From positions 416,001-480,000 of the forward strand of contig CAWCNY010000006.1 in NCBI GenBank assembly GCA_963797095.1: 64,000 nucleotides of DNA, given 5' to 3'. The position numbers were made by a program, and so were the translations under genes. Below are positions 1 through 64,000 of the stretch, piece after piece (the first letter of the stretch is position 1; each line of letters begins with the position of its first letter). Under the pieces are notes generated by a model. It was not told the origin of the DNA. It did no database searches and saw nothing but the letters and a program-made list of their open reading frames with translations. This DNA comes from an uncultured Chloroflexia bacterium (lineage in GTDB: Bacteria > Chloroflexota > Chloroflexia > QHBQ01 > JADMIH01).

Positions 1-835
1 CCGCATGCACGCGCAGGGCACGATGGCCGCTTTCAAACGTATCGATCGCTTGCAGAAGCTCCGATTCGGCGTCGCGCCACTTCCCGCTGGTAATAAGCAG
101 CCCGCCATAAGTAGTACGACAATATGCCGACAGAAACTGGCAGTTGTGGCGGCGCGCATACTCGGCGGCAGCATGGCACCAGTGTTCGGTGCGCACCATA
201 TCACCCGCAAGTTCGCACGCCGAAAGGGTCACACAAAATATCTCACTGATAGCCACGAAGCCTGCCACCTCGCCCCCCGTAGCTATTGCCATCGCTTCAT
301 CAAGGCAGCCCATCCCATCCTCAATCCGGCCCTGGGCCACCCGCGCCAGCCCCAGAAAAGCTAAAGCTATAACTTCCAGGTCTGTATCGTCAAATTCACC
401 CGCGATTCGAATACCCTCTTCCGCGGCTCGTTCCAACTCATCCGCGGGGGCAAGCATGGAAGCCCGCAAAACGAGCAACCAGCCTGCCTCGGCGCACGGT
501 CCCGCTTCGTTCAGCAGGCGGTCGGCCCTGGCGAACCACCCCTTCATCGCACTGACATTGGCATGTAGGAACACCTGCTCCCGCGCCATCCACGCCGCGA
601 TGAACCCCGCCCGCCGCAGGTTGCCCTCTTTCTTAAACTGGAGATAAGCTCGCGAGCGTTGCTGGTGGGCAGCTTCGATACGGTTCAACCACCACAGCGC
701 CTGCCCCAGGCCATCATGCGCTTCCGGGTTATCCCCCACCTGCAAGGCCGCCTCGAAAGCCACGCTGGCTCCCTGCCAGTCTCCCTTTGCCAGTGCAGCC
801 TTTCCGGCAGCGATATTGTCAATGTCGCCCTTCAT
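1..835 (-). CDS. TPR-like N-terminal part of a probable LuxR-family regulator (runs off window)
   Basis: Manual translation from ATG 835 is open to the window edge (MKGDIDNIAAGKAALAKGDW...GLGQALWWL...GMGCLDEAMAIATGGE...). It resembles large helical LuxR regulators; the HTH is not visible here. Confidence 0.6.
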   Translation of the reverse strand, partial: MKGDIDNIAAGKAALAKGDWQGASVAFEAALQVGDNPEAHDGLGQALWWLNRIEAAHQQRSRAYLQFKKEGNLRRAGFIAAWMAREQVFLHANVSAMKGWFARADRLLNEAGPCAEAGWLLVLRASMLAPADELERAAEEGIRIAGEFDDTDLEVIALAFLGLARVAQGRIEDGMGCLDEAMAIATGGEVAGFVAISEIFCVTLSACELAGDMVRTEHWCHAAAEYARRHNCQFLSAYCRTTYGGLLITSGKWRDAESELLQAIDTFESGHRALRVHA

Positions 836-842
836 ATCCCTA

Positions 843-1571
843 TTATAGGCCCTCGCGCGGCGCTGTATTGCCGAACACAGGCTGTGGCCCCTTTACAGGT
901 GCCGCCCAGCGCACCGCATTAGCGATCACGCGCCGCACCTCCGAATGAAAGTATGTGGGAAACGCCTCGTGACCGGGGCGAAAATAGAATATCTTCCCAA
1001 GCCCTCGCGTGTAACAGCATCCGCTTCGAAATACCTCTCCTCCACTGAACCAGCTTACCAGCACCAGCGTTTCGGGAGCCGGAATATCAAATCGCTCACC
1101 ATACATCTCCTCCGGTCCCAACTCGATACATTCCCCCAACCCCTCCGCGATGGGATGGCCCGGCTCCACGACCCACAGCCGCTCGTGATCATCTCCTTCG
1201 CGCCACTTCAGATTACAGGTTGTGCCCATCAACCGCCTGAAAATCTTAGAGTAATGCCCTGAATGCAGCACTATCAGCCCCATACCCCCCAGAACCCTTT
1301 GCTGCACGCGCTCCACCAGTTCATCAGATACCTCGTCGTGTGCCATGTGCCCCCACCATATCAATACATCCGTGCTCTCCAGTAGATCAGAAGGCAATCC
1401 CTGCGCGGGCTCATCCAATGTCGTCGTGCGCACCGACATATCAGGGTATTCACGCAGCCCGGCGGCAATCGCCCCATGGATCCCTTCCGGGTAAATCCTG
1501 TGCGCCGGGTGGTCCGTGTTCTTCTCGTGACGGAACTCATTCCAGATAGTAGTGCGAATAAGTGCGCTCAT
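843..1571 (-). CDS. thuA: Trehalose utilization protein ThuA family
   Basis: [40 protein letters not shown] motifs. Confidence 0.9.
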
Positions 1572-1638
1572 AAATGTAATCCTTTCCTACAAAACAGCCT
1601 GATCTCAATATCATAACAACTGTCACCGTGACTCTTCT

Positions 1639-2679
1639 CTAATCGCCTCTCCCAACCTGCCCTAAATGTACCGGCATTCCTGTGGTCGCGGCCTCTATCG
1701 CTGCATACATCAGCGCGATGCTGCCCAGGTTGTCCCGACCTGAGCTTTCGGGCACCTCCCCGGTAGCTACCGCCCGCGCAAAGGCTCTTAGGCTACCCGT
1801 GCGATCTATCGGCATATCCATATCCAGCTCAAGCCGCCGAGCACGCTTGCCCAGCGGCTTCACCGTTACGCGATCCACGCTCGCCCCCAAATTATCACGG
1901 CTGGTCCAGGCGACCTCCCCACCCGCGTATTCCATACGCCACTCGCCCGCCCACGCGGTCTGCGGCCCCGGACTGACCCAGCTTCCACGGTAGCTCACCA
2001 CCGCTCCACCATCGAACATGATCGTTGCGAAAGCCGCCGCAGGCTCATCGAAGTTGCTCCATGCCGGATTCCAGGCGTGGCACACAACCTCCACAGGTTC
2101 CTGCCCCAGCACATAGCGCATCAAGTCGAAGTGATGGATCGCCATATCCGCCAGCAACGGCTGCTGCAATACATAGTGCCTGTGGCCCTCGCGAGCCGCC
2201 GAGTTTGCATAGCGCCTGAAGTCGATCGACACTGCGCCGACCTCCCCCAGGCTGCCCGACCGCACCAACTCGCGTACACCCTGCACCGCCGGGAAGAAGC
2301 GGTAATTCTGGCTGATCATAAGCACGCGTTCGCGCTCGGCGGCGACCTCAACCACCTGCCGCCCCTCGCCCACCGATGGCGTGAAAGGCTTCTCAAGGAG
2401 CACATGCTTACCTGCCCTCAGTGCCTCAAGCGCCAGCGGCACATGCCCACCCAAATTCGCCGTAACCAGCACCGCCTCGGCCTCCACACTCTCCAACGCC
2501 CGCCCCAAACTGTCAAAGCACCTGTCCTCAGACAGGTTAAGCTGCTCGCGTGCAAGCGCCAGTGATCGCGGGCCAGCATCCACGCACGCCACAAGTGTCA
2601 CATTATCCTCCGGCCGCAAGACGTGGTTCGCCCAATCCCGCCCCCAGCCACCCATCCCTGCTTGAATTATTCGCAACAT
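1639..2679 (-). CDS. Gfo/Idh/MocA-family oxidoreductase
   Basis: GMGGWG Rossmann motif, HVLLEKP, DMAIHHFD. Confidence 0.9.
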   Translation of the reverse strand: MLRIIQAGMGGWGRDWANHVLRPEDNVTLVACVDAGPRSLALAREQLNLSEDRCFDSLGRALESVEAEAVLVTANLGGHVPLALEALRAGKHVLLEKPFTPSVGEGRQVVEVAAERERVLMISQNYRFFPAVQGVRELVRSGSLGEVGAVSIDFRRYANSAAREGHRHYVLQQPLLADMAIHHFDLMRYVLGQEPVEVVCHAWNPAWSNFDEPAAAFATIMFDGGAVVSYRGSWVSPGPQTAWAGEWRMEYAGGEVAWTSRDNLGASVDRVTVKPLGKRARRLELDMDMPIDRTGSLRAFARAVATGEVPESSGRDNLGSIALMYAAIEAATTGMPVHLGQVGRGD

Positions 2680-2755
2680 ATAGTCATGCTCCTGCCTAAG
2701 GCTGTTATTGTTCCCCCATTAAGCATAATACGCCCCATCAAGGCCCCAACATCGA

Positions 2756-2780
2756 AGTAGACGCCGCATTGGCGTCTACT
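2756..2780. terminator. Stem-loop, probable terminator of 2820..4031
   Basis: AGTAGACGCC-gcatt-GGCGTCTACT perfect 10-bp stem. Confidence 0.55.
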
Positions 2781-2819
2781 GCTTTCCCTAGGTAAAGAAG
2801 ATATTACCTTGACTAGCGG

Positions 2820-4031
2820 CTACTGCGTGACCTCCCCCGCCCAATCACCGTCATACTGTACCTGTACGATGAAGACCCCATCAGCCGGAATCTGTATTGT
2901 GGTTGTTGCTTCGGCTTCACCAGTCGTGTTAATTATCGTGCCAACGTACAGCCCATCCTGGTTGAGCAGGTTCGCCTGGAATTCGGCCTTGCCTCCTGTA
3001 CCCTTTATGTGGAACATAGCGGGACCGGCCTTCAGTGAGAATAAAGGTGTTGCCTGGGCGAGCCGAGCGTGCCAAGTTTGCGTTGCAGGTGGTGGGGAAT
3101 ATGCGGCCCTGGGCTGTGCGACATTGACCGTCCAGCCTTGTTCGGCCTGCACATCCAGGGTATATGTGCCATCCGCGGGTATGTTGACCGCATCCGACAG
3201 ATCCCGTGGCCCAGGTCCGGAAGCTATAGTATGCAAATGGTTGCCGGTCGAATCGACCAGGTCTATGTAGTAATATCCCGCCTCACCTGCCCGCACCCCC
3301 TCGAACACCGCCAATCCAGCTTTCAATGGTACAGGTATGTTTGTCTGGTTCCCAATACCGCTCCACTGCCCGCTGAGCGTTCCATACTTGCCGCTATACC
3401 TGAACGTACCCAATTGAGAGAGCAGGACATTGTAGGGTGCGGTGTTCTCAGGGTGATACTCGAACACCGCACGCTCAAAATACTGCACCTTGTATGAATT
3501 GCCGTCCAAGTCGCTCTTTTCCGTAAACTCATCGGAGATGGGATATCCTTGCTGGGCCAACCCGCCGTGACGGGTCCAATAGTCGAGGAAGACACCCCCA
3601 AGCCTCTTTCCCGTCTCAGGGAAGATGAGTGAGCCGGGTTCATTGTTGGGGGTTGCATCGGGTGCGCCGTCCGGATACTTCTGGCTACCCAGGAAGTTAC
3701 CCAGCAGTTGGAGAAGCACTTCGCTCGGCTTCCCGGCGTTCTCAGGGTGATACTCGAACACCGCACGCTCAAAGTATTGAACGATGTAAATATTGCCGTC
3801 GGTATCACTCGTCTCCTGAATCTGCTCAGAAATGGGGAATCCCTGCTGTGCCAGCCCACCATGATCTTTCCAATATGCAAGGAAACTACCGCAGACGGCC
3901 TTGCCCGTCTCACTGAATGTCTGGCAGTCACTTTGCGCGTTCGCCTTGAGTACCACTAACGGCTGGACTGCAAAAGCACAGACAAGAGAGATAAGCACGA
4001 TCAAAGCAGAGGACAGTAAGCGCCTAGGCAT
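2820..4031 (-). CDS. Secreted/surface protein with two F(S/P)ETG...GGLAQQG.PIS...QYFERA repeats and a beta-rich C-terminus
   Basis: Signal peptide (..KANA|QS) and a duplicated repeat module; paralogous to 58008..59420. Confidence 0.75.
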   Translation of the reverse strand: MPRRLLSSALIVLISLVCAFAVQPLVVLKANAQSDCQTFSETGKAVCGSFLAYWKDHGGLAQQGFPISEQIQETSDTDGNIYIVQYFERAVFEYHPENAGKPSEVLLQLLGNFLGSQKYPDGAPDATPNNEPGSLIFPETGKRLGGVFLDYWTRHGGLAQQGYPISDEFTEKSDLDGNSYKVQYFERAVFEYHPENTAPYNVLLSQLGTFRYSGKYGTLSGQWSGIGNQTNIPVPLKAGLAVFEGVRAGEAGYYYIDLVDSTGNHLHTIASGPGPRDLSDAVNIPADGTYTLDVQAEQGWTVNVAQPRAAYSPPPATQTWHARLAQATPLFSLKAGPAMFHIKGTGGKAEFQANLLNQDGLYVGTIINTTGEAEATTTIQIPADGVFIVQVQYDGDWAGEVTQ

Positions 4032-4435
4032 GGTAAACCCTCCTGTGGTGTGATCACAAACTAATCTTTGTAAGCTCGATTATACATTAGAGGACTAATG
4101 CTTGCTCGCGTACCTGCGCTTGACAAAATTGCGGTGCAATTCTCAAGACGAGCTTGATATGCGTACTTCCTCACGAGATAGTCTATGCCTCGCTCATTGA
4201 GTGGCCCTCTCTGCCCCATGAAGAGAGGGCCTTCGGGCAGGGACCAGCGGCTATCCCGGTTGCCCGGATAGTTGGAGTTCCCTCTTGCGCTTCTCGACGT
4301 AGCGAAGGAGTACCGAGCGCGTCCGGTTATCTAGAGGTACAATGCGGCTCTTACCACCCTTCCCTACTCTGACCCGCACCAGCCCCTTACGCTCTGCAGC
4401 CCAGGCCCGGCGCCGAAGAAGCCGAGTGCTTCGCC

Positions 4436-4507
4436 GATGCCGTTGATGCCGTTGATGCCGTTGATGCCGTTGATGCCGTTGATGCCGTTGATGCCGTTGA
4501 TGCCGTT
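4436..4507. repeat. 9-bp microsatellite (GATGCCGTT)x8
   Basis: Eight perfect copies read directly. Confidence 0.95.
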
Positions 4508-4542
4508 TGTGGCGAGCCGAACACTCCTTGCCTCATGGCACC

Positions 4543-5520
4543 TCATGGCAGATGGAGCAGACGTCGTGCGTTCCCCGCTGCGATGGCTCGGCGGTCCTGG
4601 GCGGCGAGGGATACAGTCCGCAAGAATTCGGTCGCAGGGATCGACTCCTCGTGCGGGTAGTCGATGGAAAACATGATCCGCTCGGTGCCAATGGCCGAGA
4701 TCGCACACTCGAGCGGCGTGGCCGAATTGGCGCCCGCCGTCGTAACATAGAAGTTCTCGCGGAAGTAGTCTGAAGGCTGCTTCTTCAAGGGCGGCTTGTC
4801 TGGGTAAGTCGCCCAGCGACTGTCGAGTCGGTCGAGTGTGAAGGGGATCCCCTCGCCCATGTGGCCCAGGATGACCGTCAGGCCCGGGAAGCGATCGAAC
4901 AACCCGGACGCAATGAGGCGAAGCGCATGCGAACCCGTCTCGAAAGCCCACCCCCAGGCGGCACCTTGCAGGACTTCATAGCCTGCGAGACAGGCGGGCA
5001 CCGTCTGAGGCCAGGTCGGGTGGATGTAGATCGGTACGTTGAGCGCCTCTGCGCGCTCCCAGACCGGAAAGAACTTCTCATTGTCCAGGTATTCGCCGTT
5101 GGTGTGTCCGTTAGTCAGAACACCACGGAACGAGAGCTCGCGAACAGATCGCTCCAGCTCATCCGCGGCTGCGGCCGGGTCCTGGAACGGCAGCACAGCG
5201 AAGGCGCTGAACCGGGTGGGGTGCCGTTGGATGACCGCGGCCATGTCATCGTTCGCCCCCTTAGCCAGGGCGACGGCGCGCTCAGGGCTCCTCTCAGCGT
5301 TGACCCCTGGGAAGCCGACCGACAGCACTTGAAGGGTCACGCCGGCTTCGTCCATGGTGGGCAGTCGATACGACTCTATGTCTCGGAGTTGCGCCAGGAG
5401 TCGCCGTAACCGCTCAGAGTCGTCCCCCGGCATGTGCATGTCGAGATTTGCCGGGAGGTACGCCTCCTCCAGTGCAACAATATCGAGAAAAGCCTCGTTC
5501 TCCTGGGTGCTCATGCGCAT
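4543..5520 (-). CDS. Amidohydrolase-2 family decarboxylase (2,3-dihydroxybenzoate/gamma-resorcylate decarboxylase-like)
   Basis: IVALEEA, YIHP, GHMGE, MFSIDYP motifs; AAGGAG RBS. Confidence 0.8.
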   Translation of the reverse strand: MRMSTQENEAFLDIVALEEAYLPANLDMHMPGDDSERLRRLLAQLRDIESYRLPTMDEAGVTLQVLSVGFPGVNAERSPERAVALAKGANDDMAAVIQRHPTRFSAFAVLPFQDPAAAADELERSVRELSFRGVLTNGHTNGEYLDNEKFFPVWERAEALNVPIYIHPTWPQTVPACLAGYEVLQGAAWGWAFETGSHALRLIASGLFDRFPGLTVILGHMGEGIPFTLDRLDSRWATYPDKPPLKKQPSDYFRENFYVTTAGANSATPLECAISAIGTERIMFSIDYPHEESIPATEFLRTVSLAAQDRRAIAAGNARRLLHLP

Positions 5521-5699
5521 ACGAATACTCCTTCGCCGTTAGGCGAACCAGAAGTGGTTGATCTTGATCACCCGTGGCATCTATCGCCCCTAGGCGTGCT
5601 GTTCTGTCGCAGTATATCACGAGGTCCGAGAACCCGTCAATCTTGTGGCTGTCTGAGCCTGTCGGTAAAGAGCGCCTGCATGCCCGCGATGATCCGCCA

Positions 5700-6430
5700 A
5701 GCGGCTCGACGAAGTTGTTCTACTGTTCAAGCCCGACACCGTGCTCCGCTGGCACCGCGACCCGGTCAGGCGCAAGTGGACCTTTCCACGGGACAGACGG
5801 ACTGGTAGACCGCATGTCGCTGGGGAGTTGGAACAGCTAATTGTACGGCTAGCCCGCGAGAACCCGAGGTGGGGCTATAGCAAGGTCCAGGAGGAACTTC
5901 TCAAGCTTGGCGAATCGGTCAGCCGCTCCACCGTAAGAAACATGCTCAAACGCCGTCACATCCCTTCCGCTCCCGAGCGCAAGAAGCGAGGAAGCAGTTG
6001 GCGCATCTTCCTTGGCCATTATGCTAACCAAAGCCAACGCGTTCGCGCAACGCTGGGTGCGGACCGTCAGAGAGGAGTGCCTGGACCACCTGCTCGTAAT
6101 CAGTCAGGGTCACTTACGAAGAGTGCCGGCCGAATATGTCGAGCATTACAACCGCGGAAGGCCCCACCAGGGCATTGGCCAGCGTATTCCAGTACCCCCA
6201 GTACCCCCAGTACCCCCAGTACCCCCAGTACCCCCACTGCCTCTGCCTCCACTGCCTCCACTGCCTTCAGTGCCAGTTTCAGAGAGGAGGGCAGCCAAGC
6301 CAGGGGTCAGAAGTGCGGTTGGCATTGGCGTCCAAGATGTGCTTGGAGGCATTATCCCCGACTACTATCGAGTCGCTAGCCACGCTGCATAGACCCCTTT
6401 CTGCGCACGGACGAGTTATTACACATTACA
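5700..6430 (+). pseudogene. Internally deleted IS-type integrase-core (DDE) transposase remnant
   Basis: LRWHRD..RRKWTF..GRP..RLARENPRWGY is joined out of frame to KANAFAQRWVRTVREECLDH..HYNRGRPHQG..LGGII. The middle of the catalytic core is missing. Confidence 0.8.
6189..6267. repeat. (CCAGTACCC)x5 followed by CCACTGCCT repeats inside the IS remnant
   Basis: Read directly. Confidence 0.9.
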
Positions 6431-6436
6431 GGAGAT

Positions 6437-7030
6437 GTGTTGAATGCGACCACGCTTGCTATCTACAACACCTTACCTACTCTCAGCCCCAATCCGCGGT
6501 CGGAGCCTACACAAGATAGAGAGTGGCGACAAAGCTGGTTATGGAGAGTAGCGGCCCAAACTGCAATAGTCTTATATCCTCCTCCCACTCCTATAACATT
6601 TCCAGACGTCTTCACACCTACTCCACATCCTCCGTGGCCCACTGAAATCGTGCATGAACGGACAACCTCCGAGGGCGTGATTTATGACGAGAGATTTGTC
6701 GGGCCTCCATGTAACGAAGTCTATGCAACCAATCACTGGTACGGGCAAGCCGTGGGCGCGCGTACCCACGTGTGCGCCGGTGAAGACAAAATGTACCAGA
6801 GCAGAGGTGCAATTGTGGTTGAAGTTTGGCATTCCGGTGACCAAGAACCGGCCTACGGCGGTTACTACTTCACACCCAGTGACGAAGGTGCGATACGTAT
6901 CCAGGATGTGCTAGGGAACGAAGTGATCCTTGTCTCGACAAACAACACACTCTTTCACTTTGATCTGGCAACTCGTCAGTGGTCATCTGCCCCTCCGGGC
7001 CCATCCCCATCCATGTCCCCATCGCCATAG
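6437..7030 (+). CDS. Hypothetical protein (possibly the C-terminal remnant of a secreted protein)
   Basis: 197-aa ORF with Pro/Thr-rich linker, then a globular Cys-containing part; GGAG RBS. Confidence 0.5.
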   Translation: MLNATTLAIYNTLPTLSPNPRSEPTQDREWRQSWLWRVAAQTAIVLYPPPTPITFPDVFTPTPHPPWPTEIVHERTTSEGVIYDERFVGPPCNEVYATNHWYGQAVGARTHVCAGEDKMYQSRGAIVVEVWHSGDQEPAYGGYYFTPSDEGAIRIQDVLGNEVILVSTNNTLFHFDLATRQWSSAPPGPSPSMSPSP

Positions 7031-7158
7031 GACAGCCTGGTAGCGAAGGTGTCAGAGAATGATCGTCTGGCACACCTGTGACGAAATGGTGATAAAGAAG
7101 GAAATGAGGTCCACTCTGGACCTCATTTCACGCCTAGAATTACGAAATCCTACCCTTT

Positions 7159-7174
7159 TGTGCCGAAGGTGGGA
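7159..7174 (-). repeat. att site: copy of the tRNA-Leu 3' end
   Basis: TGTGCCGAAGGTGGGA, 16/16 identical to 17637-17652. Confidence 0.85.
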
Positions 7175-7290
7175 AATGGCTGCCGGGGGTTGTCTGATGC
7201 CGTTTCGTGCCTGCTGTGCCGTGGAAATGACAGCTGGTGTCGGCAAATGACGGCAAATGTCGGGCAGGATGTGACATGGCCGTGACATCG
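7160..7290. repeat. ~130-bp element-end repeat, copy 1 (copy 2 at 10362-10503)
   Basis: Both copies share GTGCCGAAG..GAAATGGCTGC..GGGTTGTCT.ATGCC.TTTC.TGCCTGCTGTGCCG..GACGGCAAATGTCGGGCAGGATGTGACATGG. Confidence 0.9.
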
Positions 7291-7405
7291 GATTGGGCGG
7301 TCCCCAGCCTTGAGGAAGGTCAGAACGCTCGAGCAGGCACCGCAATCTATGGCCTGTCTCTCCGCAACCTGGCCTTCAGCCGCAAGCCGTCCCGGCTGAA
7401 CCTGC

Positions 7406-7468
7406 AGCCGACGTAGCCGACGTAGCCGACGTAGCCGACGTAGCCGACGTAGCCGACGTAGCCGACGT
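7406..7468. repeat. 9-bp microsatellite (AGCCGACGT)x7
   Basis: Seven perfect copies. Confidence 0.95.
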
Positions 7469-7598
7469 AGCGGCCCGCACTCAGCCTGTCGCAGAGCCTG
7501 TCCTGGCTACTTGCCTCATCCGCGCTCAGGCTGCCACTCCCACTCCCATCGTTTAGTCGAGCGGCATTCCAACAGGTAGTCCAGCAGGAACCCCGACT

Positions 7599-7805
7599 GT
7601 GCGCCTGCCTGCGCTTACCATCAGGTACGACGCTTCTGCTCCTACTCTTGCGGCAGGGGACCTGGTCAGGCACGCCAACCAGGGGGTGGGGAGGGTAGCT
7701 GCTGTAGCTCCGAGCGGTAACGATTACATCCTGACCGTCGAGTTCCAGACATATGGCACCCGCCGGATGATGGCCAGCCTATCCCGATTGGTGAGGGTCA
7801 GTTAG
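7599..7805 (+). pseudogene. Fragment with a PcrA/UvrD C-terminal Tudor-like domain
   Basis: GDLVRHANQGVGRV..LTVEF..GTRRM. The same frame continues upstream across a TAG stop into Pro/Ala-rich sequence. Confidence 0.5.
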
Positions 7806-7806
7806 C

Positions 7807-8364
7807 ATGGTTGTCGACCCCGCCTGCTCAGCGCTTACACCCAGGGTTTCTATGGCTATTGTAACTACGCGGCCCGGTCATGGTTCATCGGCCTCCGCTG
7901 GGGCCTGGACTGGACCACATAGGGCACTATCGACCCTGCAGCGGCTCCCGCCCAAGTCCAAGGAAAGCGAACGTACCATTCGAGTACCGAAGGCACTAAT
8001 GGATATGCTACGTCAGCACGGAGACAGGCAAGGCTTTGAGCGGAACAAGGCCGGCATAGCCTGGATGGGCAATGAGTGGGACCTCGTGTTTACATCAGAG
8101 GTCGGAACGGGTATTGAGCCTCGCAACGTCAATAGCCAATTCGCTCTCTTCCTGAAGAATGCCGGCTTGCCCGCCACGCGCTTCCACGACACCCGCCACA
8201 CCGCCGCTGTGCTAATGCTTGCTCAAGACTTCCCGCTGAAAGTGGTATTCAGCATCCTGGGCCACAGCAAGATAAGCACGACCGCTTATGTGTATGGTCA
8301 TGTGCTGCCACGTCAAGAGCAGGAAGCCGCAGATAAGATGGGCGATCTTTTGTGGGGAAGCTGA
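7807..8364 (+). pseudogene. Tyrosine recombinase/integrase, C-terminal catalytic fragment only
   Basis: PKSKESERTI, RFHDTRH, ILGHSKISTT..VYGH. The N-terminal domains and first catalytic Arg are missing; the recognisable part begins ~7925. Confidence 0.85.
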
Positions 8365-8911
8365 GCTATTGGACGGATCAACGCGACCTCTCTAAACTGT
8401 AGAGGCCGACACTAGATCTTTCGGACTATGCGCGAGGAGCTAGTAATTATCCAACTGTTAGAGCGAAATGAGAGGCTTCTGCATGTTGGATAGAAGCCGC
8501 TTTCAATACTCCCAAATACCAGAAGAGCAAAACGTATGATGCGTAGGCAACCGCCTTCTGGATTACGCCCAAGCCGTCTCGTAGAACTGCCTCTTGCGAT
8601 TCGGTATCCGTCCATAGCGCCTCAGGTTGATGCAATTATGGCGGGCCAGACCCCTAACCTCAGCAACGTCAACCTCACCGACGCCGAGAACGCCGCCAAA
8701 GACATCGGCGGTATGTTCTGTAAATAGGGGATAAGGGCCAAGACGTACCTGCTAACTTCTCCAAGAAGCTCGGCATCCTGGTTTCTAAGCCGAACAGCTG
8801 GGTTAATCGTCAAGGCTCGCACCTTCGGCGCGGCCGGCGCTGCGCAAATGATGACGTGCGTCCCGTTCCAGTTTGAGCATAGTCTCTCCCGTCCGCGGGG
8901 AGGGTTTGGCG

Positions 8912-10084
8912 TTAGCCTGCTTCGGTGATTGCGCTGGCCACCGTTCCGAGGATGAGTATTATCCAGAAGATGGCAATCGCCAGGAATGCCCAGCCGCGAG
9001 TGCGCAGGTCGAAGGCCGCTCTCCACCCCTGAGGGTCGCTCTTGCCTCTGTCCAGGAGCGGAATCAGCAGCAGCGCGCCGAACATGAGCACCAGGGCGAT
9101 GACTGTACCCCAAATGTCGGGGTCCATGCCCAGGTTGGCTACGAATATGTTCATGCCGCGAGTCCAGCTTATCGGGAAGGTCGGCTTGAAGCCGAGCCCG
9201 CCGGGGTCGTCGCCCGAGTTGTATATGGGCGAGTCGGGCAGCAGTTGGGGAGGAGTGCCGGGGTCGCGCGTGACGAATATCGAGATGAGAAGCACCACGC
9301 CGATGGCGATCGCGCTGTAGATGAGCCAAACCCTTATATGCTCGGTGAATGGAGCTTTGCGGCCGCTCGACTTCAGCCAGAAGGGCATTGAGATGCCCTT
9401 GACCCGCACCAGGTAGTAGTGCATGAAGATCAGCAGGATCAAGAGTATCGGCACGATGGCTATATGTACCGCATAGATCTGCGCCAGCTTTTCGGTGGCC
9501 ACCGGAATCTGCAGCAGCGCGTCGGTAGTGTAGTTGAATGCATCGCTCAATCCTACGGCGCTGAGAACCTCGGAGATGTTCCAGGGGACGCCGAAGCCCA
9601 CTTCGTCCCAGTGGAGAGCCTCGCCCGTCAGAGAGATCAGGAAGGTGAAGGCAGCGAGACCCACGCCCACCGTCCATAATCCCCACTTGCCGTGCCTGAA
9701 GCCGCCGCTGATGAACACCCTCATCATATGCACAAGCACCAGGCCGAAAATGAGGAAGGCGTTCCAGTAGTGGAAGTTGATGACGATCGACCCAGGGGCC
9801 GTTGTGACGAGATCTTTGGTGATACCATAGGCTTTGTCGGCAGCGGGAGTATAGACCAGCGAAAGAATGAAGCCGGTTATTACTTCCAGCACCAGCGCTA
9901 TGGCAAGCACCCCGCCGAGCGCGTACCAGATGTTATTGGTTTCCACCGGGATAAAATAATCGCGCGCCAGTTGCACGAGAGCAAAAGGCCCTTCGGACGT
10001 TGGTTTCGTGGAGGTATCAAGCGTCGCTGTTTCTGAAGGCGCGCCAGGGGGTGACGTGATCGGCCCGTTTGCATCGGTAGACAT
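8912..10084 (-). CDS. Cytochrome b (bc complex subunit-like), orphan
   Basis: His pairs HYWNA..VHMMRVF and YAVH..FMHYY; WYALGG; W..G..L..TG motif; GGAGG RBS before ATG 10084. Confidence 0.85.
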   Translation of the reverse strand: MSTDANGPITSPPGAPSETATLDTSTKPTSEGPFALVQLARDYFIPVETNNIWYALGGVLAIALVLEVITGFILSLVYTPAADKAYGITKDLVTTAPGSIVINFHYWNAFLIFGLVLVHMMRVFISGGFRHGKWGLWTVGVGLAAFTFLISLTGEALHWDEVGFGVPWNISEVLSAVGLSDAFNYTTDALLQIPVATEKLAQIYAVHIAIVPILLILLIFMHYYLVRVKGISMPFWLKSSGRKAPFTEHIRVWLIYSAIAIGVVLLISIFVTRDPGTPPQLLPDSPIYNSGDDPGGLGFKPTFPISWTRGMNIFVANLGMDPDIWGTVIALVLMFGALLLIPLLDRGKSDPQGWRAAFDLRTRGWAFLAIAIFWIILILGTVASAITEAG

Positions 10085-10361
10085 CTCTCTGCCTCCTTGG
10101 TAAGCAACCTGCAAGGCCATACGCCGGTGTTGGGGAACATCGGAATGGGTCCATGGGCAGCCAAAGAGATCATGGCCCCATTGCGCCTATTATAGTGACT
10201 GAGGAGAGAGATTACAATACATTTCCGCACGAGTCTCACGTACATGTGTCAAGCGCAAACCTAGAGGCGGCAAGCTCATATGTTGGCTACAAATATGGCT
10301 ACATCCTATGACGAAAGCCCCGATGTACTAATTATCGGGGCTGATTTCATGCCTGGATTGA

Positions 10362-10503
10362 GTGCCGAAGCGCAGAAATGGCTGCGGCGGGTTGTCTCAT
10401 GCCCTTTCATGCCTGCTGTGCCGCGAAAATGATACCTGGTGCCGCCACAGGACGGCAAATGTCGGGCAGGATGTGACATGGCTGTGACATGGCTGTGACA
10501 TGG
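10362..10503. repeat. Element-end repeat copy 2 with degenerate att (GTGCCGAAG) and three TGTGACATGG repeats at 11-bp period
   Basis: Read directly and compared with 7160-7290. Confidence 0.85.
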
Positions 10504-10516
10504 AAGCAGGGGTCTT

Positions 10517-11434
10517 TCAGCACTCATAATAGGGCCGCACCAAATGCTTCCAAGTACTCCAATAATCACGCCTGAAATGATACGCGTAGTCTATTCTGCC
10601 AGGCTCGTCCCCCTTCGCCATCCTGCCTTGTCCTGCGGGCTTAGGGTGCTCTTCGTTCCAACCATCAATTAGCTCCCGATCCGGGGGTCTACCTACGTAT
10701 GCTCTCTTGACTGTCAGGTGCTCAGGGTCCGCAGGTGCCCATTGGCTCGCTCCCCTGGCTGCGCCTTCTTCCTCGGTGACCAGACGAAGCTGTTGCGCAA
10801 CGAATCGAAACAGAGCTGCCTTGCGGCTGCTAACGGGCGAACGATAGACATAGCTCTTGCTCTCAGACCCCATCATCGCCCTCTGCAGATTGCGGTAGGT
10901 CTGAGCGACCGATCCTGCGGATATCCAGGGTTGCACTGTGATAGTAATAGCTCCCCAGTCATGAGCCCAGCTCTGGTTCACCTCCGTGTGAGCAGTGATG
11001 GGGTGAAGTGCAGGTGGCTTGCCTGTGAGTATGAACCACAAAGTATCCGCCTTGCGCCAGCCAAAGCTGTCCGCCAAATAGTCAGCAATCCAAACCATTT
11101 CACCAAATATCGAGTTTTTTGCATAGTAAATGAGATCATGAAGATTGTCGGAGGGAATACTCATTTGAAACGCTTCCAGCATGGGTCGGCCTTCCTGCTC
11201 TGCAATGGTCGGGTCGTTGGTTAGCGACACTATATAGTCGATGGGCTCTTCATCATCATCTGTTTCAAGCAACATGACGACGTGATATTTGTGTGCTCCG
11301 GCCTCGTTCCAGTCCGGTTCCCACTCCCACTCCTCATTGCCTTCCACAAGTCCGTGCTCAGCCAAGAACCCAAGGTAAGGGACCGCACCCACGCTTTCTA
11401 ACGGCAGGAAACGCGTCACCGGAGAGCTAATCAA
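10517..11434 (-). CDS. Hypothetical island protein, probably 5'-truncated
   Basis: 305-aa ORF with a TTG start. The frame stays open upstream to a TGA near 11492, where the primase fragment begins. Confidence 0.55.
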   Translation of the reverse strand: MISSPVTRFLPLESVGAVPYLGFLAEHGLVEGNEEWEWEPDWNEAGAHKYHVVMLLETDDDEEPIDYIVSLTNDPTIAEQEGRPMLEAFQMSIPSDNLHDLIYYAKNSIFGEMVWIADYLADSFGWRKADTLWFILTGKPPALHPITAHTEVNQSWAHDWGAITITVQPWISAGSVAQTYRNLQRAMMGSESKSYVYRSPVSSRKAALFRFVAQQLRLVTEEEGAARGASQWAPADPEHLTVKRAYVGRPPDRELIDGWNEEHPKPAGQGRMAKGDEPGRIDYAYHFRRDYWSTWKHLVRPYYEC

Positions 11435-11541
11435 GGCTCGAGCTTGCTCGGGCGCGAGCGTACCTTCGACGCTTCCAAAGAGCTGTTGTAATCACAAACG
11501 ATGACTGGCCGGGAATCGAGGAACAGCGCGCCATCGAAGAG

Positions 11542-12118
11542 GTGCTCACAGAGGCGGCACGCTTCTACAACTCGCGTCTCGGTGACGACGGACTCCGCTA
11601 CTTGCAGGGACGCGGCGTCAGCGAGGAGAGCATCCACCGCTTCGTGCTCGGCTACGCCGAAGGTCATGGTGCTCTTGCTGACCACCTGCAGGCGCAAGGT
11701 TATGCTCTAGACCTGCGCGATAGCGCAGGTGTTCTCCAACCAGATTCCGAACGATCCGAAAGCTCTGAAGGTTCTGAGGGTTTTGGAAGCTCTCAGGAGG
11801 CTCGTCCACGCGATTTCTTTCGGGACCGCTTGATCTTGCCTACCCTGAAGTGGGGTCGAGTAGTTGGCATGCAGGGACGCAAGCTCCACGACAGCATCGA
11901 GCCCAAATATCTCAATCTGCCCGGCGCAAAGGAGCACCTCTACAACGAAGACGCCCTTGTGTCCAAGCACCCCCTATTGGTCGAAGGTCCCATCGACGCC
12001 ATCATCGCTACTCAGGCCGGCTACGACGCAGCGGCTCTGCTCGGCACTCAGTTTTCGCCTGCTCAGGCGAGTAAATTCGACCGATGTGATGCCGTATATG
12101 TCGTGCTCGACCCCGACC
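11542..12118 (+). pseudogene. DnaG-like primase fragment (catalytic core/TOPRIM), truncated at both ends
   Basis: YLQGRG..LGYA, DFFRDRLILP, GRK..PKYLNLP, LVEGPIDAI, ALLGT, LDPD; no zinc-binding domain; fused to antisense MTase sequence. Confidence 0.85.
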
Positions 12119-14224
12119 AGATGGTTGTCAGCCACAGGGAGAGCTTGCCCATCTCCACCGCCATCGGGTTGATGTCCACTCCATGAATGCAGCGGTCGCA
12201 AACGATGCGGCGGGCCAATGCCAGGCGTTCCTCGGCGTCTCGGAGGATTGGCTGTTCTGTGGGGTCGCCGGTGGACAGGTCGCCCTCGGGAGTAATCACC
12301 AGCCTGCCCGTATTGGCCTCCTCGATGCGCTGCCAGGCTTCTACCAGCTTCTCAGGGAGGTAGCGCACCGCTTGCACCAGGAATGCGCCGCTGCCCATCG
12401 CCATGTCGCACACCTTCAGCTCAAGGATCTCCGGTGGGGTGATGAGGGTCTCGGGCGTAGGGTCCACGCCGTCAGCCATGCCGCGATAGACCAGCGGGTC
12501 GAGTGCGTGCTGCACGATCGGCTCGGTGAGGCTACGTGGGGTGTAGTGGGTGCCGGTCTCTCGGCGGTCGGCTCCCGCGGTCACGTACACACTGCCGGTC
12601 GTGATTACCACCGGATAGCCGAAGCCGTCATCGCGCACCAAGCCTGCGAACGGTCGCACCCGCTCCAGTAGGGCCTCGTCATTATCGCAAGCGGCGCGGA
12701 ACCGCCCCAGGTCGAACACAACCAACTCCTGAGCCAGACCTTTGCGTAGCGCGCTGGTCGAACGGCCCGTTTCCTTCTTGAGGAACTCCAAAAGGGTGTC
12801 TTCACCATTGGCCGCAAGTGCCTCAAGCTCGGACAATGCCACTTCCGGTTCGCTGTTCTTGGTGCCGGCCAACCCCAACACCGGCTCGCTCGCCCGTACC
12901 GCGGTGTGATCGAGCAGACCTTCGTAAACGTGGCCAATCTGCTCCACGTCGAGGGCGCGGAAGGAGAGACGCCGCGGCTCGGCGGGCCCGCCGCCCGGCA
13001 CCTTCACCTGCAGCACCTGAAAGGCTTCCAGCAGATGCAGCACGGTGCGGTTGTCGATGGGCAAGGGTTGGGCGGGAGTGTCCTCCCAGCTTGTGCCGCG
13101 AGCGCGGCCCTCAAGGAACGGGTAGGCGTCGGGGTCGAACAGGCGACCGCCGTACGCGGGAAGCGTCATGCGGTCGTGGTTGGAGCCGCCGTACACCAGG
13201 CGGAAGGTGGCGAGCAGGCGGCTCCAGGCGTCGCGGCGTCGCTCCAGCACCTCTTCTCCATATTGGTCGGCAGTCTCACGCAGCTGAGCGCGTAGGGTAG
13301 ACACTGCGTAATACTGGTCGTACAGCGGGTCTCCCAGCAGGAGCATGCCGCGCTCCTCGGCCGAGAAAAGGAACACCAAGCGCATCATCACAGTGAGCGC
13401 GCCCTCGTATAGTCGCTTCTCGCCCACGCCTTCGAGGAGGGTGCGGCCGCGGTCCTTATCGATACCGTCGAGCCTCTGCACTAGCACCTCGACTGCCCGG
13501 CGCACCTGGTAGCCCAATTGATCGGTGACTTCCTGCTGGTCGGTGGCGCTCTCGGTAAGCAGCGCTTCCAAGGTCTCGTTGCCGGCCACTCAAAAGAAGC
13601 GATGCATCCCGAGCAGGCTCTTGAACGCCCGCAGAGTGATAGGCTCCTCACCCCACAGCGAGGCATACCACGAGGCAAGGCCAGTGGTGTCACCCCGTGG
13701 TGCGCTCACCAGCATCCACTGCTCGCCATTTGTGAGGAGGCCCAGACGCACGTTGGACGCGTGCAATAGCTCGATCATGCGGGTGGCGGGCGAGGCTTTC
13801 CAGTGGCGGTCCTTCAGGGGCTTCTCCAGGCCCTGATTGGGTGGCAGTACCTGCACAAGGAGCTTCACGCTCCCGGTATCGGGGTCGCGTAGGGCCAGGT
13901 CGGGGCGCAGTGTCTCGCCGTGTTCGGCTATGTGCGCCTTCAGGCTCTCAGGTAACGCGGGTCCTTCAGCGATAGCATCAGGAAGCCACTCGAGCGCCAT
14001 CGAAAGAACGTAGCGTATCCACGCGTTGTGGATTGCTGGGTCAGGTCGCCGCGCTTCATTGTTGTCAACCACTCCTCGTACGCCAGGCGCAGATTGCGCG
14101 CAACCTTGGTGTCGACCATGTCTAGGCCTTGGGGGAAGGCGCGCATGAGCACCGGCATGCTGAGGAAGGGGCCGGAGATTTCCACAAGCGAGAGCCATTC
14201 TGCATGGTGGCGGGCAATAGACAC
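12118..14224 (-). pseudogene. drmMI: DISARM class I N6-adenine methyltransferase DrmMI (type IIG-like), disrupted and 3'-truncated
   Basis: HAEWLSLVEISGPFLS N-terminus, LDVEQIGHVYEGLL, TGTHYTPR, CDMAMGSGAFL, GVDINPMAVEMGKLSLWL. Frameshift ~14070 and TGA at 13590; ends before the NPPF/Y motif. Confidence 0.8.
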
Positions 14225-17200
14225 TACCTGCTTCCTCCTCTCTCCATTTCGCGAGCTATCTTCTCAGGTACCAGGTAGGTCATGGCGACAGGGAATAGGC
14301 GGGGGCGCGGGTCGGCGAAGCGAGAGCGAATCGCCTCGGTCTCCTGCTCGATCTCGCCTGGTATCTGCTCGGCACGCTCGCTCAGGCTGTCGCGGTCACG
14401 CTTCCACTGCTCCTGCTCGGTCTGATTGAACAGCTCGAGCTGTATTGGCCCTTCGAGCTTGCGCAGCTCCGCGAGGATGCTCGTTCGCAACTCGGTCAGG
14501 ATAGCAGTAATGTCGCTGATCTCCTTCTCGGCGCGGTCGGCAAGCTGTTTCTGCAGGCCCGCAGTGCGCTCCCGCATCCTCACATCGAGAGCCTGGTGCA
14601 CCGCCTGCTCGTGGCTGGGCCACAGGTCAGCTAGCCTTTGCTTCAGAGAGTTGGGTATGGCCGACGTACCCGCGTCACTGTAGGTCTCGGCAGCCTGCAG
14701 CGCCCGCTGCACCTCTCCCACGCCCATGCGAGCGAACCGGCCTTCGCGCAGCACACCCCCAGCGGTGATTATCTCTTCGTGCAAGCGCTGGTTGTCGCTC
14801 CCTGTGAGCATCAACCGGGCGTGGGCGATCACCGCCGGCGTGTCGAGCGCATCGTTAGGCACTAGGAGTGCGGTCACCCGATTCAGCTTGCGAAGGTGGG
14901 TTGGGGACCACACCTCGGCACGCAGCAGGCGAAGGGCCATTTGCACTAATCTGTGATTGAGGTGGACCAGCACCACGTCGTCTCGCCCATTCGCCAGGTC
15001 GTGATCAAACACAATGGGCCGGACCTGCCGGGTGTGCGGGTGCTCAAGACCTTCAGAGCATGCGGCCCAGCTGCCCCTCAATGGCGGCATCACGAACACC
15101 GTACTATGCTTGCGTCTTCCTGAGGGGTCAGGCCAGATGCCGGCGAGCTCAGTGGGGCGGAGAGGCGGTTGGCCTGCATGCTCCAGTGCGATCTCTATCA
15201 CCGCCTGGGTGTTTTCCGGCGAAACACGCAGATCTCAACGACTTTCCTGCAACTGCTCGTGGAGGGCCTCTATCTGCTCGCGCAACTTGCGCTCGAAACG
15301 CAGCATCCGGCGTACTCCCTCTGATTCGTTCTCGGCCGAGATGGTGTCCAACTGTGTGCGCCGTCCCAGCATGGCCTCCTCGACCTGCTCGGCGATCACC
15401 GGCCCTACCTTGCCCAGATCCTCGCGTATGTTGTTCACCTTGATGGCTGCTCGCATGAGAAATTCGAGATCGCCTTCCAGTTCGCCCGGAGGCGTGCCGG
15501 CCATCAGTTGCCGCTGTTTGTAGCCTGCTCCGACGAAGTGGTAGATCCACACCACACTTCAGGTGCTCGCTGGCCGTGCCGGTCGATGCGCCCATTGCGC
15601 TGCTCAAGGCGGTTCGGGTTCCAGGGGACTCCATATGGATCAGGTGCGAGCAGTGGTTCTGCAAGTCTATGCCTTCAGATGCGGCGTCTGTGGCGAGCAG
15701 GATACGCACTGGGGAGACGAAAGGATCGGCCTGGAATGCCGCCTTGATCGCTTCCCGGCTCTCCTGGTCCATACCTCCATAGAGGGTCATGAGCCGCCCG
15801 GCCTCCGCAAGCCCTGCGGTCGCGAGCATGCTCTGTAGCCACTTCTGGGTATCGCGGTACTCGGTGAAGATGATCGCGCGCTCGTTAGTCCACTTGCCGC
15901 TCGGCTTGACGTTGTCGTGCAGCCACCGGATCATCTCCTCGGTCTTGCTGTCCGGATACTTGCGAGCCCGCTCTGCCCAGGTGCGCATCTCTGTCCGTAG
16001 CCTATCCTCTTCTACTGTTGGAGCGCGGAAAAGGCGGGTGGCGGTTTCGACTGCGTCGCTGGTGGCATCCTCTGCCAAGAAGTCGTCCCCAAACTCCTCG
16101 TCTACCTGCTCGACCTGGCGGCGCAGTATGCCCATCGTGGGGCGAGCGATCGCGGAGGGGGCACGCTTGCGGGCGTTCTGCAGAGATTGTTCGTGCTGGG
16201 CGAGGGTCTTGGCAAACGCCTCCGGAGAGGAGAACAGCCTCCTTTTGAGCAGCTTGAGCACGAAATCCGTGGCATACTTCTCGGTAGGGTCAGCGGCCGC
16301 GCGCTGGCGCAGCTTGCTGTACTGCTGGAGCAGCCGGTGAATTAGCCGCTCCTCCTCCATGTAGTTGACCTCGATAGGCTCCAATTTTCGTTCGGGAAAC
16401 CGGCGAGTACCATCCCACCTCAGGGGCATCTCCGACTTGAGCCGGCGCACCATTACAGCGCCTAGCTGCTCCCGGTCGGGCTGGACGCCGCAGGCAAAGC
16501 GCTGGCTGTCCAAGAGTTCCAGCAGAGCTGTGAAGCTCTCCGAGTAGCCGTTGTGGGGCGTCGCGGAGAGAAATAGCTTGTGCTCGAAGTGTGGCGCCAG
16601 CCTGCGTATGGCCTGAGTGCGCTGCGAATCGGTGGCGTACTTGCCCCTGCCGCTTGGCGCCACATTATGTGCTTCATCGATGATCAGTAGGTCGAACCGC
16701 CGCGGGTAGGTCGACTCGCCCTCCGCGGGCAGCACTTCGCTCATGAGGCGCATGGGCCGCTCACGCTTGAGGAAATCTATCGAGGTAATGAGCCGCGGAA
16801 AGTGGGTCCACGGGTTGACATGGAGGCCACGCTGGCGGCGCAGCTCCTTCATCAGCTCGGTATCTACGATGCGGAACTCAAGCCCGAACTTGTCGCGCAT
16901 CTGGTCCCGCCACTGTATTTGCAGTGCAGCGGGGCACACGACCAGTACCGTGCGCACGCGGTGGCGGAGAATCAGCTCCTGCACAACCAGGCCCGCTTCA
17001 ATCGTTTTGCCCAACCCGACATCGTCAGCTACAAGTAGGTTGGCTCGCGGCATCTGTATGGCACGCACGACCGGATCGAGTTGGTAGTCCTCTATCTCGA
17101 TGCCGCTGCGAAACGGCGAAAGGAGTGAGCGCACGTCGGCGCTGGAAGAAGCGCCCCAGCGCACTGCGTCGAGGAAAGCGTCGAGCCGATCGGGGTCATC

Positions 17201-17455
17201 AAAACCGTTTGGGGAAGGAAGAGCAGCCTTTTCGGAAATATGAGTGCCTGGCTCTATCTCCCAGATGACCTGAAGCTCTTCTCCCAGGGCATCATCCTCG
17301 ACGGAGGTAAGGGTGACCAGGTGCTGGGGAGCGCCGCCGGCTAATTGAAGAGGGCTAACTGGGAGCGTGCTCTTGGTAACCTCGGCAACGATATAGCGGC
17401 GCTGCCGGACATCGACCAATTGCCCTTGCTCGGGTGAGGTAATGTTGTGTACCAA
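14224..17455 (-). pseudogene. drmD: DISARM SNF2-like helicase DrmD, disrupted
   Basis: PEQGQLVDVRQR N-terminus, [47 protein letters not shown]-terminal PRLFPVA..LVP. Frameshifts ~15630 and ~15555, in-frame TGA at 15235. Confidence 0.85.
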
Positions 17456-17536
17456 GGTCCCTCCGCTCCGTAGGTCTAGCGAATAGGTAAATCGGCAGAA
17501 GAGGACTTGCCTAAAACAATGGTAGCGCTCTAGCTA

Positions 17537-17575
17537 GTGACATCCCTCGCGAAATGTGACATGAATGTGACATGG
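17537..17575. repeat. GTGACAT direct repeats next to the tRNA 3' end (putative integrase arm sites)
   Basis: AGTGACAT..TGTGACATGAATGTGACATGG, the same motif as at ~7270 and ~10472. Confidence 0.65.
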
Positions 17576-17638
17576 CGCGCAAAAGAGGGCTCATTAGCCC
17601 CCTTTCCGTGCGTAAAATTAGAACAAAACCGCTAAATG

Positions 17639-17721
17639 TGCCGAAGGTGGGATTCGAACCCACATGGGGCTACCCCCACCCGCTTTTGAGGCGGGCGCGT
17701 CTGCCGTTCCGCCACTTCGGC
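17639..17721 (-). tRNA. tRNA-Leu(CAA)
   Basis: Acceptor GCCGAAG/CTTCGGC, D-arm GGCGGAACGGCAGACGC, anticodon arm CCCGC-CTCAAAA-GCGGG, long variable arm, GGTTCGAATCC; CCA not encoded. Confidence 0.95.
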
Positions 17722-17747
17722 TCTTTCTCTACCTGCTTGTCCGGGTG

Positions 17748-18131
17748 CTAAAAGCTGATATCCACCGCCATTGGCAGCGACTCCGCTTCCCACCCTGTCG
17801 AACGAACCCTGTCCCGCCCGTAATACTTCTTCACCACCAGGCTGCGCGCCAGTTGCTCCTCCTGCGGGTCCGCTACCACCCTTCCCCGCCCCTGAAACTC
17901 CTGGCTCCCGATCCGAACATCTATCGCCGGATTGGCTATGATATTCTTCACCCAATCAGACCGCTCGCCGCCACCTGCCAGCATATAGAACGTGGGCTTA
18001 CCTATCTCAGCAGCGAACCATATCTCTATCGTATGCGCCCGCCCCGTCTTGCGCCCTATTGTCGTCAGGTAGCAGTACTGCTCGTCGGTGGGCAGATCTC
18101 GTCCGTCCAAAGCATCTTCATTATACCTCAT
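17748..18131 (-). CDS. Deazaflavin (F420)-dependent nitroreductase family protein
   Basis: YLTTIGRKTG, SDWVKNIIANP. Confidence 0.8.
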   Translation of the reverse strand: MRYNEDALDGRDLPTDEQYCYLTTIGRKTGRAHTIEIWFAAEIGKPTFYMLAGGGERSDWVKNIIANPAIDVRIGSQEFQGRGRVVADPQEEQLARSLVVKKYYGRDRVRSTGWEAESLPMAVDISF

Positions 18132-18283
18132 CGAGCTTCCTCGATCAACGAACCCTCCTCATTTACATCACCCCCCTCTATAGGCCATAATAAAGACCGC
18201 AAGTGTGCTCACACTGTAGGCATATCTCGTGCTAATAACAACCCATATTCCCTTGATCACCGATCGCCCGGACACCCATCCCT

Positions 18284-20869
18284 ATGAATATACCACCAAC
18301 CTTCACCTTACAACCCGCCACAGCTTCCCCCTCACTCACGCCCGCGCCCACCCACACCCACCCGCGAGCCTCCCATCCTCCAGGCCCCATCACCCTCCGT
18401 TTTGCAAGCGGTGGCAACGACGACAGGCCCACTATCGATGTCGAACGCCGCCGTCGCGACGACTCCTCTGGCAACCGTGAGCGTGCCGATGCACCACATC
18501 GCCGCCGTGACGACGCTTCCTCCCCGCCGCCCACCTCCGGCTCCTCCTCAGGTGGCGGCTGGACCCCTCCTTCCCTTCCCTCCACCACCTCCTCAGGCGG
18601 TGGCGGCGGCTCCATCCCCGGCGGCATGTCAGGTGTTGGCGTGATCGTACTCTTGATCATAATCGCCGTCGTCTATTTCTTATTCCAGGGCGGAACCGTT
18701 CCCACCGACGACAACAACCCCGATAACAACAACCCCCAACCCGCCGTCGTCTCCACTCCCACCCGCCTTGCCGTCCTCTCTACCCCTCGCCCTACCCGCA
18801 CTCCCGGCGGCCCCGACACAGGCGACAAATGGCTTGTCATGCTCTACCAGGACGCCGATGACCAGTCCCTTGAGCAAGACATATTCGTCGATATGAACGA
18901 AGCCGAGCGCGCAGGCTCCGACGATCACGTCCAGGTCGTCTCCCAGCTCGACCGCTACAAAGGTGCGTTCTCAGGCGACGGCAACTGGACTGGGGCCAGG
19001 CGCTACTACATAACCAAAGACGACGATCTCTCCAAGATCAACTCCAAGATGGTGGGCGACCTCGGCGAAGTAGACATGTCCGACCCCAACACTCTGGTAG
19101 ATTTCGCAACCTGGGCTATCAACACCTACCCAGCCGACAAATACGTCCTCATCCTCTCCGACCACGGCATGGGCTGGCCCGGCGGCTGGACCGACCCCAC
19201 CAGCGACAACAGATCGCTCCCCAACGTCCCACTCGCGAGTGCAGTGGACAACCAGATGTTCCTCTCCGACATAGACACCGCCCTCACCCACATACGCTCC
19301 AATACCGGCCTCGATAAGTTCGAGCTTGTCGGCCTTGATGCCTGCCTCATGAGCAGTCTCGAAGTGCTCGACGCTCTCGCCCCCAGCGCCCGCTACGCCG
19401 TTACCTCTCAGGAAACCGAGCCTTCCCTCGGCTGGGCCTATACCAGCTTCCTCGACTCCCTCAAATCCGATCCCACCATGAACGGCGGTGACCTCGCTCA
19501 AGACATTGTGGCAAGCTACATCAAAGACGACCAGCGTATCGTAGACGACCAGGCTCGCAACGATTTCGTGCGCGGTAATTCCCTATCGGGCGGCCTCTTC
19601 GGTGGCGCGCCCTCCGCCGACCAGGTTTCCCAGCAGCTATCCCGCGATGTCACCCTCACCGCCGTTGACCTCGGTGCTCTGCCACAACTAACTGCTGCCG
19701 TGAACGACCTAGCCTTCGATTTCCAGAAAGCCGACCAGCATTCGGTTTCCCAGGCTCGCCAATATGCTCAGCGCTATACAAACGTCTTCGGCGACAACTC
19801 CTCATCGCCCTACATCGATCTCGGCAATTTCCTCCAACTTCTCAAGCAGAAGAACCCATCCGCCACTGTCTCAGGCCAGATCGACAATGTCACCGCCGCC
19901 ATCGGCCAGGTTGTCCTCTCCGAAAAGCACGGCGCGGACAAGCCCGGTGCCACCGGCATCTCGATCTACTTTCCCACGTCCCAGCTTTACAGGTCCCCCG
20001 TGAGCGGGCCGCAATCCTACACCGGGATCGCCAATCGTTTCGCCTCCGACTCTCTCTGGGATAACTTCCTGACCTACTTCTACACCGGGCATACCTTCGA
20101 GAAATCCCCTTCCGTGGTTGGCATCCCCGGCACTTCCGATACCGTGGCCGCTCCCGCTGCCGGTGTGCAGGTCTCTGCCCTCACTGCCAGCGCCCAGGAA
20201 GTATCCATCGGCCAGACCGTCACCCTCAGCGCCGATGTCACCGGCCAGAATGTCGGCTACATCAAACTCTTCACCGGCTACCTTGACGAATCCGCCAACT
20301 CAATCGACATAGTCGATATGGACTACCTCGAAAGCAGCAACACCCGCCAGGTCAACGGTGTCTACTATCCCGATTGGGGCTCCGATGCCTTCACCGTCCG
20401 CTTCAAATGGGACCCAATCGTCTTCGGCATTACCGACGGCACAGACACCGTGCAGGCCCTCCTTACCCCACAAACCTACGGCGCTAGCTCCGCCGACGCC
20501 ATCTACACCGTTGACGGCACTCTCACATTCGCCAACGGCAGCCCCGACCGCTACGCTCGTCTCTACTTCAGAGATGGCGCTCTACAGCAGGTGATGGGCT
20601 TCGACGGGCAGGACGGCACAGGCGCTGCCAGCGCTATCAACCCGCAGAACGGCGATAAGTTCACTATCTATGAGAAATGGATGGACCTGGACTCTAATGG
20701 CAGCGTAACTCAGATCGCCAGTCAGGCGGGTGACACCCTCACCTTCGGCAGCCAATCTTTCACCTGGAAATCGCTCGATGCAGCCGCTGGTCAATATGTG
20801 GTCGGCTTCCTGGTCCAAGACCTGGACGGCAATCCCTACCCAACCTACGCCACCATCACCGTTCGCTAA
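18284..20869 (+). CDS. Membrane-anchored clostripain-like cysteine peptidase (C11)
   Basis: WLVMLYQDADD.LE, LILSDHGMGW (His), GLDACLM (Cys), SQETEP; one TM segment after a disordered N-terminus. Confidence 0.88.
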   Translation: MNIPPTFTLQPATASPSLTPAPTHTHPRASHPPGPITLRFASGGNDDRPTIDVERRRRDDSSGNRERADAPHRRRDDASSPPPTSGSSSGGGWTPPSLPSTTSSGGGGGSIPGGMSGVGVIVLLIIIAVVYFLFQGGTVPTDDNNPDNNNPQPAVVSTPTRLAVLSTPRPTRTPGGPDTGDKWLVMLYQDADDQSLEQDIFVDMNEAERAGSDDHVQVVSQLDRYKGAFSGDGNWTGARRYYITKDDDLSKINSKMVGDLGEVDMSDPNTLVDFATWAINTYPADKYVLILSDHGMGWPGGWTDPTSDNRSLPNVPLASAVDNQMFLSDIDTALTHIRSNTGLDKFELVGLDACLMSSLEVLDALAPSARYAVTSQETEPSLGWAYTSFLDSLKSDPTMNGGDLAQDIVASYIKDDQRIVDDQARNDFVRGNSLSGGLFGGAPSADQVSQQLSRDVTLTAVDLGALPQLTAAVNDLAFDFQKADQHSVSQARQYAQRYTNVFGDNSSSPYIDLGNFLQLLKQKNPSATVSGQIDNVTAAIGQVVLSEKHGADKPGATGISIYFPTSQLYRSPVSGPQSYTGIANRFASDSLWDNFLTYFYTGHTFEKSPSVVGIPGTSDTVAAPAAGVQVSALTASAQEVSIGQTVTLSADVTGQNVGYIKLFTGYLDESANSIDIVDMDYLESSNTRQVNGVYYPDWGSDAFTVRFKWDPIVFGITDGTDTVQALLTPQTYGASSADAIYTVDGTLTFANGSPDRYARLYFRDGALQQVMGFDGQDGTGAASAINPQNGDKFTIYEKWMDLDSNGSVTQIASQAGDTLTFGSQSFTWKSLDAAAGQYVVGFLVQDLDGNPYPTYATITVR

Positions 20870-20885
20870 CCTTCTCAAAATCGTG

Positions 20886-20924
20886 AGACAGAATTGGGGC
20901 CGCGAAGCGGCCCCAATTCTGTCT
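20886..20924. terminator. Bidirectional hairpin between convergent genes
   Basis: AGACAGAATTGGGGCCGC-gaa-GCGGCCCCAATTCTGTCT. Confidence 0.8.
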
Positions 20925-21838
20925 TATTCTATATCTCCCGCTAATACCCGCCGCTCTCTCCCATCCCGTGCTCTAATAATGAGCGCTCCGTCCGTCTCCA
21001 CCCGCACGGCCACCCCGTCGATCCGCTCGTTCCCCTGGTCTACCAATACGGGCCGTCCTATCGTCTCCATTTTGCTGGCCCATTCCTCGTACACGCTCCC
21101 GAACTTCCCATTGTGCAAAGACAAATACAGACTTTCAAGCTCCTCCAGGATTCGCGCCAGCAATCTCACCCTGTCTATTTCCATCCCTGTTTCTGCCGAT
21201 AGCGAGGTGGCCTTCGGCGCGAAGGCTCGCAGCCTCTCAAGCTCTCCCCCCGACAGGTTCACATTTATGCCAAATCCCACTATAGCAAAGCCCCAATCAC
21301 CCCCAACGAACTCCCCTTCACTCAGTACCCCCGCCACCTTCTTTCCCTTGACCATCACATCGTTGGGCCACTTGATCGCCGACAACAGCCTGCGCGAGGT
21401 CACTCGCCCCTCTGCCTGTGTAGCATTCCCCGGCCCACCATCCACCGTCCTTCGTCCACCGTCCTTCGTCCTCCCCCTATCGTCTATCGTCCATCGTCCA
21501 TCATCCTCGCTTATCTCGCGCACCCCCCGCAAGATCGCCAGCGAAGCGGCTATAGTCAGGTAGAAGGCTTGCTGAGGCGAGATGCGTGGCCGCAACAGCA
21601 CCGAACAAAGTATGCTGCTCCCCGGCGGTGCGGCCCATGTACGCCCAAGCCTGCCCCTCCCCTGGGCCTGCTCCTCGGCCAGCACCACCAGCCCTTCCGA
21701 TTCACCCCTGCGGCCTGCTGCGCGCACAAGGTCGTTCGTTGAGCCTACCTGCCGGTGCAACTCGATCTTCCTCCCCACGAAGATCGTTCCCAATCTGGCC
21801 TGTATACCCTCGACTGTGTACTCTTGTTCCTGTTCCAT
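20924..21838 (-). CDS. birA: Biotin-protein ligase (no HTH), with in-frame heptamer-repeat insertion
   Basis: STND, QAQGRGRLGRTW, IKWPND, KVAGVL, GFGINV. Confidence 0.92.
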   Translation of the reverse strand: MEQEQEYTVEGIQARLGTIFVGRKIELHRQVGSTNDLVRAAGRRGESEGLVVLAEEQAQGRGRLGRTWAAPPGSSILCSVLLRPRISPQQAFYLTIAASLAILRGVREISEDDGRWTIDDRGRTKDGGRRTVDGGPGNATQAEGRVTSRRLLSAIKWPNDVMVKGKKVAGVLSEGEFVGGDWGFAIVGFGINVNLSGGELERLRAFAPKATSLSAETGMEIDRVRLLARILEELESLYLSLHNGKFGSVYEEWASKMETIGRPVLVDQGNERIDGVAVRVETDGALIIRARDGRERRVLAGDIE

Positions 21839-21850
21839 CCCCGGATTCCC

Positions 21851-22492
21851 CTATCCACCGAATGTTAGCACTTCCTTTCCCCTCAATCGATCTTCGATCC
21901 GCCCGGCAATAATGTCAAGGTGCTCAGGCTTCTGCACGAAATCCATCTCATCCGTGGCGATGGTCAGTACCGGACACAGATTGAACCCCGCCACCCACTC
22001 GTCGTACAGGTCGTTCAACCGCTCCAAATACTCCCCGCTGATAGCCCGCTCGAAATCACGTCCACGTATGTCTATCCGCTGCAAAAGCGTATCCACCGAA
22101 GCCTGCAAATAGACCACCAGGTTCGGCGGTGGCAAAAGCAGCGCCACCGACCTGTACAGGTCCCAATAAGATGCCCAATCGCGCTCGGTGATCAGCCCCT
22201 GCCTGTACAGGTTCCGAGCGAATATCTCCGCGTCCTCATACACCGTCCTGTCCTGCAAAACCGAGGTTGGGTGCTCCATAAGCGCCCTGTGGTCGTGCAG
22301 TCTCCGTGCCAGAAAGAACACCTGCGAGTGAAAGCTCCAAGCCTTCATATCCGCATAGAAATCGGCCAGGTATGGGTTCTCAACCACCGCCTCCAGGAAC
22401 GGTTCCCAGCCCAACCGCTCGGCCAGCAATGTCGTCAGGCTCGATTTGCCCACCCCGATGTTGCCCGCCACCGCCACGAAATATTTGCTCAT
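21851..22492 (-). CDS. Deoxynucleoside kinase
   Basis: GNIGVGKS P-loop, DRTVYED, RGRDFE. Confidence 0.92.
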   Translation of the reverse strand: MSKYFVAVAGNIGVGKSSLTTLLAERLGWEPFLEAVVENPYLADFYADMKAWSFHSQVFFLARRLHDHRALMEHPTSVLQDRTVYEDAEIFARNLYRQGLITERDWASYWDLYRSVALLLPPPNLVVYLQASVDTLLQRIDIRGRDFERAISGEYLERLNDLYDEWVAGFNLCPVLTIATDEMDFVQKPEHLDIIAGRIEDRLRGKEVLTFGG

Positions 22493-22935
22493 GCCTTCAA
22501 TTCAAATCCATAAGGAAGCAGCTCTCGTAAAGTCTTCACCAGCCTTTTGTCCCACCTCTCCGGCGAATTGATCATAATCACGCGCAACTCGCCAGCCTTC
22601 CGGTCGTCCAGCCTCGCCTCCTGTGCGTACATCTCGCTCAACAATTGCCTGCACATACCGCACGGCCTGCAAGGCGCGTCCCCCGTTCCCACCACCGCTA
22701 TAGCCATGAAATCGGCCCATGCCTGCCCGTCGCTGATCGCCTTCCCTACCGCTACCCGCTCCGCGCACATCCCCGATGGATAAGCCTGGTTCTCCACGTT
22801 ACACCCCGTGTAGATCTTCCCATCCCGCGTTAGCAGCGCTGCTCCCACCTTGTAATTAGAATAAGGCGCGTATGCGTGCTCTCGCGCCGCGATCGCTTCC
22901 GTGAGCAGTACGTCATCAGCCATCTCATCAATCAT
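22489..22935 (-). CDS. cdd: Cytidine deaminase
   Basis: AYAPYS, GCNVEN, CAER, PCGMCRQ; start probably ATG 22935 or 22923. Confidence 0.92.
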   Translation of the reverse strand: MIDEMADDVLLTEAIAAREHAYAPYSNYKVGAALLTRDGKIYTGCNVENQAYPSGMCAERVAVGKAISDGQAWADFMAIAVVGTGDAPCRPCGMCRQLLSEMYAQEARLDDRKAGELRVIMINSPERWDKRLVKTLRELLPYGFELKA

Positions 22936-24214
22936 AAACAGTATCCTCGTCGTCTTCCTGGGGTGTACTACGCACAATCGAAAGTTGCTTGAGCCTCGCG
23001 CCCTCGGTGCTCATAACGCTGATCATATAGTCCCCAATCGTGACGGTATCGCCCGGTGTGGGTATCCTGCCCAATTGCTCGTATACAAACCCCCCTATAG
23101 TATCCGAGTCTTCGGCTTCCCAGTTCGTGCCAAGCAACTCGTTCATGTCGTCCAAAGGCAATCGAGCATCGACCGTAAATTGATTCTCATTGACCCGCTC
23201 GTACATCTGCGGCTCCACGTCATACTCGTCCTGTATCTCCCCCACGATCTCCTCGATCAGATCCTCAATAGTGACCAACCCTGCTGTGCCCCCATATTCA
23301 TCCACTACCACCGCCATGTGCATCCGCCGCTTTTGCAGGTCCTTGAGCAGCTCATCCACCTTCTTCGTTTCGGGCACATAATATATAGGCCGCATCACCT
23401 TCATAACTGTCTGTTTGCCGTCGCCATTCCTCATCATCTTCATCATGTCGAGCGCAGTCACCACTCCCGCCACCGTGTCTATAGTCTCCTTGTAGATCGG
23501 CAGGCGTGTATGCCCCGTGTGCACCGCCCTATCCGCTGCTTCCTCTATAGTAGTCGTGTCTTCCACCGCAATAATGTACGGGCGCGGCACCATTACCTCC
23601 CTCACCACCGTATCCCCGAACTCGAATATCGAGTGGATCAGGTCTTCCTCTTCCTGCTGGATCACTCCCTCCTTCTCCCCGACATCCACCAGCATACGCA
23701 TCTCTTCCTGGGTCACGAATGGCCCCGCCGGTGCTGTTCTTCCTCCCAGCAGCCTCACGAAAGGTATTGCTACCCACGCTGCCACCGTTACAAGTGGCGT
23801 AACTACCCTCCGGATCCAGTTGATCGGTCCGTACAGGATCAGCGCCGTGCGCTCAGGGTTCCGCACCGCGAGCGCCTTTGGTACTGCTATCCCGAACACC
23901 AGCACCACCACCGCTGCTGCCACTACCGCCAGCAGATGCGCCCACCACTCGCTGAGCGCGTGTGAAGCGTACAGCGCCAGCGACCCTATGGCTAGCAGAC
24001 TGATTGTATTGACGAAAACCAGGGTGGACGGAAAGCGTTGGGGATTATCGAGTAAGTCCTTGATCGCCTGGGCGCGGGGTACTCCCCCCTCCATCAATTG
24101 CCTCAACCGCAAGGCCGATATGTTAGTGAGAGCGGTCTGCACCGCCGACGCCAGCGCGATCAAAAAGAGGCATAGCAATGCTATTAGCAATGCTATCCAA
24201 CTGTCAGCCTCCAA
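22928..24214 (-). CDS. Hemolysin/CNNM-CBS-CorC family transporter
   Basis: TM N-terminus, VREVMVPR, HTRLP, VVDEYGGTAGLVTIEDLIEEIVGEI. Confidence 0.92.
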   Translation of the reverse strand: MEADSWIALLIALLCLFLIALASAVQTALTNISALRLRQLMEGGVPRAQAIKDLLDNPQRFPSTLVFVNTISLLAIGSLALYASHALSEWWAHLLAVVAAAVVVLVFGIAVPKALAVRNPERTALILYGPINWIRRVVTPLVTVAAWVAIPFVRLLGGRTAPAGPFVTQEEMRMLVDVGEKEGVIQQEEEDLIHSIFEFGDTVVREVMVPRPYIIAVEDTTTIEEAADRAVHTGHTRLPIYKETIDTVAGVVTALDMMKMMRNGDGKQTVMKVMRPIYYVPETKKVDELLKDLQKRRMHMAVVVDEYGGTAGLVTIEDLIEEIVGEIQDEYDVEPQMYERVNENQFTVDARLPLDDMNELLGTNWEAEDSDTIGGFVYEQLGRIPTPGDTVTIGDYMISVMSTEGARLKQLSIVRSTPQEDDEDTVYD

Positions 24215-24311
24215 TAAGATGTGGAACTCCTACTAATAACCATGTTATGAGTTGCGGCCCATGAACCTCGTACTGACAACTACCCTGAAATCCATCGCCC
24301 GCAACTCATAA

Positions 24312-25259
24312 CTACCGGAAGAGCGCGCTTACCGAGCGGTCTTCATGTATGTGAAGGATGGCGTCCGCGACCAGGTTAGCCACGCTTATCACTTCGATCT
24401 TGCTGCCGTCGTAGTGGTCTCCGTTACGCAGTGGTATCGTGTCGCTCACAAGCACCCTGGTGAAAGGCGATCCCTCCAGCCTCTCGCGAGTGTCGGGTGC
24501 GAACGCCGCATGTGTGGCGAAAGCATATACCGCGCTCGCCCCTCTGCTGATCAACATCCGCGCTGCCTCCACCAGCGTACCTCCCGTCATGATCATATCA
24601 TCGATCAGGAGCGCCGTCTTGTTGCGCACGTTGCCCACCATCTCCACAGCATACGATTTATCCGCCTCCGGCCTCTGCTTGGCGATCAGCGCCAGGTCGG
24701 CGTGGCTCCCCAGCCGGTCCCGTACCTCCATCGCCCACCCCACCCTGCCGGAGTCGGGAGCGACCACCACCGGGTTGGGCAGGTCAAGCTCGCGGCATCT
24801 TTCTGCCAGCAATCGCCGGCCCTGCAAATGGTCCACCGGGATATTGAAGAACCCCTCGATAGCTGGAGCGTGCAGGTCACAGGTCAATATCCGTTGCGCC
24901 CCGGCGGTTTGCAACAGGTCGGCCACCAGCTTCGCCGTGATCGGCTCGCGCGGTCTGCTCTTCTTCTCCTGCTTCGCATAGCCATAATACGGGATCACGG
25001 CGGTTATCCGAGATGCAGACGCGCGTTTGATCGCGTCTATCATAATAAGCAATTCCATGAGATTGTGGTTCGCGGGATCGCATGTCGGCTGGATCACAAA
25101 CACATCCGCCCCACGCACATTCTCCTCGACAAGCACCCGCGTTTCGCCGTTTCGATACTTATCAACGAGGGCCGCGCCCAACGGTACGCCCAGATGGTTC
25201 GCTATAGACTGAGCAAGCGCAGGGTGCGCATTGCCCGAAAACACCCGCAGTTCTCTCAT
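24312..25259 (-). CDS. prs: Ribose-phosphate pyrophosphokinase
   Basis: PYYGYAKQEKK, DLHA, IDDMIMTGGT. Confidence 0.95.
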   Translation of the reverse strand: MRELRVFSGNAHPALAQSIANHLGVPLGAALVDKYRNGETRVLVEENVRGADVFVIQPTCDPANHNLMELLIMIDAIKRASASRITAVIPYYGYAKQEKKSRPREPITAKLVADLLQTAGAQRILTCDLHAPAIEGFFNIPVDHLQGRRLLAERCRELDLPNPVVVAPDSGRVGWAMEVRDRLGSHADLALIAKQRPEADKSYAVEMVGNVRNKTALLIDDMIMTGGTLVEAARMLISRGASAVYAFATHAAFAPDTRERLEGSPFTRVLVSDTIPLRNGDHYDGSKIEVISVANLVADAILHIHEDRSVSALFR

Positions 25260-25327
25260 CCCTGGCGCCTCCTTTGCCGTACAGTGAGCAACAACTGTCG
25301 AGCCTGCCCTTTCTCACTCGTTACTCG

Positions 25328-26785
25328 TCACTCGTCACTCGTCACGTCCAACTTCTTTATCACTCGTGCGGGTACGCCCACCGCAAGGCTATGGGGAGGG
25401 ATGTCTTTTGTCACCACTGCGCCTGCGCCTGTCGCGGCTCCATCGCCTATCTCCCTCGGGGCCACGATCATTGTGTCCACACTGATGAAAACATCCTTTC
25501 CTATCTTGGTCTTATTCTTTCGCTTCGTTGCCCTATCGTAGTTTGCAGTTATCGTGCCAGCGCCTATATTAGTGTTCTCTCCTATACTAGCGTCACCCAG
25601 GTAGCTCATGTGCCCAGAATGTACCCCGCGCTCCAGCCGCGACGCTTTCACCTCCACGAAGTTCCCCAGGTGCACCTCCTCCGCAAGGTACGTGCCTGGC
25701 CGCAGGTGGCTGTAAGGTCCAACCGTCACCTTCTGTTCGATTACACTTTCCTCGACCATAGATGACACTATCCGGCATTCATCGCCCACACTAGAATCTA
25801 TTATATGCGTGTTCGGCCCAAGAGTGCACCCGCGCCCAACTTCTGTCTTGCCCTCCAGGATCACCCCCGGATAAAGCACCGTATCCGGTCCCACCTGCAC
25901 ATCCATACCCAGGTACACCGTGTCAGGCATCATCATCGTTACCCCTCTCTCGAGGAGGTTCTGCCGCAGCCTTCCCTGCACCAGGTGCTCGGCCTGGGCC
26001 AGTTGGTTGCGGCTGTTGATCCCCATCGCCTCCTCAAGGCCGTCCTGGGTGAAGGTGATAACGTTGCTTTGCCCGCCGATCTGCCCTCCCCGTCCTGCTC
26101 CCCCCATACCCCCCAGCGACCTACCCTCCCGGATCGCCATCGCGATCAAATCGGTCAGGTAGTATTCGCCCACAGGGTTCATCTGGATGCGAGCAAGGTG
26201 CTGCCACAGCCACTCCGAGTCGAACACATACACGCCACTATTCACCTCCGAGATAGCGCGCTGTACAAGCGTGGCGTCCTTCTCCTCCACTACCTCGATC
26301 ACTCGCTGGTTGGCATCGCGCACCACGCGCCCATAGCCTGTGGGATCGACAGCAATGCACGTCAGCATAGTCAGCTTGGCGTGCCCTTGTCTGTGCCGTG
26401 CCACCATTGCGCTCAATGTAGCCGTGCGCAATAGTGGTGCATCCCCGTATAGGAGCAAGATCGCCCCGCGAAAATTCTTGAGCAGTGGCGCGGCCATATT
26501 CGCCGCGTGGCCCGTCCCAAGCTGCTCTTCCTGGTGCGCGTACTCAATCGCGAGGCTATCATCGGGGCCATAGCGGTCCCCGATCACAGCACGAACCTGG
26601 TCGGCTTTATGCCCGACCACCATCACCGTATGTGTTGGATTGAGTGGAGCGAGCGCGCGCAAAACATGTTCGGCCAGTGGCAATCCTGCCAGGCGGTGCA
26701 GGACCTTGGGTTCCTGCGATACCATCCGCTTGCCGAGACCTGCCGCAAGGATGATCACCGCAAGCGGCTGGCTCTGGCTTTCCAT
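25328..26785 (-). CDS. glmU: Bifunctional GlcNAc-1-P uridyltransferase/acetyltransferase
   Basis: [22 protein letters not shown], hexapeptide repeats, [12 protein letters not shown]. Confidence 0.95.
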
Positions 26786-26966
26786 AGCGCGTTTGCTCCC
26801 TTCAAAGAGAGTAATGTTTGGCGAATACAGGGTGGGGGTAGCAGTATACTAGCGTATCATCAACCTCGTGTCAAGCGAATTCAAGGCGAAACATCCCACT
26901 CGAATAAGCAATACGCAATACGCAGTATCCACCAACCACTCATCACTCGTCACTCGTCACTCGCTA

Positions 26967-27467
26967 CTACGTCGCCCCTTCAACCCGTTTTCCCAACTCC
27001 ATATCCAGCATCAGCAGTGCGGCTTGGTTATCGCCCACCATCTTCAGTTGGTCGATCAACAACTGCGCGTTCTTCTCCTCTTCCACCTGCTCGTTGATGA
27101 ACCATTGGAGCATCACCTGCGCCGGATAATCCCCTTCGCTAACCGCCAACTCATACAGCTTGTTGATCAGCCCGGTCACCCGTACCTCGTGCTCAAGCGC
27201 CTTCTCCACGATCTGAAGAGGAGTGCCGTAATCCGACGGCGGTCCCTCGATGGTCTGCAACTTGACCTTCCCACCTCTATCAAGGATGAAGTCATAGATC
27301 TTCTGCGCGTGCTCGCGCTCTTCATCGCTCTGCAAAGCATACCAGTGCGCGAAACCCGTCAGCCCAATGGTCTGGCAGTAAGCCGACACCGCGTAATAAA
27401 CGTAAGCCGAGTATAGTTCGTGCTTGATCTGGTCGTTCAGCGCATCCTGCACTTTTTGGTTGAGCAT
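26967..27467 (-). CDS. Non-heme ferritin
   Basis: LNDQIKHELYS, EEREHA, ALEHE, WFINEQVEEE; GGAGG RBS before ATG 27467. Confidence 0.92.
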   Translation of the reverse strand: MLNQKVQDALNDQIKHELYSAYVYYAVSAYCQTIGLTGFAHWYALQSDEEREHAQKIYDFILDRGGKVKLQTIEGPPSDYGTPLQIVEKALEHEVRVTGLINKLYELAVSEGDYPAQVMLQWFINEQVEEEKNAQLLIDQLKMVGDNQAALLMLDMELGKRVEGAT

Positions 27468-27638
27468 AAATGCCTCCTGAAATAGTATCCCCTCACATTG
27501 TATCACAAAGCGGGTCACGCCTTGTGCTTGCCTCACTGCTCCCGCCGTCCACGGCCACTTTTGCACATCCCTTCTTCATCCTGGCATGCTGAAGTAACTT
27601 CGTCCTCCCCTGTGCTCATTTCTGCGACTGTTTGACTA

Positions 27639-27667
27639 TTGACGTTACCCCCGTCCTCTGCTAAAAT
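27639..27667 (+). promoter_or_regulatory. Sigma70-type promoter of the S8 protease gene
   Basis: TTGACG-17 bp-TAAAAT with extended TG. Confidence 0.6.
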
Positions 27668-27808
27668 CGGGCCACTACTGTGTGCGCGCACCCCTTTGGC
27701 GCGCAGTTTCACCGTCCCGACTGCAATCGATTTCTTTCTATTGTAAGGTTGGGGCGTAGCCGCATTCAATCCCAGGTGGGAGCAAGGAAAAGAGAGGAGA
27801 ATCACCCC

Positions 27809-30800
27809 ATGCAAGCAGAAGCAGATTGGCGTAGCACGTCCTCCATAGGCGCACACGCAGCGGCCAGGGCGCGGCGGGGCCGGGCCAGAAAACTGGCTGT
27901 CGGGTTCCTGCTGGGCGCATCGCTCACATGGGCGGGGCTGTCCTGGGCAAGCGCGCCCCTACCCGCCACCGGTACCACTGCCGGTACCTCCGCACCTTCG
28001 GCAGTTAACAGCGTCAGCAAGCTCTACGGGCAGCTGGACAGCAAGGTCGCCAATTCTTCGCCCGATACCCGCCTCCGCGTGATCGTCCACCTCAAAGAGC
28101 AGGCCGACCTCAGCACCTGGCCCTCCAGCGACCACGCCGGGGCAATCCGTAAATTGCAGGAAGTGGCCTCCCGTACCCAGCCTTCCGTGATCACCGCTAT
28201 GGAGTCCTCCGCGGATATCAACGTCTACGAGCGCTACTGGGTCTTCAACGGTTTCGCGGTCGAAGCGCCAGCCTCCATCCTACGAGATATAGCTCAGCGT
28301 CCCGACGTTGACTATATAGTCGAAGATGGGTATATGTACGAACCCGACGCGCCAATCATCCCCGACAACTCCACCAGCAACTGGAACATCTACCAGGTGC
28401 GTGCACCCGAAACCTGGGACCTCGGTTACGACGGCACAGGTCGCGTGCTCGCCAACCAGGACAGCGGTGTTGATGGCACTCACGAGGCCCTCGCCACTCG
28501 CTGGCGTGGTGTCACAGACGGCAGCCCCGCCAATTCCTGGCTCGACCCATTCGGTGAAAGCCCCTCCTTCCCCACCGACGATAACGGCCACGGCACGCAC
28601 ACAATGGGCACCATCGCCGGTCACCAGGGCGACTCCACAGGCATGAATGAAATCGGCCAGTCTAAAGGCGCTGAGTGGATCGCCTGCCGCATCTACGACA
28701 CCAGTGGCAAAGGCCCCTTCAGCTACATCCACGCCTGCTTCCAGTTCATGGCCGACCCTGATGGCGACCCCGATACTAACGATCAGCCCGACGCCGTCAG
28801 CAACTCCTGGGGCGACTCCAACGCCTACCAGTATCCCGATCTTGAATGGTGGCCCGACATCGAAGCCTGGCGCGCTGTCGGCATCATCCCCGTTTTCAGC
28901 AATGGCAACAACGGCTCGGGCCCTTATACCGTGGGCCACCCGGGCTCCTACCCTATCGTAGAAGGTGTAGGTGCTACAGATATCAATAGAAACCTGGCTG
29001 GCTTTTCCAGCCGGGGTCCCTCCCCCAACCTGCCTCCCTGGACCACTACCGACTACTGGGAGCGCAGCAACTGGGGCCTCATCAAACCCGATATCGTGGC
29101 TCCCGGTGTCAACGTCCGCTCCAGCTTGCCGGGCAATTCCTATGGTAACCTCAGTGGCACCTCAATGGCTGCTCCGCACGTTACCGGGCTAGTCGGCCTC
29201 CTCCGACAGGTTCGCGGCGACCTCACCATGAACGAGTTCTACAACATCATCATTGAGACCGCCTACACGCAGGCTTCCTTCGGCACCATCCCCAACAACA
29301 ACTTTGGTTGGGGTGAAATCGATGACTACGCAGCCGCCGTCTACGTGCGCGACGCGGGCGCTATTGCGGGCACCGTTACCGATGCCGCCTGTGATGTCGG
29401 TGTACCAGGCGCTGACCTGCAAGTATACGTGCCCTGCGCCGATGCTAATGCCAACGGCGAGTGCGGTATCCGCAAGATGAAATCGGACAACAACGGCGAC
29501 TATCGCACCATCCTGGCGGCAGGCACCTACACCGTCACCGTCGATGCCCCCGGCTTCTACGGCCAGGTGTTCAACACCACCGTCATGTCTTCCACCACCA
29601 ACACCATCCCCATCATGTTGATGAAGATGCCCATCGGTACCGTTCATGGCACAGTCACTGATGGCTCCGAACCAATCGAAGGTGTAGCAGTGTCCGTTGA
29701 CGGCCTGTCTAGCATCCACACCACCACCGACGCTCTCGGCCAGTACACCCTCACCAACGTCCCCGCCGGTACATTCACAATCCGCGCCGAACTTTGCAGC
29801 TACAACTCCGCCATCGCCAACGTGGTAGTCACCTACCCCGGCTCAATCACGCAAGACTTTACAATGCCGCTCGCCACAGCCGCCCTATCCGATGACTTCG
29901 AAGACGGCGACCTGGCTGGCTGGACTGTCGTGGGCGGCTCCACCAGTACCGGAATCTGGCACAACTCTGACTTGCGCCCCTTCCCTCCCAGCACGCGCTC
30001 GGCACGCGCCGGTCGACCCGACCCACCCTACTACTACACAGGCAATGCCAGCACTCAAATGTCGCAGACCACCTCGATTGACACCTCGGCGGCTGATAAA
30101 GTCTGGCTGAGCTTGGACCTCTACGACAATTCCGAGAGTGAATACGACGTGATCAGGGTACAACTCTCCACCGATGACGGTGCGACCTGGCCTGCCTATG
30201 GTGCGAACAACGGCACCATATTCGGACAGGCAAGCCCCGTCCACGGCTGGCAGACCCTCTGCTTTGACGTGACGAACTGGAAGTCAGCACAAATGAAGTT
30301 GGCCTTCAGGTTCACCACCGATACCTCCAACTGGAATAGCGAGACCTTCGAAGGTCCATCTGTGGACAACGTGATAATCAGCACGACCGGGTCGCCCGGC
30401 ACGCCCCTCCCCGCCTACACTCCCACGCCCGGCACCCCTGTATCATGTGGTATAGCCACGGCTACCCTCACCCCCACCGACACACCTGTACCACCCACCG
30501 ACACGCCTGTGCCTCCCACCGATACTCCCATTACTGAGCCTACCAATACTCCCATTACTGAGCCTACCAATACTCCCATTACTGAGCCTACCAACACACC
30601 TGTGCCACCAACCGCCACCCCCACAGCTTGCTCCATCACCTTCACTGACGTGCCCCCAGGCTCTACCTTCTACGACTACATCACCTGCATGGCATGTAGG
30701 GGCATCATCAACGGTTACACCTCAGGGTGCGAGAGCGGCAACCCATGCTTCCGCCCCAACAACAACGTGACGAGAGGACAACTGTCCAAGATAGTGTCCA

Positions 30801-31276
30801 ACTCAGCTGGCTACAATGATGACCCAGGTCCCCAGCGCTTCGAGGATGTGCCACTCGGTTCAACCTTCTACGACTTCATAGGGAGGCTGGCCAGCCGCGA
30901 CATCATCGCAGGGTACCCATGTGGAGGACCAGGAGAGCCATGTGTAGGCCCAGGGAACCTGCCGTACTTCAGACCGAATGCCAACGTGACGAGAGGACAA
31001 CTGTCCAAGATAGTGTCAGAGGCAGCGGGGTACTCGGACCCGGTAGGAGACCAGCAGTTCCAGGACGTACTGCCAGGGTCAACCTTCTACGACTGGATAT
31101 GGAGGCTGACGGACCGGGGCATCATGAACGGGTACGCATGTGGAGGAGTGGGAGAGCCATGTGTAGGCCCTGCCAACCTGCCATACTTCAGGCCAGGAGC
31201 CAATGCGACGAGAGGGCAAGCCTCCAAGATAGTGGCCAACACATTCTTCCCAGGTTGTGCTACCACCGAACGATAG
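27809..31276 (+). CDS. Secreted S8 protease (bacillopeptidase F-like) with propeptide, beta-sandwich domains, PT linker and SLH domains
   Basis: DSGVD, HGTHTMGT and GTSMAAPHV triad; TEPTNTPI repeats; FTDVP..STFY..RGIINGY..FRPNNNVTRGQ. Confidence 0.92.
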   Translation: MQAEADWRSTSSIGAHAAARARRGRARKLAVGFLLGASLTWAGLSWASAPLPATGTTAGTSAPSAVNSVSKLYGQLDSKVANSSPDTRLRVIVHLKEQADLSTWPSSDHAGAIRKLQEVASRTQPSVITAMESSADINVYERYWVFNGFAVEAPASILRDIAQRPDVDYIVEDGYMYEPDAPIIPDNSTSNWNIYQVRAPETWDLGYDGTGRVLANQDSGVDGTHEALATRWRGVTDGSPANSWLDPFGESPSFPTDDNGHGTHTMGTIAGHQGDSTGMNEIGQSKGAEWIACRIYDTSGKGPFSYIHACFQFMADPDGDPDTNDQPDAVSNSWGDSNAYQYPDLEWWPDIEAWRAVGIIPVFSNGNNGSGPYTVGHPGSYPIVEGVGATDINRNLAGFSSRGPSPNLPPWTTTDYWERSNWGLIKPDIVAPGVNVRSSLPGNSYGNLSGTSMAAPHVTGLVGLLRQVRGDLTMNEFYNIIIETAYTQASFGTIPNNNFGWGEIDDYAAAVYVRDAGAIAGTVTDAACDVGVPGADLQVYVPCADANANGECGIRKMKSDNNGDYRTILAAGTYTVTVDAPGFYGQVFNTTVMSSTTNTIPIMLMKMPIGTVHGTVTDGSEPIEGVAVSVDGLSSIHTTTDALGQYTLTNVPAGTFTIRAELCSYNSAIANVVVTYPGSITQDFTMPLATAALSDDFEDGDLAGWTVVGGSTSTGIWHNSDLRPFPPSTRSARAGRPDPPYYYTGNASTQMSQTTSIDTSAADKVWLSLDLYDNSESEYDVIRVQLSTDDGATWPAYGANNGTIFGQASPVHGWQTLCFDVTNWKSAQMKLAFRFTTDTSNWNSETFEGPSVDNVIISTTGSPGTPLPAYTPTPGTPVSCGIATATLTPTDTPVPPTDTPVPPTDTPITEPTNTPITEPTNTPITEPTNTPVPPTATPTACSITFTDVPPGSTFYDYITCMACRGIINGYTSGCESGNPCFRPNNNVTRGQLSKIVSNSAGYNDDPGPQRFEDVPLGSTFYDFIGRLASRDIIAGYPCGGPGEPCVGPGNLPYFRPNANVTRGQLSKIVSEAAGYSDPVGDQQFQDVLPGSTFYDWIWRLTDRGIMNGYACGGVGEPCVGPANLPYFRPGANATRGQASKIVANTFFPGCATTER

Positions 31277-31287
31277 TCTCCGCGACC

Positions 31288-31337
31288 TGGCAACAACAAG
31301 GACGACGGCGCACGCGCCGTCGTCCTTGTTGTTGCCA
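31288..31337. terminator. Long hairpin between convergent genes
   Basis: TGGCAACAACAAGGACGACGGCG..CGCCGTCGTCCTTGTTGTTGCCA. Confidence 0.8.
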
Positions 31338-31374
31338 ATCCCCCCACAATCGTCCTCCGATCACCAACCACCGG

Positions 31375-33101
31375 CTACCCCTCCGCAATCGCCCGTACCT
31401 CATCCAACGTGCTTGCATCGCGAGGCTTCTTGTCCGGCCTCAACCGCACGATCCGCGGAAACCGTAGCGCATACCCGCTCTTATGCCTTGGGCTTAGCTG
31501 TATCTTATCGAACGCCACCTCGATCACCACCAGCGGCTGCACCAGCCTCACCCTCCCGAAATCCCGGATCGTATGCGCCTTGAACCACTCCGTCATCTCA
31601 ATGATCTCAGCATCAGTAAGCCCCGAATAAGCCTTGCCCACATTCAGCAACTCGCCGTTCGCCCCCAGCACCGCGAACGTATAATCCGACAGCATCTTAT
31701 TCCGCTTCCCGTGCCCCCACTCCACCGCCGTCACCACCACATCCAGCGTAGCCAGCGCCCGCTTCACCTTCAACCAAGCCTTCCCCCTCTTCCCAGGCGA
31801 ATAAGCCGACCCCGGCATCTTCACCATCAACCCCTCGTTCCCCCGCCCCCGCGCAGCCTCAAACATAGCATCCAGCCGCCCCTCAAACCCACCATCATCA
31901 CTCCCATCTACATCGTTGTCCTTCGTCCATCCCCTCCGTCCTCCATCCCAACCCCCACCAACTCCGTGGGCGCCTTCACCAGCGGGTAAGGCAACTCCAA
32001 CCCCGCCAACAACTCCTTTCGCTGCTCCAAAGGCGCATCCAGAAGAACCTCCCCATCCAGATACAGCAAATCGAAGATCATACATGCTACCGGCACCTCC
32101 GCCATCAACTCCTCCGAAACCACCTTCCTCCCAAGCCGCTTCTGCAATGCGCTGAACGCCAGACACCTCCCGTCGCTTTCCGAGTACGCCACGATCTCCC
32201 CATCGAACAACACCGAGTGCGGAATTGCCCTCAGAGCATTCGCCACCTCAGGGAACCTGTGCTCCACCGGGTCCAGCGTCCGCGAGAAAATAGACACCCT
32301 CTCCCCCTCTCGGTGCAACTGCGCCCTCACCCCATCGTACTTATCCTCAATAAAGACCCGCTCCTCCCCCCTGTTCCCCGCCTCCGTCACCACGTCCCCA
32401 GGCTTCTCACCAGGCGTAGCCAGCATAAACTTCAGCGGGTGGAACAACCTCAGACTGGCCTGCTCAAGCCGCCCGTGCCGCGCCATCAACCCCGTCTCCC
32501 CGATATCCCCCACCAGCATATTCACCCGCTGGATCTCCTCCGTAGCCACCCCCGCCATCCGCGCCAGCGCCTCCTCCACCAGCGACTCCTTCAGCCCCAT
32601 CCGCATATCGCCCGTAACCAGCTTCACAATAAGCCGCGCCTCCAGCGGCGTAGCCCTCGACAAAAGCCCATGCAGCAGCATGGCCTTCTTCCCGGTCCCG
32701 CGAGTAGTCGCGATCTCCTCAAACACCCTCACCGTCTCCTGCAAGCTCAACGGCTCTCCCGCCTCCCTCAACTCGGCGGGCATAATCTCCCGCGCTACAT
32801 CCCCCATATCTCCCATAAGCACCACCAGCGCGTTATACTCGTCCGGCCCAATCCCCGAAAGCTGAATAAGCACATTAGAAGCCACGCTCCACCCCACATT
32901 CAGCGTCCGGTCGTCCGACACCGGAAACGGACTACCTGCCAGCAACCTGCAAGCCAGCGACAAATCCGCATCCGACAACCCCGATAAATACCCCGCCAGG
33001 ATAGCCAGCTTCTCCAGCCTCTTAGAAGTAGCCCCAACAGCCTTCGCCACCTCCGAAAAAGCCCCAAAACTGCTCCCCTCAGAAATCACATAATCACTCA
33101 T
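31375..33101 (-). pseudogene. ATP-dependent DNA ligase (LigB-like) split by a frameshift (real, slippage-variable or assembly error)
   Basis: EDKYDGVR adenylation motif and FDGE in 31908..33101; NEGLMVK, WLKVK, LRFPR in 31375..~31930. The break lies in a GGACGGA/GGACGAA repeat patch. Confidence 0.85.
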
Positions 33102-33164
33102 AAGCGCATTATATCAAGCACCCACCCAATATGTCTCCATCAGAAAAGGGGTACAAGGGTAAAA

Positions 33165-33375
33165 AGGGGGTGCAGGGGTACTCCCCTGCCGGGGGGTTTG
33201 GGGGTGTCCCTCACACTTCCCCCACTATTTACTCTCCCCTCTCCCCGTATTCGGGGTGCCGACGAAGGAGGCGGGGGCAGGGGGTGAGGGGTGTTAGCCT
33301 GTGCTCACCAGCGGGTCTTAAGGGAAAACCTACCCTTGAAAGTGTCAGGGGAGAGGGGCAAGGGGTGTGGGGTCC
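33165..33375. repeat. Cluster of REP-like GC-rich palindromes
   Basis: GCAGGGGTACTCCCCTGC; CTCCCCTCTCCCC..GGGGCAGGGGGTGAGGG; GGGGAGAGGGG. Confidence 0.55.
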
Positions 33376-33466
33376 ATCCTCACGATAATTTATCCCATAA
33401 GGAAAACAAATAAGAAGTCTTCATAAGAGGCGTCTCTTGACGCCACCCACCATGTAAGTTATCCTC

Positions 33467-34483
33467 ATGGACGAAATGTACCCAACTCACCACATCACCA
33501 CCATAGAATCCCACACAGCGGGCGAGCCTCTCCGCATAGTAACCTCCGGCGTCCCCATAATCCCCGGCGCCACCATCCTCGAAAAGCGCCGCTGGCTCCG
33601 CGAAAACCTCGACCACATCCGCCGCGCTCTCATGCACGAACCTCGCGGCCATGCCGACATGTACGGCTGCTACGTCACCCCTCCCGTCACCTCCGAAGCC
33701 CACCTCGGCGTCATCTTCATGCACAACGAAGGCTATTCCACCATGTGCGGCCACGGCGTGATCGCCCTCGCCACAGTTGCCGTCACCCACCGCTGGATCT
33801 CACCCACCTCCCCCGAAACCCGCGTCGGCCTCGACACCCCCGCAGGCTTCGTAGAGGCCTGGGTAGCCTGGGGCGGCTCACGCGCCACCGGCGTCCGCTT
33901 CCTCAACGTCGCCTCCTTCCTCCACACCCGCGACCTCTCAATAACCACCCCCTCCTTCGGCCCTCTCACTGTCGATATCGCCTTCGGAGGTGCCTTCTAC
34001 GCCTACATGGACGGCGCGCAGGTTGGCCTGGCCGTCCGCCCCGAAAACTATCGCGCCCTCATCCAGCTAGGCGACGAAGTCAAGCACGCAGTAGAAGCCA
34101 CCCTCGACGTAGTCCACCCCACCGAGCCTGAACTCCAGGGCATCTACGGCACCATAATCGACGGCCCGCCCCTCTCCCCCGGAGCCAACCAATCCAACGT
34201 CTGCGTCTTCGCCGACAGAGAAGTAGATCGCTCCCCCACAGGCACAGGCACCGCCGGTCGCGTGGCTCAACTCTACGCCCGTGGCCGCCTCGCCCTCGAC
34301 GAACCCCTCATCAACGAAAGCATAATAGGCACCCGCTTCACAGGCCGAGCCATCCGAGAAACCACAGTGGGCCCCTACCCCGCCATCATCCCCGAAGTCT
34401 CAGGTCAGGCCCATATCACCGGCTCCGCCACCTGGACAATCGACCCCACCGACCCCATAGCGGGTGGTTTCTTCCTCCGCTAG
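33467..34483 (+). CDS. Proline racemase family, Cys/Thr type (probable trans-3-hydroxy-L-proline dehydratase)
   Basis: HTAGEPLR, EPRGH, MCGH, DRSPTGTGT. Confidence 0.85.
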   Translation: MDEMYPTHHITTIESHTAGEPLRIVTSGVPIIPGATILEKRRWLRENLDHIRRALMHEPRGHADMYGCYVTPPVTSEAHLGVIFMHNEGYSTMCGHGVIALATVAVTHRWISPTSPETRVGLDTPAGFVEAWVAWGGSRATGVRFLNVASFLHTRDLSITTPSFGPLTVDIAFGGAFYAYMDGAQVGLAVRPENYRALIQLGDEVKHAVEATLDVVHPTEPELQGIYGTIIDGPPLSPGANQSNVCVFADREVDRSPTGTGTAGRVAQLYARGRLALDEPLINESIIGTRFTGRAIRETTVGPYPAIIPEVSGQAHITGSATWTIDPTDPIAGGFFLR

Positions 34484-34544
34484 CTCCACTTAAACACCCT
34501 AACGAATTGAGGGTACGCTTTAGCTGTCCCTCAATTCTTTATCC

Positions 34545-34954
34545 CTAACTTACCCCTACCCAACTCTGTATCAAACTTGACATAAAGTAGACAATGAACG
34601 CCACCGTCACCAGCCACATCAGCGGGTGCACCTTCCCACCCTTCCCCGTGAACAGCATCATCGCAGTAAACAGGATAAACCACATCCCAATTCCGTCGGT
34701 GATCGAATACGTGAGCGGCATAGCTATCATGGTGATTAGCACCGGGAATGCCTCCTTGAAGTCCCCACAATGATCAGCGCTGGCGCGGCAGCCTGGCTCG
34801 GCACAACCGCTATGATCGGCGTAAAGAACGGCACCAGCAGGAACAAAACCCCTACCGTCACCGCCACTAACCCCGTGCGCCCGCCCTGCGATACGCCCGC
34901 CCCCAACTCGATATATGTTGTCGCACTGCTTGCCCCAAGCGATCCGCCCACGAT
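34545..34954 (-). pseudogene. NCS2/AzgA purine permease C-terminal remnant
   Basis: TTYIE..AGV..GGRTGL..AAAPALIIVG, then a frameshift to EAFP..MPLTYSITDGIG; the 5' part is missing. Confidence 0.85.
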
Positions 34955-35155
34955 AGTCCCGAAGGGACGCAAGAACCTGGCCGAGGCGCAGCCCCTGTGC
35001 TAAGCCCAGGGAATCACCAAGTCCTGTAGGGACGTAAGAGAGTAGCCCAGGGCGTAGGCCCTGTGGTAAGCCCAAGATAACACCATAGCCCTGTAAGGGC
35101 GTAAGAGCTCTACGATCCTGTCTGGTACATTCCTCTTACGTCCCTACAGGGCTAT
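34955..35155. repeat. REP/BIME-like array: three AG(T/C)CC.G.AGGG.CG.AAGA heads at ~66-bp period plus one inverted copy
   Basis: Heads at 34955, 35020 and 35087; inverted TCTTACGTCCCTACAGGGCT at ~35135. Confidence 0.8.
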
Positions 35156-35171
35156 ACTAGGGATGCTCCTA

Positions 35172-37646
35172 CTACCGGTCGTGCGCCAGCAGATCGGCAG
35201 TCGTCTGGCTCGTTTCAACCTCAAGTAGTAGAGCCTCCTCAGGGATCGGGCATCTAAACGTAATCGCCGTCCCCTTGTTCTTCCTCGCCCTAATAACCAT
35301 CTCCCCGCCCGCGTCACTGATCCTCTGCCGCATCGACTGTAGCCCGATCTTGTCCCCGGCGCGCTCTTTCTGCATCGCCTCTTCCACGTTAAACCCCTTG
35401 CCATCGTCCGTAACTCTCATCACTAGGCTATGCCCCTCAATCGACAGCGCCAATTCCACCTGGCTTGCTCCTGAATGCTTACGCACGTTCGCCAGCAATT
35501 CCTGGGCCAACCTGTACATAAGCAATTCCATATAGGCCGGCAAGCGTGTACGCACCTTGTTCTTGAGCGTCGCCTCGATCCCCGTCACCTCGGAAAATCG
35601 GTCAATATGATCGTGTAGCGCGGAGATGAGGCCGTACGTATTCAGCACCTCGAGGCTCAACCCTGACAGGATCCCGCGCACTTCCTCCACTATCCCTACT
35701 ATTATATTGCGCACATACTGTAACTCATCCCCAGCCTCGTAATGCTCGCCACGCTCATACCTTCTGAGCGCCCTGTCCAGCGCCAGCAGCGATACCCCCA
35801 ACGATTGCAGAGGCCCATCGTGTATCTCCATCGATAATCGCCTCCGCTCGGCCTCTTGTGCGTTCAATAGCTGTGCCAGCAGTTGGGCTTGCGCTGCGGC
35901 GCTCTGCTGGAGGTCGCGTTCCGTCTTCACCCGCTCATCAAGCTCCCTCTGCGCCTCCGAATATAGCTGCGCGTTTTGCAAAGCCAGCGACGCCAGCTTG
36001 GCGAACCGCTCCAAAAGAGCCATCTCGTCAGGGCTGACCACCCGCCCCTCGTTGAAGAACGCTACCCCTATGACGCCCACGACCTCGCCCCCTACCTTCA
36101 ACGGAATCCCTGCCACAGCATGAATGGTCATATAGTCCAGGTTCGTACTTCGACCCGCCCACAAATGGTAGTCATCTGTGGCAAGCACTTCCCCCGTCTC
36201 CCATACCCTCCCCGCGATCCCTTCCCCACGCCTCAGCGAATAGCCGAGATTCGTATGGAAAAAGCCTGTCCCAGTACGTACCACCAGGTGCGGTTCGGCG
36301 ATATGCTCGTCTGCCGGTTCTATCAAATATAAATAGGCATGGGGCGTATCGATCAATTCCGACGCCTTGTTCACCAACGTTTCGAGCAAGCTTTCCGGGT
36401 CGAGACGGTTGATTATCCCAAGTGCCGTGTCGTGCAGCGTGGTCAGTTCCTCGTTCTGCCGTATCAGCGCCTTCTGTACCCTCATCCGCTCTTCAAGCTC
36501 CTGCTGCGCGGCGGCATACAACCTGGCGTTTTGCAGCGCCAGCGATGCAAGCTTCGCCAGCCTCTCAAAGAGCGCCACCTCCTCCGGCTTGACAGTGCGG
36601 CCTTCCTCGAAGTACGCCATGCCCAGCACCCCTGCTACTTCATCCCCAATAGTGAGTGGCACCGACAGCGCCGCATAAATCGGCATATAGTCCAGTGTAG
36701 AACGCCTGCCTCGCCAGCGGCTGTAATCATCCACTTTGATCGTCTGCCCTGTACGCCACACCTGCTCGGTAAGCCCATCACCAAACGGTAGCGGCTGCCC
36801 CACCTCAATCGAAAAGAACCCTGAGGCCGCAGGCATCAGCAGATACTTCTCCCCGTGCTTGTTCTCCTTCACCACGCACACAAACACATGTGATGTGTCA
36901 AGCAGCGTACAAGCCTTATTCACGATCGCTTCGAGCAGACTGTCAGGGTCCAGCCTATTAATGATGCCAAGTGTTGTCTCATGCAGTGCTGCCAACTCTT
37001 CATTCTGCTTGCGCAATGCTTCTTCGGCCTGCCTGCGGCTCGTAATATCGTGCACAATCGAATACAGGTACGTATGTTCGCCGAAGGAGATCGGCCCTGA
37101 GTGAACTTCTACATCACGTACTTCACCCGAAGCGAGCCTGTGCTTGAACACGAAATACGCGCGCTCCTCCTTGCGAGCACGCTCCATCTCCGCCTGCACC
37201 TCTTCCTGGGGTAGCGTGTTGATCTGGCTGACCTTCATACCAAGCAGTTGCTCGAGCGTGTAACCGTAAAACTCAGCTGCTGATTGGCTTGCATCAATGA
37301 TCCTTCCATCCGTCGGGTCGATCAGCAGCTTGATGGCGCGGTTTCGCTCAAACATCTGCCGGTAGCGTTCTCCCGTTTCCCTCAACTCCTGCTCGGTCTC
37401 AAGCAACTCTTTGGTGCTCCGGTGGATCAGCCAGTACAATAGCAAAGCATTGGCCGCTATGTAAATCCACCCCTTGATAGTCTGGAGAAACGACCTGAGA
37501 GTGTAGTCGGGAACGAGAAAATCGAGCAGCCTGTCGGTCACCAGGATCCATAACGCCCCCACGATCAAATAAACAATAATGATCCTGGTGGTGAGGACCG
37601 TTAGCTTTGAAGGCTTAGGGGCGTTCGGCAGGTGTTTCATGGTCAA
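35172..37646 (-). CDS. Membrane PAS-GAF-GAF sensor histidine kinase (HisKA_3 type)
   Basis: Two TM segments, PAS, duplicated GAF, ERRRLSMEIHDGPLQ, ELLANVRKH, DDGKGF. Confidence 0.92.
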   Translation of the reverse strand: MTMKHLPNAPKPSKLTVLTTRIIIVYLIVGALWILVTDRLLDFLVPDYTLRSFLQTIKGWIYIAANALLLYWLIHRSTKELLETEQELRETGERYRQMFERNRAIKLLIDPTDGRIIDASQSAAEFYGYTLEQLLGMKVSQINTLPQEEVQAEMERARKEERAYFVFKHRLASGEVRDVEVHSGPISFGEHTYLYSIVHDITSRRQAEEALRKQNEELAALHETTLGIINRLDPDSLLEAIVNKACTLLDTSHVFVCVVKENKHGEKYLLMPAASGFFSIEVGQPLPFGDGLTEQVWRTGQTIKVDDYSRWRGRRSTLDYMPIYAALSVPLTIGDEVAGVLGMAYFEEGRTVKPEEVALFERLAKLASLALQNARLYAAAQQELEERMRVQKALIRQNEELTTLHDTALGIINRLDPESLLETLVNKASELIDTPHAYLYLIEPADEHIAEPHLVVRTGTGFFHTNLGYSLRRGEGIAGRVWETGEVLATDDYHLWAGRSTNLDYMTIHAVAGIPLKVGGEVVGVIGVAFFNEGRVVSPDEMALLERFAKLASLALQNAQLYSEAQRELDERVKTERDLQQSAAAQAQLLAQLLNAQEAERRRLSMEIHDGPLQSLGVSLLALDRALRRYERGEHYEAGDELQYVRNIIVGIVEEVRGILSGLSLEVLNTYGLISALHDHIDRFSEVTGIEATLKNKVRTRLPAYMELLMYRLAQELLANVRKHSGASQVELALSIEGHSLVMRVTDDGKGFNVEEAMQKERAGDKIGLQSMRQRISDAGGEMVIRARKNKGTAITFRCPIPEEALLLEVETSQTTADLLAHDR

Positions 37647-37696
37647 TCCTCGCGCACGGTGGCTCGCGCCACTTTTTGCGCCGAAATATGAAAGAA

Positions 37697-39865
37697 TCAG
37701 CTGCCCGTGGTCAAAAGTGCCCCGTCGTCACTGATTTCATTGTATAGCAGCATATGCCTTTCCGCAATACTTTCCCACGAGAAATAGCGCGCTAACACCC
37801 TTTCCCCACGCACAAGCCTCTCCCTCAACTCCCCATCCCCCGCCATTCGCTCAATTGCATCCACCAGCGCCCCATCATCCCCCGCACGCACCAGCAGCGT
37901 GTTCTCTCCGTCCACCAGCCTCGGCATCTCACCACCCCAACCTCCGCCCTCCGCATCCTGCTCCTTGCGTGTAGTGATCAGAGGCAATCCATGTTCCAGC
38001 ACCGCCAACAAACTCCCCCTCCGAAAAGAAGCCCCATCCGCGAATGGCAGCACAGCCATATCAGCAGCCAATAGCGCAGCCGACACCTCCCGCGCCTCCA
38101 AATATCCCGTCCACACAATACTCTCCCCCACCCCCAATTCACGCGCCAACCCATCCACCTCTTGTGCCGTAGCCCGGTTAGTAGGGTCGCTCGACCCCAA
38201 CCCACCGCCCACCATAAGCAGCCTGTACCGCCCCGGCACTCTTCCCTCCAATTCCGCCACAGCCCGCAAAAGGCTATCTAACCCCTTGCTGCTGCTGAGG
38301 AACCCGAAATAAGCCAGCACAACCGTGCCCACATCAATCCCCCGCTTCCCTCTCCATTCTTCCCTATCAAACCCCTCAGGTGGCTCTCTCCTGATATTCG
38401 ACCCTATCGGGATCACCTCCACCCTCTCCACTCCCCACCCCCTCAACTGTGCCCCATCCTCAGCATTAGTAGCGATCACCGCCTTCGCGCTCCTCGCCAT
38501 CACCCGGTTCACCAACTCCCTCACCCGCCCCGCCTTCGGGAACAAATAAGGCACCAGCAGATCGTGAAAAGTAACCACAGTCGGCCTTCTCCCCACCAAT
38601 CTCAACACCAGCGGCGCGAAATTGATCCCCGGCCTCATATCATAAGCCCCTGTCTGGTACTGAATATGCGCCACCCTCCCTCCGCTCCCCCTCATCACCC
38701 TCCTGATAGCCCCCACTGTCACCCGTCCCGCCCAGTGCACTCTCAACATCCCCCCACTCATATACCCCGCTCCATCCCTCTCCTCCCCCCTCGCTTTTCT
38801 CGTCAGCACCCTCGCCCTCACTCCGCGCTCCTCCAGCGCAACGGCCAGCTTACAAGTGTAATCTCCAACCCCACCCCTCGCCGGAGGAAACTCCCCCGTA
38901 ATCAACACCACCCCACCCTTCCTATCCCAACTCCTTCTCTCGCGCAACCCGCTCCCCAACACCTCCACGTACATCCGCACCCGCTCGGCCCGCATCTCCC
39001 GCTTGTGCCCCACCACCCACTTCGCCCCCTCCACCGCCAACTGCCCCACATAAGTCCCAACCAAATACCACCGCACCAATCTCCCCACCACTCGCCCCTC
39101 GTGCACCCGAAAATACCGCGCCTTGCTCGTATTAAAATGTATATGCCTCCCCGCCACCGCCTGGTCGGTGCTCCGCCCTCCAAAATGCGTGATCTCGGCC
39201 TCCGGCACATAAGCCACCCGCCACCCCGCCTCCCCCGCCCTCCTGCACAGGTCCATCTCCTCGCTGAACATAAAATACCCCGTATCGAACGGCCCCACCT
39301 GCTCCAGCATCTCCCGCCTGCATATCAAAGCCGCCCCGCTCACCCAGTCCACGTATTGCTCCTCGTCGTCCCCTCTATCTTCCACATAAAACCGCCTCAA
39401 CACCCCCGCACCCCCCAAATACCTCTGCAAAGGCGTAAACTCCACAAGCGCCGTCCAAACAGTAGGAAACCGCCTCCGCGATGACTGCGTGCTCCCATCC
39501 CCATTCACCAGCCTCGGCCCCGCGATCCCCACCTCCCTATGCCCCTCCATGTACTCGCACAGTTTAGCAATCGACCCCCCATGCGCCACTGTATCGGGAT
39601 TGAGCACCAGCACATACCTCCCCCTCGCCGCCCTTATCCCCACGTTGTTCCCCCTTGTAAACCCTCTGTTCTCACCAAGCGCGATCACCCTCACCCCCGG
39701 AAACTCCCCCCGCACCATCTCCACGCTCCCATCCACCGACCCATTGTCCACCACGATCACTTCCGTCCGCTCCCACCATCCCCCACACGCCTCTGGCAGC
39801 GCGCGCAAACACGCGGCCAGCATCTCGGCCACGTTCCAATTCAGGATTACTATGCTCAGCTCCAC
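37697..39865 (-). CDS. GT2-GT4 fused glycosyltransferase
   Basis: VVDNGS, LNPD, FSEEMD (GT2); ITGEFPP..GGVGDY, KGLD, GLPLITT (GT4). Confidence 0.85.
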   Translation of the reverse strand: MELSIVILNWNVAEMLAACLRALPEACGGWWERTEVIVVDNGSVDGSVEMVRGEFPGVRVIALGENRGFTRGNNVGIRAARGRYVLVLNPDTVAHGGSIAKLCEYMEGHREVGIAGPRLVNGDGSTQSSRRRFPTVWTALVEFTPLQRYLGGAGVLRRFYVEDRGDDEEQYVDWVSGAALICRREMLEQVGPFDTGYFMFSEEMDLCRRAGEAGWRVAYVPEAEITHFGGRSTDQAVAGRHIHFNTSKARYFRVHEGRVVGRLVRWYLVGTYVGQLAVEGAKWVVGHKREMRAERVRMYVEVLGSGLRERRSWDRKGGVVLITGEFPPARGGVGDYTCKLAVALEERGVRARVLTRKARGEERDGAGYMSGGMLRVHWAGRVTVGAIRRVMRGSGGRVAHIQYQTGAYDMRPGINFAPLVLRLVGRRPTVVTFHDLLVPYLFPKAGRVRELVNRVMARSAKAVIATNAEDGAQLRGWGVERVEVIPIGSNIRREPPEGFDREEWRGKRGIDVGTVVLAYFGFLSSSKGLDSLLRAVAELEGRVPGRYRLLMVGGGLGSSDPTNRATAQEVDGLARELGVGESIVWTGYLEAREVSAALLAADMAVLPFADGASFRRGSLLAVLEHGLPLITTRKEQDAEGGGWGGEMPRLVDGENTLLVRAGDDGALVDAIERMAGDGELRERLVRGERVLARYFSWESIAERHMLLYNEISDDGALLTTGS

Positions 39866-40126
39866 GACAATGAGTTTAGCACGCCCTCCCGCGCGTTGAC
39901 AACTTATGCGCGGCTCACCTAGAATAACTCTGAGTACACCATCAACAAAGCAAAGTTGTAGGGACGAGGCATGCCTCGCCCTCTACGAGGTTGTATACAC
40001 CAAGAGTTCACTTCCCCCAACAAGGACAAGGTCTGCCTCGCCCCTCTCGCGAATTCATTCTTCCAACAGCTTTGTTGGTCTTGTACTGAATGGGCATCTG
40101 GCCCCATCACCAGGAGAGCACTCCCA

Positions 40127-41821
40127 ATGCAAACGGACGACGACGCACCCCATCCCCACAAACCCTGGCTCGCCCACTACGAGCCTGAAGTCCCCCCCAC
40201 GCTCGACCTCCCCGACCTCACCCTCCCCGCCTTCTTCGAGCGCGTAGCCACCGATTACCCCAACACCACCGCCACCATCTTCTTCGGCGAGCGCCTTACC
40301 TACGCCCAGCTAAACGACCACGCCAACCGCTTCGCCGCTGGCCTGCAAGCCCTCGGCGTCCTCCCCGGCGACCGTGTAGCCATTATCCTCCCCAACTGCC
40401 CCCAGTTCCTCGTCTCCTTCTTCGGCGTCCTCAAAGCGGGCGCGGTAGCCATGCCCCTCAACCCCGCCTACGTAGCCCGCGAGCTAAAGAACCAGTTCAA
40501 CGACGCCGGTGTAAAAACCGTCATAGCCCTCAACACAGTCACCCATCGCGTCCTCGACATCCTCCCCGAAACCCCCATCGATCGCCTCATCGTCACCTGG
40601 ATGCAAGACACCCTCTCCCCCCTCATGGCCCTCATGCTCAGCGTCAAAGAGCGCCGCGACGCCACCGCCACCCACATATCCGGCGACAACATCTACCACT
40701 ACGCCGGCCTCCTGAAAAACAACCCCCTCGACCACACCCCCTCCACCGCCACCCCCGACGATACCGCCGTCCTCCTCTACACAGGCGGCACCACCGGCAC
40801 CCCCAAAGGTGCCATGCTCTCCCACCTCAATCTCGTTTCCAACGCCCTCCAGATGAACGCCTGGGTCTGGGATACCACCCCCCACAAGCACGACATCTAC
40901 CTCGGCGTGATCCCCTTCTTCCACAGCTACGGCCTCACCGTCGTCATGAACCTCGCCATCTCCTCCGCCTCCTCCATAGTCCTCCTCCCCCGCTTCGTCA
41001 TGAAAGACGTCCTCCGCGCCATCGCCCGCTGGCGGCCAACCGTCTTCCCCGCCGTGCCCACCATCTACAACGCCATCGCCCACCACCCCCTTTCCTCCGG
41101 CTACGACCTCCGCTCAATCCGCGTCTGCATCTCCGGTGCCGCCCCCCTCCCCCTCGAAGTCCAGCAATCCTTCGAGAGTGTCACGGGCGCTCGCCTCGTC
41201 GAAGGCTATGGCCTCACCGAAACCTCCCCCGTCACCCACTGCAACCCCGTCTACGGCGAGCGTCGCACCGGCAGCATCGGCCTCCCCATCCCCCAGACCG
41301 AAGCCCGCATACTCCACCCCAACTCCGGCCAACCCCTCCCCCTCGGCGAAGTAGGCGAGCTAGCCGTTCGCGGCCCCCAAATAATGCAAGGCTACTGGGC
41401 CAACCCCGAAGAAACCGTCGCCATGATCCGCGACGGCTGGTTACACACAGGCGACATGGCCCGCCAGGACGAAGCCGGCTACTTCTACTTAGTAGACCGC
41501 AAGAAAGACCTCATCCTGGTCGACGGCTTCAACGTCTACCCAAGGGAAGTAGAAGACGCCCTCTACGAAAACCCCAAAGTGCGCGAGGTAGTAGTAGCAG
41601 GCATCCCCGACAAGCGCCACGGCGAAATAGTCAAAGCCTACGTAGTCCTCCAGCCCGAAGCCGAAGTAACCGAGCGCGAGCTACGCCGCTTCCTCGCTGA
41701 TCGCCTCGCCGAATACAAACTCCCCGCCCGCATAGAATTCCGCGAAAGCCTACCCAAAAGCACAGTAGGCAAATACCTCCGCCGCGAACTCGTCGCCGAA
41801 GAGCTAGCAAGGGATTCGTAA
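40127..41821 (+). CDS. Long-chain fatty acid-CoA ligase
   Basis: YTGGTTGTPKG, EGYGLTE, WLHTGD, LPKSTVGK; AGGAG RBS before ATG 40127. Confidence 0.93.
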   Translation: MQTDDDAPHPHKPWLAHYEPEVPPTLDLPDLTLPAFFERVATDYPNTTATIFFGERLTYAQLNDHANRFAAGLQALGVLPGDRVAIILPNCPQFLVSFFGVLKAGAVAMPLNPAYVARELKNQFNDAGVKTVIALNTVTHRVLDILPETPIDRLIVTWMQDTLSPLMALMLSVKERRDATATHISGDNIYHYAGLLKNNPLDHTPSTATPDDTAVLLYTGGTTGTPKGAMLSHLNLVSNALQMNAWVWDTTPHKHDIYLGVIPFFHSYGLTVVMNLAISSASSIVLLPRFVMKDVLRAIARWRPTVFPAVPTIYNAIAHHPLSSGYDLRSIRVCISGAAPLPLEVQQSFESVTGARLVEGYGLTETSPVTHCNPVYGERRTGSIGLPIPQTEARILHPNSGQPLPLGEVGELAVRGPQIMQGYWANPEETVAMIRDGWLHTGDMARQDEAGYFYLVDRKKDLILVDGFNVYPREVEDALYENPKVREVVVAGIPDKRHGEIVKAYVVLQPEAEVTERELRRFLADRLAEYKLPARIEFRESLPKSTVGKYLRRELVAEELARDS

Positions 41822-41833
41822 ACTTCCCTCAGC

Positions 41834-42271
41834 TTACTCCTTATCAAATCTTGGAGGATGCAAACCGACGAAGTGAAGAACACGCCATAAATTGACAACG
41901 CCTTCACGGTTCAGGTGCAGCATTTCAATCGTAGCACGTCCCATTGGCGTCAAGCCAACCAGCAACGCATAGTCGGCGCTCCAAGCGAAATGCTCTGCCC
42001 ATGTATGAAGGCGCGGATTATACAGGGATACAATCTCCCCCGTAGCAGGGTCGACGCCGGTTATTTTCGTATATTTGTGACCATTACAGCCCTGACACGA
42101 AAGTGCCAGATTATCCAGGTTTGACTTACCCCCGCGCCTTCGGGGCATTATATGCTCAATGGAGAATCGGTCGTTTGAGAAGTTGGCCTGACTTAAGCAA
42201 TAGTCGCAACAGTCATGCGCCCTCTTAGCGACCCGTTCTTTTCGCCTGGTGGAAATGTGCGCCTCAGTCAT
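41834..42271 (-). CDS. HNH endonuclease
   Basis: CDYC..IEHIMP..GG..NLALSCQGCNGHK. Confidence 0.9.
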   Translation of the reverse strand: MTEAHISTRRKERVAKRAHDCCDYCLSQANFSNDRFSIEHIMPRRRGGKSNLDNLALSCQGCNGHKYTKITGVDPATGEIVSLYNPRLHTWAEHFAWSADYALLVGLTPMGRATIEMLHLNREGVVNLWRVLHFVGLHPPRFDKE

Positions 42272-42665
42272 AAACCGGGCGAATTCCCAGGCTCTTGATT
42301 AACTCTGGCAGCGTCGTCTTGCGTAGCATCGCCAGTTCTATCATGTACTAAACACGTTCCGCCTGTTGATTCTCCACATATTCGGTCAGGCGCAGCAACT
42401 CGTCATATTCGTCTGCTGTCAGGGTCTCTGCCCTACGCTTGCCAATCAGCTCATCGTAACGTGCTTGGGCCTCAAGCGGCAATTTCTGGTTGATCTTCTC
42501 CAGTAGGGCTATTTCGATTTCATCGGGCACAGGGCTGTTATACTTGGCGCGCAATGCCATGACCTGCTTGATAAACTCATCAAGCTCCGATAGCGGCAAC
42601 TGCTCGACAGCTTCCAGCAATCTTTCGGTTGTGATCTTAATCGTCACCATCTCATTTGTCCCCAA
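42264..42665 (-). pseudogene. Small helical HNH partner protein with an internal TAG
   Basis: Frame continues past TAG 42348-50 (AERV*YMIELAMLRKTTLPELIKSLG) to a TGA overlapping the HNH ATG. Confidence 0.7.
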
Positions 42666-42776
42666 TTCGAAACAAATTTGTGCTTCAATTATACTCCCAC
42701 GAAGCTGCCTTTAAGGCGAGTCGCGCTTCGCCCTACCGGAATTGTTCCTAGATAAAGGAATGCACCCCGAACCACT

Positions 42777-43280
42777 CTAGTTTACGAAAGGCACCAACTC
42801 CCACTCAATAGCCTCGTACTCAATTACCCATCGTGCCTCTGAAGCAAACACGATTTCGTGCATCACCCCTCCACCCTCCGAAAGCCTCACCTCATCCACC
42901 AGCCAATCCCCATGCGCGCCAACAAAATGAACGCCCTTAACATGTCGGAGCGAATAACTCCGCACACTCTTATAAGTCAATTCCAGGCATCCATCGTGGT
43001 ATGCCCCCAGAAGCCGCACAGAAATCTCCAGCCCACGCACCTGCTGCCGATCTCCCGATGCCGGCTCTTCAATCCGCAACGTCTCCACCCATGCGTCATG
43101 TGGACTCCTGTGATCCTGAGGATCGTAATGCCATTCGGCAGTAGCAAAGCTATAAGCAGAAGGTGGGATCTTCCCTTCCAGCGAAGCTAAATACTCCCTA
43201 TAACGCTCCCACTGTTCGCGCCAGGCATCCCAATCGGGATTGCCATGCGCGCCAACAGGATCATCAATGATGAATGACAC
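42777..43280 (-). CDS. Hypothetical protein
   Basis: 167-aa Trp/His-rich ORF, AGGAG RBS, directly downstream of the PIN gene. Confidence 0.7.
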   Translation of the reverse strand: MSFIIDDPVGAHGNPDWDAWREQWERYREYLASLEGKIPPSAYSFATAEWHYDPQDHRSPHDAWVETLRIEEPASGDRQQVRGLEISVRLLGAYHDGCLELTYKSVRSYSLRHVKGVHFVGAHGDWLVDEVRLSEGGGVMHEIVFASEARWVIEYEAIEWELVPFVN

Positions 43281-43289
43281 TCTTCTCCT

Positions 43290-43679
43290 CTAATCAACCC
43301 AGGAATACTGGATAGGCTGCTCCGCATGCAATTGCCAAATCGTCAGCCCCTGATGTGCAGCGCGCATCACACTTCCCACCCGCTTCGCCTGCGTATTGAA
43401 CTGCGGGTGGCGAAGGACACGCCGGATGAATCGGGCGGCCTCGTTAGGGCTAACGGTAAGGTAGACAAGATAATACCCGCCATGGCAGAGGCCTGGCTTA
43501 TAGAAATCCACGTCAAAAGTGAAAAATGTCGGTCGGCGCAATGTGTGCAACAGTGGAATAATATCCGAATCCTGCATTCCCGACCGCCCAATATCGAAGC
43601 CAATGTGATGAACAGCAACTCGGTGTCTTAGGAGTATCAGACGTTGGTCACTCGGCACATTCTCGTCAAGGACATTCAT
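43290..43679 (-). CDS. PIN-like toxin (DUF5615/Mut7-C-like)
   Basis: N-terminal LDENV, D.DI, TFDVDF. Confidence 0.75.
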   Translation of the reverse strand: MNVLDENVPSDQRLILLRHRVAVHHIGFDIGRSGMQDSDIIPLLHTLRRPTFFTFDVDFYKPGLCHGGYYLVYLTVSPNEAARFIRRVLRHPQFNTQAKRVGSVMRAAHQGLTIWQLHAEQPIQYSWVD

Positions 43680-43681
43680 GC

Positions 43682-43945
43682 TCAGGTAGATTGTTGGCTT
43701 AAGTCAGGCAACCGCTCAACCAAAGTCGTATCGGCTAGCATTTGGCTTGCAAGGTTCACGGCTTCTGCGATAGCCTCCTTGCTTACCCTCCCATCCCATG
43801 CTTCACTAATGCGATCCCAGTCCATACCCTCAGCAACCATTTCCAGCACCTGGAACACCATTATCCGTGTGCCAACAAAGGTAAGCTTTCCATGACATAT
43901 TTTAGGATCGGCTACTATATACTGCCCGAACATTCGTCTTTCCAT
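43682..43945 (-). CDS. DUF433 antitoxin
   Basis: IVADPKICHGKLTFVGTRI..VLEMVAEG. Confidence 0.88.
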   Translation of the reverse strand: MERRMFGQYIVADPKICHGKLTFVGTRIMVFQVLEMVAEGMDWDRISEAWDGRVSKEAIAEAVNLASQMLADTTLVERLPDLSQQST

Positions 43946-43967
43946 AGCGCCACCTCCATCCAGCCAA

Positions 43968-44792
43968 TTATACCTCCGCTTCCTCCCACACCTCGAAGCA
44001 AGGGATCCGCCCCCGCACCTCGTCCACCATCTCCATCTTCAAATCCGCCACCAGCACAACCTCCTCTTCCTCCGCCTCAGCCAGCACATTCCCCCACGGG
44101 TCAATAACCATAGAATGCCCGCCCCAGTGCGCATCATCCCCCTCCCCGCAGCGATTAGCAGCCACCACAAACAACTGGTTCTCGATCGCCCGCGCCTTTA
44201 ACAACGTGCGCCAATGCTCCAACCTCGGATAAGGCCACTCCGCCGGCACCCACAGCACCCGCGCCCCCATATACGCCAGTTGCCGCGCGCTCTCCGGAAA
44301 CCGTATATCGAAGCAAATCAGCGAAGCCCATTTTCCCCGCTCCGTCCCAACCGTCCCTCCAGGCTTCCCAGCCCGCAAATACTCCGGCTCCCGCAACAAA
44401 GGAAACAAATGCTCCTTACTATACGAAGACAGCACGCTCCCATCAGCCCCAATAGTGTAGCAAGTGCTGTAAACCCCATCCTCCCTCTTCTCCGGGAACG
44501 ACCCCCCAACAATCGCCATCCCAAGCCGCCGCGCCGCGTCCCGCAAAAACCGCAAAGTCAAATCATGGCACTCCACAGCCAATTCCTCAACCCGGTCCAG
44601 AGCATACCCAGTAGTCCACAACTCCGGCAGCAAAGTCACTTCCGCCCCCGCCTTCGCCGCCTCATTCAGCATAGCCTCCGCTCGCACGATATTCTTGCGC
44701 GGCTCCCCCGACACCACCTGCATCTGGATAGCAGCCACTCTAATCTCGGATTTCGGATTTCGGATTTCGGATTTATCCGTCTGAGTACCCAT
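43968..44792 (-). CDS. Carbon-nitrogen hydrolase (nitrilase/omega-amidase-like)
   Basis: LPELW, YSKEHL, ICFDIRFPE, ARAIENQ. Confidence 0.92.
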   Translation of the reverse strand: MGTQTDKSEIRNPKSEIRVAAIQMQVVSGEPRKNIVRAEAMLNEAAKAGAEVTLLPELWTTGYALDRVEELAVECHDLTLRFLRDAARRLGMAIVGGSFPEKREDGVYSTCYTIGADGSVLSSYSKEHLFPLLREPEYLRAGKPGGTVGTERGKWASLICFDIRFPESARQLAYMGARVLWVPAEWPYPRLEHWRTLLKARAIENQLFVVAANRCGEGDDAHWGGHSMVIDPWGNVLAEAEEEEVVLVADLKMEMVDEVRGRIPCFEVWEEAEV

Positions 44793-44893
44793 GTGTCTAT
44801 ACTCCTCCTTATGGTAGAGTGATTATAGCAAATTGCGCACAACCCCAAACTCCGCACTCCGCACTCCGCACTCCACATTCCGCACTCCGCACT
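44747..44893. repeat. Heptamer repeats: (CGGATTT)n in the gene 5' end and (TCCGCAC)n upstream
   Basis: Read directly; the first encodes KSEIRNPKSEIR. Confidence 0.85.
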
Positions 44894-44915
44894 AAAGAAC
44901 CATACCAATGGCTAC

Positions 44916-44944
44916 TTGCAAACACAGAACAAATGTGCTAAGGT
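44916..44944 (+). promoter_or_regulatory. Putative promoter with LexA-like box in the spacer
   Basis: TTGCAA-17 bp-TAAGGT; GAAC-AAAT-GTGC at 44927-44938, one mismatch to GAAC-N4-GTTC. Confidence 0.4.
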
Positions 44945-45673
44945 CCAATACAAGAAGTACTTTCAACCTCCCTGCCGCGCAGCATGGAGGACATAGAGAC
45001 AAGACTGGTGTCCCTGTGTTACTTGCGTTTTGCACCTTACCAGAGGCACAAACCAAGAGAATGGTCAGCCAGAAGTCGATGGCTCTCTCAACACCATCCC
45101 ACCGCTCCGGTCTCCCACCTCCGGCCCCTAACGGGACCAACACGGAGCAGTAATCCAGTGTGCATTCGTGTCACACCCTCTAAAGGCAAGAGGAACCCTG
45201 CGCCACAAGTACCAGTTGCGCCACAGGGACACCATCCCAAAAGCCAACCATCCACCGCTCTACTAACGATGACCCACAAGCAAACGTACCAGGAAACGCC
45301 CTGCCATCCTGAGCGAAGGATCTCGCTCTAAAAGATCGCACTTTGGCAACCAACCCACAGAGTGCCCACACCAAGCAAGGTCCCCCCACAACGCAAAAGT
45401 CAAGATGAGTTTCCAGCAAGGCCATCCTTAGCGAAGCACAATAACCAACAACCAGACAGAAAAGGAGGAAGGTGCATAAGGGCCCAAAACCCCCATGCAC
45501 CCCACTCCCCATACCCAAAACTTCGAACCCGAAACCCCCAAAAACCTTCGTGCCCTTCGCCAACTCTTCGCCTCTTCGTGTACAAAGACCCAACTACCCA
45601 CTCGCCACTCGCCACTCGCTACATCTTAAGACCTATTTTCCTCCATCTCTAATCTGAGATTAATCTTGAACTA

Positions 45674-45702
45674 TTGACATCACTTGTGAAATCTGGTACA
45701 AA
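45674..45702 (+). promoter_or_regulatory. Putative promoter upstream of the sigma factor
   Basis: TTGACA-17 bp-TACAAA with extended TG. Confidence 0.45.
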
Positions 45703-46095
45703 TATGAGTCAGGGACGAAAAGGTCAATACAACAAAGAAGGGTGTGGACAACAGAAAAACTTGGGTGCGCGGCCTATCAACATAGCGGTTGGTGCCGTGT
45801 ACATTGTCTTGGGTGGGCACATATATTGCTCCGACCTTTTCCACTCTTGTGTTTGGGAATATAGCCGCCGATGACGCCCCGGCTGAAACTTAAGGCACCG
45901 GGATCGCGTTAATAATAAGTAGGAAGTAATTCAACCTCCTACTGAATCGGCACAAAAATCGACGCTCAAATATCCCCACAACACAAAAGACCCCTGAACT
46001 GTGGAAATTGGGACCTGACCACCGGCCATTCCGGGAACGGAGGTCTCACACCTGGAGGTACATATAGAAGATATGCCTGGAGGTAAGGGGGAATA

Positions 46096-47271
46096 TTGGA
46101 GATGCTGTTAGAAACAGTTCGCCCGGCACGAGAAGACAACATGGGCTGGGCAGCAGGAAATATGGGGGCTGTGGAGGTCCTCGATTTAGAACTGGATATT
46201 CGCGAATTCGACGGCGATGAACCTGAGATGGCGGAACTGGTTTTAGCTGGAGAGGAGAGCGATATAATGAATCTGGATGCAAACCAGACAACCGTTATCG
46301 GCGGACTGGAAGATGAAGACATCCTGCACTATGAAGGTGCGACCGGATTCGACCACAAGAGCGCGGAAGACAGCGTAGGCATGTATCTGCGCGAGATTGG
46401 CCGTGTTTCTTTGCTTTCGGCTACCGAAGAGATAGCCCTCGCTATCTCAATGCAAAAGGGCAAGCGCGCCTCCGAGCGCATATCCGAAGAGCGCGAAACC
46501 CTCACCAAAGAAGAGATCAGCAAGCTACGCGCCGATGAGGCTCGTGGCCGCGCCAGCCGTCGCCGCCTCATCGAGGCCAACCTCAGGCTGGTAGTCAGCG
46601 TGGCCCGCAAGTACGCAGGCCGCGGTATCTCCCTGCTCGATCTCATTCAAGAAGGTAACTTTGGACTCCTGCGCGCCGTAGACCGCTTTGACTATCGCAA
46701 GGGTCACCGTTTCTCGACCTATGCCACCTGGTGGATACGCCAGGCCATCACCCGCGCTATCGCCGACCAGAGCCGCACCATTCGCCTTCCCGTTCACATG
46801 GTAGAGGCCGTTGGCCGCCTCACCCAGGTCTCGCACCGGCTCCAGCAGAAGCTGGGCCGTGAGCCTCTGGCCGACGAAATCGCCGAGGAAATGAACATCA
46901 CACCCGACAAGGTGCGCCAGATCGTTGGCGCGTCCCAGCAGACCGTCAGCCTCGAAATGCCCATCGGTGAGGAGGAAGACGCCTCCCTCGGCGACATCAT
47001 CGAGGACCGCAACACCATCGCTCCCGCCGATGCCGCCAGCCAGCAGATCCTCAAAGAGGAAGTGCTCGACATGCTTGGTGGCCTCACCGCCCGCGAGCGC
47101 CGCGTAATCGAGCTGCGCTACGGCCTGGAAGACGGCTACAACCGCACCCTCGCCGAGCTAGGCGATGAGTTGGGCGTCTCCCGCGAGCGCGTCCGTCAGA
47201 TAGAAGCCGAAGCCCTAACCAAGCTCCGCGCCTCCAAAGAGACCGGCCGCCTCAAAGAGTACCTGGACTAA
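46096..47271 (+). CDS. RpoD-like sigma70 factor (probably group 2 paralogue)
   Basis: [50 protein letters not shown]; no clear region 1.1. Confidence 0.9.
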
Positions 47272-47284
47272 ATCCACCAATATC

Positions 47285-47324
47285 AACAGCAAGAATGGCG
47301 GCCTTGGCCGCCATTCTTGCTGTT
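47285..47324. terminator. Bidirectional hairpin
   Basis: AACAGCAAGAATGGCGGCC-tt-GGCCGCCATTCTTGCTGTT. Confidence 0.8.
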
Positions 47325-47329
47325 CCTCT

Positions 47330-48808
47330 TTACCCTCTAAGCTGAGCCGCATGCCAAGCCATCCACCCCGTCCCTGCAAAGAGCCAGCCCAGCAAAGTCA
47401 ACCCGTGCAAAAGCACCAGCACAGCGACAAACAACCACAAGCGCAGCCGGAGGTTTGGCGGTGCAGCCACTATCGCTATAGACAGAAAGCCCCCGATTGG
47501 CAACAATGCCATATACAGGTAGCGCCCTGTAGGCTGGTACTGGATGGTGAAGTTGAAACTGATCCACAGCACCAGGTTGGCCGCCACGCAGCTTGCAAGC
47601 ACAGCCAACCCCATCTTCTGTCCAACACTTAGCCCTGCAAAGTGCCTGCGCAGCCATCGCGCCGAGACATAGGCACACACCAACAACAAGGGTAGCAATG
47701 TCACGTAATACAGACTTACACCTATGCTCTCGTCACCCCACCCAAAGGTTGCCAGGAAGCTAAAGGGAGTAAGGAGCGCCAAAGACATCAGGTAGCGCGG
47801 CACTTCCCCCCACCCGTTAGCGATGATAGTAGGCCCCCAGCACTGCGCCCCATAGCGCACAGTGTTAGCGGTCCCGAACAGATCGCCATACTCTCCCAGA
47901 TTGCTCACCATCATCCAACCCGCTATCCCCAAGGCTGCCGCACCGTACAACACACCCGGCAAGACGAGCCTTCGCCATATGCTGCCCGCCCTCAGTCGGC
48001 TTATCAAGGTAAGGCTCTGTCCCTCATCGCCATCCTCGTCTGGCAACCGAAGCGCAGCCAGCAGCTGTGCGAACAACCCCACCGGTACCAAAACAGCCCC
48101 ACTCGCCTTAGTAAGCAATGCCCCACCTGCCAGAGCGCCAAGTAACAAACCTCCCGGCACGAGCATTGTGATCGGGGTGCGTATCGTGCGCAGACAAACC
48201 AGCAGAGTAGCCGCAGCGAAGAGGTTCAGCATGCCGTCGTTGTTGAGCACTCCCCCGAAGAAGCCAAACGTCGGCACAGATGACACCAACAGGGCCACAG
48301 CCAACGACAAGAGCGGTCTCGCCGTCAACTCTCGAACAGCAAGCGCGAAGAACAGGACCGTAATAGCCACCAGCACCGCCGATATGGAACGCCCCGCATA
48401 GAGGGTGCCTTCCACATCGTCAGTTGCCAATGGCGCGGCGGCAAGCGCCACAGTCAGATAGTAGAGCGGTGGCTGGTATGACTCGTAGGGCCGAGCGGTA
48501 AAAGGCGCAAGGCGCGTATAGCCGCTAGCCTCCAAATACGCAAGCGTAGTGGGCTCCGGCGGTGTGCTGTCTTCCCCGGCTGAGCAATCGGGTGCGAACT
48601 TGAAGACCGGGATTGCGGCGTTGTTGCGCACCTGCATTATATACATCAAGTGCGCGCTCTCGTCGCCCACGTTCAGAGGCGGGTTGACAAAGGCCCACAC
48701 CAGGCTCTTTGCCAGTGTAAAGAGCACCAGCGCAAGCAACCCAATACGCCACCAACGACGCTCTGTACTTTGCTCAAGACGAGTTTGCGGAGCAACCTCT
48801 ACTCCCAT
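47330..48808 (-). CDS. GT-C fold membrane glycosyltransferase (GT39/DUF2142-like)
   Basis: GDESAH, QPPLYY, NNDG, LTKAS, QPTGRY; many TM segments. Confidence 0.75.
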   Translation of the reverse strand: MGVEVAPQTRLEQSTERRWWRIGLLALVLFTLAKSLVWAFVNPPLNVGDESAHLMYIMQVRNNAAIPVFKFAPDCSAGEDSTPPEPTTLAYLEASGYTRLAPFTARPYESYQPPLYYLTVALAAAPLATDDVEGTLYAGRSISAVLVAITVLFFALAVRELTARPLLSLAVALLVSSVPTFGFFGGVLNNDGMLNLFAAATLLVCLRTIRTPITMLVPGGLLLGALAGGALLTKASGAVLVPVGLFAQLLAALRLPDEDGDEGQSLTLISRLRAGSIWRRLVLPGVLYGAAALGIAGWMMVSNLGEYGDLFGTANTVRYGAQCWGPTIIANGWGEVPRYLMSLALLTPFSFLATFGWGDESIGVSLYYVTLLPLLLVCAYVSARWLRRHFAGLSVGQKMGLAVLASCVAANLVLWISFNFTIQYQPTGRYLYMALLPIGGFLSIAIVAAPPNLRLRLWLFVAVLVLLHGLTLLGWLFAGTGWMAWHAAQLRG

Positions 48809-48870
48809 GGCTACGAGTATAGCACCTCTTCGCCTATATGTGCCCTCGAGCCAGCAGCATTGTGGTGCTG

Positions 48871-51800
48871 CTACTGTTTTGTACTTAAGGTGAGAGCATA
48901 AGCCACCGCGTCGTCAAGCGTCATCATACGTCCCGCATCCCACGCCGCTACCCAGCTATCCTCGTCAAATAGCGCCTTTGCGAGACTCATAGCATCGTCG
49001 TGCTTTGGGCGGTCAATAGGAGGCATAGGGGCGGCAATTGCTTCGCGTAGTGCGTGGGCGGCCCCATAAAGATGAGCGGCGCGAGCAGGTTGCATTTGCG
49101 CGGCGGTCGTTGCTGCCAGACCTTCGAGTGGGGCTGCCATGCCTTCTTTATCGCCCATTTCATGCCTCAACTTCAGACTTTGAGCGTAATAATCCGCTGC
49201 ACGTTCTAGCTCCCCGTCTGTAAAAGCTACTCTCCCGAGAATAACGAGGGTGTGCGCTATCCCACCTTTGTCCTTTAGAGACTGGCGGAGGGCTAAACTC
49301 TCCTCAAGCAGGAGAGATGCCCGTCGAATATCACCCTGCTCGAGAATAGCTAGCCCCAGGTTCGTGAGTGATGCCCCTATGGTCAAACTATCACCTATCT
49401 CGCGCGAAAGTGCCAGGCTTTCCTGAGCTAGAGCAATGGCATGGGCAGTATTGCCGGTGCACAACGTAGCAATGCTCAAGCTGTTCAATGACAGCGACAT
49501 GCCGCGTGTATGGCCTAATTCACTGAAAATGAGGCGCGACTCCTCTAACATGGTAATCGATCGTTCGTAGTCGCCCAGGTAAGTAGCGCCGATGCCGAGC
49601 GCGGTCAGTGAGTTGGCGATCTGCACCTTGTTGCCCAGGTTGCGTGCCACACCCAACGATTGTGCGATAAATTGGTTGGCGCGAGTGTAATCCGCCTGGT
49701 GTATCGCCAGCACACCTGCCGCGAAAAGGGCTTTGGTGCGCACGGCCCGGTAGGAGTCAGATATGCCTTGCTTCTGATTAGGGACGCGAGCGAGAGCTTC
49801 TTCCAGCCAGTGGCGGCCCTCTGTCAGGAAGGCATGAGCGAGCCAGTAGCGCCACAGCGCACCACTCAACTGGAGCGCCAGATCCAGGTCATTCTCAAGC
49901 GCCCATACCAGCGCAGTCCGAAAGTTGTACTGCTCCTCATCAAACCGTTCGAGCCAGTAACGCTGCTGCTCGGTAAACCACACTTCTTCACCTGCCGTAG
50001 CGATCGAGAGGAAGTAGCGGGCGTGCCGCGCCTGGATCTCCTGCAGATCGCCGCTTTCGGCCAGTCGTTCGGAGGCGTATTCGCGGATCATTTCAAGCAT
50101 GGTAAAGCGCGGCTCACCCGCTGTATCGAGCCGCTGGATCAGGCTCTTGTCAAGAAGCATGGCGAGGTCATCCAGTGTGTTTGGGCTCTCGCAAACTATA
50201 GCAGCAGCATCTTCGGTCCACCCTCCCGCGAATACAGCGAGGCGGGCGAATAGCGTTTGCTCCTGGGGTGTGAGGAGGTCGTAGCTCCAGCCAATCGCAT
50301 CGTAGAGGGTCTGCTGCCGAGTGGGCAGATCGCGAGCGCCTCCCACCAGCAGGCGCAGTCGCCTGTCAAGCCGGGAGAGCATAGCCTGTGGAGTAAGGAG
50401 GCGTATACGAGCTGCGGCAAGCTCTATGGCAAGTGGTATGCCCTCCAAGCGCGTGCATATCTGGGCAACAGCTATGGCGTTGTTGGGGGCAAACTCAAAC
50501 CCAGGCTGGATTGCCTTCGCCCTGGCGGTGAAGAGGGCGATAGAGGCACAGCCGGTGAGATATTCCACAGCGGGCTCGCGCGACACATCAGGCACAGCCA
50601 GGGGCGATACCGGGAAGTCATGCTCGATGGTGAGGCGGAGCAGTTCGCGGCTGGTCACCAGGATCTTGAGACCCGGTGCACTCGACAGAAGCTGAGCAAG
50701 GAGAGGTCCAGCGGTGACGACCTGTTCGAAGTTGTCGAGCACCAGAAGCAAACGTTTGTCGTGCAGATAGGCTTTGAGCGTGTCGAGGTGCGAGCGGTCG
50801 CCTGCCTGCTTGAGATCGAGAGCTTGCATGACAGCGGCCAATACCAGACCTGAATCGCGGACAGGCGCCAGCGGCACAAAGAAAACACCGTTGGGGAAAC
50901 GCACTATGCCTGAGATGTGAAGCGGTTCTCGGGGCCAGGCCAGGGCTGAGGCAACTTCAAGCGCCAGCTTTGTCTTGCCGATACCGGCGGGACCTGTGAA
51001 CGTGACTAGCCTCACGTCGGATTTCTCTATAAGGTGAAGTACTTCTTCCAATTCGCGCTCGCGTCCGATGATAGGGGAGAGCGATTCGGGGAGGTTTGTG
51101 CGTCTGGTGGCTTGTTCGGTGAGCAGCGGTTCTGCCTGCTCGAGCTGCGGAGCTGCGATCTCCCCCTTGAGAATGCGATTATACAGGCCGATAGTTTCCG
51201 GTTCGGGCTCGACGCCCAGTTCTGTGCGGATGAGCCTGGCACATTTCTCGTACTGGCGGAGGGCATTGGTGCGCCTTCCGGCGAGAGAATAGGCCAGCAT
51301 CAATTCGCGATGGGCTTTTTCGTCGATGGGGTCGTGGGCTATCAAGCGCTGAAGAGTTGCGATGCCCTTTTCATAATCTGCTTTGTTTGTGTAGACCGAG
51401 GCTGTCCGGTAGAAGGCTTCGGAGGCGGCGCGGCGGAGTGCCTCGCGCCGTGATATGGCCCACTCTTCATAGGCATCTTCAGGTAGGAGGTCGCCCCTAT
51501 ACAGGTCGAGGGCTTCTTCCAGTAGAGGAACAGGATCGGAAGCCTGCCGGGCCTGATTCAAAAGGTGGTCAAAGGCGTCTATGTCTAGCCAGGCATCTAC
51601 CAGCTTGAGAACCTCGGCATTGAGCGTGATGTAATGGGAGTCGGCGGGCCGTTGAAGGTCGGGTTCGATGATCTGGCGGAGGAAGGATAGATTGCGGTAG
51701 AGGTTGTCGCGGGCCGAGGTGAGATCGAGGTTGGGCCAGAGCAGGTCCATAGCCTGCTCTTTGTGAAGCTGGTGGTTGGGGTAAAGGGCTAGTATCTTAA

Positions 51801-51897
51801 GGAGCGCCTTCGTTTTGCGGCGCGTCCATGCAGTGGCAGGTATGGGGGTACCATCGCGCTCAAGGCGGAATTCACCCAGAAGATAGATGGCAAGCAT
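48871..51897 (-). CDS. SARP/AfsR-like regulator: wHTH-BTAD-NB-ARC ATPase-TPR
   Basis: LLGEF, YRGDLL, E.AHRELM, GPAGIGKT, LVLDNFE, LEGIPLAIELAA, TPRs. Confidence 0.9.
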   Translation of the reverse strand: MLAIYLLGEFRLERDGTPIPATAWTRRKTKALLKILALYPNHQLHKEQAMDLLWPNLDLTSARDNLYRNLSFLRQIIEPDLQRPADSHYITLNAEVLKLVDAWLDIDAFDHLLNQARQASDPVPLLEEALDLYRGDLLPEDAYEEWAISRREALRRAASEAFYRTASVYTNKADYEKGIATLQRLIAHDPIDEKAHRELMLAYSLAGRRTNALRQYEKCARLIRTELGVEPEPETIGLYNRILKGEIAAPQLEQAEPLLTEQATRRTNLPESLSPIIGRERELEEVLHLIEKSDVRLVTFTGPAGIGKTKLALEVASALAWPREPLHISGIVRFPNGVFFVPLAPVRDSGLVLAAVMQALDLKQAGDRSHLDTLKAYLHDKRLLLVLDNFEQVVTAGPLLAQLLSSAPGLKILVTSRELLRLTIEHDFPVSPLAVPDVSREPAVEYLTGCASIALFTARAKAIQPGFEFAPNNAIAVAQICTRLEGIPLAIELAAARIRLLTPQAMLSRLDRRLRLLVGGARDLPTRQQTLYDAIGWSYDLLTPQEQTLFARLAVFAGGWTEDAAAIVCESPNTLDDLAMLLDKSLIQRLDTAGEPRFTMLEMIREYASERLAESGDLQEIQARHARYFLSIATAGEEVWFTEQQRYWLERFDEEQYNFRTALVWALENDLDLALQLSGALWRYWLAHAFLTEGRHWLEEALARVPNQKQGISDSYRAVRTKALFAAGVLAIHQADYTRANQFIAQSLGVARNLGNKVQIANSLTALGIGATYLGDYERSITMLEESRLIFSELGHTRGMSLSLNSLSIATLCTGNTAHAIALAQESLALSREIGDSLTIGASLTNLGLAILEQGDIRRASLLLEESLALRQSLKDKGGIAHTLVILGRVAFTDGELERAADYYAQSLKLRHEMGDKEGMAAPLEGLAATTAAQMQPARAAHLYGAAHALREAIAAPMPPIDRPKHDDAMSLAKALFDEDSWVAAWDAGRMMTLDDAVAYALTLSTKQ

Positions 51898-51998
51898 AGC
51901 AAGAGCCTCCGGCGGGTAGCCTACCCTCACGCCCATTATAGTCCTCGCTGAGTTTTATGCAAGCACTCCTTTCCATAATTGCTTGACTTCGAGGCTAT

Positions 51999-52053
51999 GA
52001 GAGATATTTGAGAGACGATTCGAGAGAACACTGAGAGAACAGGCTGTTACGAT
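51999..52053 (+). promoter_or_regulatory. Four phased GAGAGA direct repeats followed by a -10 (SARP-type operator/promoter)
   Basis: GAGAGA at 51999, 52010, 52022 and 52033; TACGAT at 52048. Confidence 0.65.
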
Positions 52054-52127
52054 AAGGCCATAAGTTGAGCGCGGCGGGTAGCGCCGATAGCAAGAAAGCA
52101 ATCATTACCGAAAAGGAGATTACGACG

Positions 52128-52412
52128 ATGATTTATCTGTTGGTCCGGCATAACGTCGAGGACTATGCCAAGTGGAGGCCGGTGTACGATGGGCACGAGG
52201 CTTTCCGCAAGCAGATCGGCTCGAAAGGCGCTCGCGTGCTGCGCGATGCTAATGATCCGACGAACGTGGTGGTGATCACCGAGTGGGCAAACGAGCAGGA
52301 TGCACAGAATTTCGCGGAGTCACCCAATCTGCATGAAACGATGGGCCGCGCCGGTGTGGTTGGTAAGCCGGACATCTACTACCTGGAGGAGATCGACCGC
52401 CAACCGGCCTAA
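52128..52412 (+). CDS. Small dimeric alpha-beta barrel protein (ABM/cyclase-like)
   Basis: HNVEDYAKWRPVYD..M.RAGV; AAGGAG RBS. Confidence 0.8.
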   Translation: MIYLLVRHNVEDYAKWRPVYDGHEAFRKQIGSKGARVLRDANDPTNVVVITEWANEQDAQNFAESPNLHETMGRAGVVGKPDIYYLEEIDRQPA

Positions 52413-52664
52413 TCGGTCTGATACGAGTGAAGTAGAGAGTAGGGTGCACAGGATCTCTTGGTCTTGTGCACCTTTTGCTATTTGCGTGCAGTGAGGATTC
52501 TTATGCGCCTCGTATACTGAGTGGCACTGATGGTACGAAACGGGACAGGTTTTGGAATGTACTTTGGTACAGTTTCTTCTGGTGGATTGCGTATGGAGGA
52601 TGGGTAGAAAGGGGTATAATGGAAGTCCAGCTACCGGCTGATTGCTTGTATGCGAGAGTGATCT

Positions 52665-55600
52665 ATGACTACCTTCTGTCCCAATTGCCGACAATGGAGC
52701 GCTTTGCCCGCCGACCTGGGGGTGATGCAAGGCAACACCCTTGTAATGCCGAAGTGCGAACACTGCGGGGTCGTCCTGCCTGTGGAAGGACGCTACGGGT
52801 TGTGCGCTGAGTGCGGGCGATATCACAGGACAGATTATGAGATTTGCCCATTCAAGGTCGATGGACTTGATACTGGTGCCTCTGCGACCGAGTCACCCGG
52901 ACCTTACAGCATCGAAGCTCAGAAGCGACGGCCCAAGAAGCGCAGCGACGAGTATTACTGGCAATTGTACTTTGATTATCGGGACAAGCAGGATGAGGAT
53001 AGCACAGGGCCTCAGGTACCGAGCGCCGGGCCTGCCGAGGAGAGCAGCACAGAAGAGGAACCGCCCCACCCGGCTGATATGGCCGGCTATGTGCCCGCTG
53101 GCAGTAACGGCAATGGATATGGGCGTACCCCCTACGGTAATGGGGCAAACGGCGGATTGTATGGGCATGGCACGAACGGCAACGGCAACGGTAAGGGTAA
53201 CGGGTATGCTAATGGCAATGGTAAGAAGAACGGCCATGGCGCTGCCACCAGGGTTGACCTGGCAGTGGCGGAAAGTGTGTCACTGACCCTCTTTCCTGAG
53301 ATTGAGGCCGTCGAGTCTGTAGAAGAAGCAGCGCCTACGCATGTTAGCTCTGCTGGAAACTACAACGAGTTCGAATATGAATTGATTAGCGACCCGTCGA
53401 GGCTGGCCGAGGTGGCGGAGCTACTGGCTTCGGAGAAAGTAGTGGGCCTGGATACGGAAACTACCGGGTTGGACCCCTACACAGCCGCGCTATTGCTGTT
53501 GCAGGTGAGCACCACCGATAGGGTCTATATAGTTGACTGCAAGCGCGTGGTGCCCCTGGCTTTGAAGCCGCTGCTGGAAAATCCCGATGTCATGAAGGTT
53601 GCGCAGAACGCCAAGTTCGAATACGTGATGCTGCGGCAGCAGGCAGGGATCACTGTCAATAACCTGTTCGACACAATGCTCGCCGAGCGGCTCTTGACGG
53701 CTGGGATCGGGCGCGAGATTTCATTGAAGGCCATCGCACACAAGTATATCGGGGCAACGCTTGACAAGAGCGTGCGCGAGAGCTTCTATAAGCTGGCGAT
53801 GCACGGTGATGCCTACCTGGCCCCTGAGCAATTGCATTACGCGGCGCGGGACGCATACATCATGATCCCGGTGTGGCGGCAGATACTGCCCGATTTGAAG
53901 AAGCAAAGGCTGGTGCAGGTGGCAGAGCTTGAGTTCAGGTGCATACCTGCGGTGGGCGACCTGGAGCTTGCGGGCGTGCAGATCGACGTGGATCGCTGGC
54001 GCAAGATCATCGCGGATGTAGCTGTGCAGCGTGAGAAATCGGCTGAGGAGTTGAGCGAATTGCTGGCGCCCGCAACCATGCAGGCCACTATGTTCGGGGT
54101 GCCTTCGATAAACCTGAACTCGAACGTGCAATTGCTCGATGCATTCGCAACCCTTGGTGTGAATCTGCCCGACACAATGGAGGCAACGCTGGTGAAGTTC
54201 GACCACCCGGCGGTTGCCAAATTGCTGGAATATAGATCGCACGAGAAGACGCTATCGGCTTTCGGGGAGAACGTGCTTGGCCTGATAAACTCACGGACGG
54301 GAAGAATACACCCCGACTTCAACCAGTACGGGGCCGATACCGGACGCTTCTCCTGTACCAAGCCCAACGTGCAGCAAATCCCTGCAACTTCCGATTTCCG
54401 TAAATGTTTCGTAGCCGCGCCAGGCTATAAGCTGGTCACCTGCGTAGCGGCCGGCACGCGCATAGCCACCACGCGAGGACTTCTTCCCATTGAAGATGTC
54501 GAAGTAGGCGACCGCGTGCTGCAGGAAGACGGGTCAGCAAGATGCGCCAATCGCGTCATCAATCAAGGCATAAGACCCACAGTGAAGATCAAGACCTCCC
54601 TAGGATATGAAATCGAGGCGACCCCCGAGCACCGGGTAAGGGTCATAGATGGCGATGGCTGCTACGTTTGGCGAGAGGTCCAGCATCTGGCTGAAACCGA
54701 TCGTATAGCTATCAAGCTGGCTACACCTTTCTGCGAGAACGCTGTACCGCCTGCTCTGGAATATGCCGAGTCGGAGCATTGCAACTCTGTGAACAGGAAG
54801 CTACCCGAGAGTGTCACACCTGAATTGGCGACGCTGTTCGGCTATATCACTGGTGACGGCACGCTATGCGAGGACTACGTCGGATCGGTCGTTAACGCTC
54901 AGGACGAAGATCTGGCCGAACACCTGGCTCAATCGGCCGATAGACTTTTCGCTATTCAGGGAAGGACCTACACTTACAGAGGAGTAATAGAGCACCGTCT
55001 CCATAGTAAGCAACTACTTAAGTGGCTGAGAAAAGCCGGGGTAGCCAAAGACAGGGTGCCTTCTATCCTGTGGACTTCAAGCACGAACCTTATCGCTGCC
55101 TATCTACGGGGTCTCTTTGAAGCTGACGGATCTGTTCAGAATACAAACACCGGACGCATCAGTTTCTCGACCATTCACGAGCAACTCGCCCGGGAGGTGC
55201 AGCAACTTCTCGCAGCTTTAGGTATTGCATCGGCCAGGAAGAAGGTTGAACATGGCAAAGGAATTGGCTACATTTGGGTCATTACCATCCCTTCTAATTG
55301 GAAAAGCAGATTTCGGCGAGAGGTAGGCTTCCTATCTCAACGCAAGAGGAATGCTCTGGATGCTCTGATACTCACCTATAAGGTAAATCAGCACACGGGT
55401 GGGATGCCAATTTTGAGGGCCAGGGCGCGAGCGCTCGCCGGCAAGGAGTCTGGAGAGGTCAACTTGCTGCTGGCGAATACTCGCTTCCGTGGGAGCGTGG
55501 TCTCCGAGGATCTATCCAGGCAGATCAGGGAGGTGTCTGCCACAGCATATGCTCAGCTGGAACTCTACAGAGTAGTAGAATATTCCGTTATCTTCGATAT

Positions 55601-57458
55601 GGTCAAGTCGGTGGCACCAGGTGAAACGCAGTTGGTGTATGATCTGACTGTAGAAGGCACATCCACATATGTGAGCCATGGCTTCGTCAGCCACAATTGC
55701 GATTACTCGCAGGCCGAGCTTCGTATACTCGCAGAGCTGAGTGGAGATGAGGCTTTCGTGAGCGCGTTCAAATCGGGGCAAGACCTTCACACCCTCACAG
55801 CGTCGCAGATGTTCGGCGTGCCTGTTGACCAGGTGCAGAAACCGCAACGGTCGGCTGCTAAGGCGATCAACTTCGGTTTGGCTTATGGCATGGGGCCAGG
55901 CGGCCTCGCTCCCCGCCTGGGTGTGAGCCTCGACGAATCGAAGAGCCTGATCTCCAAGTATTTCGCGGCTTATCCGGGCATACAACGGTGGCTGGACAAA
56001 GCGGCCAAGGACGCAGTCAGGTTGGGGTACAGTGTCACACCATTGGGCAGGAAGCGCTTCTACAATATGCCCGACGAAAGCCTGAAGCGGCAAAACGAGG
56101 ATGAATGGCGCAGACAGATAGGGGCGATTGAGCGTCAGGGCAAAAATTCACCAATTCAAGGTTGTGTTGTAGGGAGCACCCGCATATTTGAGGAAACGCA
56201 CGGGTATGTGCCCATCGAGAGCTTGCGTGGACAGGTGGTATCGGTTTGGGATGGTACAACTTTCTCGCAGGCCGTGGTGGTGTACAGCGGCAAGAAGCAG
56301 CTAGTGCGCATACATCTGTGGGATGGCAACTATATTGAGTGCAGCCCCGACCATCGCTTCCTTGTGCGGCCTACAACCGGCAGCGATATGTGGAAGACAC
56401 CTGCGGAGTTCAAGGCACAGAATAAACTCATACTTGGTGAGGCGGTGCCACCCTGGTCGCTGGTGCCGACAATGCCTGTACGCAGGCATAGCCCGGTGTG
56501 GAATGCCAAAAACGTGAGCTTGAGTCAGATTACCGATCCTGCGGCGTTAGGCGAATGGCTTGGGCGGCTGGCCTCGGATGGCTCGCTGCATAATGGAGCG
56601 GCATGCCTGCTGGTGGCCGAGCACGAGGAAGAAGTACTATTGCCACGACTGCGTGAGATCAGCCCTCAACTTGGGTATGTAGGATACAGCGTGCGCTCTA
56701 CCCTGGAGAAGCCAAAGCGTTTCCATAGGTTGAACATCTCATCGCGAGCCATAGTCCATGAGCTTAGAGAACTGGGCATCAAGGAGCGCGTGCCTGATTG
56801 CGCGTGGCAGAATGGTGCTTTGCTTGCGGGTTATTTGCGCGGGATGTTCGACGGTGACGGCACCGTAAACAGAGATGATGCCTTTCTGGTCTTTGGTCGT
56901 GGGGCTAAACATCTGCGTTGGGCGCGCGAGATTCAGCAGGCGCTGCTCTTGTTTGGAATAAGGAGCCGAGTGAACGTATGCGCAGACCGGATCAATGTGC
57001 GCGTAGTTAAGAAGGATGTGCCGATTTTCTGCGAACAGATCGGATTCATGAACCCGCAAAAGCAGGCGAAAGCTGAGTCAGTATCGGCCCGAGTGACTGA
57101 CATAAACTATGGACGTGGAGTGCGCGTGAAGTCGGTCGAGTTCACCGACAAGTGGGTCGATATGTACGATGTTGTCAACAGCCAAACCGCACGGTTTATG
57201 GCGAACGGCTTGATAGTGCACAATTGCAACGCAGATATGACTAAGTTGGCGCTTATCAATTTGCGCGCTGCTTTGCGCCGTTGGGACGCCCGTACCGTGA
57301 ACACGGTGCATGACGAGATCGTGGTTGAAGCGCGGGAAGATCAGGCCGAGGAAGTGAAGCATATCGTTGAAGGGGCGATGATTGGCGCAGGGCAAGCCAT
57401 ATTGAAAGAGGTACCCATCCTGGCCGACGCTTCGATTGCAGATTACTGGAGCAAGTAA
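52665..57458 (+). CDS. Family A DNA polymerase (Zn-ribbon, 3'-5' exonuclease, polymerase) with two inteins
   Basis: DTETTG, YAARD, TGRFSC..PNVQQIP, DYSQAELR, RSAAKAINFGLAYG, NSPIQG, VHDE; no 5'-3' exonuclease. Confidence 0.93.
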   Translation: MTTFCPNCRQWSALPADLGVMQGNTLVMPKCEHCGVVLPVEGRYGLCAECGRYHRTDYEICPFKVDGLDTGASATESPGPYSIEAQKRRPKKRSDEYYWQLYFDYRDKQDEDSTGPQVPSAGPAEESSTEEEPPHPADMAGYVPAGSNGNGYGRTPYGNGANGGLYGHGTNGNGNGKGNGYANGNGKKNGHGAATRVDLAVAESVSLTLFPEIEAVESVEEAAPTHVSSAGNYNEFEYELISDPSRLAEVAELLASEKVVGLDTETTGLDPYTAALLLLQVSTTDRVYIVDCKRVVPLALKPLLENPDVMKVAQNAKFEYVMLRQQAGITVNNLFDTMLAERLLTAGIGREISLKAIAHKYIGATLDKSVRESFYKLAMHGDAYLAPEQLHYAARDAYIMIPVWRQILPDLKKQRLVQVAELEFRCIPAVGDLELAGVQIDVDRWRKIIADVAVQREKSAEELSELLAPATMQATMFGVPSINLNSNVQLLDAFATLGVNLPDTMEATLVKFDHPAVAKLLEYRSHEKTLSAFGENVLGLINSRTGRIHPDFNQYGADTGRFSCTKPNVQQIPATSDFRKCFVAAPGYKLVTCVAAGTRIATTRGLLPIEDVEVGDRVLQEDGSARCANRVINQGIRPTVKIKTSLGYEIEATPEHRVRVIDGDGCYVWREVQHLAETDRIAIKLATPFCENAVPPALEYAESEHCNSVNRKLPESVTPELATLFGYITGDGTLCEDYVGSVVNAQDEDLAEHLAQSADRLFAIQGRTYTYRGVIEHRLHSKQLLKWLRKAGVAKDRVPSILWTSSTNLIAAYLRGLFEADGSVQNTNTGRISFSTIHEQLAREVQQLLAALGIASARKKVEHGKGIGYIWVITIPSNWKSRFRREVGFLSQRKRNALDALILTYKVNQHTGGMPILRARARALAGKESGEVNLLLANTRFRGSVVSEDLSRQIREVSATAYAQLELYRVVEYSVIFDMVKSVAPGETQLVYDLTVEGTSTYVSHGFVSHNCDYSQAELRILAELSGDEAFVSAFKSGQDLHTLTASQMFGVPVDQVQKPQRSAAKAINFGLAYGMGPGGLAPRLGVSLDESKSLISKYFAAYPGIQRWLDKAAKDAVRLGYSVTPLGRKRFYNMPDESLKRQNEDEWRRQIGAIERQGKNSPIQGCVVGSTRIFEETHGYVPIESLRGQVVSVWDGTTFSQAVVVYSGKKQLVRIHLWDGNYIECSPDHRFLVRPTTGSDMWKTPAEFKAQNKLILGEAVPPWSLVPTMPVRRHSPVWNAKNVSLSQITDPAALGEWLGRLASDGSLHNGAACLLVAEHEEEVLLPRLREISPQLGYVGYSVRSTLEKPKRFHRLNISSRAIVHELRELGIKERVPDCAWQNGALLAGYLRGMFDGDGTVNRDDAFLVFGRGAKHLRWAREIQQALLLFGIRSRVNVCADRINVRVVKKDVPIFCEQIGFMNPQKQAKAESVSARVTDINYGRGVRVKSVEFTDKWVDMYDVVNSQTARFMANGLIVHNCNADMTKLALINLRAALRRWDARTVNTVHDEIVVEAREDQAEEVKHIVEGAMIGAGQAILKEVPILADASIADYWSK
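54441..55697 (+). mobile_element. Intein 1 (419 aa) with LAGLIDADG endonuclease
   Basis: VT|CVAAGT...TPEHRV...LFGYITGDG...YLRGLFEADG...VYDLTV...SHN|CDYSQ. Confidence 0.93.
56163..57224 (+). mobile_element. Intein 2 (354 aa) with LAGLIDADG endonuclease
   Basis: IQG|CVVGST...SPDHRF...WLGRLASDG...YLRGMFDGDG...MYDV...VHN|CNAD. Confidence 0.93.
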
Positions 57459-58007
57459 CGCATAGCGATTTCTTTACTGCTGGTGCTAGTACTAGGTTGT
57501 GGTACCGCGTTTTGCGGAAGTACACACAAGTGCTTGTTGCAGTCGCTTATTTATGGTATACTTGCGTTGACCGAGAGACACGTGCATTGGCTATGTGCAT
57601 GATGGCTCAAGGTTGTGCGTGATTGCTATTCTATAGAGATTTCCCTGATTGACACCGGGACTTGCAACTCTTGTTAGCGCTCACGCGTTGATTTGTTCAG
57701 AGGATTTTGTCTGGACATCGACAGGGTACGTATAGCCAACCTTGAAATCGGGCACTCTTTTGCCCAGACCTTGAGCCCCGGGCCTTGAGCATGGTATTCT
57801 CGATGTGAGAGGCATGTTGATACTACCCATTATGTCTGCGTAAGGTTCCGCCCAGTACATTGCTGTCGGGGTTCCAAGATACACGAAGGGAGACTGCGGC
57901 CTATGTAGGAGCCAAAGACGTGCTGTGTGGTCGCACGTAGCGGCCCTATCCTTGGACCCACTGGGGTTTATCGTTTTAGTCGTGACATACTCACGTTGGA
58001 GGGATAG

Positions 58008-59420
58008 ATGAGGAAGAACATCCTATCATGGTTACGCCTGCTGGCGGTACTCATAATGGCTATGCCTGCGTTTGCAGCACAACCTGCTGTCGCGCAGGGT
58101 AATTGCCGCACCTTTGCCGAGACGGCAAAGACGGTGTGCGACCAGTTCCTTGCTTATTGGAACGCCAACGGTGGGTTGGCGCAACAGGGTTTCCCGATCT
58201 CGGAAGTGCTGTCTGAAACCAGTGATACAGATGGCAAGATATACACCGTGCAGTATTTTGAACGGGCAGTGTTCGAAATGCACCCTGAATTCGCGGGCAC
58301 ACCGAACGAGGTATTGCTGCAACTGCTGGGTGTTTACTTCTGGAACAGGCGCTACTCCAGTGCTGCGCCGAATCAGGTTGCCAACTCAGACCCAGGTGCT
58401 CGTGTGTACCCGGAGACGGGCAAGACCCTTGGCGGCACTTTCCAGCAGTATTGGGATTCGCATGGCGGCTTAAGACAGCAAGGCTACCCGATCTCCGATG
58501 AATTTATCGAGGTCAACGACCTCGACGGTAAGCCTTACAGAGTGCAGTACTTCGAGCGAGCAGTGTTCGAATACCACCCTGAATATGCGGGTACACCGAA
58601 CGAGGTATTGCTGTCGCAGGTAGGCACGTTTGCTGAGCGGATCAGGCACGCCCCAGTTGCTCCACCCACATCTACCCCTGCCCCGGTACAGCCGACAGCC
58701 ACTCCTATACCGGCACAGCCTACGCCTACCACCCCATCGGCTCCTCCGCCTTCGGACCCGTGCGCCGGTATACCGCCAAGCACCGATGCGTCTGTCACGC
58801 CCCCCTGCGGCCCGGCCGGAAGCAGGTTCACATTCAGTGGCAGGGGTTTCCAGCCCGGCGAGAATGTGGGCGTGTATGTTACCACGCCTGACGGCGCTGT
58901 GTATGGCGCTAATTTCCAGGTTGAGGCCGACTCAAATGGGCAGGTGGGCGGTGTCTACATAGATACCCTGCCCGGCGACCCTACAGGCATATGGGCTGTG
59001 ACCTACGAAGGCGTTACCACTCACAAGAAATCTATCGGCTACTTCAAGGTGTACTCTAATACTCCGCCTACTCCTACACCCGTTGCGGGTGGTGGCGGTG
59101 GCGGCACTTGCGATACCTCGGGCAGCGTGAACGGCACGGCTACGCCCAATTCAGGCGGCCCTGGTACAGTCATTGTATTCAGGGCAACCGGCTTCACCCC
59201 AGGCGAAGACGTTTCTTACTGGCTTACTTTGCCCGATGGTAGCGTGGTTGGCACCAGTTCACCCGTACCTGACGGTGTCAACTCCGACGGTTCGGTAGGC
59301 CCACTCTCGCTCACGATCACCTCAGGCCTTGCGAGTTTGGCCTCAGGCCGCTGGGCGATCACCTTCGAGGGTGCGAGCAGCCATCACCAGGCGATTATCT
59401 ACTTCTGCGTGCACCAGTAA
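58008..59420 (+). CDS. Secreted protein with two YFERA repeats, Pro-rich linker and two Ig-like domains
   Basis: Signal peptide; repeats as in 2820..4031; duplicated GF.PGE.V..T.PDG..G.WA.T.EG. Confidence 0.8.
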   Translation: MRKNILSWLRLLAVLIMAMPAFAAQPAVAQGNCRTFAETAKTVCDQFLAYWNANGGLAQQGFPISEVLSETSDTDGKIYTVQYFERAVFEMHPEFAGTPNEVLLQLLGVYFWNRRYSSAAPNQVANSDPGARVYPETGKTLGGTFQQYWDSHGGLRQQGYPISDEFIEVNDLDGKPYRVQYFERAVFEYHPEYAGTPNEVLLSQVGTFAERIRHAPVAPPTSTPAPVQPTATPIPAQPTPTTPSAPPPSDPCAGIPPSTDASVTPPCGPAGSRFTFSGRGFQPGENVGVYVTTPDGAVYGANFQVEADSNGQVGGVYIDTLPGDPTGIWAVTYEGVTTHKKSIGYFKVYSNTPPTPTPVAGGGGGGTCDTSGSVNGTATPNSGGPGTVIVFRATGFTPGEDVSYWLTLPDGSVVGTSSPVPDGVNSDGSVGPLSLTITSGLASLASGRWAITFEGASSHHQAIIYFCVHQ

Positions 59421-59446
59421 GGCAGGCGGATAATCCAATTCCAAGA

Positions 59447-59483
59447 TAAACAAAAATGGCGGCCAAGCCGCCATTTTTGTTTA
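59447..59483. terminator. Bidirectional hairpin
   Basis: ATAAACAAAAATGGCGGC-caa-GCCGCCATTTTTGTTTAT. Confidence 0.8.
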
Positions 59484-59519
59484 TTCTAAAACTCTCATCC
59501 TCACAAGAAAAGGGAGGTG

Positions 59520-60296
59520 TCAGGGGATATACAGACCTTCTTTGCCCTCGTGGTGATCGACATTGGCATACGCCTCTATGAAGCGACGGATGCGGGCTTC
59601 GTCCAGCGTATCGAGGCGGTCGATACGGCCCCAACTGGTGAGTACAATAGAGTTGGAGAGACCGGGATAGGGAGACATGAGGACGTTGTTCTTCTCAGGA
59701 CTGGCGAGATATGCGTCTGTAATCTGGGCCAGTTTGTCTACGGCTGCCTGGTCGAGGTCGGGCTGATAGTTGATAACTACGCCCCCATCTTCGAGGCCGT
59801 GAACCTGAAGCTCCTTAGGTATGGGAGTGCTGTAGACCTGGAAGTTAGGAATATTGGCGGTGTGGGGGCCGGATGTGGGCGGGTCGGTGCTGTAGGGGGT
59901 GTGGGGATCGGTGGCGTTGGTCAAATGTGTTCGGTCAACCATCACGTCAACACCCTGGCCGGGTTTGCCCGCTTCGCGGATGATGAGCCACCCTACTATT
60001 GCCACTAGAGCGACCACCACGATGGCAATTATGCCGTACCTGCGGAGGTTAGCCTGGCGCTTACGCTGCTCGGCCTCGGCGCGGGCCTGGGCCTGGCGCT
60101 GGAGTCGCGCTTCTTTGCGGGCAGCTTCCTGGGCAGCCACTGCCTGGGCATCCACGGCAGCAGGCTTGGGCTTGGCTTGCTGGGTTTGGGCTTGTCGGGT
60201 TTGCTGACCTTGTTGACCTTGTTGGCGCTGCTGGCTCGATTGGTTCTGCCCGTAAGGTTGCTTGCGTTTTTGCTTGGAAGGATTCTTGGTGCTCAA
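59520..60296 (-). CDS. DUF3105 membrane protein
   Basis: YSTDPPTSGPH, VHGLEDGGV, SPYPGL..IVLTSWG. Confidence 0.85.
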   Translation of the reverse strand: MSTKNPSKQKRKQPYGQNQSSQQRQQGQQGQQTRQAQTQQAKPKPAAVDAQAVAAQEAARKEARLQRQAQARAEAEQRKRQANLRRYGIIAIVVVALVAIVGWLIIREAGKPGQGVDVMVDRTHLTNATDPHTPYSTDPPTSGPHTANIPNFQVYSTPIPKELQVHGLEDGGVVINYQPDLDQAAVDKLAQITDAYLASPEKNNVLMSPYPGLSNSIVLTSWGRIDRLDTLDEARIRRFIEAYANVDHHEGKEGLYIP

Positions 60297-60430
60297 CTAT
60301 CTCTCCTGAATACTATAGCGGTGCTCCGGGATGGGAACCAGGACATGAGTATAATTCGCGTTCGTATTTATTGTACCATACTGGTTGGCAGTCGGTAGTC
60401 AGGAACCAAAAACCAGGAACTATAGTCCAA

Positions 60431-62617
60431 CTACCGACCCACCGCTCTCACAGGCCGCAACTCAACATCGGTGAAGTCCGCCGTGCCTAGATCGGTGACC
60501 CGTAGCCACAGAAGCTCATTAGTGGCGTTCGGTGGTATCTTTAGAGCGAAGGCGCTTGCCGAATCGGTGTCGGGCGGGCAGAGAAACCCGCTGCCATAAG
60601 GGAAAGTCTCGATCAACCGGTTAGCGCTGTCATAGGTGGAGAGATAGACACTCTCGGTGCCCCTAAGCTGAGTGTTGCGGTAGTGGACAAACATAACGTA
60701 GGTTGCGCCTGGGATTAGCCTGCTGGTAGAGAGCGTAATATTGGTTTGGCCCTCCTGGCTTGTGGAGGTAAGCACCAGTGCGGGCGTATCTGAAGCTAGG
60801 TCCAATCCCGTATTTCCGTCGCCCCAAAGGACCCACTTATCGGGCTGCTCCTCGCCGTTTAGAAGGTTGCCATGGATAGGCTTCTGTACATCGCTCAGAG
60901 GAGGTAGAACATCGTCGCCCAGGGCCGAGTCGCGAAAGGCCGGGTTGAGCAGAGCATGAACCGCCTCCAACCCCGGCTGGAGGTCGGTGCCCCAGGCAAG
61001 AAGGGTATCAAGTTGTTGACTTGGAGAGGCACGTGGGGCGCGCTGGCGGATGAGCGCAATATTCTCCAATTGGATAACTTCCAGGCCCATCTCGTTGGCG
61101 CGTTGCAAGTATTGTGGATCAATCGGCCAGGGTAGCTCCCAGGCACCCCACACTACAGCATCGTTGTTCGTCAGTTGCTCCACACTCCTTACGTCCAGCA
61201 GGCTGGCATCAAGATAACGGATGGGTGATTTGTCGAGCCACAGATAGTGCGCGATACCCTGGATCGTGAAGGGCGGTGCCGGCTTGAGGCCCCACATCCC
61301 GATCGAGACAACGACCGAGCCGGGTGGGCTGTCTGCCACGATGCGGGCTGCTCCTCGAAAATCCTGTGGCACAAGCTTAGGCCAGGAGTACGATCTCATC
61401 AGCAAGGGTATCGAAATAACAAGCAGCATCAAGGTGACGATCACGAATGCGACCCCGGAAGCGTTACCTGCAAGGGGATTATTCGCAGCCGGCCTGTCTC
61501 GGAAGCGGGCACGAAGGGTTGCCGCGAAGGCCGCAAGCCGCTTACCGCCGAGCGCGATCAAGATGATCGCAGCCGGAACCAGAAAAGTGTAATAACGCGA
61601 GAATAGAAGGAACATCCTCTCGCCTGCCAGCCACCAGAGACCGGCCAGAGGCCCACCAACCCAGGTCAGCAACAACAGACCGGGGAGGCGCGGATGGCGC
61701 ACAACCGACAAGATCGCAGATATCGTCCCGACGAAAAGGAAGAATACGAGGAACTTGTCGAAGCCCAGCCCATGCGCGAGTATGCGCACATCATCGAGCG
61801 TGACGGGGCCAGCGTGCGTAACGTAATAGGTGCGCACCGGCCCCACCCCTCCCAGCCATTCCACTGTGTAGGGAAGCCAGGGGAGATATAGAATAAACAC
61901 CACCAGAGCGGTGAGGCCGAACCAGGCGATCTGAAGGAGGGGCCTGTGTAGATTACCTCCCTCGGTTCGGGTGCTCTCTCCTGCTTGTTTTGCACGGCAG
62001 CCAGTGGCTTTCAAGAGATTGGCGAGGATCGCGATCCCCAGAAAGGTGATCACAACGGCTGTGACCGCCAGGGAGAGATAATGATTATACAGGTTCAGAA
62101 GAGTGAAAATAGCAAGCCCTGCCCAATCGAGGAGACGGTTCGAGACCGCCGCCCGGTAAGCAAAGAGCACCTGAAGGGTGGTGAAAAGCATCAGTGGCAC
62201 ATATGGGTGCGCGTCCTGGCTATGGAAAACGGCGAATGGCGACAGCGCATAAACCAGCGCGGCAATGATGCCGACTCGCCTACCGAACAATGTCTTGCCC
62301 AGAGCGTAGATGGAGGGCACTGTAAGCGCGCCGATTATTACGAAAGGCAATCGGACTGCCACTTCATCGCTGCCCAGCCAGCGCGTAATCCACACGATCA
62401 AGAAGGAGAGTGGTGTGTGGTCGCTCCACTGATTGATGTACGAAATGAGGTCACTCAGCGAGGAGATGCGCACCGTGTAGGCAAATACCACTTCGTCAAA
62501 CCAGAAACCGCGCGCCGGCAGCATGTAGAGCCTCACCAACAGAGCCGCAACCGTCAATGCAGCTACGGCTACCGGTACCGAGGTCAGGTAAGCACTAACC
62601 TTGCTTTTCCCCTCCAT
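60431..62617 (-). CDS. GT39/PMT-like membrane glycosyltransferase with extracellular C-terminal domain
   Basis: FWFDE, HTPL, VRLP, SPF.VFHSQ; many TM segments. Confidence 0.8.
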   Translation of the reverse strand: MEGKSKVSAYLTSVPVAVAALTVAALLVRLYMLPARGFWFDEVVFAYTVRISSLSDLISYINQWSDHTPLSFLIVWITRWLGSDEVAVRLPFVIIGALTVPSIYALGKTLFGRRVGIIAALVYALSPFAVFHSQDAHPYVPLMLFTTLQVLFAYRAAVSNRLLDWAGLAIFTLLNLYNHYLSLAVTAVVITFLGIAILANLLKATGCRAKQAGESTRTEGGNLHRPLLQIAWFGLTALVVFILYLPWLPYTVEWLGGVGPVRTYYVTHAGPVTLDDVRILAHGLGFDKFLVFFLFVGTISAILSVVRHPRLPGLLLLTWVGGPLAGLWWLAGERMFLLFSRYYTFLVPAAIILIALGGKRLAAFAATLRARFRDRPAANNPLAGNASGVAFVIVTLMLLVISIPLLMRSYSWPKLVPQDFRGAARIVADSPPGSVVVSIGMWGLKPAPPFTIQGIAHYLWLDKSPIRYLDASLLDVRSVEQLTNNDAVVWGAWELPWPIDPQYLQRANEMGLEVIQLENIALIRQRAPRASPSQQLDTLLAWGTDLQPGLEAVHALLNPAFRDSALGDDVLPPLSDVQKPIHGNLLNGEEQPDKWVLWGDGNTGLDLASDTPALVLTSTSQEGQTNITLSTSRLIPGATYVMFVHYRNTQLRGTESVYLSTYDSANRLIETFPYGSGFLCPPDTDSASAFALKIPPNATNELLWLRVTDLGTADFTDVELRPVRAVGR

Positions 62618-62698
62618 AAGATCACAATATAGCACATGGCATAGCGGTTAATAGCTGCCTTAATGCCTTAATTGCTACGAAATCGGTCCAAAGTACCA

Positions 62699-62760
62699 TT
62701 GACAAAACTAGATACCCGATATATAATTATTTCGAAAACTAGCTACTGAGTAGATAATTA
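62699..62760 (+). promoter_or_regulatory. Consensus promoter overlapped by tandem 26-bp operator repeats
   Basis: TTGACA-17 bp-TATAAT; repeats at 62704-62729 and 62735-62760. Confidence 0.75.
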
Positions 62761-63383
62761 TGGTCGAAACCGTTGTGCGGTCCAAAACTGAGCGTGGTTC
62801 GGTGCAAAGTGCTTTACTGGCGCTCCTTTCCGAGCGTCCACGGCATGGTTATGAGCTACGCGATCTGTTCGAGGCTGCCCTCGGTGGGCACTGGGAACTG
62901 AATAGTGGTCAGATATACAGCAGCCTTGAACGGCTGGCGCGCGATGGCCTGGTGGTGGAGGAAGGGATCGAGAAGGGCGGTGGCCCCGACAAGCGGCTCT
63001 GGACCCTTACCGACGCAGGAAAGAAGGAATTGCTCAGTTGGCTCGATTCGCCCGTGCTGCGTGATTACCGCCTGCGCGATGAGCTTTACCTGAAGCTGAT
63101 GCTGGCGCTGGTGGCCCAGCCTGCCAGAGCACTCCAGGTCTTGATGGTACAGCGCCGTGAGCTATTTCGTGAGCTGCACGACCTTACCGCCAAACGCAAC
63201 GACCTGGACCCGCGCCGGCAGCTGGCTCAGATGCTGCTGCTAGATAGCGCGATCATGCACACGGAGGCGGAGTTACGCTGGCTAGACATTGTGGAGGCAC
63301 GACTGGATGATATCCGTGAGCAGCCGCCACCCAAGCCGCCGCCCCGGCAGCGAGGCCGCCCCAGGAAGGCGGCAAACAGGTGA
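62760..63383 (+). CDS. PadR-family regulator
   Basis: LLALL..RHGYEL..GQIYSSLERL..G..LT..G. Confidence 0.92.
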   Translation: MVETVVRSKTERGSVQSALLALLSERPRHGYELRDLFEAALGGHWELNSGQIYSSLERLARDGLVVEEGIEKGGGPDKRLWTLTDAGKKELLSWLDSPVLRDYRLRDELYLKLMLALVAQPARALQVLMVQRRELFRELHDLTAKRNDLDPRRQLAQMLLLDSAIMHTEAELRWLDIVEARLDDIREQPPPKPPPRQRGRPRKAANR

Positions 63384-63429
63384 CTTTGATCATTGAATAT
63401 TTGCATTTCACTCATTTAGGGAGAATAAG

Positions 63430-64000
63430 ATGGCAGTTCTGGAGACTAAGGATCTCACTCAAGTTTACGGTCGTGGCAGCGCCGCTGTGAAGGCTCTGGA
63501 CCATGTGAATATAAGTGTCGAGCCGCAGCAGTTCGTGGCGGTAATGGGCCCCAGTGGTTCGGGCAAATCGACTCTGTTGCATCTGCTGGGCGGGTTGGAT
63601 AACCCCACCGAGGGCACGGTGCTGCTCGATGGCAAGGACCTTTCAAAGCTCGACGACAAAGAGTTGACGTTGTTACGCCGCTCCCGGATCGGCTTTGTTT
63701 TCCAATTCTTCAACCTGATACCCGTTCTGACCGCTGTGGAGAACGTGGCCTTGCCGCTCGTCCTGAATGGCAGCGGAGGCGATGCCACCGAGAAAGCAAC
63801 TACCTGGCTGAAGCGCGTTGACCTGGCAGAACGCATGAACCACAGGCCAAGTGAGCTGTCGGGTGGCCAGCAGCAGCGAGTGGCTCTTGCCCGCGCGCTC
63901 GTTACAGAGCCTGCCGTCATTATGGCCGATGAGCCGACAGGCAACCTCGACTCTCGTGGTGCCGAGGAGATGTTACGCTGGCTGCGTCGCACGGTCGATG
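63430..64000 (+). CDS. ABC transporter ATP-binding protein (LolD/MacB-like), partial
   Basis: GPSGSGKS, FQFFNL, LSGGQQQR, ADEPTGNLD. Confidence 0.92.
   Translation, partial: MAVLETKDLTQVYGRGSAAVKALDHVNISVEPQQFVAVMGPSGSGKSTLLHLLGGLDNPTEGTVLLDGKDLSKLDDKELTLLRRSRIGFVFQFFNLIPVLTAVENVALPLVLNGSGGDATEKATTWLKRVDLAERMNHRPSELSGGQQQRVALARALVTEPAVIMADEPTGNLDSRGAEEMLRWLRRTVD

Follow-up and report, generated by a model that had tools for sequence, protein, structure and literature searches.

What purpose a zinc-ribbon head on a long tether serves in a DNA polymerase of family A is the question raised by one gene in a 64,000-nucleotide stretch of DNA (the window) from an uncultured Chloroflexia bacterium. 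The gene (52665..57458, stop codon included, on the + strand, as are all features described below) encodes a family A DNA polymerase precursor of 1597 aa, which consists of a head, a linker, a 3'-5' exonuclease, a polymerase, and two inteins. Intein 1 (aa 593-1011, 419 aa, 54441..55697) is located directly before C-DYSQAELR of motif A and contains a LAGLIDADG homing-endonuclease domain, with Pfam matches to Hint_2, Intein_splicing, LAGLIDADG_3, and Hom_end. Intein 2 (aa 1167-1520, 354 aa, 56163..57224) is located between PIQG and CNADM and matched Intein_splicing and LAGLIDADG_3 in two stretches each; in the precursor, these two Pfam families scored 87.7 and 94.8 bits, respectively. Both inteins start with Cys, end with His-Asn, and are followed by Cys, and their junctions (slashes) read T/CVAAG...VSHN/CDYSQ and G/CVVGS...IVHN/CNADM, while the same sites in intein-free homologues read LVTCDYSQ and PIQG[CSAG]NADM. 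Taking out both inteins leaves an extein of 824 aa. This length and the other sequence features listed in the initial annotation, namely the Cys motifs, DEYYWQLYFDY, the GN-rich spacer, and the Phe of motif B, were all found where it had placed them.

The catalytic part is that of a family A polymerase. Pfam PF00476 (family A DNA polymerase) gave a match of 277.6 bits, where the cut-off is 34.3, and the inteins divide this match into three pieces. The first extein piece of the polymerase (53898..54440) ends with ...GYKLVT right before motif A, the second (55698..56162) contains motif A (DYSQAELR, at aa 1013) and motif B (RSAAKAINFGLAYG, at aa 1062) and ends with ...NSPIQG, and the third (57225..57455) contains motif C (HDE, at aa 1549) and the C-terminus. 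We take these stretches to be the motifs known as A (DYSQxELR), B (KxxNFGxxYG), and C (HDE), and the Phe of motif B, which reads KAINFGLAYG, is presumably the equivalent of F762 in E. coli. Upstream of the polymerase, the 3'-5' exonuclease domain (aa 238-411, 53376..53897; Pfam PF01612, E 1.8e-30) has its DTE, NAKFE, and YAARD motifs intact. In the second of these motifs, Glu takes the place of the Asp found in most relatives. This change, which reads as a conservative one, is specific to the clade with long heads: Glu was found in 11/11 of its members, and Asp elsewhere in 10/11 and 91/96. No 5'-nuclease family was found among the Pfam matches of the 1597-aa protein. Without a 5' nuclease, primers or flaps would not be removable by this enzyme, and the task would therefore remain that of Pol I.

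A separate canonical polA, expected by the initial annotation, is located on contig 4 with the sole PF02739 match of the genome, and the 5'-nuclease domain of the canonical polA was found in 39/40 genomes of the order. In the tree, the Pol I of the same genome was set off from the nuclease-less family by a branch of 7.2, and the nearest headless relatives came from Patescibacteria-type and Chloroflexota genomes. The gene in the window encodes a second DNA polymerase of family A, located on the chromosome and kept order-wide in Chloroflexia-type bacteria beside canonical Pol I. As the initial annotation had stated, it has no phage neighbours: neither phage genes nor phage families were found among the 18 neighbouring ORFs, and the best phage match to the polymerase had 32% identity, not above Pol I-level similarity. 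No conserved neighbouring gene of the polymerase was found across the order. Two candidate operon partners, a downstream gene for a secreted protein (syntenic in 7/9 other loci of the genus and 0/5 loci of the sister families) and a DUF192 gene (nearby in 3/14 loci), were rejected and are read as reflecting synteny, not partnership.

The polymerase body belongs to a nuclease-less lineage with 3'-5' exonuclease motifs that resembles NF011539. The cut-offs of the models of canonical Pol I, TIGR00593 (600 bits) and NF004397 (720 bits), were both missed, with scores of 285 and 345 bits, and intein-free relatives scored 328-338 and 391-405 bits with them. The cut-off of the NCBIfam model NF011539 (PRK14975.1-3, bifunctional 3'-5' exonuclease/DNA polymerase), 640 bits, was also missed by the protein of the window, whose precursor, inteins included, scored 544 bits; three intein-free relatives scored 590-615 bits, and 16 headless or short-head relatives scored 502-587 bits. 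The match to NF011539 ran end to end (from profile positions 27-43 to 627 of 628), and this model was the best of 9 in three relatives. The best sequence match in the PDB was the apicoplast Prex polymerase with 234.8 bits over the exonuclease and polymerase, and Klenow scored 231. The proposal of a second, specialised PolA lineage in the initial annotation is therefore right as to a second PolA, but the body is not new, since it lies near the catalogued NF011539 PolAs (544-615 bits).

Hot Spring 1 and 2, PolAs of the Aquificae/apicoplast-like kind that form clusters #8/#10 of Czernecki et al. 2023 (PMC10201439), are characterized in that paper by the absence of a 5' nuclease, a kept DxE, and a motif-B Phe, and the polymerase of the window is like them in these described features. 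Cluster #10 is also reported there to coexist with canonical Pol I, as the polymerase of the window does. Relative to clusters #8/#10 and NF011539, the present protein adds the zinc-ribbon head, the long Gly/Asn-rich tether, and the two inteins; the main text of PMC10201439 does not contain the strings "zinc", "intein", or "chloroflex". N-terminal fusions to a primase-helicase or an AEP primase are described for the same polymerase group (PMC10201439), and these relatives have an extra N-terminal module instead of a 5' nuclease, as here. The module of the window differs from the primase or helicase of the fused relatives in being a non-enzymatic zinc domain of about 64 aa on a disordered tether. 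PolA2/APEX (PMC12926913; clusters #4 and #14 of PMC10201439) is alike in being a second PolA beside Pol I, without a 5' nuclease and with a proposed recruitment peptide, a beta-clamp motif. However, its exonuclease is described as inactivated and its hosts as Actinobacteria only, whereas the polymerase of the window has intact exonuclease motifs and a Chloroflexia-type host, and its best model was NF011539, not an APEX-like one. PolA3 is described in PMC12926913 as prophage-borne, in contrast to the gene of the window, which has neither a prophage context nor close phage homologues.

The head was found joined to this polymerase in 11/11 database matches and on the polymerase in 34/39 other genomes of the same order, with 23/25 in the own genus and 3/5 and 8/9 in the two sister families, so that the fusion suggested by the initial annotation is conserved. 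A search of 1.84 billion representatives with the head gave 14 matches, 11 of which were this head (10 N-terminal pieces and one full-length polymerase), while the remaining 3/14 were weak and multi-stretch. A single-protein search for related loci yielded one true relative. Candidate stand-alone heads were discarded; these short matches look like truncated gene pieces because they stop inside the linker or a motif. Two split frames (G476 and G490, assemblies of few contigs) were set aside as probable sequencing indels, with breaks in the repetitive linker or in several places. Weak matches of the head profile elsewhere in the phylum (G137, G008, G268, and G362) were unrelated zinc-ribbon proteins. 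Shorter heads with 4xCxxC were present on 11/119 other listed members of the polymerase family and in one further Chloroflexota family, and these short-head forms have no basic segment and a much shorter tether. About 96 of the 119 listed members are headless, and the head is therefore dispensable for catalysis. Since the NF011539-like family as a whole is without a 5' nuclease, the head counts as an extra that some branches carry; the idea that it stands in place of the 5' nuclease has to be given up.

The head itself (aa 1-64, 52665..52856) has the generic form of a double zinc ribbon, with four knuckles, C5xxC8, C31xxC34, C47xxC50, and C61 together with H54. The corresponding landmarks in the sequence are CPNC at aa 5-8, CEHC at 31-34, CAEC at 47-50, H54, and C61. 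Four Cys knuckles would be enough for two zinc sites, and from this pattern we infer zinc binding; the second site probably has H54 as its fourth ligand, a position taken among homologues by C64, H54, or a downstream His. Homologues start at the same M-x-x-x-C as the protein of the window, which places the true start upstream of the Cys-rich part, in agreement with the initial annotation. Across homologues, the head Cys residues are invariant or nearly so in both head types. Homologues whose heads share 45-68% identity keep the Cys/His pattern and the aromatic motif with little or no change, which goes beyond chance; the head is real and under selection. The zinc part has a net charge of 0 to -8 in 21/21 sequences. 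It is followed by a basic and aromatic segment (aa 81-107, 52905..52985, YSIEAQKRRPKKRSDEYYWQLYFDYRD), which contains a KRRPKKR stretch and the conserved aromatics Y81, Y97, Y98, W99, Y102, and Y105, and which has a net charge of 0 to +3 in 11/11. Its core E-Y-Y-x-x-L-x-x-x-Y was also present in relatives where the preceding strand or the zinc part is missing (L040, L041, P0040, and P0041). AlphaFold models of the head had a mean pLDDT of 66 and 72, with residues 1-60 at 72-91 in one of them. The short aromatic helix of the initial annotation, DEYYWQLYFDY, does lie at aa 95-105; one run modelled the segment as a helix (residues 96-107) and the other as a beta-strand, both with middling confidence, so the helical part of the claim is left to one model.

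Searches with the head in Pfam, the PDB, Foldseek, VIA-align, and the ESM Atlas gave no significant family, sequence, or fold match pointing to a function. Foldseek against the PDB had no match at E <= 0.001 for either head model, VIA-align wide reached a best Z of 2.4 and 2.1 for the two models, far below meaningful values, the PDB sequence profile search returned chance-level zinc-finger rows only, and the ESM Atlas scores were <= 0.88. The top VIA-align rows were the zinc region of human Pol epsilon and the NZF finger of TAB2. Pfam DZR (PF12773) and DZR_2 (PF18912) resemble the head in having four CxxC knuckles in about 60 N-terminal residues. The head of the window missed both cut-offs (14.9 bits with a cut-off of 27.3, and 13.4 bits with a cut-off of 27), and 5/8 heads matched DZR weakly, all under the cut-off, with 0.00097 as the best E-value of the 8 heads. 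Since DZR has no established function, this resemblance names the shape of the head, not its mechanism.

Between the head and the exonuclease, a linker of about 130 residues (aa 108-235, 52986..53369) is predicted to be disordered and carries conserved short motifs. Its 128 residues include 23 G, 15 A, 13 E, and 13 N, and AlphaFold gave low pLDDT from residue 111 onward. An acidic part, EEPPHPAD (aa 131-138, 53055-53078), a Gly/Asn-rich part, and VDL..ES..LTLF..E (aa 197-214, 53253-53306) were distinguished within it. In the alignment of 12 sequences, P133, P134, H135, D198, L199, L209, F210, and E214 were invariant or nearly so, and PPHP was present in 9/12 linkers.

Taken as a whole, the explanation towards which we lean is that of a second, nuclease-less proofreading PolA whose zinc head is a tethered docking module and which is not regulated through the GTAC motif described below. 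In this mechanism, the zinc part would dock onto a partner while held by the flexible tether, and the docked head would concentrate the polymerase where DNA needs filling; the basic and aromatic segment may provide a further contact, either with nucleic acid or with the partner. The enzyme would extend and proofread, with the removal of primers and flaps left to Pol I. The points counted for docking are the 0 to -8 charge of the zinc part and the invariant short motifs in the linker, and the N-terminal fusions described for the same polymerase group (PMC10201439) serve as a precedent. Against this explanation stand the lack of a conserved neighbouring gene across the order and of a match that gives the head a function, the middling confidence of the head models and their disagreement on the aromatic segment, and the many family members that do without a head. 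Since the zinc part is neutral to acidic in every homologue, a protein is a more probable partner than DNA. As the analysis found no partner, we infer rather than observe that the head is a recruitment module. In a more specific and tentative form of this explanation, for which the chances seem clearly lower, the zinc ribbon, E-Y-Y-x-x-L-x-x-x-Y, PPHP, and LTLF may together form a multi-site docking arm into a specific cellular machine (e.g. one for repair or for restarting replication). Such an arm would have been present in the ancestor of part of the Aquificae/apicoplast-like PolAs and would have been lost or shortened several times since.

Zinc ribbons serve to grip DNA in some other DNA enzymes, and the basic and aromatic segment could equally indicate nucleic-acid binding. 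The zinc ribbons and this segment might thus hold gapped or single-stranded DNA and give the polymerase a higher affinity or processivity, as the KRRPKKR stretch, the conserved aromatic run in aa 81-107, and the charge of this segment would suggest. However, the zinc part is not basic in any of the 21 sequences, the short-head forms are entirely without the basic segment, and neither the PDB profile search nor the fold searches found similarity to a known DNA-binding zinc domain. We therefore consider a DNA-gripping head unlikely, at about one chance in a handful.

The conserved linker also bears on a tether to the beta sliding clamp, in which LTLF (aa 207-210) or QLYFDY (aa 100-105) would act as a clamp-binding-like peptide. 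L209 and F210 were invariant in the 12 sequences, and Chloroflexota relatives that have no head, or a different one, carry peptides of the x-S/L-L-F kind (GFSLFE, ALFD, and VNLFA) just before the exonuclease, close to the N-terminus or right at it. A clamp-binding motif was also recently reported for PolA2/APEX, another PolA group that is not Pol I (PMC12926913). The peptide, however, does not start with the Gln that usually leads the motif, the sister family has ELRDIY or GLHQLY in place of QLYFDY, and nothing links the zinc part to the clamp. Recruitment to the clamp is improbable. Complex prediction with the DnaN of the genome and aa 186-245 (score 0.01, mark 0.32) counts neither for nor against it. 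The length of the tether matters in another way for the idea that the head recruits nothing and instead serves as a lid, turned back onto the exonuclease or polymerase to regulate or stabilise it. Being long and flexible, the tether would permit such folding back, and the long-head clade has its own D-to-E in the second exonuclease motif (11/11), yet a disordered tether of about 130 aa is long for an intramolecular lid and the tether is much shorter in the short-head forms; a lid is, in our judgement, also a distant prospect.

The region upstream of the gene had been proposed to place it under SOS control. The upstream ORF 52065-52412 belongs to Pfam ABM, and a terminator-like hairpin followed by a T run (52441..52474; a 15-pair stem with 7 G-C pairs) follows it, lying between the ABM gene and the polymerase gene. 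A TATAAT at 52615..52620, 45 nt upstream of the ATG, is the likely -10, and TATAAT was found 20-111 nt upstream of the head start in 10/12 relatives; a consensus scan upstream of the gene found no consensus -35 or full sigma-70 promoter. GTAC-N4-GTAC (52559-52570, TGTACTTTGGTACA), the sole instance in the window, lies in a degenerate copy (52508..52577) of a dispersed intergenic repeat of about 75 nt. A BLAST search of the genome with the repeat region gave at least 53 other matches across the same ~70 nt, and the copies sit between ORFs, in both orientations, among unrelated genes. TGTAC-N4-GTACA occurs at 33 genome sites, about 26 of them with the flank of the repeat. Rfam gave nothing near any family threshold for 52380-52700, and the repeat copy folded as RNA had z of +0.94 and -1.49 on the two strands, so a structured RNA is not claimed. 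A damage-tolerance polymerase repressed by LexA at GTAC-N4-GTAC is largely refuted and very improbable: the palindrome TGTAC-N4-GTACA is perfect and 106 nt upstream of the ATG, and L041, a relative of another family, has GAAC-N4-GTAT overlapping its putative promoter, but the motif is part of the dispersed repeat, stands upstream of the core promoter, some 45 nt before the -10, is missing within 400 nt upstream in 12/12 clean-start relatives and likewise in a second set of 12 loci, and differs from the GAAC-N4-GTTC that the lexA promoter of this genome has between TTGACA and the -10 and that has no counterpart in the window, and the exonuclease motifs are intact, unlike those of typical error-prone polymerases.

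The analysis brought three corrections: the body comes from a lineage already known, the head was added to it and does not take the place of the 5' nuclease, and what looked like an SOS box belongs to a repeat. How non-replicative polymerases reach their substrates is a central question of DNA repair. A survey of 2026 presents the clamp-binding motif of PolA2 as the first in family A to its authors' knowledge (PMC12926913). A second proofreading polymerase with a two-zinc module on a long floppy tether seems to be an undescribed arrangement. If the multi-site docking arm considered above is real, bacterial family A polymerases would have a means of recruitment that has yet to be described. With an order-wide zinc module on a long tether, shorter versions of it on other branches, and a head that is small and separable, this polymerase offers a tractable new case of the question.

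The second family A polymerase of the genome is encoded in the window by an ORF of 1597 aa on the forward strand (52665-57458), the first 235 codons of which (52665-53370) form the stretch named by the initial annotation. Pfam matches to the ORF comprised a 3'-5' exonuclease domain (aa 238-411), a family A polymerase domain split into three pieces, and two intein splicing domains with LAGLIDADG homing-endonuclease domains; a 5'-nuclease domain was absent among them. Placed by the flanking extein motifs, intein 1 spans aa 593-1011 (54441-55697, forward strand) and intein 2 spans aa 1167-1520 (56163-57224, forward strand), each starting with Cys and ending with His-Asn, followed by Cys in the extein. 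With boundaries set by these motifs the extein is 824 aa long, the length first proposed for it. It contains the exonuclease motifs DTE, NAKFE and YAARD and the polymerase motifs A (DYSQAELR), B (KAINFGLAYG, with Phe) and C (HDE). In the genome survey, the frames of relatives measured about 790-840, 1150-1225 or 1380-1630 aa, which points to none, one or two inteins and to a content that varies among congeners. Since the Cys after each insertion site is retained in intein-free relatives (LVT-C-DYSQ in 10/10 full-length intein-free homologues found with residues 1-125, PIQG-C-NADM in the closest ones), these relatives look, from their sequences, like empty homing sites. The polymerase frame was broken within the repetitive Gly/Asn linker in the genome G476 (locus L033, about 6438-6537) and at several places in G490 (locus L034); these breaks are probably sequencing indels, or else a length-variable coding repeat could shift the frame in nature.

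The alignments show a conserved N-terminal module of eight predicted Cys/His ligand positions as well as a conserved aromatic segment; the tether is long and of low complexity. In the window protein, CPNC (aa 5-8), CEHC (31-34), CAEC (47-50), H54, C61 and DEYYWQLYFDY (95-105) were all found as initially described. ATG 52665 is the earliest start codon past an in-frame stop and is preceded a few bases 5' by GAGAG; the true start does not lie downstream of the Cys-rich part, because the homologues begin at an identical M-x-x-x-C. In alignments of 12 to 23 sequences, C34, Y44, C47, C50, C61 and P62 were invariant, and C5, C8, C31, Y97, Y98, W99 and L101 nearly so. At the second site, the fourth ligand alternates among Cys at 64, His at 54 and His slightly downstream, a pattern that would be expected of a real metal site. 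The tether (aa 108-235) contains 23 Gly, 15 Ala, 13 Glu and 13 Asn among its 128 residues, and the peptides EEPPHPAD and VDL..LTLF are retained within it in the alignment.

Fusion of the head to the polymerase was conserved. A word-indexed search with residues 1-125 matched 11 proteins, ten of 770-847 aa and one 618-aa partial record, all 11 of them intein-free and carrying both exonuclease and polymerase domains. When 1.84 billion representatives were searched exhaustively with the head by HMMER, 14 matches were obtained, 11 of which were this head (ten N-terminal pieces ending in or soon after the linker and one full-length polymerase); the other three were weak and multi-stretch. In whole genomes, the head profile was found in 23/25 other species of the genus and in 3/5 and 8/9 species of two sister families (20/22, 3/5 and 7/8 without the unpublished genomes G408, G420, G494 and G470), and the genomes without a match in these groups were all 62-88% complete. 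In the rest of the class, the profile matched 4/41 of one family with E about 1e-4. In a phylum-wide sample of 400 further genomes, four matched a zinc-only profile. One of these, G154 from a different family, encodes this polymerase; the protein has a head and a linker containing NG, and AGALFD stands ahead of its exonuclease domain; the remaining three matches were unrelated zinc-ribbon proteins.

The exonuclease-thumb search matched 1861 proteins, the best 120 of which were listed, 119 of them new. Among the matches listed, most were headless enzymes of about 598 aa, and the few named sources were Patescibacteria-type (Candidatus Woykebacteria) or Chloroflexota; 11 of the 119 (670-692 aa) carried a short head and a short Gly/Asn linker at the N-terminus, sharing M1, C5, C8, C31, C34, Y44, C47, C50 and C61 with the window head. 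A maximum-likelihood tree of 59 rows was computed in quick search mode with the genome's own Pol I as outgroup on one very long branch; its headless rows were 36 of 96 full-length matches (the first 16, then every fourth). The long-head proteins formed one clade with a support of 99, which included P0028, a 674-aa record without a zinc head whose start is, in our reading, truncated. Two clades were formed by the short-head proteins, at an unresolved fork shared with 24 headless proteins. Since the long-head group is separated from the short-head ones by headless Chloroflexota clades, the head would be either of old origin with frequent losses or a repeated gain, and the tree fits both. In the second exonuclease motif NAKFE (aa 315-319, about 53607-53621), the acidic residue is Glu in the window protein and in 11/11 long-head relatives, and Asp in 10/11 short-head and 91/96 headless relatives, which is a clade-specific change.

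The strongest family matches of the head were sub-threshold Pfam matches to double-zinc-ribbon families, and nothing above noise was found by PDB sequence profile, Foldseek (two models), VIA-align (two models) or the ESM Atlas. AlphaFold models had a mean pLDDT of 66 with 20 aligned sequences and 72 with 23; the short hairpins at the knuckles were confident in both, and residues 1-60 reached pLDDT 72-91 in the second. After both inteins have been spliced out, the head would fold round two zinc ions and the tethered head would dock on a partner, more likely a protein because of the head's charge: the net charge of the zinc part was 0 to -8 in 21/21 sequences. This charge speaks against direct DNA binding by the head, which we regard as rather unlikely. 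Further contacts may come from tether peptides and from the basic/aromatic segment, whose net charge was 0 to +3 in 11/11 sequences. The two models differ on the aromatic segment, the first giving a strand and the second a helix over residues 96-107, each at middling confidence. In a sister family that lacks the preceding strand, its pattern Y-Y-x-x-L-x-x-x-Y directly follows the zinc part, and the pattern also recurs in two relatives without any zinc part; this is in keeping with a helix or with a linear binding motif. Clamp tethering through LTLF or QLYFDY is improbable in our estimation, and a purely intramolecular role of the head is equally improbable.

SOS control of the polymerase gene, suggested initially from a GTAC-N4-GTAC motif, is very improbable: the lexA promoter of the same genome (TTGACA-CGAACCTATGTTC-TATGAT) carries the usual GAAC-N4-GTTC box, no such site occurs within the window, and the motif belongs to a dispersed repeat. 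TGTAC-N4-GTACA has 33 sites in the genome, about 26 with a common flank, and BLAST of the region against the genome gave 53 further matches covering the same ~70 nt. This intergenic repeat of ~75 nt (52508-52577; consensus TTGCCCTCAT...GGACAGGTTTTGGGGTGTACTTTGGTACAGTTTTT) occurs in both orientations between unrelated ORFs, for example at 107358-107425 of contig C2 and 189404-189469 of contig C6. It had no Rfam match and no stable RNA fold, and may be a REP-like element, a MITE end or a protein-binding site. The GTAC motif and the repeat core were missing within 400 nt upstream of the head start in 12/12 relatives, and likewise in a separately examined set of 12 loci. TATAAT lies 20-111 nt ahead of the head start in 10/12 relatives (52615-52620 in the window), and a terminator-like hairpin (52441-52474) closes the upstream gene. 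In the congener G412 (locus L029, about 5920-6000), about eight tandem 8-nt units (GGACTTTG / GAACTTTG) directly precede the polymerase start; no such run occurs in the window. About 600 nt after lexA, a same-strand ORF matches only the LexA peptidase half (profile positions 78-199; contig C2, 270051-271736, loci L043 and L044). Matches to recA (contig C6, 978910-979873, loci L045 and L046) fall in two adjoining open frames of 162 and 220 aa, the first covering profile positions 1-140 and the second 140-320; this frameshift is a genuine break or else an indel error in an assembly with few contigs.

As for the neighbours, none of 18 ORFs was phage-like, as had been noted before, and the closest phage match to the polymerase had 32% identity. 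Upstream, a divergent BTAD - NACHT/NB-ARC - TPR regulator of 1021 aa (48871-51936, reverse strand) is not kept adjacent in relatives. Directly downstream, a 470-aa protein (58008-59420, forward strand) without any Pfam match has internal repeats and an N-terminus that is hydrophobic and signal-like; its multi-copy family follows the polymerase in 7/9 other genus loci and 0/5 sister-family loci.

The top NCBIfam model of the polymerase was NF011539 (bifunctional 3'-5' exonuclease/DNA polymerase), at 544 bits against a cut-off of 640; three intein-free relatives scored 590-615 bits end to end, also below the cut-off, and Pol I models scored far below NF011539. The top solved relative by sequence was the Prex polymerase of the apicoplast, whose match spanned exonuclease and polymerase at 234.8 bits, barely ahead of the Klenow fragment (231 bits). 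Czernecki et al. 2023 (PMC10201439) described two twin clusters of nuclease-less proofreading PolAs, 'Hot Spring 1' (Aquificae and apicoplast) and 'Hot Spring 2' (Acidobacteria, candidate division WWE3 and others), the latter not replacing Pol I, and N-terminal fusions with primase-helicase or AEP primase in cluster #8; a 2026 survey (PMC12926913) divided bacterial PolAs into PolA1, PolA2/APEX, PolA3 and a minor PolA1-like group. We infer a putative place for the polymerase body beside Hot Spring 2. The main texts of both papers mention no zinc module on PolA, Chloroflexi or inteins, and their supplements may list such sequences; full-text literature searches for family A polymerases fused with a zinc ribbon gave no relevant result.

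A separate canonical polA bearing the 5' nuclease, whose presence had been left to be confirmed, lies on another contig of the genome, and its 5'-nuclease domain was found in 39/40 genomes of the order (35/36 without the unpublished ones). The second polymerase, with its exonuclease and polymerase motifs intact and without a 5' nuclease, is thus shown at the level of sequence to be kept beside Pol I across the order. The docking-module account of head, tether and DNA filling is, as a whole, the one we favour with moderate confidence: the docked enzyme would fill and proofread DNA, and primer or flap removal would be left to Pol I.
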